A stretch of DNA of 64,000 bases, taken from NCBI RefSeq assembly GCF_009914755.1, contig NC_060932.1. One strand, written 5' to 3'. The stretch is from the human T2T-CHM13v2.0 reference genome, Homo sapiens. The position numbers and the translations under genes are program-made. Positions 1 to 64,000 of the stretch are shown in pieces (position 1 is the first letter of the stretch; each line of letters opens with the position of its first letter). The notes under the pieces were generated by a model that saw only the letters and a list, made by a program, of their open reading frames with translations, was not told the DNA's origin and searched no databases.

Positions 1-698
<698 letters not shown>

Positions 699-3601
699 TT
701 ATTTTGTTCCTTTATTTCAAACACATGAAAGAATTACAAGAATGGTACAAAGAACTATTGTACACCACTTATCAAGATTTCTTACCAAGCTTCACCATTT
801 GTTACGTTTTGTCCCATATGATTTATCATTCACTCAATGTCTCTTCTCCCTTTCTCTCCCTATTTCACTCCTTCTCTCCTATTCTTGTGTTTCTCCAGCA
901 TCTGACCAATAAATTGGGTTGTGAAACCTTTAATTTTTGCCAGTTCCAGAGCTGAGTAATAGATCCAGGGTAGTTATATTTTATTTTTCGTATTATAAGT
1001 GAAAGTGAATATATGTGTTAAGATCATTTTAAATATTTTCTTTGTAAATTCTTTATCTTTTTGTTCATATATAGAAATATGAGAAATTTGTTTCTCTTCC
1101 CCCGGTTTTAAATATTCCTTGTATTATTAATATTGGTTCTTTATCTGCTATGTGTGCTGCAAAGTATTTTCTTTCAATTTGTAAATTGTCTTTTAACTTT
1201 GCTTATGGTGATCTGGCCATATAAAAGTACTCTATTATTTGTTTTATTTGATTAAATTTATAGATTATTCTTTTATTATCCTTATATTTTTCAGTGTTAT
1301 TTAGAACATTTTTTTCTACACTCAAATTATACAGGTACTTATTCTTTTATAATTAATAATTTTAGGGGCAGAAACTTTGAAAATATGTACAATTCAGTTA
1401 CTAAACAAATTTTAGGTCTATCTATTTACATCAATATAAAATCATAGTTTCCTATTTTAATAAGTGGGCTGAAATATGCTACTATCATTAGTTATGTGAT
1501 GCTTATATTGTAGTACACTGGCTTTTGTGCCCTTTTGACATGTCCCCATTATTATTTGAGTGCTTTTATGCTTTCTGGTACACACACACAAATGCTGTAT
1601 GTCCCAGCCTTGGATTCAGTCACTTCTTCAAAGAGCCCTGGTTGCTTTAGGTGGAGAATGTTCTCTTCTGTCTAGATGTCATCCTCATTCCAGCAGCTCC
1701 AACTACTGACTCTGGGCCACCATGGCTGCCTTCCCTTTGTAGAATAGTCATCTGCCTTGTTCTGCCCCACTAAAGAGCTTGCAGTGAATCAGTCTGGAAG
1801 CAAAAAAAGAGACAAGGGAAGAAGAGGAAAGAAAAAAGAAAAAGAAAGTGAAAAAAGATAGTTCATTTATTTTCATACTTTACATTTTATTGCTATAATG
1901 GTTTAAACATATTAGTTTTCTTCTGAGAATTGCTTTGAATGTATATAATATGTAGTCTATTTTATCATTATTTTAAGATATTTTGTATTTTAGTTTGAAT
2001 TATCTTCATTCATGGAGATTATTTCAAGGTTTTTAAAAATAGATTTTCTTTTCTATGTACATTTTTAAGTGAAAGTAAATTATAGAGGTGTCAGTATTTT
2101 CTATTTTATTGCATTGCAGTCAGAAAGTATTGTTCATAATACCTCTATATTATCCAGCTACAGATGTTTTCTTATGGCTCAGGAAATCATTCATGGAATT
2201 TATGATCAATATTTAATATTCCATGTGCACTGGAAATAAAGGTGCATCTTCTGTTAAGTAGGTGTACAGTTTGTTTTATACTTATGCAATGTACCTTATC
2301 TTATTGATTATGTTATTTAGGTCCTCTATATCCTTATTGTTTTAAACACTCAGTCTGTCATACTGTAAATGATATTCAGGTCTTCTCTTATTACTGTCTT
2401 TCTATCTGTTTCTTCTTTCATCTTTTTTCATCTCCTTTAATTTCCTGTAGTTTCTCCTCTGTAAAGGTAGCAATGTAAAATATTATTTGGTGTGTAGATA
2501 GTCATAGTTGTTACTTCTATTAGGAATTGTGGTTTTTATGATAAAAAGTGTCTTTCTCCTACTTAATTTTTTGTTTGTTTATTTGACTTGACTTTGCCTA
2601 ACAGGGTCACAAATCCTGCTTTCTTGTTGTTTGCATTTGACTGATATATCCTTGAGCTTTCCTATTTTTTTAGATATCTTATGTCCAGAATTATAGCTTA
2701 GTATTTCTTTGTTAGCAAAACTCAAAGTTTTCTTTTAATAATTGAGTTAAACCAATTCACATTTATTGAAATGACTAATATAACCCATTTTATATTTCTT
2801 ATAACTATATAATTATAATTGTATAATTATTGTATTATATTATATTTATTTTGTCTCCTGCATTAGTTGGGTTTACTTTGTTCTTTTACATTTTAAATTA
2901 AATTTGGTATTTAGAATAGTTTGTATTTTCTTCTAGTGGTTACTTTTTTACTTATTACTTTCTAATGTTTTCAGTATCTTGTTTCTTATCTAAACATTTA
3001 CTATTAGGTTTGTTGATTTTTAATAGTAACTTCTGACTCCTGACTATTGCCTGTATAAAAATCAGTGAGCTTATCCCATGTTCCTCTTTTGCTTTTTTCC
3101 ATTATTTTAGTGCATTATTTTTACTTTATCAAAATACATAACACTCGTTCACCATTATTCCACCTTCTTCCCCACTTTAGCCATAATCTCAGTTCTACAC
3201 TTCAATAAATAAGTGCTCATCATGATATCTTTTGCTGATGATTCCCCCCCAGTCATCTCTTGGTTTTAAAGCTCTGATAGATTCTTCAAAAAGAACTGTG
3301 AGCACTGTACAACCTGGGTTCTTGAATGTTTACAATCATTTTTTTCACAGCCTTGATACCTAAATGGTAGTTTTGCTGAATGTAAAATATTTGATTCACT
3401 TTTTTTTCCATGAAAATGCTGCTATATTATTGTTTTGCTTTTTATGTTGCTTTAAAGAAATCTGATTATCTTGTCCTTTTAAATTACTGATCTTTTTGCC
3501 TATAAGTCAAAAGGATTTGCTTGGTAAGGATTTTTTAAATCATTACAGTCTTACAGATTTATTAACATACTTCTTGGGGCTGGCCATTGCTAAAGTCTAA
3601 C

Positions 3602-4015
3602 CTTGCCAGTTCTCTCTCCTTTGAGGGTATCCCATGTCAAAACACACCTCACCAAGGCCAGTGAGGGCAAGAAATTCAAAAGTTCACTACTCATTCAGGG
3701 AAACTTAAAGTAAAGGAGTCCCCTTGATGTCATTTGACATCAAGACCAAGGGAGAGAAATGGAGGTCCTGGATGGGTACACAGGCACACACACACATCCT
3801 GGGAATTTATAAATAATGCCAAAGTAGATTAATTCTAGAAGTGATGTTAGTGTGTAAGCAAACAGATACCATAGCTTAGCAGTAGTAAATAGGGTAAGAT
3901 GGTCTTTGGTTCTCTCTCCAGTAGGTGTTAACGATTTTGCCAAATGTCATTTGCTGTGACTTATTCCTTCCAACTTTATTTTTCCACAGACATTTCAAGA
4001 AAAGTGCTCAGGAAC
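3602..4015 (-). pseudogene. Decayed coding segment with PKD-domain-like motifs
   Basis: 414 nt between an AG (4017-4016) and GTTAGA (3601), read in one frame with 4 TGA stops: ...KLEGISHSK*HLAKSLTPTGERTKDHLTLFTTAKLWYLF...GIIYKFPGCVCVPVY...VRCVLTWDTLKGERTGK. YxxPG and TWD resemble PKD-repeat motifs. The flanks look like one interrupted L1M, so the splice sites may be fortuitous. Confidence 0.45.
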
Positions 4016-4049
4016 CTATTAGGTGTCTTCCATATTTAAAAAGAGTCTG

Positions 4050-4361
<312 letters not shown>

Positions 4362-5035
4362 TTATTTCCAGGAATGTTTATATTAAAAAATTCCATACTA
4401 GTTTTGCTTTATTATTGTTTTTTGTTGTCAGAGACTTCATATTATATGACTTTTTGCTATTAGCCTGCTTTCTACTTATTTAGCTACTTCCCTTCTCACC
4501 ATTTTATTTCTTATTATATCTCATTTTCCCTCTCTTGGTAATTTCCTACCTTTCTCCAATGTCCCTTATTAAGTTTTTGTTCAAGCATATTTTCCCTTGG
4601 GTTCCTAATAATTTAGTCACCACTGCTGATGAAATTGTGTCTTCTCTCTCCCGCTCCCTGTTCCTCATCCCCTCTCATTCCCTCATCTGCTTCCTCCTGC
4701 TCCTTCTTGGAATTCAATCAACTTTCATTTCATTTCTTCCTTAATATATGAACTTCTTATTCTTGTTATATATATCCACAATTGCTTGTCTGAGACTATT
4801 TAATTTAGTTTGAAATATTGTGTTAGACTCTTCTGCTTTGTGGTTGGTTTCTTGAGAGATAATTTTCATCAGGTAAAATGCCTGCTTCTCACTCTGTTTT
4901 TCTTTTGTAGTAACTGTGTAGATGAAGACTGTTTACATTTATGCAATTTGTGGACAGAATGCCAGCAGGTTGAGTTACAAGTTTCCTGTATCAAGAGCAT
5001 CTTCTTAGGTCAGTGTTGGCAAATGCACATCTTTA

Positions 5036-5084
5036 CGAGATCAGACGAGATCGGGCGGGCGTTCAGGGTGGAGTGGCCGTAGAC
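5036..5084 (-). pseudogene. 5S rRNA retropseudogene, 5' ~47 nt only, no poly(A) tail
   Basis: Reverse complement GTCTACGGCCACTCCACCCTGAACGCCCGCCCGATCTCGTCTGATCTCG matches the 5' end of mammalian 5S rRNA. Perfect 12 bp TSD TGCACATCTTTA at 5024-5035 and 5085-5096. Confidence 0.93.
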
Positions 5085-5959
5085 TGCACATCTTTAATTA
5101 TTGCCCTTGTTTAGTTTGTTTATTTGGTTAGTGTGAGAAGAGACTAAATGCCCTGGATTTTATTTTTTTTTTTCTAGCAGGATCACAATATTTTCCCTTT
5201 TGCTTCTTTTCCATTTCTCCTTCCATTCTCCAAAGGATGCCTCTCCCTTTATTGTACTCTTATTCTTTGAAAGCATTGCCTCTCAATTCAGTCACCACGC
5301 ATCCCACACACTATTATATCCCTTTTCTGCAGCCAGTGCACTGATTTACCAGACATACTTTCCAGTATTTTCACACTTACAGTGGACGTTTCCTCTCTGG
5401 GGGTGATTTTAAGTCAGTCGTAGGCCCTTTCTTCTCTCATTCCATCTTCCTCAGTAGTGTTTCCAGCATCCACCCCCAGCCCCATCTTTATACAAAATTT
5501 GAGAGATGGTTCTGCTGAAAATCGGCAATTTTTTTTGTACTTACAGTGAGTTTGACGTTTGTAGTATTTTCTGAACTGTAGTTATGCTATTTGCCTGATT
5601 TTATGTTATATTGAGAAAAAGATACTACAAAGGAGTGGCCAGTGGGGATAATGTAGTGTCACAAAGCTAAGGGGAAAATTTTTTCGAGAATAAGGAAAAG
5701 ATCAATATGTCAAGTGCTGCTGGGAGGTTGATTAAGTTGAAGGCTGAAAGCTAACCATTGGTTCAGGCAGCCTTGAAAAGTCTCACTGTTGAAAAGCCAG
5801 CACAAAGGGCCTATTGACATGGGATCTACAAAGAAAACAGTGTGAGAAAGTGGATACAGTAAATGGAGCAAGTACAGAACACTCATTTAAGAAGGCTTAT
5901 TATAAAAGGTCAGATGCACATGTGGTAGTTAGAGGGCACTGTGGGGTCAAGTGTTTTTT

Positions 5960-6810
5960 TTTCACTTTTAATTTAAGCATACATACTTTTAAAAGTGCAC
6001 ATATTTTAAATATAGCTCTTGATGAATTTTCAGAAACTCAACAGCCTGAAGAACAAAGAAAAGAGCATTACTACATTCCCAGAAGCCCCCAGTGCTCCAT
6101 GCACTCAAAAATTACCCCCAAAAGGGCAACCCCTATACTACAGTCCAACACTAGAGGGTTAGGTAATCTTTTCTTTCTGGTTTCCTTTGCTGTGTATTAT
6201 TTTCTGAGAGAATTATTCATTTTGTTACGAGTAGTTATAGGTTCTTCATCCTAACTGCTATTTAATTTTCTATTGTCTCGATATATGTACTATAATTTAT
6301 TTATCCATTATAGCGTTGAAGGGAATCTGAAAAGCTCACAATTTTGGATGATTATGCATAGTGCCATTATGTGCTATTGATAATTTCTTAGTTACTAGTC
6401 ATATATTTTCTAGTACATGGATTTTGGTGACTTATGTATGAATTTCCATGGGGCTTATACCTGGGAATCAAATTGCTAGGTCATAGAAAAGACATATATT
6501 AAGAAACTATGGCCAAAGTATTCTAAATATTTTTTATTGAAGCACTTTATAAGCATTTCAGTTGCTATTTTTGCTAAAACTTAGTTGCATTTTCATTTCA
6601 TTTTATCAATTGTGAAATGTTATTTGCATTTTCCTGATGGCCAATGAGATCATATGTTTATCGGCCAACTGGACCAGATGTAGTATCTTTTAGAATGTGT
6701 CAATTGCCAGCTTTTCTCTTTGGTTAGCTCTCTTATCCTTACTGATTTTTAGGGTTTGTAAACGTTCTGGTTATAAGTGATTTACTGGATGAAGTATATT
6801 TTGAGATGTG
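5960..6810 (-). mobile_element. Old L1M 3'-end fragment (preceded by a probable L2 fragment at ~5600-5950)
   Basis: Antisense L1M 3' phrases: tttatttatccatt, tacctgggaatcaaattgctaggtcatag, tttgcattttcctgatggccaatga. Confidence 0.65.
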
Positions 6811-7178
6811 AAAAAATATTAAAGTATGTTTTATACTAATAACAGTAATTTGGTGATTCAAGATACAGAGAGAACTGCAGGAGAGAAACCCTTGAGTTAA
6901 CAGTAGTGTATGGGACCCAGGATAGTAGTAGCTGACCACTGAAGCTCTATAATATTTAAACTTTTGTTATAGCTAAATGTTTCTGATATTTACTATTATA
7001 AATGTGATGAGTATTTTAACTCGGTAAAATTTTACCCATATATTGGGTGATTTTCAGTTTCTAAATATAGGAAATATTGATTAAAAATAAAAAAATTAAG
7101 GCTTTTGGTGCAAATACATAGGTAAAGCATTTTGTGCTGTGTGCACTGGCTTTCTGTTATAAAGACATTGCTACCAAG
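6509..7178 (+). repeat. Copy A of a local duplication (partner at 11056-11812)
   Basis: 6615-7178 aligns directly to 11230-11812 with few differences. 6509-6540 and 6529-6621 are present inverted at 11056-11087 and 11141-11233. Confidence 0.97.
6837..6946 (-). pseudogene. Decayed exon with a PKD-domain-like C-terminal motif (duplicated at ~11470-11579)
   Basis: ttatag| acceptor at 6948-6947. Translation ASVVSYYYPGSHTLLLTQGFLSCSSLCILNHQITVI resembles the PKD consensus H-x-Y-x-x-P-G-x-Y-x-V-x-L-T...I-T-V. The donor (gtataa) is weak. Confidence 0.5.
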
Positions 7179-8104
7179 GCATGTTATTAATTCTTAGAAT
7201 ATTGTCGTTGTACATTTAACTTTTACTTTTTAGTCTGTTTTTCTCCTTCAAGTCTTTGACTAAATCCATTTTGCATTATTTTATCTAATTATATTGTTGT
7301 ATCTTTTAAACTTTTAACACTTTTGTTAAATGTCCTAAGTATATTTCAACCATTTGAACATTTTTTGTTTAATTTTTTACATTTTACTTTTTGGGTTTAT
7401 TTTTAGCAAGTTCTAGTTTGTCTGAATTTTTACATTTCTCTGTTTTCTTGTTTATTTTAATTATGGTCTTTATATTGTATTTTTATTTTTGCTAAATATA
7501 CTTTTAGTTTTTCTTGACTAGCAGAAAATATGTTAGGAGTAACTATTTAAATAACTCATACCCTAGTTCTAATAGTTTTAATCCTTTATTTGGCCTTCAT
7601 GGATCTTTGGCCCTTTCTATGTCTTTTTGTAGCAAAATAGATAATGCAAAAATCCATGGTCTTTGCCTGTGTAATTATGAATCAAAATACAGGTCATGCA
7701 ATAGTTGGCAGTTTAACAAAAGAGAGAGGTTGGCTGATAATTCTATTGATGAAAGGTACCTCTCTCCTGGATAAATTTAATCAAACAGTAAGTGTTTGAA
7801 AGATACTTGGGATTCCTTTGATATTCCTATATGCTAAGGCAACATTGACTAGGGCAGGGGTTATATAATTTTGGAATAAAGACAGTTTACTCTTCTGGAG
7901 ATTACCTGATAAACAAAAAACAACCCTTATAAAAGCAACATGATCTTGTCTGTTATTTTAGAGCAAAAATAATACTGGCCTCATCTCTTACTTTAACCCT
8001 CAGTTGTACTAAAACAAGGGTGGACTCCTTAACAGTGTTGCTCATGACTTTAGAAGAACTTTTTGATTTTTTTAAACAAGGCTTGTGTATTTGCAGCCCA
8101 CTCT

Positions 8105-8403
8105 AGTGGGCCCATGCATGTAATCCCAACACTTTGGGAGGCTGAGATGGGAGGATCATTTGAGCTCAGGAGTTTGAGACCAGCCTGGGCAACATGGTGA
8201 AATCCCATCTCTACAAAAAATTCAAACAAAAAGTAGCTAGGGGTTGTGATGTGCACCTGTAGTCCCGGCTACTCAAGGGGCTGAGGTGGGAGAATCTCTT
8301 GAGCCCAGAAGGTTGAGGTCGAGACTGCAGTGAGCCGAGATCACGGCCCTGCACTCTAGCGTGGGCGACAGAATGAGACCCTGTCTCAAATAAATAAATA
8401 AAT
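8105..8403 (+). mobile_element. AluJ-like element
   Basis: Dimer with J-type text gggaggatcatttgagctcaggagtttgagaccagcctgggcaacat and tcttgagcccagaaggttgagg. (TAAA)n tail; 5' end decayed. Confidence 0.9.
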
Positions 8404-9032
8404 ATTTTTTTTTAAAAAGGGCTCCTTTCAATGTTAGCCAAGGAATATGGAGATAGGTCCTAGTGACCTAACATAGATTATCACTTTTTTCTCAGTTTTA
8501 GTCCAAGATTTCCAGCTTCCTTCCTCATTACAGAATATTTTTTTTCACCCTGCCTCACAATATAATTACCCTTCCAAATCCACCCTTTCTGAAGAATTAC
8601 AGATGCTTAGTTTTCTACATTGCTCATTATCAGTCACCCAAAGGTGGGAGCTGCATATGATTATTCTTCTCAGCTGATTTACTTCTCTGTTTGCAAGCAT
8701 CTCCTCATAAAATCTAGTCTAGGAGCTGGAGGACTTTTCCACCAGAAAAAAAAAAAAAAAAAAGTTAAACACGAGATGTAACCTGCATTAGGCCTGCTGT
8801 ATCCAGTAAGCAGTGATGTCTGTCAAGCCATGGCTGTATACCTTCACTTTCCACATCTCCGTGAGGCAAATAATAGGTTATTTCTATACTGAAAAGACTG
8901 CCAGACTATACTTTCCAGTGGCTAACGTAATTACAAACAATTTAGATCTTTTAACTCCCCTCTTTGTCTCTAATATTTTATCCTTCTAAGATGCCTAGAT
9001 TATAAAAAAAAAAAAAACTAAACGCCCCCCCC

Positions 9033-10905
<1,873 letters not shown>

Positions 10906-11055
10906 CTAAACCCACTTTCTTTAAGGCTTTTGGCTCTTTCCTCTCTGGTTATAATGGAAACAATATAAGAGACCTGGCCATGACAAGCCTAATTAATGGG
11001 AGGCAGTGGTGAGAAGTGGAAGTTCATCACGTCCTCTTTATTTCCACTCACAGGC

Positions 11056-11812
11056 TCAGTAAAAAATATTTAGAATACTTTGGCCATCCTAACTGCTATT
11101 TAATTCTGACAATGGTCAGAATCTAAATGGGAAACCTATGAACATTTCACAATTGATAAAATGAAATGAAAATGCAACTAAGTTTTAGCAAAAATAGCAA
11201 CTGAAATGCTTATAAAGTGCTTCAATAAAAAATGTTGTTATTTGCATTTTCCTGATGGCCAATGAGATCATATGTTTATCGGCCAATTGGACCAGATGTA
11301 GTATCTTTTAGAATGTGTCAATTGCCAGCTTTTCTTTTTGCTTAGCTCTCTTATCCTTACTGATTTTTAGGGTTTGTAAACATTCTGGTTATAAGTGATT
11401 TACTGGATGAAGTACATTTTGAGATGTGAAAAAATATTAAAGTATGTTTTATACTAATAGGTTTTATACTAATAACAGTAATTTGGTGATTCAAGATACA
11501 GAGAGAACTGCAGGAGAGAAACCCTTGAGTTAACAATAGTGTATGGGACCCAGGATAGTAGTAGCTGACCACTGAAGCTCCATAATATTTAAACTTTTGT
11601 TATAGCTAAATGTTTCTGATATTTACTATTATAAATGTGATGAGTATTTTAACTCGGTAAAATTTTACCCATATATTGGGTGATTTTCAGTTTCTAAATA
11701 TAGGAAATATTGATTAAAAAATAAAAAAATTAAGGCTTTTGGTGCAAATACATAGGTAAAGCATTTTGTGCTGTGTGCACTGGCTTTCTGTTATAAAGAC
11801 ATTGCTACCAAG
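11056..11812 (+). repeat. Copy B of the local duplication, with a scrambled/inverted left junction
   Basis: Patchwork: rc(6509-6540), direct(6247-6267), ~35 nt filler, rc(6529-6621), direct(6615-7178) carrying an extra 15 nt tandem duplication at ~11447-11474. Confidence 0.97.
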
Positions 11813-12229
11813 TAAATTAAATATATTATGTTAGATCAATAGGATGAATTACTATACCCCTACTGACTTACGTTTTTGAAGTAATTTTGGTAAAGACAAT
11901 GACAATAATGTGAAGCTAAGAAAAAATATGTGTGCTATATTTTTTGTATGTGCACTAATATGCAAACACATTCATACAAACATACATACCTACATAATAA
12001 AGCCAAATATATATATCATCATGTTAACACTGCTTGTTTCTGTGGAGATAAATGTTATCTTTTTTTCTTATTGTTTTCTAAGTTCTCTAAAATAAATTTA
12101 ATTCTGTGTTACAATTTCAGGAAAGGAAGCATCAGGATTGAATGATAGCCTGAGGGAAAAAGGAACAGACAATGATATGTCCTAGGGTTGGGCCTTCCTA
12201 AGGACTGACTAAATTTCTCTTTCTGGAGA

Positions 12230-12650
12230 TGAAACATAGTTTCTACTCTCTGATATGACTGTTGGTATTTACTAAGATTAAAAAGGATAATATATTAGCA
12301 TATCCCACAAGTCACTAAACAAATGTTTTAACATCCCTAGAGATAGCACAATTAATGCAGATTGGAAGATGATTAAATAATTTATCATCCAAAGTAACAG
12401 AAAAAAATGAATACACAGAAGTATTAGTTGATGAAAGTACTTTGTAAATATGATTTGAATGTGGAACACAGGGGGAAAAAAGCTATGCAGCCTCTGATCC
12501 CAGCCAAGCATGGTACCAGGTATTTTGCATGAATCAGAGAATGTTCATTTTGCTGGTAACAGGCAAAGGTTTTCATAACTGAACCAGAATTGAGACTCTG
12601 AAAGTCAGTATGTACAGAGAGGCAACAGTGTCCTCTAGCAATTGTCTTTA
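12230..12650 (-). pseudogene. Possible decayed exon (limits uncertain)
   Basis: Non-repeat island with long protein-like frames (IYKVLSSTNTSVYSFFSVTLDDKLFNHLPICINCAISRDVKTFV). No diagnostic motif. Confidence 0.3.
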
Positions 12651-12733
12651 GACTTGGCATAGTTAAAGGACACTTAGCCTAATGACCAATTACATCCCCT
12701 AATTTTCATGACAGACAAAAAAATGAGCCTTAC

Positions 12734-12941
12734 CTTCCACTGGGGTTCCGATAGGTACAGACAAAAATGTGGAGAGAGGGGAGGGTACTGGAAGTTGGTA
12801 ATCACATGTGTTCAGTGACAATCTCGATGTAAGGGTCCAACAATTGTATTGTTCTTCACACATGAAAGGGACATTCAAGGGCCCCAAAAGTGGCATTAAT
12901 TATTTAATGTGTTAGTTCAAGAAATAACTGCATTACCCACA
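12734..12941 (-). pseudogene. Decayed exon
   Basis: Acceptor tgtttgccatcaacag| and strong donor GAAG|GTAAGG. Frame WVMQLFLELTH*IINATFGALECPFHV*RTIQLLDPYIEIVTEHM*LPTSSTLPSLHIFVCTYRNPSG. Confidence 0.5.
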
Positions 12942-13124
12942 CTGTTGATGGCAAACAATAACATTATGTGGAAAAATCATGGAACTAGAAGTCTATAAGT
13001 CACAAAATCATTCAGTCAAGGTGTACATTGAATGTGAAGGTGTTTTAAGGCATGTTAACACATTTATTATACTTATTACTTAACATATTCACAAACAGAA
13101 TATATGATAAAAATATATATCTTT

Positions 13125-15430
13125 TGAGGGAGGTGGTTCAAGATGGCTGACTAGATGCAGCTTGTATGCACCTCCTCCACAGAGAAGAACCAAAATAGCA
13201 CGTATATATTCACACTTCAAATAGATCATCTAAGCCAGAACACTGCAGTCCAATAGAGAAGCAATGGGAAGTAAATAAGAAGAGGGAAGGTAGGCAGCCT
13301 GCTTGGCTGGGATTGGCTGAGAACTGAGAAAAGTGCCCAGATGCTAGGAAAGGGCAGGTAAGAATCCCCCAGAGCTCCACATTCCCATTGCAAACTTTCA
13401 CAATCCTAGCTATTGGAAAATCCCTCAATCCATGCAGGCCTCAACACTAATACAGAGAGTTGCCCAGAGACTGCACAGAGGAACTACTCCAGAGAGGTAA
13501 TTCATGCTGAGTTCCACAGACTTCCAAACCCTGACCAGCAGCAGCCTTCTGCCATTCTGAAAGTTAAGCCCCCCAAAACTAAATCCTATCCTGGGGCTGA
13601 TGCTACTGTTGCTGCCCCAGACCAGGGAGGGGGAGAGAAGGCTGGGCACCTTCTTACACTGCAAGGACAAATGCCCCCACAGCTGCAGCCTTCAATGGTA
13701 ACAAACCACAATCTCCACAGCTAACCACCTACACAGCTCTCCTCGAGAATGGCTCCACCCTCCCCAATCTCAGGCCTGCAGCTGGTGTTATTCCAAGAGC
13801 CCAAACTATAAAAGTCTGTGTCCTGCCCTAGAGCTAGGGCTGTTGCTGCTTTTGCCACTGCTTGACCAAGGAGAAAGAGGGGAGGCTGGGCATTTTCACA
13901 TGCCGTGAGGACACATCACACCCTCACTGCTGTGGGCTGCTATGGGTCCAAAGGGCAAGGAAACCACGCATCACACAGCTACCTCCCTACATTGTCCTCA
14001 CTGAGAATAACCTCACTCCACCTGGTGGAAAACCCACAGTGTTGCTGCCACTGCCTACTGCTGAGCATTTTGCCAGTCTCCTGGGGACCACTCTGCCTCT
14101 GCCTATCTCTGCCAGCACCTGAATACACTACCAGGGTGCAAGAGGACAAGTCTGCTGGCCTGTCCCATTTCCCTAGTACTTGTGCACCCAGGGGCCTAGA
14201 AATTGCCCAGCCCAGTCCACCACCAATTGCATCTAAGTACTCCCCCCAGGGTCTGGGTTCAGGCCAACAAAACCTGCTGATAACACACAGCTGGCACTCA
14301 TCCACATGCACCGCCAACAAGAAAAGGTGAATGGCCCACTAAACTTGTTGCAGCTACCACAAACACCAATAGAACCTCTTGGGTGCCAGTAGGTTACTCC
14401 ACCACCACTACTGCCATTGTTCATATCAAATCCACTGCTAAGGGACCCAAGAACCCTCCAACATGCCTGGACCACCACGGACATTACTGACATCTGAGTA
14501 AGTCACCTGAAGCCCCACGAATCAGGTTGCTTGAACTCAATGACATTGGTGCCAGCATATGCCACACTGGAGCCCAAGGACAAGCATACTCAACCCAATG
14601 CTATTACCAGTAGGGCCTGAAGACTGGCTCACTTGGCATTATAATCCCCAATAAAACTTTACCACAGCTTCTACTAATAACTGCACCCTAAGCTACTAGA
14701 AAAATCACAGATATCACTGATGCTCTTTACAGCTAAATAAATCATATAGAGAGAAAACTACTGCATGCATCCAAAATCAAAGCAAAATGCCCTACCCAAC
14801 CAAATATATATTTATTCCAAAATATATATATATATATATATATATTCTGAAAAAGTCCTCTCCTATGAAAGAAAATTTTAAAATTTAGAAGAAACAACTG
14901 TTATGCAAGATGCATGGATATCAATGAAAAGACACAGGAAACATGAAAAAGCAAGGAAGTATGACACATCCAAAGGAATGATTATTCTTCAGCAATAGAT
15001 CCTAATCAAAATGGACTTCATAAAATCCCAGATAAAGATTTTAAAGAAGCTCAGAGAGATACAAGAGAATTGTGTAAAAAATATAGAGAAATTAGAAAAC
15101 AATTAAGAATATGAATTAGAAATTTACCAAAGACACAGACGTGTAAAAGACGACCAAACAGAAATTCTGGAACTGAATAATTCATCAAATTAATTACAAA
15201 ATACACCTGAAAGCTCCAACAATAGACTGGATCAAACATAAGAAAGGATCTCAGAATTTGAAGACAGAACTTGTCAAATAACATAGTCAGACAAAAGTTC
15301 AAGAAAAAGTCTATAAAATAATAAGCAAAGCCTTTGTAAAATTTGGGACAACATTATAATTTTCAATGTCTCTAGGAGCAAAAGGAGAACAAAAGCATCA
15401 GAAAACCTGCTTAACAAAATAATTAATAAA
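13125..15430 (+). mobile_element. Old L1 (L1PB/L1M type) 5'UTR and start of ORF1, 3'-truncated
   Basis: Starts gagggaggtggttcaagatggctgactaga, followed by a C-rich 5'UTR and then A-rich ORF1-like text (gaaattctggaactgaataattca, aatagactggatcaa). Confidence 0.8.
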
Positions 15431-15904
15431 CTCAAATAGGCATGTAACGCAATGAATATTGCTGAATGAATGGATATAATTAAGAACTTTTAGCAAGTGT
15501 GAGAAAGGCTCTGAGAGAGAAGTCTGAATCACAAGACAAGGGCCACCACTCTAGAATCTGAACTCCCACAAAGCTACCTAACCTATTCCCCAAATTCATC
15601 CAGGACCATGACCACCTGAAAGTTCTTATGAAAATGAATACACCCATAAATTGTATGTCTCAATACTCATTACTCACACAGTTAGCCAGAAACCTAAGTC
15701 CTCAGCTATTTGGTTATGTGAATCATAAACATGTAAATGTTCCTTGATACCTTGGGGTCATTGTATCCTCTCACCAAAGATCTATCTTTATTCCTAATAT
15801 CAAAAATTCTATGTTTTATTCAGTCATTACTTCCCTTGATGTAAATATACACATTCCATTCAGGCTTCTCAATTCTTTCTAATTCCATTTCTTAGGGAGA
15901 CATG

Positions 15905-18310
15905 CCAATTATCTCTTGCTGCGAAACTAATTATCTCAAAATATAGTGACTTGAAATGAAAGGCATTTTATTATATCGCATGATTGTGTTGATTAGAACT
16001 TGGGCAGGCCTGGCTGGGTGGTTTTCTCCCTTTGACATTGACTGACATTGTTCACATAACTTCACTCTCATGCCTTGTACTTGGAGAGTGACATCTGGAA
16101 GACTGGCTGCAGCTGGGCTCCTTAGTTCAAATTCTCCTTTCCTTACCCATGTATTCTTAGGTCTTCTCCATGTGGTGTCTTCACCTGGGAAATCAGATTT
16201 TTAAATGGTAGCTCAGAGCTTTAAGAGATAAAGGCAGAGACTTCTAATCTTCTTAAAATCTAGCCCTGCAACTGCCATAATGTCACTCTCACTCCATCCC
16301 ACCATGCCATGTGCTCAGAGGACTCTCAGTCCAATGGGAAGGAAAATAAATCCAACCACCCAATGGGAGAAATGTCAGAGAATTTGTTGACATCATTACT
16401 CTGCTACCAACTTTCCTACAGCCACAAATTATTTATATTTATCCCACATGGAAAATGTGTTAATTTCCTCCATGATACCCAAAGTCTCATTCGACTTTCA
16501 TATCATCACAAAGTCCAGAATCTTGTTATCTAAATCAGGACCATGTTATGAATCTCCTCAAGAGGGGTTCCAGTCAACTAAAGAGACAAATCATCTACAC
16601 TCCCCTACACCAAACATAAAATGTGAAACTGAGGTAGGGCAACCTTCGAAATGTGGGAAAATAAGAGCCACAAAACAGACTTCTTCATAGCAGCTCCGAA
16701 TCCAGCCAGTTACATGTTGACAGTTCCTTGATCAGGGCCCTGCCCTGGTTCCTGAAAAATATTCTCAGTTGTATTTGTATTCACTCTGTGGATTTGAGTC
16801 ATCCTTCCTTTCCTATTAAGAAATGCATCAGTTTTGCAGTTGAGTAGCCTTCTCAGCCTACTTCCTGCCTATGGAAGGTTAAGAGAATAAATACTATTTG
16901 TTTTTCATTTTGTACTGTGCATGTCTATTTTAGATCAAGCTGATAGTCTTTCAGCTAGAGTATAAATCTAAAAATTTATAGTTATCTAATATATCAAATT
17001 ATATTTCATTCCATTAGACAAAGGCCACACTCATATTACTTCACAAGACAGAAACTTACCTGACTTAAGCATTTTGTATTTTGGAAAAAGAAATTCTTAA
17101 TATTCTTTAAAATACTATTGCTTAACCAAAAGAATCTGTAAGGCATACCCTTATATATTTCTGTGGTATTTAACAAGGGAAGGGGCCTTACAGCCTCATT
17201 TTGACTTCAATCTTTTCCAGAGTTCTAGACTTACTGCCTTGGGCTTAATTTTTGCTCTAAGGACATTTCTGACTTTCAGAATATTTTGCTGGCTAGAAAG
17301 ACTTTTCTGTGCATTCTATATGTCCTCCAAGTTATGTTAAAAAATGAGGCAGTCCCTACCTTTCTTCTTATATTGTATTATAAACTAGACTATTTTACCA
17401 TAGGTAGAATAGTCAATATTTCAGCATTCTGTCTTGAAATCTCCTTAGCTAGATCATTGAGTTCATTAGTTAGGTACAATTTTGTATTTCCTATGTTACT
17501 TCTAGCCATAAGGATTGCCAAACTTTATGATACTACATGACTAGGGTCCCCTTTTCTTCAGTTGTTGTAACAATGTTCTCTTCGTTGTCTTTCAAGTATT
17601 CACGAATGATGTCCCCAAACTCTTCTAGCTTTCCCTAACAGTCTCCTTGAGGCCATTCTAGCATCTGCCACCAGTTTCAGATTTTTGTATTGAAATACTT
17701 CATTTCTGGTCACAAGTACTCTTTTTGTTATCTATTGCTTCGTAACAAAGTACCCAAACTTAGTGGCTTGAAATAGCAAATATTTACTTAACTCACACAA
17801 TTTTGTGGGTCAGGAATTTGGCAGGGCTCAGATGCATGATTCTGTCGCGCTATATGTCATCAACTGGGTCACTTAGTGGTGTATATCTAATGGGGAGACA
17901 TATCTGGAGGGTCCAAGTTAGCTTCATTTACTTTGCAGGGGATGTTGTAAACATTAGACTTAATTGCGCCCCTTTTCCTCTTCATGTAGCCTCAGAGCCC
18001 TTCCCTTCCTGACCCTCCTGCACCCTCTCCTACCCACCATAATTTTACTTGAAGGGTAGTCTGTTGGATCAGGATTTTACTTGAAAGGTAGTCTGTTGGA
18101 AAGGTAGTTTGTTGGATTTTCCTGAAAGGTACCTGTTGCATCAGGAGTTAAAGGGAAAAGGCAAAAACTAATCTTTTTTTTTTTTTTTTTTTTCCCCAAA
18201 GAATTGGCTCTCATTGGGAGATATTTACTTCTACTACATGCTATGGTCAGTCACAGATCAGGCCAGATACAAACGGAGAGAAAATAGGCCCCACACTTGA
18301 TGGAAGGAGT
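15905..18310 (-). mobile_element. MaLR (MLT1-type) element with two LTRs (~15905-16390, ~17727-18310) and internal region
   Basis: Two similar LTR starts (ttatctcttgctgcgaaactaattatctcaaaatatagtgacttgaaa / ttatctattgcttcgtaacaaagtacccaaacttagtggcttgaaa) and similar ends (ccacccaatgggaga / ccacacttgatggaagga) about 1.8 kb apart. Confidence 0.7.
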
Positions 18311-18462
18311 GTTATCTTATTCTTCCTTCAATGTTTATTTGCATAATCTGAGGTCTCAGTATAAATCAGACATACAAATTATTGGGAGGCTTGCACCCAA
18401 GGTACTAGTAGCTCTAATTTTGGAAGTTTGCATATCCAACATAAAAGCCTTTTTAAAAAATA

Positions 18463-19966
<1,504 letters not shown>

Positions 19967-20866
19967 TACAGTTTTGTGCTGTCTCATGCTCCTCCACTCT
20001 CCAAAATCAGTTCATCTCTTTCTCATATACAGCCTATTTCTTTCTTTTCTTCTTCTAACTTGACCCAACCTACTTAGGAAAATGTATGGGTTTGTCCCCG
20101 TTTTCTCTTTTTCTTCCTTTCTCTTTTATCTGTATGCTAAACAACATACTCTGCTTCATACTCATCCATGTCCTTATTGTTTCTAGAGCCCATACTCCAG
20201 CCTCATCTCATGCAACTTTCCGCTTTGCTCGCTGAATTTCTGCCACACCGTCTTGCACTTTGCAGGTTTTTCTTGCCTAAAATATGTGTGAACATTTCCA
20301 ACAATCCTCTGTTGTGGTTATCTGGACAATATGTCCTTCCTAGTGAATTGTAAGTTCCATGTAGACAAAGGCCTCGTCTGTTTCACTACTATTATTTGCC
20401 AGCAGCCAACACAGTTACTGATACACATTTGATGTTCAGAAATTATTTATTCAATAACTAATTAGAAATGTGAATACCATCAAAGTTAAGTGAAAAATTA
20501 GGAATAGAGATGTATCTATCCACAAAAAAGTGAAACATGTTAAAATGAAATTATAACTAGTTCCCAGTGTCACACTAACTATTAAAGCCTGTCAAAATGC
20601 CCAGAAATTGTTTGAGGCATTTCTACATAAATGTTCTTCTACCTCCTCCAACCCTGATATTTGAAATGAAGACATGCAACACATAAAATCTATTTCCAGT
20701 TAATTCTTGTTTAATGTTTAAGGTTAAAGCAGCATTATTTTCCTTCATTGGGTTAAATAGCCTTTTGGAGGCTAAACAGACAATAAATCAACATTGCTCA
20801 TCAAAAAAAATGCATTTTTGTTGTTCAAATTCCCAGTTTTGGCACACAACCACACTAAGTGGATAC

Positions 20867-21222
20867 CTGCCAAAATAATCTATAAGTATAGAAAAATAAA
20901 TAGGTTATGTGCCATTTTCCAACAGCATGGTACAGTTTTTGACAGCCATTTATATCTTTAGATTCTTTTTTACTATGAATTCAGAGACAGCATTTTGGAA
21001 GATTTCTAACCTATCTCCTCTTTATTGAATGTACACAACAAATGAATGTGAGTATTTGGGGAGGATTTTCTCCATTCTCATTGCATGAGTTTTCAGTGTT
21101 ACATTAAAAACTGTAGTTCCTCAACCCATAAGAACTACAACCTTCACAATCAGTGAAACTTTGTAAATATCTTCTAAAGCAGCAGTATTGGTTTAGTACA
21201 CTATAAATGCTTATCACTGCCT
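20867..21222 (-). pseudogene. Decayed exon, weakly PKD-like
   Basis: Acceptor attctag| and donor GCAG|GTATCC. One frame reads ...YKVSLIVKVVVLMG*GTTVFNVTLKTH...YSHSFVVYIQ*RGDRLEIFQNAVSEFIVKKNLKI*MAVKNCTMLLENGT*PIYFSILIDYFG. NAVS resembles the PKD N-x-V-S motif. Confidence 0.5.
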
Positions 21223-23254
21223 CTAGAATATTTAATGTTTTCTCTCTTCACAAAGTAATAAGATAATTTTTCTTAACAAATATTACCGATTTTAAAGTAT
21301 GAATCTTAGAATGTGAGCCCTGAAAAAGACCTTGAGAAGTCTTCTAGTCCACATCTTTGTATCCCTATAGGTCGACTACAGCCCACCCTGGATAATGTTC
21401 ATTGATCCCATATTTAAATACTTCAGCAGGAAGAGGGTTCTTTTTATTTTTGTCTGTGGTAGGTTTCGACGTTTAATAACCCATAAAGCTCTTAGGAAAT
21501 TTTTCCTTATATCTACCCTAAATTACCAATGGCACACGGATTTAGATTTGAATCTTAAGTAACTAGAATAAATTACCTCTGCTATGGAAATAGACACCCT
21601 CTCTGAATTTGAAAAACTGTAGTCTCTGTGAAATAAACTGAAAATATTACTTCTCAGGGATGGAGTACGTGATTTTCAGTCAAGTGTCCCAACTCCACAA
21701 AGTGCTTGTGCTATAGTAAGCTAAACGACTAAATGGTCTTGGTGCAGCCCTCCAAGACACTTGTGAGCAGTGTAAACACCAGAGCCAAAACAGAATGCAA
21801 GAGATGAACCATGACAAGAAATCAGACAAAATTATGGTCAAGAGCCATCTGGGTGATGGGTTATGCACACACATAGGCATCCCACACACATCTCAGCAAA
21901 CACTATGTTTAAGAAGATGAGGACAAGCTGAGCCAAGGCTCCTATGCCTATCAGTGCTTCATGAACTACAAGGGGACTTCACCAACAGAGACTCTTTTCT
22001 AGGATTTTATTCTGATAATACCACTGTATTATTTGTGACTACACAACTTACTTATCTACAGGTGAAAATCTTTCTTTTTACTCATCCTCTAAGTTCATTT
22101 TGCCTAATATTTGACCTTGACATCTGATGACACGTGATGGTGGAAGGTCAAGGGTTTATGTGAACAGTCAGCATACTCTAGGAATGGAAGAAGGTGAAAG
22201 TTAAAAAATAAGTAAGTAGAGTTGGCAAGTTATTCAAGTTCTTATTAGTTGTGTCACTTCAGGTAGATTATTTAAGCTTTTTAAAGCTAAGTTCCTTCAA
22301 CAGTAAAATAGATGTAACCGTATCTACATCATGAGTTTGTATAAGGATTAAGTGGGTGCCATTATTCATGAGAAAAGCTTCGTACTCTTAACTATTGTTT
22401 CTGACAGTTAATGTATGAAAGCATGAACATGCTAATATTAAAGAAGCTTCATTTATTTTTAATTCAGTAAGCATTTGCCTATCATCTACCTAAGTATAAG
22501 ATCTAGGTTCAGGCTTGTTGGTGAAATCAAGAATGAATTAGAGAAAAATCTTAAATTCAATCTGTGAAAAAGAGATGTGAGGCTTATCTATCAAAATGTA
22601 GGTACTCAATAAATATTTGTCAATATTGTCAACCAACATTTCCCCTTGTACAAAATGAAAAAAGTTATTATAATGCAATATATAGCAATATTGGAGAAAA
22701 GTCAAGCTAAAGGGTCATATAGTTCAAATGGGGGAAACAGGTTAAAAAATGTCCAGATATGTAGATAACATAGGTCAGGAAGGGTTACAGGGAATTTTGA
22801 AAGTGTATGTGGTTTGTGGTCCAGGAAAAATATCTTTTGCACCATTTGCCTTCTGAATTTTGTCTTCTGAATATTATGCGTTATTAGCAGTTCTCAAGAA
22901 TCCCTAGAAATATATTATTTTTCCAGTTTAGCTGCCCTAGAAGGAGAAGGACACTGTCTTACTACATTTAAGGATCTTTACAGATAAGTAATAGAATGGG
23001 ACATCAGTCTCCAAAGAGGATAATTTCACCATTCTGTTTGAGGACATGTCTTCACCCATGCTAAAGGTTATGTTTACTCCAGTCTGGTTTTCCATGTGAT
23101 TCTCCCTCTTTTCTCTACTTGCAATCTTCCCACTCTACTGGCTTATTCTGTGTAGTTCAAGCCTCTAGCAATAAGGGAATAAAATCCTTAAATCTTTCAT
23201 CTTTATTACATTCTTTCACATCACAACCAAGCTGCTTTAAAAAGCATGTTGTGA

Positions 23255-25300
23255 GACTTTCTGTTTTTGGTCTAGCCTGTAAATAGTTTGGAAGTCACTA
23301 TTCCATCCTAACAATAAGTAAAAAGATGAACAAATGGAAAACTCAACAATTCTTCTTAGATCTGAGAGAGAAGTGAGGCCACAGGGCAAGGTGGTATCTC
23401 AAAAACTGGAAAGAGAGATAGACAGGTGGATATAAAGAATCACAATTCACTGGAGCAGAAAGCCATGAGCAGCAACCTCCACAGGGAACCAGAGTCAGAT
23501 GAGGAAAACCTGAATTGTGATTGAGAAACTGATGAAGGCTCAGAGTAGACACATTTGAGAGACGCAGACTCCAGTGGGACCCAGTCATTGGGGGCCCCCA
23601 CATTTTTGTGCATTTTTTCCATCAAGAGCTCTGCCAACTTCTCACAGAGAAAACTGGAGAAAAATTCCCTCAGACTTTCAGCAGAAGGAGGGAGAAAATA
23701 ACCACTTTGAAATATACCAGAGCATTCTGTGTCTGTTCTATTTAACCAGATATTTTGCCAGAGCTTAACCTATTGGAATTTTTGTCAGAGCCTTGCCAAT
23801 CTCGAAGAGAGGAAATACCAAACTCCAGCCCCACCTAGCTATCCTGTGAAACCTAGGAGAGTAGGAAAAAATAAATAAGAAGCATTTGTCAATATTGTCA
23901 ACCAACATTTCCAGCCCCATGTGGCCATCCTGTAAAACCTAAAAGAAATTCCCAGCCTAAAGGAACTTCACAGACCAGGGCACAGGATTATTAAAATACT
24001 GAGACATAATCATAGGACTATAGGATGCTTCCTCTCCCTGGACACCTTACTAATACATGACTAAAGGCCTATTTAACATAGTTCCTTTACCCAGTACATC
24101 ATGTCTGCCTTTCAACAACAATGACAAATTACAAGACATACTAAAAGCCAAAACCAGAATTTGAAGAGACAGAGTAAACACCAGAACCAGACTCAAATAC
24201 AGCAGTGATGTTGTAATTATCAGACCATAAATTTAAAACAACTATAACTAATGTGCTAAGCGGTCTAATAGAAAAAACAGACAACATGCAAGAACAGATG
24301 GACAATGTAAGCAGAAAGATGGAAATTCTGAGCCAATCAAAAAGAAATGCTAAAGTTCAAAAACGCTGTAACAGAAATGAAGAATGTCTTTGATAGATTC
24401 CTTAGTAAACTTGACATGGCTGAGGAAAGGAATCACTGAGCTTGAGGATATGTCAATAGAAACTACCAAAACTGAAAAACAAAGTGAAAAAGACTAACAA
24501 AAAACTGGAACAGAATATCCAAAACTTGTGACATGATGACAAAAGGAATAACTTACATGTAATAGGAATACCAGAAGTAGATAGATGAAAGAGAGAAAGA
24601 AACAGAAGAAATATTTAAAGCAGGAATTACTGACAATTTCTCAAAATTAATGTCGGACACCAAAGTACAGATCAAGGAAGCTCAGAGCACACCAAGAAGG
24701 ATGAATGTCAAAAATACTACACCTAGACATATCATAAACTGCAAAAAAAAGAAGGTAAATAAATCATGTTAAAAGACATCAGAGGAAAAAAATATCTATA
24801 CAGGAACAAAGATAAAAATTATATCTGACTTCTAAGAAAGGAGTAGAGTGAAATATTAACAGCATTGAGGAAAAAAACCCAACAACCTAGAATTCTATAC
24901 CCTGCAAAATTATTCTTCAAAAATGAAGAAGAAATAAAGTCTGTCTCAGATAAACAAAAATTAAGTGAATTTGTTGGCAGGAAATCTGCCTTGCAAAAAT
25001 GTTAAAAGATCTTCAGAGTTAAAGAAAATTATATAGGTCAGAAACTGTGATCTGCATAAAGAGAGGAAAAACACTGGAAAATGAATAAATGAAGGAAAAA
25101 TAAAAACTTTTCTTATTCTTAATTGATCTAACATATAAAAATTTGTTTAAAATAATAATATCAATATATCCAATTATGCATTTCTATGTGAATATAATTA
25201 CATGTATGCTTGTGTATAAATGGAAAGAATACCAGAAATGATACAAGGCCCAGAAGGGAGAAATTAAGAATATTTTGTTATTTTAAGGTATTTGCCCTAC
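23255..25300 (+). mobile_element. Old L1M 5'UTR/ORF1 fragment
   Basis: ORF1-like text (gacaacatgcaagaacagatggacaatgtaagcaga, caacctagaattctataccctgcaaaattattcttcaaaaatgaag). Confidence 0.8.
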
Positions 25301-25909
25301 CCATGATATTTCTACCAGCATCCTGTTTAATATTCTATCATTTTCTAAGATAGAAATATCTATCTTAGATATTTCTAATATATTCAATATATTTCATAAG
25401 TCTCACTTCTTCTATACCCTCACCAGCAGCACATTTAAAGTCCATATCTCTAGCAACAATGTCTTTATGATTATTTAGATGATTACTATAACAACACCCC
25501 ACTATGGTACCCAAGTTTGTGTTAATTTCCCGTTCCTGCTGCAAAAGGTTACTATAAATTTAGTGGCTTAAAAATCACGTTTATTTTCTTATAATTGCAG
25601 AAGTCAGAAGATCAAAAACGGTTTCACTGGACCAAAGTCAGTATATCATCAAGGTTAGCTCTTCCAGAGGCTGTGTGAGAGGATTGGTTTCTTGTTTCTT
25701 CCACTTACAGAGGCTGCAGCATTCATTGGCCCCTGGGTATATCATTTCAATCTCCACTTCTATCGTCACCTTGCCTTATGATTGCTAAATCAATCATATG
25801 TTAGCATAAATGTATTGATTTCTCTTTGCTAGGGACCCTAAGCAAAAGCAACCATTGTTATTTGAAAAGCCAAGGAGAAATCAGAAATGAAAGGAAAACA
25901 AAAGAAAAC

Positions 25910-26071
25910 CTGGATTACTCTTCCTTATATGCTTCATGGTTACTCTTTTCTCAAAGTTTGGGGGATTAAAGGAGTAGTGTTAAAAAGGCCAAAGTTCCTA
26001 ATACAAATTCAAGTGTGCAAGAGTAATAACTTTGTTGAGCCACGTGCTAGCCTAGAATTCAGTCTGGTTTT
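25910..26071 (-). pseudogene. Possible decayed exon
   Basis: ccttag| ... CCAG|GT, 162 nt (phase 1-1): ENQTEF*ASTWLNKVITLAHLNLY*ELWPF*HYSFNPPNFEKRVTMKHIRKSNP. Confidence 0.25.
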
Positions 26072-26679
26072 CTAAGGTTTTGGCTTAAAATGTAAATAAG
26101 GACAGAACCTGTATAAGCTTTGTCCTGTAAACTTAATTCTTTTTATTACATAAAAATTTATAGTATGAGAATTTTTACTCCATGAACTGAGATGGTTCTT
26201 GCTTGTCATTTAAATATTGTGGCCTTAACCTTATTTCTTTGTAATAGTGCATTAGGAGCAGGCATTAGAAAACAGTAGGAAAAATTGAAGACTATTTGTC
26301 AGCAAACTGTGACGCAGATGAAGAAACATGACTAAACTTGTGAATGGTGGAGAAACCTGGGGAAGGGATGACTTACTGATTTGTTGGAGTGTGGCTTCAG
26401 AGTGCTAATGAAGATTATAATAGAATATAATGTTCACAATATTAGATTTCTGAAGGGATAAGAAAGAAATGTCCAGAGGAAAAAAGGTCAAAATCTGAAG
26501 AAGTGATGACTTAATAGAATGTCAAGCATTCTTTTCTGTGAGATGTGATATTTTAGTATCATTAGGATGAAGTGAGGAAATATAAACATGAGAGTCTATA
26601 GTAGAAAGAGGGAAACAAAATAACAGGTTATATGGTTTTTTGTGCTAACTTATATGTGCATTACAAGTGAATTCTACAG

Positions 26680-26835
26680 GAAGGATAAGGAGGAGGAGGA
26701 GTAGGAAAAGAAGTAGGAGGAGGAGGAAGGAGGAAGAACAAAGAGAAGAATAGAAGAAGAAAGAGAAAGAGCAGAAAGACAGCAGTAGCAGCAGTTCCAG
26801 CATAGACAAGAACAAGAGCAAGAATAAGAATAGGA
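26680..26835 (+). repeat. Purine-rich low-complexity tract, (GGA)/(GAA)/(GCA)/(AAGAAC)n
   Basis: Directly visible imperfect trinucleotide and hexanucleotide repeats. Confidence 0.9.
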
Positions 26836-28899
26836 AAGTCCTGATAAAAAGCTGAGTTGCTTCATGTGGTTCTGGAGAAATTGAACAGATTACAGCTCTT
26901 AAGGCAGGAGACCTCCTATCACAGTTAACACTCCAGCAAAAACTGAGAAGTATCAGATTTTGGCAATGGCTACCCCTAGAGGCAAGGCTTCCTGCCAATA
27001 AAGATCAACACTTGCAGAGAGCTTAATGTCTGCTAAGGACTACAATAGGTGCTATACATTAATTAAATAATTTAATAGTTATAAAAAGCCCATGAGATAG
27101 GTGAAATTATTACCCATATTTTACCAATTAGGAAATTCAGGAACAAAGAGGTTAAATAATTTACCCAAGTTAGTCAGTGCCCGAGCTGGGATTTAAACTG
27201 AGGCAATAAGAGAGGCCTGACATGAGCAACATGAAAAAGTAGGAGTTCCGAGCCTTCATCTCCCAACGAAAAGCAATAATTAGACATTTTTCATGAAGAA
27301 AATAGCTCTGGGAGAGTGCAAGAGTCCAGTTACAAAGCTACAGCAACACAGTAGTGCAAAGAGAGAGAAAGGAAGAGAGACTATTAACCACACAGAAGGG
27401 TAGGAAGAACAGTTTCATTCTGCCTTCATCATCCCATCCCTCAGGCCTATACAGCTCAGTGTCCAGAGGAATTTCCTCAGCCCATGAGTTCCCTTCATAG
27501 AGGAAATGAAAGGCAGAGTGAATGACCAGCTTCACTAGTTTTTGGAGCACTGCCCATGTGACCAAAATTATTTCACCCCACCCACTGGAGAGATCAGCAT
27601 AACCAAGGTATCTAGAGATGGCTAGGAGCAAAGAAGGAAGAAGCTGTCAGTATCATCAACACAGTGGGAGCCACTGCAGTCCACCGTGTCTTGCTCCTCA
27701 GAGAACCCCCACAGCCTTCACTAATGAGGACCTCAACAGCCATCATGAATGCCTTACTGTTTTTGCTGCAAGGACCCTGCAGTTTTTCACATTCACAGAC
27801 CACAGCTGCCCAGACTCCTAAACCATCCTGCCAGAAACATTCTATCCTGTGCCACCACAGGTGTTCCAGCTTCAGAACCCAGTTTAGCCACCACATGTAT
27901 GTCTGAAACCAGCTCCAGCCCCTGCAACCAGTGTTTCCCTCCTCCCCATTGTTCATGCACCCATGGTTGACCACTTGCATGTAGCCAATGCCAGCCCCAC
28001 TGACAGTCCCCTCTTCCACATTCATGCACATTGCCAGCCCTGACACCCACAACTGGGCATGCACAGACAGACAAACCCAAAGCCTGCCAACAGGCCCCAC
28101 CACTGTGCATACAGACACAGCTGGTCGCTGCAGCTGCTTGCATGCAGGCTGACAGCTTGGCCCTTGCAGGTGTTCATGCACACATGATCAGTCCCAACCC
28201 CCACCAATGCCAGACCCTACCACCAAGCATATGCATACCACTGACATAAGCCTGAGATGCCACCTGCCTTAGTCCCTTCCCACCAAAAGAAGATCACTGC
28301 TAAACCGAAAAGCACCTCCAAGGACCCAAACAACCCTCACAGCCAACACAGACATTTGTAGCTCTCACCCCATCGGCTGTGGAGTTGCTGCTGTTGCAGA
28401 CTGACCCCAGTTGCCTGATCCACGAGAAACTGCATCCTACTGCCACTTTTGGTGTCCCATGATAGTATACCCAGTGTTACTACACATTTGAATGTGCCCC
28501 CTCAACAACACCCAAGGAACTACACCCTACCTCCGTCAATGCTGAAGGTATTGCTGAAGGTCGTTTCTTACTAAGGAGTCCATAAAGTCCTAAGCAAGTC
28601 TACAAGGATTACAAAGACTCAGGGAAATATGACACTACCAAAGGAACAAAATAAACTTCCAGCAACTGACGTGAAATAAATAAATATCTGTAATTTGCCT
28701 GAAAAAAATTCAAAATATGTATGCTATAGAAGCTCAGTGAGCTACAAGAGAACACAGATACACAATTGAACAAAATCAGAAAAATAATATAAGAACAAAA
28801 TGAGACCAATAAACAAAAGTTAGAAAACATAAAAAAAAGAACCAAATAGAATTTATGGAGCTGAAGAATATGATAACAGAAAAAAAATACAACAGAAAG

Positions 28900-30252
28900 T
28901 GTATTAGTTAGGGTTCTCCAGAGGAACAGAACTAACAGGAGATGTTTGTGTGCATGTGTTTGTGTGTGTGTGTACGTATGAGTTCATTATGGAGGACTGG
29001 GTCAACATAATTTCAAAACAAAGTACTGATACAGTTCCAACGAGTGGAGGAACACCAGGGCTCTTGTCTTGTGCGAATTGAATAAAACGACATGGACACA
29101 CATGGAGTGGCTTTAAGGAGCAGAGGGTTTAATAGGCAAGAAAGAAGGGAGAAGAAAGAAGGAAGAAGCTCCCATGTACAGAGACAGACCGGAGGTGGGG
29201 GGTGGTGGCTCCAAAGCCAAGAGAGGAGACCCCGAGTGTGGTGGATACCAGCCAGTTTTATGTGAAGGTTGGAGGAAAGGGTGTCTGATTTGCATAGGGC
29301 TCAGGGGATTGGTTTGACCAGGCATGTCATTCACATAGCCCTCAGAAAAAACTGGCCCTCCTACCCTAGCCTTTTAATATGCAAATGCAAGATACCATGA
29401 CGTTCTACACACGTGGAGATATGTGCGGGTGGCATGTTGCCAGGCACTTATGGGGTCAAGGGCAAGAGGGCAATGGTGGGAATCACCATGTTGTGTGGAC
29501 CCAATTTCTAATGACCTGCATTTGCATATCAAAGGTTGCTGGCCCAGCTCTAAGAGCCAGGGCTGCTTTAAAAGAGAAAAAAACTCTGGAGCTGAAAAAC
29601 TTCTGGAGCTGCTTTAAAAGATAAAAAAACTTTCCAAGGACTCCTTTTCCTCTCTATCTGACTGAAATAATTTTTAAATAACTCCTACCACAGTACCACT
29701 TAGTCTATCTGCAAGCAGGGGAAAGAAAGAATTTTCTGACACAATTACAAAAACAAAGTACCACGTTAGGCTGTCTGCAAGCAGGGGAAAGAGAGAAGCC
29801 AGTAGCGTGGCTCAGTTCAAGTCCAAAAGCCTCAAAACCAGAGAAGCCAACAGTGCAACCCTCAGTCAGAGGCCAAAGGCCCATGAACCCTTGGGAGGCA
29901 GCTGGTGCAAGTCTCAAAGTTCAAAGGTGAAAGAAGAACCAGGAGTTTGATGTCCAAGGACAGGAGGAGAGGAAGTCAAGCATCCAGCACAGCATGGGAA
30001 GAGAGAGAGCAAGCTGACTCAGCAAGCAAACTACCTGTCCCCCTTCTTCCACCTGCTTTGTTCTAGCTGCTCTAACAACCAATTGGATGATGATCACCCA
30101 ACATTGAGGTGGGTCTTTCTTTCCCAGTCCTTTGATTCAAATGTCAGTCTCCTCTGGCAATACCCTCACAGACACACCCAGGAACAATGCTTTATCAGCC
30201 TTCTAGGCATCCCTCAATCCAGTCAACTTGACACCTAATATTAACCACCACA
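28900..30252. mobile_element. MLT2-type (ERVL) solo LTR with a (TG)n stretch, interrupted by an ERV1 LTR
   Basis: tgtattagttagggttctccagaggaacagaac ... aacttgacacctaatattaaccaccaca; 5 bp TSD gaaag/gacag. Confidence 0.85.
29027..29692 (-). mobile_element. ERV1-class solo LTR (LTR19-like; subfamily uncertain)
   Basis: TG...CA termini, 4 bp TSD GTAC (29023-26, 29693-96), ATTAAA on the minus strand at ~29128-29133, octamer-like motifs (atgcaaat, atttgcat). Confidence 0.8.
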
Positions 30253-30487
30253 GACAGCTACAGTAGCAAACTCAATCAAGCAGAAGAAACAATTCTCAGC
30301 ACACTCAAAAACAAATTTGAAATTACATAGTCTGAGGAGATCAGAGAAAATACATTTTAAAACAGTGCAGAAAATCCACCAAATTTATGAGACATCATTA
30401 AGAAAAATCAATATACAAACTACAGGCATCCAGGATCCAGGAGGAGAAGTGAGAATGAAAGGAGCAACAAACTTATTTTTTTAAAAA

Positions 30488-33400
30488 GAGGGAGAGAGGA
30501 TTAAGATGGCATATAGGAGACAGGACTAGCTTGCAGCTCCCACTTGGACGGGCAGAGCGGCATGTGGTAACTTACATTGTGAACTTTTGCTCCAAGAATT
30601 ACCACAGGAACAACCAGGAAAGCCAAGAGAATCCACGGACCCTTTGAAGGAACTGAATCACCGCTGCAGGCTCCCTGAGATGCCAAAAACCTGAGAGTCT
30701 GATTGCTTTCTGCTTGCTTTCTCAGCAGGGAGGCTAGTGGTCTGGGGCAAGTCCTCACCCCTGGTCACTGGCTGCCTGGAAATAGACTCAGTGTGGTGTT
30801 GGGGGATCGGTCATGGTGGGAATGAGACTGGCCTTTAAGACTGCTGGCTGTGTGGGTGTGGAGTGAGTCCTGTGACTGCCAGCTTTCTCTCACTTCCCTG
30901 GTGACCTGTATGACTCAGCAGAGGTAGCCACAATCCTTCTGGAAATATAACTCCATTGGACTGGGAACCACACCCCTATCCCCACAGCAGCCACAGCAAG
31001 CCCTGCCCAAGGAGAGGCTGAGCTCAGACACACCTATATCTGCCCCCACCCACTGACCTTTCTCTACCAGCCCTGGTAGTGGAAGACAAAAGTTATAATC
31101 ACTTGGGAGTTCCATGGCCCTGCCCACTACCCTAGAAACCTGAATACTTAACCAGGTGTCCCTAGGGCAAGTTTACATCTTCCTTATAGGGGCCGCAGCT
31201 GATGCATGCTTGAAAGCACCACATCCTGCCTGGAGGCCAACCAACAAAAAACCAGAGCAATAAACAAAAACACAACCAAGGACCCTCACAGAGTACACTT
31301 CACTTCCCTGCTACCTCCACTGGAGCAGGTGCTGATATCTATCTACAGCTGCAAGACCTGAAGATGGATCACATCACAGGACTCTTTGCAGACACTCCCC
31401 GGTACCAGCCCGGAGCCCAGTAGCTCTACCGGGTGGTTAGACCCAGAAGAGCAAACACAATCACTACAGTTCAGCCCTCAGGAAGCCTCATTCCTAGGGG
31501 AAGAGGGAGAACACCACAAGGGAGCCCCCTGTGGGACAGAAGAATCTGAACAGCAGCTTTGAATCCCAGATCTTCACTCTGACATACTCTACCCAAAAGA
31601 AAAGAAACCAGAAAAACAATTCTGGCAATATGACAGAATAAGTTTCTTTAACTCTCTCAAAAGATCAACTAGCTCACCAGCAATGGATCCAAACCAAAAT
31701 GGAATTTCTGAATTGCCAGAAAAAGAATTCAGAAGTCGATTATTAAGCTAATCAAGGAGGCACCAGAGAAAGGTGAATTCCAACTTAAAGAAATAATAAT
31801 AAAAAAAAAGATACAGGATATGAAAGGAAAATTCTTCAGTGAAATAGATAGCATAAATAAAAAACAATTACAACTTCTGAAAATCAAGGTCACACTTATA
31901 GAAATGCAACATGCACTGGAAAGTCTCAGCAATAAAATAGAAAAAGCAGAAGAAAGAACTTCAGAGCTCAAAGGCAAGGCTTTCAAACTGACCCAATCTG
32001 TCACAGACAAATAAGAATTTTTAAAAATGAACAAAACCTCCAAGAAGTTTGAGACTATGTTAAACATCCAAACCTAAGAATAATTAGTGCTCCTGAGAAA
32101 GAAGAAAAATCTAAAAGTTTGAAAGACATATCTGAGGAATTAATCAAAGAAAATTTCCCGTCTTACTAGAGATCTAGACATCCAAATACAAGAAGCTCAA
32201 AGAACATGCAGGAAATTCATTGAAAAAAAGATTATTCCCTGCACACACAGTCACTGGGTTATCTAAAGTCAAGATGAAGGAAAAAATCTTAAGAGCTATG
32301 AGGCAAAAGCATCAGGTAACCTAGAAAGGAAAACCTATCAGATTAACAGCAGATTTCTCCGCAAAAGCCCTACAAGCTAGATTAACAGTAGATTTCTCAG
32401 CAGAACCCTGTGAGTTAAGGAGGTTATTTTTAGCCTCCTTAAACGAAACCATTATTAGCCAAGAATTTTGTATCAGCAAAACGAAGCTTCATAAATGAAG
32501 GAAAGATACAGTCTTTCCCAAACAAATGCTGAGAGAATTCACCACTACCAAGCCAGCACTACAAGAACTGCTAAAAGGAGCTTTAAATCCTGAAACAAAT
32601 CCTCAAAATGCACCAAAATAGAATGTCCTTAAAACATAAATCTCACAGGACCTGTATAACAATAACACAATAAAAACAACAACAAGGTATTTCAGGCAAC
32701 AAATAGCATGATGAATAGAATAGTATCTCTCATCTCAATACTAACATTAAAAGATACAGAATGGCAGAATGGATAAGAATTCACCAAAGAAGTTTCTGCT
32801 GTCTTCAGGAGACTTGCCTAACACATATGGACTCACATAAACTGAATGTAAAGGGGTGGAAAAAGACATTCCATGCAAAAGACACAAAAAAGCAAGCAGA
32901 AGTAGCTATTCTTATATCAGACAAAACAAAGCTTTAAAGCAACAGCAGTTAAAAAAGACAAAGAGAGGCATTATATAATGATAAAAGGACTAGTCCAACA
33001 AGAAAATACCACAATTCTAAATAAATATGCACCTAACACTGGAACTCCCAAATTTACAAAACAATTACTACTAAACCTGAGAAATGAAATAGACAACACA
33101 ATAATAGTTGTGGAATTTAATACTCCACTGACAGCACTAGACAGATCATCAAGACAGAAAGTCAACAAAGAAACAGTGGACTTAAACTATACAACAAATG
33201 GGCTTAACAGATATTTACAGAACATTCTGCCCAACAACTACAGAATGTACATTCTATTCATCAGCACATGGAATATTCTCCAAAACAGACCATACAGTAG
33301 GACACAAAAAAAGTCTTAGTAAATTTTTAAAAATTGAAATTGTATCAAGTACTCACTCAGACCACAGTGGAATAAAATTGTAAATCAACTCCAGAAGGAC

Positions 33401-36400
33401 CCTTCAAAGCCATGCAAATACATGGAAATTAAATAACCTGCTCCTGAATGATCATTGGGTCAACAATGAAATCAAAATTGAAATTTAAAAAATTACTCGA
33501 ACTGAACAATAATAGTGACACAACCTATCAAAACTTCTGGGATACAGCAAAAGCAGTGCTAAGAGGAAAGCTCATAGCCTTAAATGTCTACATCAAAAAG
33601 TCTGAAAGAGCACAAATAGACAATCTAAGGTCACACCTCATGGAACTCAAGACAGAAGAATAATCCAAACCCAAAGCCAGCAGAAGAAAAGAAATAACAT
33701 AGATCAGAGCAGAACTAAATGAAATTGAAACAACAACAACAAAAATGTACAAAAAATAAATCAAACAAAAATCTGGTTCTCGAAAATAAATAAAATTGAT
33801 AGCCTATTAGCAAGATTAACCAAGGAAAGAAGAGAGAAGATCTAAATAAGCTCAATTACAAATGAAATGTGAGACATTACAACTGATACCACAGAAATAC
33901 AAAAGATTATTCAAGGCTACTATGAACCCTTTTAAGGGCACAAACTAGAAAACCTAGAGGAGATGGATAAATTCCTAGAAATATACAACCCTCTTAAATT
34001 AAACCAGGAAGATACAGAATCCTTGAACTGACCAATAACAAGCAGAGATACTGAAATGGTAATTTAAAAATTTGCCAACAATAAAAAGTCTAGGACCAGA
34101 CAGATTCACAGCTAGATTCTATCCATTGACAATCTTATTGACACTATTCCAAAAGATAAAGAGGGAATCCTCCCTAAATCATTCTATGAAGCCAGTATCA
34201 CCCTAATACCAAAACCAGGGAAGGACATAGCAACAACAAAAAACTAAGACCAATATCCCTGATGAACATAGATATAAAAATCCACAACAAAATACTAGCA
34301 AATGGAATCCAATACTATATTAAAAAGATAGTCCACCATGATCCAGTTGGTTTCATACCAGGGATGCAGGGATAGTTTAACATAAGTAAGTCAATAAATG
34401 TGATATACCACATAAACAGAATTAAAAACAAAAATCACATGATCATCTCCATAGATGCAGAAAAGGCATTTGACAAAATCCAGCATCTCTTTATGATTAA
34501 AACCCTCAGCAAAATCAGCATAGAAGGGACATACCTTGAAGTAATCAAAGCCGTCTACAACAACCCTATAGCCAATATGATACTGAATGAGAAGTTGAAA
34601 GCATTCCCTCTGAGAAATGGAATAAGGAAAGGATGCCCACTTTCACCACTTCTATTCAATGTAGTACTAGAAGTCCTAGCCAGAGCAATCAGAAAAGAGA
34701 AAGAAATCAAGGGCATCTAAATCACACTAAAGAAAAAGTCAAACTGTCCCTGTTTGCTGATGATATGATCACATATCTAGATACCCTAAAGACTCATCCA
34801 AAAGTCTCCTAAAACTGGTAAATGAATTCAGCAAAGTTTCAAGATGCAAAATTTAGGTACACAAATCAGTAGCTCTGCTATACACCAGCAGCAACCAAGC
34901 TGAGAATCAAATCAAGAACTCAACCCCTTTCACTATAGCTGCAAAAAATAAAATAAAATAAAATACTTAGGAATATACCTAATGAAGGATGTCAAAGACC
35001 TCTACAAGGAAAACTACAAAACAGTCCTGAAAGAAATCACAGATGACACAAACAAATGGAAACACATCCCATGCTCATGAATGGTCAGAATGAATATCAT
35101 GTATATGACCATGCTGCCAAAAACAATCTACAAATTCAATACAGTTCCCATCAAAATACCATCATCATTCTTCACACTAGAAAAACAATCCTCTACTTCA
35201 TATGGAACCATAAAAGAGCTTGCATAGCCAAAGCAAGACTAAGCAAAAAGAACAAATCTGGGGGCATCACATTACCCAACTTCAAGCTATCCTACAAGGC
35301 CATAGTCACCAAAACAGCATCGTACTAGTATAAAAACAGGCCTATAGACCAACGGAACAGAATAGAGAACCCACAAATAAAGCCAAATACTTACAGCCAA
35401 CTGATCTTTGACAAAATAAACAAAAACATAAAGTGGCAAAAGGACACCCTATTTGACAAATGGTGCTGGGATAATTGGCAAGCCACAGCTAGAAGAATGA
35501 AACTGGATCCTCATCTCTTAACTTATTAAAGAAATCAACTCAAAATGAATCAAAGACTTAAATCTGAGGCCTAAAACCATAAAGATTCTGGAAGATAACA
35601 TCAGAAAAACCCCTCTAGACATTGGCTTAGGCAAAGACCTCATGACCAAGTACCCAAAAGCAAATGCAACAAAACAAAAAAAGATAAATAGATACAACTT
35701 AATTAAACTAGAAAGCTTCTGCACAGCAAAAGAAATAATCACCAGAGTTAACAGGTATATTACAGAGTGGGAGAAAATCTTCACAGTATATACATCCAAC
35801 AAAGGCCTAATATCCAGAATCTACAAAGAACTCAAACAAATCAGCAAGAGTGAAACAAACAATCCCATCAAAAAGTGGGCTAAGGACATGAATAGACAGT
35901 TCTCAAAAGAAGATATACAAATGGCTAACAAGCATATAGAAAAATGCTTGACATCACTAATTATCAGGGAACTGCAACTCCAAACCCACAATGTGTTACC
36001 ACCTCACTCCTGCAAGAATGGCAGTAATCAAAAAAAATCAAAAAGTAATAGATGTTGGCAGGGATGTGGTGAAAGGGGAACACTTTCACCTTGGTGGGAA
36101 TGTAAACTAGTACAACCACTATGGAAAACAGTGTGAAGATTCTTTAAAGAACTAAAAGTAGATTTATTGTTTGATCCAGCAATGCCACTACTAGGTATCT
36201 ACCAAGAGAAAAAGAAGTCATTATATGAAAAAAATACTTGCACACACACATGTTTATAGCAGCACAATTTGCAACTGCAAAACTATGGAACCAGCCCAAA
36301 TGCCTATCAATCAAAGAGTACCTAAAGAAAATGTGGTACATATATACCATAGATTACTATTCGGCCATAAAAAGGAATGAAATAATGGCATTTGTAGCAA

Positions 36401-36708
36401 CCTAGATGGAACTGGAGACTATTATTCTAAGTGAAGTAACTCAGGAATGGAAAACCAAACATGTGTTCTCACTCCTATGTGGGAGCTAAGCTATGAGGAC
36501 GCAAAGGCAGAAATAAGAGTGATACATTTGACTTTGGGGACTCAGGGGAAAGGGTTGGGGGTAGTGAGGGATAAAAGACTACATATCGGGTACAGTGCAC
36601 ACTGCTCGAGTAATTGGTGCACCAAAATCTCAGATATCAACACTAAAGAACTTGTTCATGTAACCAAATATCACTTGTTCCCCAAAAACCTATTGAAATA
36701 AAAAAAAT
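30488..36708 (+). mobile_element. Near full-length (~6.2 kb) L1PB-type LINE-1, both ORFs disrupted
   Basis: 5'UTR (aagatggc...ggactagcttgcagctcccac), ORF1 fragments, EN (NKYAPNTG), RT ([28 protein letters not shown]), L1PB-type 3'UTR and A-tail. Confidence 0.93.
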
Positions 36709-37721
36709 TAAAAATTAATAACTGAAGATTTACCAAATCTGAGGAGAGAAATAAACATCCAGACTCAAAAAGTCCATAAAACCTCAACTAGGTTGAGCAT
36801 ACAAAGGTTTATATCAAGACCCATTTTAATTGAACTATGAAAAGTCTGAGAAAAGGAGACAATTTCAAAAGCAGCAAGAGAAAATGACTTATCATATACA
36901 AGGCAAATTCACAAGACTATCAGCAGATTTCTCGACAGAAATCTTGCAGGCCAGGAAAATGTGAAATGATATATTCAAAGTATTGGAGGAAAAAGATTGC
37001 TAAACAATAGTATTATACCCTGCAAAGCTATTTTTTAATAGCTGCTCTTTAAAAATGAAGGGGAGACAAATTCTTTCCAAGAGAGAGGGACTTTGTCACT
37101 ACTTAACCTATCTTACAAAAAATGCTTAAGGAAGGCCTTCAAGCAATGTAAAAGCATATGAAGGTAGAAATCTCACAGGCAAAGTAATACACAGTCAAAT
37201 ACAGAATAATAAACACTGTAATGGTGGTGTCTAAAATACTTACAACACGCAAGATAAAGGTTTGGTTAAATTATTAAAAATAACTATACTAAAATTTGAT
37301 AATGAATTTAGAATATAAATTTGATAAATAATTCACAATGAATGAAATCAGAGTAATCTCTGACTTGAACATGTAGTGTGAATGGGGCAGGTAAGAATGC
37401 AGAGTTTTTTTTAATACAATTTAAGTTGTTATCAACTGAAATAGAAGTTTATAACTACAAGAAAGCTTATGTAAGCCTTAAACCCACAAAGAAAAACCTA
37501 TAGCAGATAAACAAAAGATGAAGTGAAAGTAATCAATTCAAACCACTACAAAAAAATCATCAAATAATAAAGACAGTAAGAGACAAAAAGAGAAACAAAA
37601 GAGCTGCAAAAGAGACAGAAAACAATTAATAAAATGGCAATAGTGAGACATCAATAATCACTTTATATGTAAATGAACTAAACTCTTCCATCAAAAGGCA
37701 TAGTGTACTTGACTGGATATT

Positions 37722-40700
37722 ATTTTATTTTATATTTTTACATTGTAGATTCAGGAGGTATAAGTGCAGGTTTGTTACATGAGTATATTGCATGATGCTA
37801 AAGTTTGGGCTTCTAATCATCCTGTCACCCCAGTGGCTAACATATTACCTGATAAGCATTTTTTAAACTCTTGCTCATCCCTCCCTCTCCCCTTAAAGAA
37901 TCCCTAGTGTCTACTGTCTCTATCTTTGTGTCTGTGTGTACTCAATTTTCTCACTTATAAGTGAGAAAATGAAGTAATTGGCTTCTTGTTTCTGTGTTAA
38001 TTCACTTAGGATAATGGCCTCCAGCCATACCCATGTTGTTGCAAAGGACATAGATTCACTCTTTTTTCATGGCTGCATAGTGTTCCATAATGTGGATGTA
38101 TCACATTTTCTTTATCCAGTCTACCATTGGTGAGCATCTGGGTTGATTTCATGTCTTTGCTGTTGTGAGCAGTTCTGCAATAAACATACAAGTGCAAGTG
38201 TCTTTTTGGTAGAACTATTTATTTTCCTTTGGGTAGATACCAAATAATGGGATTGCTGGATTGATGGTAATTCTATTTTTAGTTCTTTGAGAAATCTCCA
38301 CATTACTTTCCATGGTGGCTGAACAAATTTGCATTCCTATCAACAGTGTATAAGCATTCCCTTTTATTCACAACCTCGCCAAAATCAGTTATTTTTTGAC
38401 TTTTTAATAATAGCCATTCCGACTGGAATGAGATGGTATCTCATTGTGGTTTTGATTTGCACCTCTGTGGTGATTAGTGATGTAGAGCATCTTTTCATAT
38501 ATGTGTTGGTCACTCGTACGTCTTTTTTTGAGAAGTGTCTGTTCGTGTCCATTGTCCACTTTTTAATGGTGTTATTTGTTGTATTTTCTTGTTGATTTAA
38601 GTACCTTACAGATTGTGGGTATTAAACCTTGGCCAAATGCATACTTTGCAAATACTTTCTCCCATTATGTAGGATGTCTGTTTACTTTGTTGACAGTTTC
38701 TTTTGCTTGCAGAAACTCTTCAGTATAATTAAGTCCCATTTGTCTACTTTTAATTTGTTACATTTGCTTTTTGAGCCTTCTTCATAAATCATTTTCCTAG
38801 ATTAATGTCTAGAAGAGTATTTCCTAGGCTTTCTTCTAGGATTTTTATAGTTTGAGAACTTACATTTAAGTCTTTAAACCATCTTCAGTTAATTTTTGTA
38901 CACAGTGAGAGGTATGTGTACAGTTTCATTCTTCTGCATATGGATAGCCAGTTTTCCCAGTACCATTTATTGAACAGGGTATCACTTCCCCATTATTTTT
39001 GTTGACTTTGTCAAAGATCAGTCGGTTATAGGTGTGCAGCTTTATTTCAGGGATCTCCATTCTGTTCCATTGGTCTACATGTTTATTTTTGTACTAGTAC
39101 CTGCTATTTCAGTTACTGTGACCATGTAGTATAGTTTGAGCTTGGTGAGATGTGATGCCTCAAACTATACTTTTTGCTTAGAATTGTTTTGGCCATTACG
39201 ACTCTTTTTTAGTTCCATATGAATTTTAGAATATTTTTCTAATTCTGTAAAAAATGACATTGATAATTTGATAGGAATAGCATTAAATCTGTAGATTGTT
39301 TTGGACAGCCTGGCCATTTAATTGATATTGATTATTCCAATCCATAAGCACGAAATGCTTTTCCATTTATTTGCATCATCTATGATTTATTTTAGCAGTG
39401 TTTTGTAGTTTTCCTCATAGAATTCTCTCACCTCCTTAGTTAGATGTATTCCTAAGGATTTTATTTTTCTGCGTGGCTATTGTAAATGGATTGCATTCTT
39501 GATTTGGTTATCAGCTTGAACATTATTGGAGTATAGAAATGCTACTGACTTTTGTATGTTGAATTCATATCCTAAGACTTGGCTGAAGTATTTTAACAGA
39601 TCTAGAAGTCTTTTGGCAGGATCTTTATGGTTTTCTAGGTATATAATTGTATCATCAGTGAAGACAGATAATTTAACTTCCACTTTTTCTATTTGGATGT
39701 TTTGCATTTCTTTCTCTTGCCTGATTGTTCTGGCAAGAACTATGTTGAATAGAAGTGGTGAGAGTGGACATCCTTGTCTTGTTCCAGGTTTTAGAAAGAA
39801 TGCTTATAACTTGTTCAGTATAATGTTGGCTCTTGGTCTGTTATAAATACCCCTCATTATTTTGAGGTGTGTTCCTTCAATACCAAGTTTATTGAGAGAT
39901 TTTATCATGAAGGGATGCTGGATTTTATCAAAATTTTTCCTGTGGCTTTTGAGATCATCATGTGGTTTTTTCATTTTGCTTATGGTTGTAAATCACATTT
40001 ATTGATTTGTATATGTTGTACCCCACTTTTATCCTGGCAATAAAACCTACTTGATAATGGTGAATTAGCTTTGTGATGTGCTGCGGGATTTGGTTTGCTA
40101 GTATTTTATGGAGGATTTTTCATCTACGTTCATCAGGGATATTGGCCTGTAGCTTACTTTTTTGTTGTGTTTTTGCCAGATTTTGGTATCAGGATAATAC
40201 CAGTTTCATGGAATGAGTTAGGGAAGACTCCCTTTTCCTCAATTTTTTGGAATAAATGTATTATGATTGGTATCAGGACGTTTTTATATGTCTGGCAGAA
40301 TTTGACTACGAATCCATCTAGTCCAGGGACTTTTTGGATTGGTAGGGTTTTTTGTTTTTCTTATGGATTCATTTTCATTATTTATCATTAGTCTGTTCAA
40401 TATTTCTGTTTCTTCCTGGTTCAATCTTTGAAAGTAGTTCTTTCCAGGAATTTATGCATTTCCTTTAGGTTTTCTAGTTTGTGTGTATAGAGATGTTCAT
40501 AATAGTCCCTGAGGACCTTTTGCATTTCTGTGGGATCAGAAATAAACTCTTGTCATTTCTGATTGTGCTTATTTGGATCTTTATTTTTTCTCTCTGTTAA
40601 CTTACCTAGTGGTCTATCAATGTTGTTGATGAAATGAAAGAACTTTTCATTTCATTGATCTTTTGCCTGTTTTTTGGGGGGCCTAAATTTCACTTCATTC

Positions 40701-41266
40701 TTCTCTGATTGTAGTTATTTCTTTTCTTTTGTTAATTTTGGGTTTAGTTTCTTTTGTTTTTCTAGTTCCTTCATGTGCGAGGTTAGGTTGTTTATTTGCA
40801 AACTTTCTATCTTCTTGATGTAGGCATTTAGTGCTATAAACTTCCCTCTTAACAGTGTTATTGCTGTATCCCAGAGGTTTTTGTCTGTTCTTTCTCTATT
40901 TTCATTTGCTTCAAAGATTGTTTTGATTTCTGCCTTAGTTTTGTTGCTTACCCAAAAGTAAGCTGTAAGTTGTTTAGTTTCGATTAACTTGTGTGGTTTT
41001 GAGAGTTCCTCTTTGTATTGATTTCTATTTTTATTTCACTGTGGTTCATGAAGATGCTTGGTATAATTTATATTTGAATGTATTGAGACTTGATTTATGA
41101 CTGAGCATGTGGTCAATCTTAGTCAATCTTATGGTATGTTTCATGTGCAGATGAGAAGAAAGTATATTCCATGGTTGTTGCAAGGAGTATTCTGTAGATT
41201 TCTATTATGTCGAATTGCTCCATGTCAAATTTAAGTCCAGAATTTATTCCCAAAGTGCTGGTATTA
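37722..41266 (-). mobile_element. 5'-truncated older L1PA (about L1PA15/16-like), antisense to the host L1
   Basis: T-rich tail at 37722, 3'UTR gtgcaggtttgttacatgagtatattgcatgatgct, and ORF2 fragments on the minus strand ([14 protein letters not shown]). Confidence 0.9.
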
Positions 41267-41311
41267 CAGACATGAGCCACCATGCTCGGTCCCTATTTTC
41301 AATAATGAATA
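41267..41311 (-). mobile_element. Alu 5'-end remnant (~45 bp)
   Basis: tcccaaagtgctggtattacagacatgagccaccatgctcggtc is the reverse complement of Alu positions ~1-45. Confidence 0.85.
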
Positions 41312-44124
41312 GAACATCCAGACAGAAAATCAATAAGAAAACAGCAGCCATGAGCAACAATAGACCAAATGTACTTAACAGAAAAATGCAGAACTTTCCA
41401 CCCAACAGCAGAATGCATATTCTTCTCAAGTTCACATGAAACCTTCTCCAGAACAGATCACATGTCAGGTGACAAAACAAGTCTTAGCAAATATAAGAAT
41501 ATTAAAATAATACCAAATGTCTTCTCAGAGCACAACGTAATAAAACAATAGATCAAAAATAGAAAGCAAACAAGAAAATTTGCAAATATATGGAAACCAA
41601 ATGACACTCTCTTGAACAATCATTGAGTAAAAGAGAACATCAAGAGAATATTTTTAAAATACCTTGATACAAACAAAAATGCAAATAAAATCATCAGAAT
41701 TTATGGAATGTTGTGAAAACATTATTAAGAGTTTATAGCACTGAAGACCAACTTTTTTAAAAAGAAAGATCTGTATAAATCAATACAATTTTACAACTGA
41801 AAGAACTAAAATAAACACAAAGTCAGCAAAAAAAAAAGGAAATAATGCTGACTATAGCAAAAGTACACAAGGTAGGGAGTAGAAAAACAAACAGAAAAAA
41901 AAAAAAACCAAAAATTTTTTTTAAAGATAAATGAAATTGAGCAACACTTATCTAAGATAAAAAGGGAGAACACTCAAATAAACAAAATCAAAAATTGAAG
42001 GGTAAACATTGCAATGCATAACACAGAAATAAAAAAGATCACAGGGGATTATCATGAACAATTATATGCCAGCAAATTGGATAACCTGGAAGACTTGGAT
42101 AAATTCCTAGAAACATACAATTTACCAAGACTAATTCAAGAAGAAATAGAAAGCCTGCACAAACCATTAACAAAAATATTAAATCTGCTCTCAAAAACTC
42201 TTCAACAAAGAATAGCACAGTATCAGGTGGCTTCATGGGAAAAGTCTACCAAACTTCCAAAGAATGAATATCAACCCCTTTTATACCCTTCCAAAAGATA
42301 GAGAAACAAACACCGTCAAATTCATTTTGTGTGGCTTGATTCCAAAGCCAGGAAAAGGAAATACAAGAAAAGAAAACTACAAACCATATCGCTGAACAAA
42401 GCTGGAGCCATCACACTATCTGTTCTCAAAATGTGTTACATAGCTATAGTAATCAAAATATCATGTTACTGGCACAATAAAGACATATAGACCAATGGAC
42501 AGAATAGAGGACCAAGAAATAAAACCACACATTTACAGTTAACTGATCTTTGGCACAGGTGTCAAGAACACACAATGGGGAAAGGACAATCTCTTTAACA
42601 AATGGTGTTGGGACAACTGGATATACGCATGCAGAAGAATGAAATTAGACCCTTATTTCACCACATATTTCACAAAAATCAACTCAAAATGCTTAAAATA
42701 CTTTTGTCTTATACTTGAAACTAAAACTTCTGGAAGAAAACATGAAAAAAACCATCTTGGCATTGGTCTTGGCAATAACTTTCTGGATATTACATGAAAA
42801 ACACAGGCAACAAAAGCAAAAAAAGGCAAATGAGATTACATCAGACTAAAAGTCTCCTGCATAGCAAAGGGAACAATCAACAAAACCACAAGGCAATATT
42901 AAGAATGGGAAAAATATTTCCAACCCATATAACTGATAAGAAGTTAATACCCAAAATATATAAAGGACTTATGCAATTCAGTACCAAAAGAAAAACTCAA
43001 TTAAAAAATAGTCAAAAAGACTTAAATAAACACTTTTCAAAAGAATATATTCAGATGGTCAAAAAGTACATGAAAAGTTACTCAAAATCTCTAAACATTA
43101 GGGAAATACAAACCAAACAAAAATTGACACATCACCTCAAACATGTTAGAATGTCTGTTACCCAAAAGACAAAAGATATCAAGCGTTAGGATGTGGAGAA
43201 AAGGCAACCTTGTATACTGTTGGTAGAAATGTAAATTGATATAGCCATTATGGCAAAGAGTATACATGTTCCTTAAAAAATCAAAAACTATCACATGACC
43301 CAGTAATCCTACTACTGGGTATACATCCAAATAAGTTGAAAACAGAATCTTTCCCATGTTAATTGTAGCAGTATTCACAACAGCCAAGATATCTGGCATA
43401 TTATTTAGCCTTCAAAAGGAAGAAAATTCCGCCATAGGTGCAGCTGGAGGCCATTACACTAAGCAAAATAAGTAACACAGAGAAAGTGAAATACTGCATG
43501 ATGTCACATACATGTGGAATCTAAAATAGTCAAACTTACAGAAGCAGAAAGAGTAGAATGGTTGTTTGCAGGGGACTGAAGGGAGGAACATATGGGGTAA
43601 TGTTGGTCAAAGGATATGAATCTTCATTTATGCAAGATGAATAATTTCTGGAGATCTAATGTACACTGTGATAATGATAATTAAAAACAGTATATTGCAA
43701 ACTTGAAATTTCCTGAAAAGATAAATTAAGTCTTCTCACCATACATACATAAGTGGTAAATATGTAGAGGCAATAAATATGTTAATTAGCTGGAATTTAC
43801 AATGTATATGTATATCAAAACATCAAATTGTACACCTTAAATACATAAAATGTTGTCAATAGTCTGTCAATAAACCTGTTAAAAATATTATGAATTTGAT
43901 TGTGCTGATGGTTACACAACTCTGTGGATATACCAAAATCTATTGAATCTGTACACTTTATATAGGTGAATTGTTTGTGAATTTTATCTCAATAAAGCTT
44001 TTTACCACAAAAAAATAAATAAATTTTTTAAAAAAGGCAATCATGTTCCAGAATCCACGTTCTGTTTGCTTTTCAGAAACCATGTTTTTGATTATTATCC
44101 TGCACTGCCTCTCATGCTAATTTA

Positions 44125-44452
<328 letters not shown>

Positions 44453-44866
44453 AGAGTGGGAGCATTTTTCAGTGAAAATCCTAATTAGCACATATGTTAA
44501 TTGTCTTGATTTAGCCATTTCACAATATATACATATTTCAACGTATCATCTTGTACACAATAAATATATACAGTTTTCATCAATTTAAAACATTAGTTAA
44601 TATAAAATAAAACAAAATAAGATTTTACGTTTTTTTTTTTTAAAAAAAATACTAATTAGTATATGCTTAGGTCACTGAGCTGACATCTGGCCCACCAGAC
44701 AGGGTGGAGACAAAATAGTGTATCCCATTTATAGGTACAGTCATCAGAGCTGATCAAATTCAGTGAAAAAAGAAAACAAAAGAGGAATCTTGAGTCCTTT
44801 TGAACCAGATATTTAAAGTTTTAGTTTTCTTAATCAAGAAATATAATTTTTTTTTAGTAGTAGTAC

Positions 44867-45240
44867 CTTTAATATCTGATATGAGCAGTATCACACAAGG
44901 AGAAAATAGTAAATTACAACTAGCAAATCACCACTGATAAAAGAGAATAAAATTGTACCATGTCAGGCTTAAAGAATATAAACACGGTTGCCGTGAACAT
45001 TATGAATACAGTTAGGTGTGAGATAGCTACTGCATTTTTATTCTTATTGTCATGGCTGTGGGACAGGAGTAAGAAGAATTCTCCATTGTCAGGCATGTAC
45101 CTGATCCCCTAATCCTGGAGACAAAAATCTGTGCTGGCCATGATGCCCACAGTGAGTGCTGCCCAGTATGACTGTGCAGTGGCAGTATCAGGTGTGGATT
45201 CTTCAGTGGGGTCCCTGCCAGGGTGGCTATGCTCAGAATT
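44867..45240 (-). pseudogene. Possible decayed exon (5' limit uncertain; internal acceptor at 45116-45115)
   Basis: Non-repeat island ending at AAAG|GTACTA. Cys-containing frame YCHCTVILGSTHCGHHGQHRFLSPGLGDQVHA*QWRILL...CSSYLTPNCIHNVHGNRVYIL. Confidence 0.3.
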
Positions 45241-45789
45241 CAGTAAGTGTGCTGGGCTTCTTGGTTAAGTATTGATGGTGGAAAAGTGTGTTTGTTTAAA
45301 GCTTAGGCAATATTTCAATATCACAGCCCGTTGTTTTCCTTATGTATTAAAAGAACCACCAGGTGATAAGCTGCTCTCCTTTGAAGCCTTTCATAACAAC
45401 TTTTTCACCTTTTGCCTGTGTATCACCTTTTCCTGCCTAATAAATCACCTCAAAACTTAGCGTTTTAAAACACCTAAAATTTATTTATTAATAGCTCACA
45501 ATTCTGTAACTTCGCTGGGTGGTTCTTTGGCTGGCCTGGCATATGCTCATTCATGTGCCTCTATCTAGTTGGCTTCCAGATCAGCTCAGGGTTGGTTGCT
45601 CAAGGGGGCCTCACCTGGGGTGGCTACTTCAGGCTCCAAGGGTCTCTCATCATCTCCGGGACTAGGCTGGATTGTTCCTATGGTCTCAGAAGGGCTCCAA
45701 GAGTTGCCTCTGAATAATGAAATCTTCCAGGTCTTCTGGCCTGGTCTCCATCTTCTATTGTTACTGGAAGATTGCAAAGAGGCCATAGC

Positions 45790-45950
45790 TTCTATAAAGA
45801 GGACCCGGAAGCTACCCCTGGGATTCCCTTATCTGACCTAACCTGCTCGGAGGACCCAGCCTCGCCTAAGCACGACCCTGCGCGTGCGCACGCAGTAGCA
45901 CAGCCTCGCCCATGACCACTTCCCTGCCCGCTGCAGCGCCCAAAAGGGAA
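45790..45950. promoter_or_regulatory. Small CpG-rich promoter-like element with NRF1 and ETS motifs
   Basis: TGCGCGTGCGCA at 45879-45890 (NRF1 consensus), CCGGAAG at 45805-45811, CACTTCC at 45917-45923; CpG cluster in a CpG-depleted background; minus-strand donor CAG|GTTAGG at 45843. Confidence 0.65.
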
Positions 45951-47264
45951 TGCTTGTGCTCATGAAAAATAAAATCTAAGTTTCAGTGAGGTTGGAATTT
46001 GTTCGGTGCGATTGTTTCAAAAATGTAGAGGAGAAGTTCTCCACAATAGATCTTCCCTGAAGTCATGGTCTCTTCATAATGACATGATGAAAATTAACAT
46101 CTATTGAAAAAAAATGTATCAAGAAAAACATGAGGAATTTGTTTACATCCGAGGTAAGCATAATAAATACAATCATAAAAGCCATTGATGAGAAATGACA
46201 ACAGAGGCCCCTCCCCAGGTCCGCTCTGCCCTGCTAGCGCTCCCGGGGACTGATTGTCCCTCTACCAGCAGTAGAGACTTAGGGTTATTAATGGATGACA
46301 GATAATTTCATTGGCTTTCTGCTTACTGAAACCTCTAATCTGATTTTAACTCTGAATTTAAAAATAAAGAAGTAAGACTCCTTAGTTCCCCCAACTTCTC
46401 CTCATCCTGTCAAAATCCTCTGGCTTTTGGAGGAAATTCACTATCCTGTGCTTTTAGAAGGTACATTTAAATTTTGAACGCGTGGTATAGCACAAGCACC
46501 CACCAATCACCACAGAGGCTGGCTGTGGAGCCAAGCATCCATCCTTTGGGTCATGGGGAGGGCGCAGGAAAGGTGCCAGGGCTCCAGGGAATAAATAGGC
46601 TGGGGGAAGGGAGGAGTGGAGAGGGAGTTTTTGGATGGCTTGGCATAATGACCACTTTCTCATTGGAAAACAATATTTTAATATTTTAACACCAGTATGG
46701 CTCTACCAGGATGAATCAGTTAAGTATCAAGACTTTGTGAGTTCCTTAAGAGCAGAGACTGTTTTATTTTTCATTAAACATCACAGTTCCTCAAGCCTTT
46801 ATCTGCAATTCTGAAATCTAAAGACTTGAAGAAAACAAAAATTGTCTCTATAACTTCTCTGGCTGCAAAACTGGTTTATTTTGACTTGAGACCATTTATA
46901 AACTTTATTATTCCTAAGTGAATAGTCATGATTTTCACTGCTGACACATTAATGTGTTTGATTATAGGATACTGCTCAGGGTCCCCCCTGGGGGGTATTT
47001 TGTAATAGAAGATGCATGCACTGTTTTACTTTCCTAAAATTTGAAAAAAATTGCATTCAGAAGCACATATGCTCCCAAAGGTTTTGATAAAGGCTTGTGT
47101 ACAGATACTACCCAGCTTGGTGTGTGCTCTGAGGCAGAGTGGGTAGTCAACAAATTCTATGTTGTTTAGTGAAACTGCCTATGTAGGTTTAAATTTTGAT
47201 TGATTAGATGAAATGGCAAAAGGGATGAAAAAAACAGTTTCTGCCCAGATTCAGTTTTGTACAC

Positions 47265-47562
<298 letters not shown>

Positions 47563-47853
47563 TGTACACCTTTTTTAATCTATAACGGAGCCAATACTAT
47601 TCATAGATTTACATTATTCCATTGTTTTCTCCACACATACAAAAAATAATGTTTTCTTATCATTTACAGACAGACCATGTCCAAATATAGGTCCTAAGCA
47701 ACATGCCCATGTGACTAATTCTGCACTTTTATAATCTCTTAAGGTTATATGAGGAGACACACATGGAAAATAGTCATAATCTTATTTATACATTAGTAAT
47801 AAGGTTTAAAGGAAGATCAATGTCAATTTATGAAACAATGTACTTCATTTTGC

Positions 47854-48068
47854 CTGGAAATGTTATCAGTGTTCAAAATTACTCTGATGTCACTTTGTGA
47901 ATAGTCAAATTGGCTTTTATACACTTGAAGTGATTAAAAACATATAAAATGTAGCCCTTAAAAGTATCAGAAATTGTCTCATTGGAATAATGTGAAAGAA
48001 ATATCATTAAAGATAGAAGAGATATGAGAAGTCCCAATATTCTGAAATACAGATTCACATGAATATTT
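47854..48068 (-). pseudogene. Possible decayed exon
   Basis: tcttgcag| acceptor. Frames KYSCESVFQNIGTSHISSIFNDISF / HYSNETISDTFKGYILYVFNHFKCIKANLTIHKVTSE. The donor is only GC-type. Confidence 0.35.
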
Positions 48069-48551
48069 CTGCAAGATGAATTAACATGAACCCACTGGAA
48101 AACCATCAAGTTTTATCAGTAAAGGATTCTCATCAAATCACAATCACACAGCATGGATAGGAAATGTCATAAAGCCCAGAATCATAAAATGATGGGAAAG
48201 GAAAAGGAAGCGAAACCAGATAAACTTGAAGTCTAGGAATAATGAAAGTAGAATGAGGAGGGGAGATGTTCCCTCCAGATGGGATGGCAGTGGATGTGGG
48301 GAAGGGAATGCCACACACACTCAAAAGGCTTGGAAACCCTGGGCAGTGACAGAGCTGAGTGCGGGCCTGAAACACTATCTGGACTGTGTGAAGAATCCAT
48401 TCCGAAGGAAAGACACAGGACGCAGGTAAATCAACTGTAAGATCACTGCAATAAATCAGCTTAGGCATGATGAGACACTGAACCAGAGAAGTGATGGTGA
48501 GGATGCAAAAATATAGTGAGGAGAGACTGGATAATGCACTAAATTTCTTAC

Positions 48552-48804
48552 TTGCCCTTCGACTTAAATCTTAGAATCAAACTAATGAGTTACTAAGCCT
48601 AGGTTGATCAGCTAGAAGTTGATAGATCTTGCCTCTTTCAGCATATTTCTACATTTTTATAAAGAAAGTTTACTTAAGATTAATGAGTACATGCAAGGCA
48701 ATGGTTAGAGAAGTTTTGTGAATGTTTCACGAGGAACTGAAGACATATAGCAGCCTCTGCACAATTGTCATAATCTGATGTATTTTGCCATTGCTTTCTG
48801 TCAC
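48552..48804 (-). pseudogene. Possible decayed exon
   Basis: Polypyrimidine tract + catgaag| acceptor and CAA|GTAAGA donor. Frame VTESNGKIHQIMTIVQRLLYVFSSS*NIHKTSLTIALHVLINLK*...KYAERGKIYQLLADQPRL. Confidence 0.4.
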
Positions 48805-49953
48805 CTTCATGTGAAAAAGCATAAAGGAAAGACATACAGACCTGTCCTTGGTGAGGTCTGACAATGGGCAATGGTAATGTTCCTTTTGTTCAAAGCATAA
48901 TTCTTCTTCATGATAAACTCAGAGAGAATAGAAACTACATTGAGAAGGGGGTAACTACAATTATATGAAGTTCCTTTTTGCTGTGCTTTAACAAATAAAA
49001 GACATCATTTCATAAAAATCACTTGAATTACACCATAATCCAATAGGATATTAAGCATTTCTTTGAGGATAAAATCCTAGGATTATTAATCTATATAAAA
49101 CCAAATTCTTCAGCCTTGAGGAAAGTAGAAGAAATTTCCCAAGGGAATTTCTACTTTTCTGTAACTCTAAAAAAAAAGAACCAATTCAAATTTTTATCAG
49201 TTAACTTTTAAATAAGATAATACATGTGCTTTTAAAAATAAAACACCCCTTCTATTAGGTTTATTTATGTTTTCTGCCTCTTCCAGGAGTTAGTTCTTAG
49301 AGTTTTTCTGACTTGAACAATTTTATAAAGTATCAAGAACTGAATAAAGTAGCCACCCACACATTCACCTTAAAATTCTTCCATTATTTGCAACATATTT
49401 CCTTTATGTTGATATTGAGCAGTGTTGCTCAGTTACACTTTATAGTGAACCTTGCAAATATTATAGCTAAGCTGTTTGCCATTACTGATATGTAAAAATG
49501 AAAACTATTATTTCTTGATGTATATTTTGTCAAAAAAACAAGTTTGCATATTTGATTATTGAGTGAGTGTATTGCATACAGTGGTATGGGAGCTAGCTTG
49601 TTCTGTGACTTTGGGTACTTCTCTATACCTAGGCTTCAATTTCCTCATCAGTAAAATTAAGAATGAGTAAGAATGATCTCTGTAATCTGGATATGCAATA
49701 CATATTCTAAGAAAATGAATTTTTCTGCCATTGTTAAAATATCAATATTTCATATCAACTATATTAAGGAATATTTGTGTATCCATTTGTAACATTTTAT
49801 AATATATTATAGGTGACTAATAAGTATGTTTTCAAGAGTAAAGTATTCTGTTAATTTTTTTGGAGCTTGTCTTCAATAAACTGCCTATGTGCTATTACTG
49901 ATATCCTCCTGGACAAGGACAAATTTAGGAAGAAAACTTAAAAACAAAATACC

Positions 49954-50162
49954 ATGAGAACACATGGACACAGGAAGGGGAACATCCCACACCAGGGCCT
50001 GTTGTGGGGTGGGGGAAGGGGGGAGGGATAGCATTAGGAGATATACCTAATGTTAAATGACGAGTTAATGGGTGCAGCACACCGACATGGCACATGTATA
50101 CATATGTAACAAACCTGCATGTTGTGCATATGTACCCTAAAACTTAAAGTATAATAAAAAAA
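49954..50162 (+). mobile_element. Young L1PA 3'-terminal fragment
   Basis: atgagaacacatggacacaggaaggggaacatc...gtaccctaaaacttaaagtataataaaaaaa. Confidence 0.95.
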
Positions 50163-50511
50163 ATCAAAACAGTAACAGCCTTTACAACTGAATAATCCAG
50201 CAGCACGGATATGGGTATTTCCTAATAAACTAACAGATGATTCTGGAAAAGCAGGTAGATTTTTCTGTTAGGTCTCTTTTAGAGCAATTTCCTCTGAGCC
50301 TTTTGATTCAATGACAAAAATGAGCACTGAAGATTTCCTTGTCAATATTGAATCATGAAGTTCTGACCACTGGGAAACACTTCTAGAGAAGCTTATTCAA
50401 CAAAGAGAGTTGAGCAAAGAACTTAGGAAAAAGGTCTTTATATGTTCTCTAGTTACAGTGCCTTTACTCATTTGGAGGTGGTAGAATTTATATCAGTCAT
50501 TGAAATGACTC

Positions 50512-50778
50512 TTTTTAAAAATTTAATTTAATTTAATTTTACACTCTGGGATACATGTGCAGGATCTTCAGGTTTGTTACATAGGTAAACATATGCCATG
50601 GTGGTTTGCTGCACCTATCAACCCATCACCTAGGAATTAAGCCCCGCATGCATTAACTATTTATCCTGATGCTCTCCCTCCCACCGTGGCCCAGCTTGTG
50701 TTGTTCTCCTCCCTGTGTCCATGTGTTCTCATTGTTCAGCTCCCACTTATAAGAGAGAACATGCAGTGTTTTGTTTTC
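50512..50778 (-). mobile_element. L1PA 3'-terminal fragment (older than its neighbour)
   Basis: ctgggatacatgtgcagg...gtttgttacataggtaaac...cagctcccacttataag; short TSD-like ctctt. Confidence 0.92.
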
Positions 50779-51330
50779 TCTTAATATCTACTCTTAATCC
50801 TTTTACATGAAAGAAACTTGTAAGTTATGAGTGCAGTAAATGAACATATTTACTGCACTGTACTGTTCCAGTTTCAGACGAGATAGTCTTGTCATGCTAT
50901 CAGCTACCGTTTTCCACAAGACACTTGTTTCCCCTTGACATAAGGGTCCCACTTCATGCTTCCTGAAGCATTGCAATCTTTTCAAAACTTAAACATCTTT
51001 GTGAGGTCCCTGAATCTTATACCTTTTTGAGTTTTTTAAGGAATAATATTCTATATTGGTTGTAGAACTGCCTTTCTTCTGTGTTGGTGTCAATTAAATT
51101 GAATTTAATGAGCATCCCCTCTAAATCCAGCATTGTGTTAGGTTTTCTAAAAGACTGAAAAGAAAAAAAAGTGTGAGGCTGAGTCTTGGGCATAGTCCCT
51201 CCTCAGCTTCCTTCCTCTCACCTGAGTTCAAAGATTCCCTCACAGTGTATCTCCTTTCTTGCCCCAACTGTCAAGCCATTTCATGTTTTCAGAAAGAATA
51301 TCAATAATTGAAAAAGGAACCTGACCTCAC

Positions 51331-51874
51331 CATTAAACTGTGCTCCTCAAACATTAGATTCGGTTGTCTGAACACAACGGCTGGGTTTCTGCACACTTCT
51401 CCAAATACATATGTCACTAGTAATCACAGGCCAGGACTTGAGCAGAAGTGATACCATGTGCTTCCATGGTCTTTGAATCAAAACACTCACCACCTCCTTC
51501 CCAGGATGGCTAATTACGCTTAGGTAATTAGACTTCATCTGCCTGGTAAACTACTAAGTACATAAATTGCTTGTCATAAACTTTTCCTTTGCCTTTACCC
51601 CTCTGTGTGGTACAGTTTCTGCCAGAAAAGCTTCTGCCAGATCAGTGCTCCTCTCAGTTTGGATAGTTTTTGCCATTTTTCGAATCCAACATAAGTAACA
51701 TTCCCCCTGATTCCAACCACCAACTTGTTTGACCCATTGAATTGATTTGAGTCAGAGAAACCACTATTTTATATTGCTTCTGAGATTGGAGTTTATCTTT
51801 CCAATGATCCCTGGAATCATACTTTGAATACTACACATTGAGACATCTGATGGTTCTCTATGGGGATTCATAAC
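51331..51874 (-). pseudogene. Decayed exon encoding a C-type lectin-like domain
   Basis: ctaag| ... AATG|GTGAGG. One frame reads DHWKDKLQSQKQYKIVVSLTQINSMGQTSWWLESGGMLLMLDS...N*PSWEGGGECF, then a shifted frame reads DHGSTWYHFCSS...TYV. Compare, from memory, polycystin-1 CTL CYRLVV...GAALAMVDS. Confidence 0.6.
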
Positions 51875-52989
51875 CTTAGAGTTTTCATTTACACGGGAGA
51901 ACAAAAAAATTTTTAAGCAAAGCTGAAACCAAATCCCACCAACCAGAGCTGATTTCTGGGATGGTAGAATGAGAATATGAGTTTCTTATCTTCCAAACAT
52001 TATCTTCCTTTACAAATCAGTTTGCCCACCCAACAAATTTCACCCTTTAATAACATTATTATTCTTCCAGATTTTCAACTTCAAAGTCCTCTTTTTCTTT
52101 TCTTATATTGCATCTACTTACTCTTTAATATCTAATTTTCTCGGCTTGCCATTTTCCACTGCATAATTGTATTATGTGGCTTCCCTCATTTTACATGTCA
52201 CGTATCATCTGATACGTATGTTTTCTGCTTTAATCCATCTTGTATGCCATTACCAGTCTTTATTAAGCATTACTTTAATAATATCAATTTTCTATTCAAA
52301 ATTTTCCAGTGGCTTCATATTTTCATAGATAATTAAGATTAACCTTGTTTTAGATATTGTGATTTTGACCATGAATTCTGTCTTATTTCACACTTATTCA
52401 AAATATACCTTCTTATCCCTGTCAAAGTTGGCTTCTTTGCTATCTCGTGAACATGTTAAAACCATTCCCATTTTTGTCTCCACAAAAGTGGATGGCAAAC
52501 TTAAATTGGATATTAGATCGATTTTAATAAAGGAATATTTTTGTTTATACAAAAGTACGGACAGAAGTAGGGAAACTACCAAAGAGAGTATAATTCCCTA
52601 TGGTTAATATCACTGCAGACTGTTAAAGCAGAGGGGCCAGGAGATTAAGCAGATACTAGGAACTGCAAGAGGAGATTGGTGTTGATAGTATGACCAGGAA
52701 AGTCCTGATGATCGGTGAAAGATCACAGCCAAGCTCAGGCCCACAGGGAGAGTCCAGGAGAATCATTACCCTAAAATCTCCTTTCTCCTTCCTCTGATAT
52801 CACAATAGGGGTATCATTTGGCAAAGCCCATTAAAGACTGATGGTATAGAAACATGTTGAAGACTAAAAAGCCTGTCACCGAGGGGTGTGAAGAAAAGGT
52901 GAGAATGATTTTGTAGTTAAAAAAAAAAAGATATCCAACATACTTATTTAATTTTTCTTGAATTTATTTTATCTTTATATCTTTGCACT

Positions 52990-55900
52990 TCCAACTCATC
53001 TTATTCTTATCTTTGTATTTGCATACAATAAACACACTCTTATTAGTATACAGGTTTATGAGTTTTAACAAGTGCATAGAGTAGTGCAACTACTATCAAA
53101 ATTAAGATACAGAACATATCCATTACCTCCCCAAAATTTCCTCATGCAGTTCTTTGCAGTGACCTCTTCTGTTCCTCTAACCTGGCATCCAGTGCTGTAT
53201 TCTCACTTCAATGGAGTATTCTGTCTTCCAGAACCTCATGTGAATGAAATCATATGACCGCAAAAGGCAGTATATAGCATGTAAGTATGGCTTCTTTCAC
53301 TTATCAAAGTGTATTTGAGATTCATTCATGTTCTTGAGTATATCAATAGTTCATTTGCTTTTGATTGTAAAGAAATATTTTATTCTATGAATGCACCATA
53401 TTTTTAAAAAATCCATTCACCAGTTGAAGGACATATGAGGTATTTCCCATTTGGAGTGATTATGAATAAAGCTGCTATAAACTTTTACATACAGACTTTG
53501 TGGTGTGAAGCTCACCTAAGAGTAAGATTGTTTGGTCATAGAGTAAGTGTTGTTTTACTGTACAAAGTGACTTAACATTTTGCATTCCCTCCTATGAGCA
53601 ATGTGTGAGAGTTTCACTTGCTCCATATCCTCATCCCATGCTTGATATTGTCATTTTGTTTTGTTTTTGCTTTGCTTTGTTTTGCTTCAGCCATTCTAGT
53701 ATCTGTAAAGAGCTATCTCATCGTGATTTACATTTACAATTAGTGACTAATGATGTTCAGCCTGTTTTCACGTGCATGTTTTGCCATCTTCTTTGTATCT
53801 CATCTCTCCATATATCTTCTTTGCACACCCACCTGCTTAAAATTTTGTCCATTTTTTTATTAGATTGCTTTTCTTTTTGTATTGTCAGTTCTTCATATAC
53901 TCTGAGAAAAGGTCCCTTGTCACATGTTATTTACAAATGTTTTCTCCTGGTCTGAAACTTGCCTTTTCATTCTTTTAATAATGACTTTTCAAGATTAAAA
54001 GAGTAAATGTTTACACAAAAAGAACTAATCATTAAAATAAAATATATTTAAAAGAAAAGGCAAGGGACAATATTTTATAATATTATTTAAATACTAAATG
54101 AAATGCACAATTTTCTAGACAGAAAATATAATTCATCAAAATTGGCCTCAGTAGAAGGTTAGAACAACTATCATAGAAGAAATAGGGAAGTGGCAAGCCT
54201 ACTGGTTTTGAGAGGGAATTCTGACAAACTTTTAAAGACTGTATAATCCCAATGTGGCTTAAATTATTTGAAAACATAGTAAAAGAGAAAACAAAATTAA
54301 ATTCCGTTTTAAAATTTGCTTCAAAATAATGCAGGGGGAGCAGGTGTAGGAAGTACAAATCAGACAAAATTGGTCTTGAGTTAAGTAAGAAATATTAAAG
54401 CTACCTGGCTAAGTGTGGTGGCTCGTGCCTTTAATCCCAGTACTTTGGGAGGCTGAAGCAGGCAAATCACCTGAGGTCAGGAGTTCCAGACCAGCCTGGC
54501 CAACAGGGTGAAACTCCATTTCCACTAAAAACAAACAAACAAACAAAAAAAAAAAAAAAAGAAAGAAAAGAGAAACAGAAATATCAAAACCACATGATAG
54601 GAACACAAAGGTTAATTATACTCTTCTCTGTAGTTTATAATGTGTGAAATGTTGCACAGATATAGTTTTTAGTAAATCACACCACAAACACACAAACAAC
54701 ATAAAACATTTATGAATAGAAATGAAAAAATGACACAGCAATAACTTTCATAAATCTATAGGAAATAAAAATTTTAAATAGAATCCCACCATTAATAAGA
54801 GATATGGACAAAATATTACAAGCTAAGACAAGTAATTGAAACAAAAAATTAATAAGTGAGAATAGAATAAATCTCACTGCTTCATTTAAAAAATAATTAA
54901 AACAACATTTTCTGATGATGATACATTAAACTAGAATTATTTTTTAAAGAGGGTGAGAAGCCATTACAACCAGAATTTTAAAACTTCTTTAAGAACATCT
55001 TTGTATTAAAAGGAGTAAACAAATCAAAATTAAAGAATTTCTTTTAGAAATAATCACAACTCTACCAAAAATGTTTTATGGAATACAATTAAAACAATGT
55101 TCAGAGAAAGATTTGTGGTTCTTAATACAAATAGCAATTAAAACTGGGAAGGGGAGATAAATCAACTAAGCATCATTTAATAAAGAAAGAAAATAACAAC
55201 TAAATAAATATAAGGAAAGCAGAAAAACAAAATAATAAGGATAACACCAGAAAACAGTAAATTAGAAAACAGGAAAATTAATATCTTTTTAAAAGTTGGT
55301 TTTTTGATGAAATAAAAAAAAACAAACCCAATAGCTAACAAAACCAAGAAAAAAGGGAAAAAACATAAGCAGAAATACACAAAATTAAAATTATAGAGAA
55401 AATAACTTTTGAAGTTACAAGAATTTTTAAAATTTTCTTAGATGACTTTATACAGTTCTTTGGAAGTCAAGTTGAAAACTTAAATGAGAAAAGTAAATTT
55501 CTAGTTAAAATTTGCCAAAACAATCCTGGGAAGAAGAGTAAGTTTGAATTTCAATACCCATAGAAGAAATAGAGAACAATATGAAAATGCTATACTCCCA
55601 AAAAGGCCCTCATTCAGATGTTTTCATACAGACTGATTTTAAATCTTCAAAGAACAATAATGTTATGCTATTTAAATTATTCCAAGGCTTATAAAATAAG
55701 GAAAACGTTCAAATTAATTTCATAAAAGGGCATTAACATTGATCCTCAAACCTGGCAATGATTGCAGCAATTACAACCACACAAATGACTGACTTACAAA
55801 CTAATCTCTTATAGATACTGATGAAAAGTTATAAACAAATCATTAGCAAATAGAATTCAGCAGTGCATTTGTTAAAAATGCATTACGAGTAAGTTACACT

Positions 55901-57290
55901 TATCCCAGAAGACTAAAGACAAATCAAAATCAATATCTTAATTAACAGGAAACATCTTTCTCAGTTATTAAAACCATGAAAAAGGCAAGAATGACTATAA
56001 TATCCACTACTACTTAATATTATATTGGAGGAATTAGCCAATACTTCAGACAAGATTAATGATTTGAGGCATAAAGATGAAAAAGAAGGAAAAAAATTGT
56101 TTTTATGTTTAGGTTATATGACAGTATACCTTGAAACCAGAGGCAACCATTGAAAAAAATTAACACAAACAAGAGAATCAGTAATTTAGCATGTTACAAA
56201 AGTTAAAATACAAAAATCAATAGCCCCTTTATGACCCAAAATAGCCAAGTTTAAAATATATTGGAAGAGAAAACAACACTTATTATAGAAACAGCAAGAA
56301 CAAATATCCATTAATATTTTTAACAAACAAATGGAAAATGTAAATGAGGAAAAATCTAAAATATCATTGAAAGACTGAGAAAGTAGGTTCTGTCACATGG
56401 AGAGACCTTTTATGATCTTGGATAGAAAAACTCAATTAAAAGATTCCACTACTTCCCATGTTAAGGTATACATTTAATGTAATACCAACACAATCTAACG
56501 TTTTATTTTATTTTCTTCATCTGGAACTACACACAGTAACTTTAAAATTAATATTCCAATAAAAAGGGACTGTCTGGAAAACCCTGAAAAATATGAACAA
56601 TTGAGTTGAAAAGAGTATATATATTTGTGTATATATGTATTTGCATGTACGTAAAAATTTAAAAATAACCAGTATATATAATAACCACATATGATATGTG
56701 TTATATTATAACATATATTAAATTCTATATGTATCAATAGTATGTTATACATTATATTATTTAATATATGCTGAACATTTGTATTTTATGTTTTATATAT
56801 AATATGCATATTACAAAGCCAATAATACTAATAAAACAGAATAAAATACAAAGACTACTAAAATATATATGGAAAACATTTATATAATGAAGATGTAATC
56901 TCAAATATCTGAGAAAAAGATGGAATTTTTAATCATTAGTGTTGGAACACTTAAATGGCAACTTAGTACAAATTTATTTGAAAATGGTATTTCATGCAAC
57001 CCACTTCAATAAATTAAAAATGGAGATCTAAATGTAAAAATTAAAACATGTAAGTATTAGAAAAAATGAGTGAATTATTTTATAACATGAGAGTGGAGAA
57101 TGTTTTTCCAACTAACATTCAAAAATCCAAGTAATGAGAAAAATGATTAAATTAGATAATGTTATTGTTAAATTGCATGGCAAAATAACAAGTGATGGAA
57201 AAAGACAAATGACAAACTGGCAAAAAAATACTTGCAACTAATATCACACATAGATGTGTTGAGTCTCTAATGGAGTCAACAATGTTAAAA
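52990..57290. mobile_element. Old L1M fragments (minus-strand 3' end ~52990-54000; plus-strand ORF2-like ~54000-57290)
   Basis: Antisense 3'UTR text (ttgagattcattcatgtt, ttatgaataaagctgctataaac), then A-rich degenerate ORF2 text (cattagcaaatagaattcagcag, aatacaaaaatcaatagcc). Confidence 0.7.
54407..54575 (+). mobile_element. Alu left monomer with an A-rich tail
   Basis: ggctaagtgtggtggctc...cacctgaggtcaggagttccagaccagcctggccaac, then (AAAC)n/A tract; degenerate TSD agaaatat(t/c)aaa. Confidence 0.88.
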
Positions 57291-57920
57291 ATCAAGGAAA
57301 GACATAGCTTCTAGAAAGGCAATGTGAGAAGTTCCACAGACCTACAGCCTAGCAAGACAACAATAACTGATGAAAATATTAATTTTTAAAAAATTAAAGT
57401 CTTTGCAAATTGTGCTAAGGGCATACAGAAAATACAGAAACTTTTTTTTTTCCAAGAAAATTTACTCCACTTTGTTTAGAGCACAGTCTCTGACACTTGA
57501 CCAGGACCTGCCTGCCCCCTCCCTCCCTAGCCAACTTGCAACAAAATACTCCAGTCCAGATGGGATGGGTGTGGCCACAGGACCAAGTCTAGGACAATGT
57601 TATCTTCCCCAGGAGGATCAGGCTGCCAGGATTTCTTACTGTCCCCCAGCTCCATTTCGTAAAGGCTAAATTTAGGCAGGTGAGTGAACCCAAGTGTTAG
57701 GGCTTTCTTCCTCCATCTGGCCCCACTCATAGGGCAGAGCCTCTATTCTAGTCAGGGCTCCCAAGAATACTGGGTCCTAATCATCTTCATCCTGGGATCC
57801 TCATAACACAGAGGTTCCAAGCTGTGAGAGACAAGCTGGAATGACCTGTGTCTGCTGCCTTCACCCAGCTACTCCTCATCAATCAGCAGTGTCACTCTGA
57901 AAGAAGTGGAACACCAGTCC

Positions 57921-58216
57921 TTTTATTTTATTTTTTTTAATTTTTAATTTTTTTTTTAAATGGAGTTTTGCTCTTGTTGCACAGACTGAAGTGCAGTGGC
58001 GAAAGTACTGGAGGGGTTGGCTTAGCCCTTTCTCTCCTTTCTGTCTTGTGAGGACATAGCATTTATCTCCTCCAGGGGACAAAGCAACAAGTCACCATCT
58101 AGGAAGAAACTGGGCCCTTATCAGACACCACACTTGCCAGCCCCTTGATCTTGGACTTTCCAGCCTCTGGAACTATGAGAAATAAATTTCTGTTCTTCAT
58201 AAATTAAAAAAAAAAA
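57921..58216 (+). mobile_element. Chimeric retroposed insert: antisense Alu tail + MST-type LTR 3' part + poly(A), inside an L1 5'UTR-like region (~57290-58780)
   Basis: Poly(T) + atggagttttgctcttgttgc...gtgcagtggcg, then MST-like ccttgatcttggactttccagcctc...AATAAA (58181) and A11; degenerate 20 bp TSD at 57901 and 58215. Confidence 0.7.
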
Positions 58217-59574
58217 GAAGGGGACCACCATCCCACCCCCAGCTCAAGAGCAGCAGCTCAGAGATTTTGCTCTGGTCACAAGAACAGAGCTCTGTAGCTT
58301 TTATCAAGGAAACTGACTTCATTTAAAATTGAGTGTAGGGCTCTTCAAGTCTAAGGTTACTGTTAAGAAACAATGAAGAATTTTGTAGAAAGTTATTAAA
58401 AGGAAGCTGGTAGCTCCATGAGAACAGCAAGCTAAACTGAAGGCCAGCTATTTTACCAGAAAGAACTAAAGAAAGAGACAGATTTTTAAATGCCTCCAAG
58501 GGGTCAGAGCAAAACTAAAAAAATGTGCCTGTAAATGCTATCAGACCTCAGAGAAATGTGTGCCCTAGGGCATTGTTGAAAATACAGCAATTAGTCAGCT
58601 ATTAGTGCAGCCTAACAGCTATAGGTGATACCATCAGAAGTAGACAGCTAAATAGAAAGATCAGAGAAAGTAACCAAAAAAAAAAAAAAAAATCATGCTA
58701 ATACTACTGTAATCCCTGGAAACTGTCCATGCCCAAGGCTGCACCCTCTGAGTGATATCAGGGGCTTTCAATGTGAGCTGAGCAGTAGTATTTCCTGGTG
58801 TAAGGTAACAATTATGAGGAGGACGTCAAGAGGATCTGCAGAAACCCTGGTCCTGGCATTGGAGCATTGTTGAAGCAAAGCCAGTAGTCACCTATATGCA
58901 GACTTCTTGATATGTGAGGAAAAAAATCCCAACTTGGATATGCTCTTATAAATCAGATGCCATGCATCTTGCTTGTGCAACCATGATGATGAAGAATAAA
59001 ATGTGCAGGGTTTTGTTTTTCCAAACTTCATAGGACTCAGTTCCTAAATCACCTGGTGGCGAAAGGGAAGGTGGTAATGGAGTTTTAAAATGTAGATCCC
59101 TGGGCTTTGCTCTAAGACTTCTGATTTGGTGGTCCAAGGTGAGGTTCAGAAATCTGTATTTTTAATAAGAATCTCAGGGATTTGGGGGGTAAAAAAAGAT
59201 ACTTGGCTGGCAGTGTTCAGTTTCAAAAATTATGAGAATTTACATACCTTAATACAATTATCTTCCAAACTTCTTAGTTTTCATTAGATTCCTGTGTTGA
59301 GAAACTTCATTCAGTTATTTGGGGACATAAATATGCCCAGAATTTCAAGAGTTACATTTATGTGAAAAGATAAATTAAAATAATTTAATTAACAAATTCA
59401 TTATAACCACATTTATATTTCATTGTAATTTATAAACAATGACTCCGTTATATTCTGCAATGAGCACTCTAAGTAAGAAGTCATTCAACTCGGTAGCATA
59501 ATTAAAGAGTGGTACCTTAATTTTGTATTACTGTGGACACACAATGAGGTATTTATTCTATTCCTTGCTCTCAC

Positions 59575-59860
59575 CTTTCAATCTACTGCTTCTAGTTTAT
59601 ACCTCCTTTTTTGTCTGTTCACGATAAGAATTAGTAAATACTCTATTTGTGTTCTCTGCAATTTCAATGGCATGTTAAGTGTAACAAAAACATCCTTTAC
59701 TCCCAAGAGCTTAAATCCAAAGCTTTCCATTAAGAGAATGGTTGACTTCATTTGCTTCTGGGATACAGCAAGAAAGAATGTAGAGGGAAAATATAACTTT
59801 TTGGATGACACATCAGTCCTGTTTGAATCCTTCAAACTTAAACAGCCAAAAGAAATGTTC
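59575..59860 (-). pseudogene. Decayed exon with a WSC-like domain
   Basis: tttag| acceptor and strong donor AAG|GTGAGA. Frames ISFGCLSLKDSNRT...(FGFKLLGVK / ALGSKGCFCYT). Confidence 0.55.
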
Positions 59861-60099
59861 CTAAACTAAAGAACTATGAAGTACTAATTTTGGATTCTTG
59901 ACTGCCAGATTATCAAATAAGTCACTTTTAATCTATTTTAGTCCATTTAGAAAGATGAGGGCAATATCACATACTTCAAGGCATGGCTGTGGAATATATG
60001 AAAGTGTGGGTAAATAATTTGTGACTGAAAACTGCTAAGGATTATTTTAAGGGCTGTGCCTCAGAGAGCATCTGTCTGCACTGCCTGTGCCGCACTTGG

Positions 60100-60248
60100 G
60101 GTTGGGGAGGTCTGCAAAGGCGAGTCATTCCATTTAGCTTCTTCATGACTCATTGATCTAAGCTTTTAGACACTGCTTGAACTTCACATTTCTTAGAAGT
60201 GGTTAGAGCGAGTAGCAGACTGCTCACTGGGGACAATTTGGAATGCCC
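60100..60248 (-). pseudogene. Decayed exon, C-terminal half of a C-type lectin domain (3' limit uncertain)
   Basis: attgctttag| acceptor. KQC/KLRSMSHEEAKWNDSP with the hallmark WND at 60132-60124. Confidence 0.6.
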
Positions 60249-60332
60249 CTAAAGCAATATTAATGATGACATGCATTAGATATGTAGGGGAATCTGAAAG
60301 GTGAAAAATTATGGACCTATACGGTATATTAC

Positions 60333-60537
60333 CTCCAATGCTTCCAATTTTGCTCTGGGGTGGATTTTCTCTAAAAATATGTTATCCGAGTGACTGTTAA
60401 AAATTCCAATAGCAATAACTTGTCTGGCTGTGACTGTGAGTTTTCAGCATCTCTGCCAAGTTTTATGGTGAAGATTCTGCAAAGCAGTAGAAATCTGAAA
60501 TCTGGCACATACCCCAGACTCATACTGCTCAGGGGCT
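60333..60537 (-). pseudogene. Decayed exon, N-terminal half of a C-type lectin domain
   Basis: ttatttag| ... GGAG|GTAATA. With frameshifts it reads LGYVPDF/YCF/RIFT/KTW/RDAENSQSQPDKLLLL, i.e. the CTL C-Y...K-T-W-x-D-A-E motif at ~60464-60437. Confidence 0.6.
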
Positions 60538-60649
60538 CTAAATAATAAATGTTCTTTATCCAATGTTCATTCCAGGTACCCTTCCAGCAGGAGTGAGCAT
60601 CTTTGTTATAAAGCAGAAAAAAAGTGAAGATTTTGGAGACAGTTTGTGT

Positions 60650-62400
60650 GTTTTACTTTAGTTTCGTCTGAAAATGCAGCCTGAGAAGGGGTTTCAGGGT
60701 AGGTAGCTTATCTGAGATACAATCTCAGGACACAGAAGTCAGAAAGGGAGGGAGACAGAAAGACCACAGGAAGAAAAAACAATATATGTGTGTATTATTG
60801 CTTCTACTGCTAAAGGCAATTGGGCTCAGTTCATCTAGAACCTCTGAGAAATGAACAGAACACTTCCCAGAAACAGCCTCATGAAAATCAAGAGGCTGAA
60901 ACCGTTATCCACTGACATCTATCTCACATTGGTTGAAGGTCACTGTTAAGGGTATTAGCTTCAGGCTGTTCCTACACATGGGCCAAGCAAGTTCTGCAGG
61001 CATCTCTGAAAGCCCTGGAGCACAATGCGTTGATTCAGGCTATGCTTGGTGAGGTACAGCAAGGTGAGTCAGACCTTGTATTCCCCTGTCTACTGCAGGT
61101 GAGACTAAAAATGAGATAAGCCAACTGGCATCTACTAGAATCCAGCCCATCACCCTGTTCAGATTGTCTCATGTCTCTCATGGAGTCCATTCTGTCACTG
61201 CATTTTCAAGATGGTGACTGGCTACAATTTCTTTCAAAAAGCTTTATATAGGCAGGTTCAATAAATAAGAAATGGTCCCCCTTGCTGCAATTGGTATCAA
61301 GATCATAACTGAAATCTATCACTTTCTTTTCAACCATCCATTCTAAATTTCTCTCACTCACCCAGTACTCCTGCAGAACTAAGTTGCTTGCCTGGTAGCA
61401 TGTCTCATATCTTCAAGCCTGAGGGATCTGTCCTGGTTACCTTGCCATTTTTAAGCCATGGTTGCTACAATTGTCCATCCACAGTTTTCACCAGGCATAG
61501 AAACACAAAGGAACAACCCAGTGGATCCTGAAATTGTAGACATACTCTCCTCTTCGCTCCTGATGGCAATCAAATTGATGCTCAAAAATACATCCCATTT
61601 TTGTGCTGAAATAAAGAGTCCAAAATAAACAATCAGAGCTCCAGTTTGAGGGGAAATGTCCTTTCCCTGATGTCTTTTCCCTTGCCACTACTCCCTCTGC
61701 TCCCAGCACAGACCTTTAATCCAGTGGGCCTAAGATCTGTATTATACGTATTCTGAAGATGTGTTGCCGGCAGTGATGGGGTGGGAGGTAATTCTATCGG
61801 TATCTTTGTTGAATGCAGACATCTAATAATACCTATCCCAGGTCCCAAGGTGCCATTATTTCTTCCAAGGGCCCTTACCTTTAGCAAAGGATGCCTCTCA
61901 GAGATATACATTCAGTCTTCCTAGAGCCTTCACCCTTGTAACACAATCCTGGGTACATTTTTAGCATATTTTGCCCTGTGGCTGCTGGTGATACTTGATT
62001 GATGCCATGGAGTCCTTCTGGCTATAAGAAAATGCCCTGTGTTGATAGTCGAGAGGAATCAGGAAGCAGAGAAATTGAGACAAGATGGAAAGCCAATATA
62101 TTAAGAGTGTATTATGTAGAATACTATTGCAGGCAGTAGTAGCTCAGTTCCTCCAGGACTTCTAAGAATCATAGAAAATACTCCCAGAATTATCCAGTGA
62201 ATCTCTTCCCCTGATAGAGGTGTTAAATTTTTTGTAATTCCAGGCTGTGCAGGAGCACAGGCTGAAATGTGATCTGACTAAGTTAGATGAGGTCTTGTGA
62301 GAGAATGGAAAAAGATGCAAGGTACTTTAGTAGGTGGGATGCTGGCAGTACAAAGCAGGCTGAGCTTTACTGGAACTGTCCCCTACAATTAAAATTGAGA
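60650..62400 (-). mobile_element. Old ERVL/MaLR-class remnant (two LTR-like blocks with internal sequence)
   Basis: Similar blocks at ~60780-60880 and ~62090-62200 (gtgtattat..tact..gctcagttc..ctctgagaa/cttctaagaa..cccagaa) flank internal-like sequence. Confidence 0.5.
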
Positions 62401-63031
62401 TCAGAAGTATGTAGTCAATGTTATTGTGAAAAGAGCATGTAATGTGTGAGCTGTGATGCTCTTCGCCTGACTTAAGCCCTCCCCCTCCCCATGTTGAACA
62501 CTATCCTGCTAGTCACTCTGCTCAAAAACCACCCCATCAATGAGGTATCTGTGGAGGTGCTCAGAGAGCAGCCAGAGACCCACAGCATATTCTCCTGTAC
62601 TTTCATGTACTGGCCTGCAGATAACACTGATTGCATGTAAAAAAAAAAAAAAAAGGAAAAAAAGACCTGATGATTGCAGGTCTTATTGGAAACTTAGACC
62701 ACAAAGAGTAGAGAGGGGACCCTCCTCCTGCACCACTCCTCACAGTGCATATCTAAATCTGGCTGTACAGAACTTGATATTCTTCTCCAAAGACAGGAGG
62801 CAAGAAGTTGTGTTAAGCACTGGGCTTGGGGGATGACAGACCAGAGTTTAGATCCTGGGCCTTAACCTACTATGCATTCTTTGTCAAGTTAGGCAAAGTG
62901 TCCAATTTTTGACTGTCTCATCCTTAACAGGAGAATATCATCTCTCTTCACAGGCCTGTCAGAAGGATACTCTGCTGGTTTTATGTATTTCTATACATTA
63001 CATACAATAGGCAATGTGCTTTATACATTGC

Positions 63032-63241
63032 CTGGTGCATAGGAAATGCTCTGTAAATATCCCTGTGGATGAGAGCTTTTAGCCAGCTGGGACTTTGCCA
63101 TCTTCTCTATCTTCCCAGAATGCACCTCTGCCATGCATCCTTCACAGCCTCTGAATTGTCCTTGAATGTGCTTAGTCAGAGTTAATTGCCCAGTAATATT
63201 TGTGGACCAAATATAGTCTTATGTAAGACACTGCCAGATAT
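63032..63241 (-). pseudogene. Possible decayed exon
   Basis: attttctcaag| acceptor, 210 nt (phase 1-1), one stop: DIWQCLT*DYIWSTNITGQLTLTKHIQGQFRGCEGCMAEVHSG...; GC-type donor. Confidence 0.3.
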
Positions 63242-63694
63242 CTTGAGAAAATACAATGTCTTCTGCATTTCTCTTCATGTATCAGTCTAGGAACCCTGTT
63301 GAAGAAGAGTCACTTAAATCTTACATGGCTTACAATTAGAAGATACATGATATACCTTTCTAACTTTTCCCAAACATTTTGGTAAATCTCTTTCAACTCT
63401 TCCATAGATAGAATCTATAGTTAGTAGAATCAGACTGGTGGCCATCTATAATTTTTGGATATAAAGCTCATGCTGTTTCAGATCTTCAAAGAACCCTGTC
63501 CAAGGCAGGATTGATGTGCAAGAGATTTATTGAGGAAATGCCACAGAGCATAAGGGGTGGGGGAAGTGGGAGAAAAGAGCCTTCAGACTGTGATGCATGT
63601 GTGGTCTCTATGAGAGGAAGAGGAAAAGGAAGGTGAGGGTAGGAAGGGCTTCAGACTATAGTGCATATCTGAGATAGTCTCACCAAGCTGACAG

Positions 63695-64000
63695 TTTTAC
63701 TGAAACACCAGGGGTTTGGTCTAGGTCCCACAGCCTGCCTCACAGAAAGCCAATCGCTGAGACAATGAGTATTGCCAGAGGAGAAGATTTTAATTGGGTG
63801 CTGCAGCTGAGGAGATGGGAGATCAGTCTCAAATCCATCTCCCTGACCTAGTAAAATTAGGGGTTTATATGGTAGAGAAGAAATGTAATCATGTGTGGGA
63901 AAACAGGAATTAGGGAAAGATAAGAGAAAGTTGGTTAACAGGATGCAGATGGTCAGTTAGGGAATCATGAAGGGTGAGGAGTCTGGTGTCTCATTGCCCT
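63695..64000 (-). mobile_element. ERV1-class LTR (LOR1/MER4-group-like), runs off the window
   Basis: tactgaaacaccaggggtttggtctaggtcc...cagaaagccaatcgctgagac...gagatgggagatcagtctcaaatccatctccctgacc. Confidence 0.65.

What the first reader, a model, noticed from the sequence alone, without database searches (positions are those of the whole stretch)
11056..11240. Multi-step template-switching scar built from pieces 4.5-4.8 kb away
The junction is a mosaic: rc(6509-6540); direct 6247-6267 joined through CAT microhomology; ~35 nt filler containing a hairpin ATTCTGAC-aatg-GTCAGAAT; rc(6529-6621); then direct 6615 onward through AAAT microhomology with a GTT stutter. Serial short templated inserts in both orientations with microhomology are the recognised signature of FoSTeS/MMBIR or polymerase-theta-mediated repair.
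Basis: partly seen in the sequence, partly recalled or inferred. Interest (0 to 1): 0.7.

Follow-up and report, generated by a model that had tools for sequence, protein, structure and literature searches.

The report
Old multi-switch DNA repair patch
A 753-base patch of human intergenic DNA is stitched together from four copies of pieces lying 4.5 kb away plus a small hairpin, likely the scar of one break repair in an ancestor's germline a few million years ago; it is a tidy example of a known kind of mutation, with no sign of function.

Summary
The flagged junction is the left quarter of a 753-bp insert (11060-11812): rc(6536-6509), direct 6247-6267, a 35-nt filler, rc(6621-6529), then direct 6615-7178.

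New here:
- The flanks overlap by AGTAAA in register (chance 0.25-1.7%), so this is probably a clean insertion.
- The donor is the original: it stays colinear with an old L1 ORF2 relic across the switch point.
- The hairpin is a 15-bp fold-back whose left arm is donor-exact, so synthesis likely ran left to right, short tracts first.
- The copies differ at 7 of 703 bases, so this is not an assembly artefact and is about 2-13 Myr old, or younger.
- The neighbouring PLK1 retrocopy (~9% diverged) is a separate, older event.
- No poly(A) tail or L1 target site was found.

Best reading: a germline break patched by microhomology-primed, multi-switch copying from a nearby donor (repair-mediated duplication, SDSA/MMBIR-like). 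FoSTeS, MMBIR and Pol theta cannot be told apart from one allele. No ape or population sequence could be checked. Known class, unusually intricate instance, no functional evidence.

The parts
11060..11812 (+). Whole complex templated insertion, 753 bp (ends ambiguous by 2-4 nt)
11058..11063 (+). Entry: AGTAAA, repeated at 11811-11816; TAAA plus an imperfect TCA match to the inverted donor
   Evidence: chance 0.25% in register, 1.7% over 7 registers
11060..11087 (-). Tract 1: inverted copy of 6509-6536, 28 nt exact
11085..11105 (+). Tract 2: direct copy of 6247-6267, 21 nt exact, entered through CAT
11096..11130 (+). Fold-back hairpin: left arm 11096-11110 (first 10 nt donor-exact), loop 11111-11114, right arm 11115-11130 with one extra base and one substitution
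11106..11140 (.). 35-nt filler; about 9 nt before and 10 nt after the fold-back copy have no significant template
11141..11233 (-). Tract 3: inverted copy of 6529-6621, 93 nt exact
11230..11812 (+). Tract 4: direct copy of 6615-7178, entered through AAAT, with a GTT stutter (11234-11239), 7 substitutions and a one-base A-run difference
11446..11474 (+). 15-bp tandem duplication inside tract 4, absent from the donor
11811..11816 (+). Exit: AG microhomology, then TAAA of the right flank
6247..7178 (.). Donor region; 6282-6800 is a ~60%-identical antisense relic of the 3' part of L1 ORF2, colinear across the switch points
9042..10905 (-). PLK1 processed pseudogene (LOC392226), about 9% diverged from the chr16 parent; separate, older event ending 155 bp from the insert

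Best explanation
The 753-bp insert is a mosaic of copies from a donor 4.5-4.8 kb away, likely made in a single germline repair event in which a broken end copied the donor in several short microhomology-primed bouts before rejoining the other end. Shown: the pieces, their orientations, the microhomologies, the hairpin, the donor's priority and the 1% divergence. Inferred order on the + strand: (1) the end ...TCAGTAAA primes on the inverted donor and copies 28 nt; (2) it switches through CAT to 6247 and copies 21 nt; (3) a few untemplated bases are added and the strand folds back on itself for 15 nt (Pol theta-like snap-back); (4) it re-invades at 6621 and copies 93 nt on the inverted strand; (5) it switches through AAAT to 6615, stutters GTT and copies 564 nt with one 15-bp slip; (6) it is released and anneals through AG to the other end, with no net loss of target DNA (SDSA-like exit). 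It has no evident function; it is most likely a neutral scar.
For: Pieces and joins. All four templates lie within 932 bp of one locus, and no other close copy was found in the genome. Flanks overlap in register by 6 nt, p 0.0025-0.017. Donor is original: rc(6270-6614) scores 102 against L1 sequence downstream of the part matched by 6615-6800, with 0 of 300 shuffles reaching it; the insert-side equivalent scores 41, with 192 of 300 reaching it. Polarity: the hairpin's left arm matches the donor exactly and the right arm carries the two differences. Two pieces from one locus in inverted order, joined by microhomology and captured at a break with 0-4 nt microhomology, is a described outcome in yeast (PMC11724301, sections read). 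No poly(A) or pre-existing L1 endonuclease site at either end.
Against: No outgroup or population allele was seen, so the empty site, the single-event claim and the age are inferred. Two joins (either side of the filler) show no assignable microhomology, and about 19 filler bases have no template. A minus-strand order is also possible: tracts 3 and 4 both end at 6615-6621, as expected at a stalled fork. The substitutions lean toward the start of tract 4 only at borderline level (p 0.04 within the tract, 0.31 over all 703 bases).
Confidence: 0.72

Rival explanations
1. A replication fork moving leftward stalled near 6615-6621. The nascent strand folded onto the opposite template ahead of the fork, and the released inverted fragment was captured at a nearby break or gap (FoSTeS/ODIRA-like, minus-strand order).
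For: Tracts 3 and 4 diverge from the same point, 6615-6621, and all short templates lie on one side of it, within 370 bp. PMC11724301 proposes switching at replication intermediates followed by capture at a break.
Against: In this order the hairpin's second arm would have to match the donor better than its first arm does. The product looks much the same either way, so this is a variant of the best explanation rather than a different class.
Confidence: 0.15
2. L1-mediated insertion of a local transcript with twin priming, or an endonuclease-independent RNA-templated patch.
For: An inverted piece and a direct piece starting from the same donor point, with 4-7 nt overlap, is twin-priming geometry (recalled). 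The flanks share 6 nt. RNA-templated class 2 patches exist (PMC5110952, parts 1-2 read).
Against: No poly(A) at either end (longest A run 3 and T run 3 at the right end). The only TAAAA lies inside the donor-templated tract. Extra templates at 6247 and 6509 and the hairpin are not expected. The donor has no annotated transcript (gene table in the finding). The nearby PLK1 retrocopy is about nine times more diverged.
Confidence: 0.06
3. Several independent events accumulated: a simple 560-bp duplication (or a tandem duplication followed by deletion), with later small inversions and insertions at its edge.
For: The 15-bp tandem duplication and the A-run difference could be later events. The short tracts have 0 differences in 142 nt against 7 in 561 for the long tract.
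Against: All short pieces come from the donor locus 4.5 kb away, and 6247-6528 is not otherwise present at the acceptor. Repeated independent use of the same distant locus is unlikely. Zero differences in 142 nt is unremarkable at 1% divergence (about 1.4 expected).
Confidence: 0.06
4. Assembly or library artefact.
For: Fold-back chimeras do occur in amplified libraries (recalled).
Against: The copy differs from the donor by 7 substitutions (6 transitions, one at a CpG) and by indels, which is the pattern of real mutation. The whole 5.6-kb structure is shorter than a long read (general knowledge of the CHM13 data).
Confidence: 0.01

Closest known systems
Repair-mediated duplications by capture of proximal chromosomal DNA (Pace et al. 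2009, PMC2671141; seen only as search listing and start of abstract)
   Same: A germline insertion copied from DNA a few kb away on the same chromosome, without poly(A). Recalled, not read here: hundreds of such linked duplications up to about 600 bp in the human genome, attributed to SDSA.
   Different: This one has four templates in both orientations, a fold-back hairpin and two internal slips. Whether that paper lists multi-template cases or this locus was not checked.
MMBIR/FoSTeS complex junctions (Hastings et al. 2009, PMC2621351, listing only)
   Same: Serial short templated tracts, microhomology joins, short tracts before a long one.
   Different: It returns to the original site after 753 bp with no large copy-number change. 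It is apparently millions of years old, not a de novo disease allele.
Inverted double insertions and fold-back insertions at breaks in yeast (Yu et al., PMC11724301; abstract and three sections read)
   Same: Two adjacent pieces of one locus in inverted order joined by microhomology; 0-4 nt microhomology to the break ends; short fold-back copy.
   Different: Human germline; longer (93 + 564 nt); two further short templates.
Class 2 templated sequence insertion polymorphisms (PMC5110952; parts 1-2 of 4 read)
   Same: A break patched by copied sequence, with microhomology and untemplated bases, and no poly(A).
   Different: TSIP donors are distant and the insertions polymorphic. Here the donor is 4.5 kb away and polymorphism is untested.
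Short-range template switches in great ape genomes (PMC7954356; abstract and outline only)
   Same: Polymerase switch to a nearby template, preserved in hominid genomes.
   Different: Those events are small-scale, read as mutation clusters; this one spans kilobases and has several switches.

Membership tests
Repair-mediated duplication (SDSA-like patch; features partly recalled) | Insert copied from a closely linked donor that stays intact | tested here: met
   Donor 6247-7178 is intact and colinear with the L1 relic; no other close copy in the genome
Repair-mediated duplication (SDSA-like patch; features partly recalled) | Insert interrupts a previously continuous target with little loss | tested here: inconclusive
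   6-nt in-register overlap of the flanks, p 0.0025-0.017. The flanks lie in no recognisable repeat that could prove continuity, and no ortholog was available.
Repair-mediated duplication (SDSA-like patch; features partly recalled) | No retrotransposition marks | tested here: met
   No poly(A) or poly(T) at the ends and no flank-derived TTTT/A site
Repair-mediated duplication (SDSA-like patch; features partly recalled) | Empty site in an outgroup genome | not testable with these tools
   No primate genomes are held. One ape SV table was searched but was cut short and was inconclusive.
MMBIR/FoSTeS | Two or more templated tracts joined at microhomology | tested here: met
   Four tracts; CAT and AAAT joins
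MMBIR/FoSTeS | Origin at a collapsed or stalled replication fork, dependent on the replicative BIR machinery | not testable with these tools
   Cannot be read from a fossil allele
MMBIR/FoSTeS | Raised error rate near junctions (recalled) | tested here: inconclusive
   5 of 7 substitutions within 128 bp; p 0.06-0.13
Pol theta-mediated end joining | Templated tracts short (up to about 30 nt) and taken from the break flanks | tested here: not met
   Tracts of 93 and 564 nt, and templates 4.5 kb away (size limit from PMC11724301). Only the fold-back and filler fit.
L1 target-primed retrotransposition / class 1 TSIP | Poly(A) tail downstream of a polyadenylation signal | tested here: not met
   No A or T run over 3 nt at the right end; AATAAA only at 11224 and 11720
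L1 target-primed retrotransposition / class 1 TSIP | Target-site duplication of 5 bp or more at a TTTT/A site | tested here: not met
   The 6-nt overlap is all explainable as microhomology to the donor and is not at a TTTT/A site

The most novel reading that the evidence does not exclude
The insert is a young, human-specific or still polymorphic allele whose fold-back hairpin and error gradient record the strand and order of a five-switch germline repair, from sloppy short tracts to faithful long copying. Fossil scars like it across ape genomes would then form a dated, polarity-readable archive of germline MMBIR/Pol theta activity that current variant catalogues flatten into simple insertions.
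Probability: 0.15. Interest if true: 0.5.

Novelty: new member of a known kind. Interest (0 to 1): 0.25.

Why it matters
As a single locus it matters little. It is intergenic, 104 kb before NKAIN3, with no RefSeq functional element nearby (gene table in the finding). Its value is as a clean specimen: it shows that the multi-switch junctions known from genomic disorders and cancer can also resolve as small neutral insertions that persist in the human reference. The hairpin asymmetry also offers a way to read the direction of synthesis from a fossil junction. No paper naming LOC392226 was found (0 papers); none of the 15 papers listed for the NKAIN3 search mentioned that gene. Supplementary SV tables that I could not see may list the insertion.

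Tried and rejected
1) Filler from elsewhere. A 61-nt genome search found only the site itself. Local 7-9-mers are at chance level. The 11-nt match to 12096-12106 is not significant: 211 of 643 control stretches have a match of 11 or more.

2) Junction as the 5' end of the PLK1 retrocopy. Rejected: the parent alignment ends at 10905-10911, the retrocopy has its own degraded target-site duplication, and it is 8.8-9.3% diverged against 1.0% for the insert.

3) Proving flank continuity through a shared repeat. The left flank 10912-11060 and the first 1.3 kb of the right flank matched nothing else.

4) The window's own L1 copies did not align usefully to the donor; L1 loci from elsewhere in the genome did.

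5) Dating from published ape SV tables. One paper had no readable supplement. In PMC6749001, 12 of 14 files gave no chr8 row for five coordinate prefixes or NKAIN3. Its ape-specific table is cut short and showed no chr8 row among the places displayed (3 of 33 places of one term not seen). The GRCh38 position used (about chr8:62.145 Mb) rests on a recalled offset, and a young event would not be in that table anyway. Inconclusive.

6) A genome-wide baseline for such scars was not obtained. In 36 already-held loci of about 3.5 kb (124 kb in all) there was no inverted near-exact pair, and 1 of 36 had direct pairs. These loci are too short and too biased to give a rate.

7) Substitution clustering is borderline only.

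Full report
OBSERVATION. Self-BLAST of the window shows one near-identical pair among otherwise 64-86% repeat pairs: 6618-7178 copied directly at 11236-11812 and 6526-6621 inverted at 11141-11236. Exact matching resolves the left junction into rc(6536-6509) (28 nt), direct 6247-6267 (21 nt, through CAT), a 35-nt filler, rc(6621-6529) (93 nt), and the direct copy from 6615 through AAAT with GTT repeated. In 238 control stretches the longest local exact match had median 12 nt, and 1 of 238 reached 28. A genome search with the donor found no other close copy.

EXTENT. The direct copy ends at 11812, so the feature is a 753-bp insert, 11060-11812. The left flank ends and the right flank begins with the same six bases, AGTAAA, in register. 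Chance is 0.25% in register and 1.7% over seven registers. The simplest ancestral allele joins 11059 to 11813, with TAAA serving as entry microhomology (plus an imperfect TCA) and AG as exit microhomology. This is inference; no empty allele was seen.

WHICH COPY IS ORIGINAL. The donor is a decayed antisense L1 ORF2 relic. Pieces 6282-6366 and 6609-6792 fall on nearly one diagonal against L1 loci, while the insert's alignment stops at 11234. The donor stretch left of the switch point scores 102 against the expected L1 segment (0 of 300 shuffles reach it), and the insert side scores 41 (192 of 300). So 6247-7178 is ancestral and 11060-11812 is derived.

HAIRPIN. With DNA parameters the stem runs 15 positions (11096-11110 with 11115-11130) with one bulge. 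One of 1,077 control stretches has a comparable stem. The first ten bases of the left arm equal donor 6258-6267 exactly, while the right arm has one extra base and one substitution. The economical reading is that the left arm was made first and copied by fold-back. That puts synthesis on the + strand, with tracts of 28, 21, 15, 93 and then 564 nt. About 19 filler bases have no significant template locally or in the genome.

AGE AND REALITY. The copies differ at 7 of 703 aligned bases (1.0%; 95% interval 0.4-2.1%): six transitions, one at a CpG. There is also a 15-bp tandem duplication and a one-base A-run difference. At recalled rates of 0.8-1.0e-9 per site per year this gives 2-13 Myr, and at 0.5e-9 it gives 4-20 Myr. 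All seven substitutions lie in the first 330 bp of the long tract, which is borderline (p 0.02-0.04 within the tract, 0.06-0.31 overall). If some arose during the repair itself, the event is younger. An assembly artefact would not carry this spectrum.

NEIGHBOUR. The PLK1 retrocopy spans 9042 to about 10905, beyond its RefSeq span. It has a T-run and a degraded target-site duplication (CTAAAC at 9018 and 10906) and is 8.8-9.3% diverged from the chr16 parent. It predates the insert, which sits 155 bp from its CpG-rich 5' end (GC 0.63, CpG o/e 0.78). Whether that GC-rich end promoted the break is untested speculation.

MECHANISM. Best supported (0.72): one germline break whose end copied a nearby donor in several microhomology-primed bouts, with a fold-back step, and then rejoined the other end. 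The fork-stall order on the minus strand (0.15) is favoured by tracts 3 and 4 diverging from the same point but fits the hairpin less well. L1 twin priming or an RNA patch (0.06) shares that geometry but lacks poly(A) and a target site. Serial events (0.06) and artefact (0.01) are unlikely. Yeast work shows the same elements: fold-back insertions, and two inverted pieces of one locus captured at a break with 0-4 nt microhomology. It also states that POLQ alone mostly gives insertions up to about 30 nt (PMC11724301; abstract, two results sections and discussion read). Pol theta may therefore explain the filler but not the long tracts.

KNOWN CLASS. The closest is repair-mediated duplication by capture of proximal DNA (PMC2671141; listing and start of abstract only; further detail recalled). 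Related are class 2 templated insertions (PMC5110952, first half read), great-ape short template switches (PMC7954356, abstract and outline) and MMBIR (PMC2621351, listing). A search for LOC392226 found 0 papers.

VERDICT. Real, correctly described, and larger than flagged. It is a new and fairly intricate member of a known class of germline repair scars, with no evidence of function. Interest 0.25.

Noticed in passing
window 22615-22643 and 23884-23912: A 29-bp exact direct duplicate 1.27 kb apart with unrelated flanks; possibly a second, much smaller repair-templated copy.
   Followed up: partly
window 9042-10905 (-): The PLK1 retrocopy extends about 110 bp further 3' and 265 bp further 5' than the RefSeq span 9154-10640, and keeps a CpG-rich 5' end.
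   Followed up: partly
window 9018-9041 and 10906-10922: Probable target-site duplication of the retrocopy; the left copy has turned into C and T runs next to the tail, and the right copy ends at a TTT/AA site.
   Followed up: partly
window 33143-36447 and 37989-43331: Large old repeat copies in inverted orientation (64-70% identical), probably L1, with related sequence at 1-680.
   Followed up: no
L014 (C17:48.1 Mb), L015 (C7:49.8 Mb), L017 and L019 (C16:90.2 Mb): Other PLK1-like copies in the genome, 69-89% identical to this retrocopy.
   Followed up: no
window 13108-13300: Start of a high-copy repeat with at least 39 genomic matches at 75-89%.
   Followed up: no
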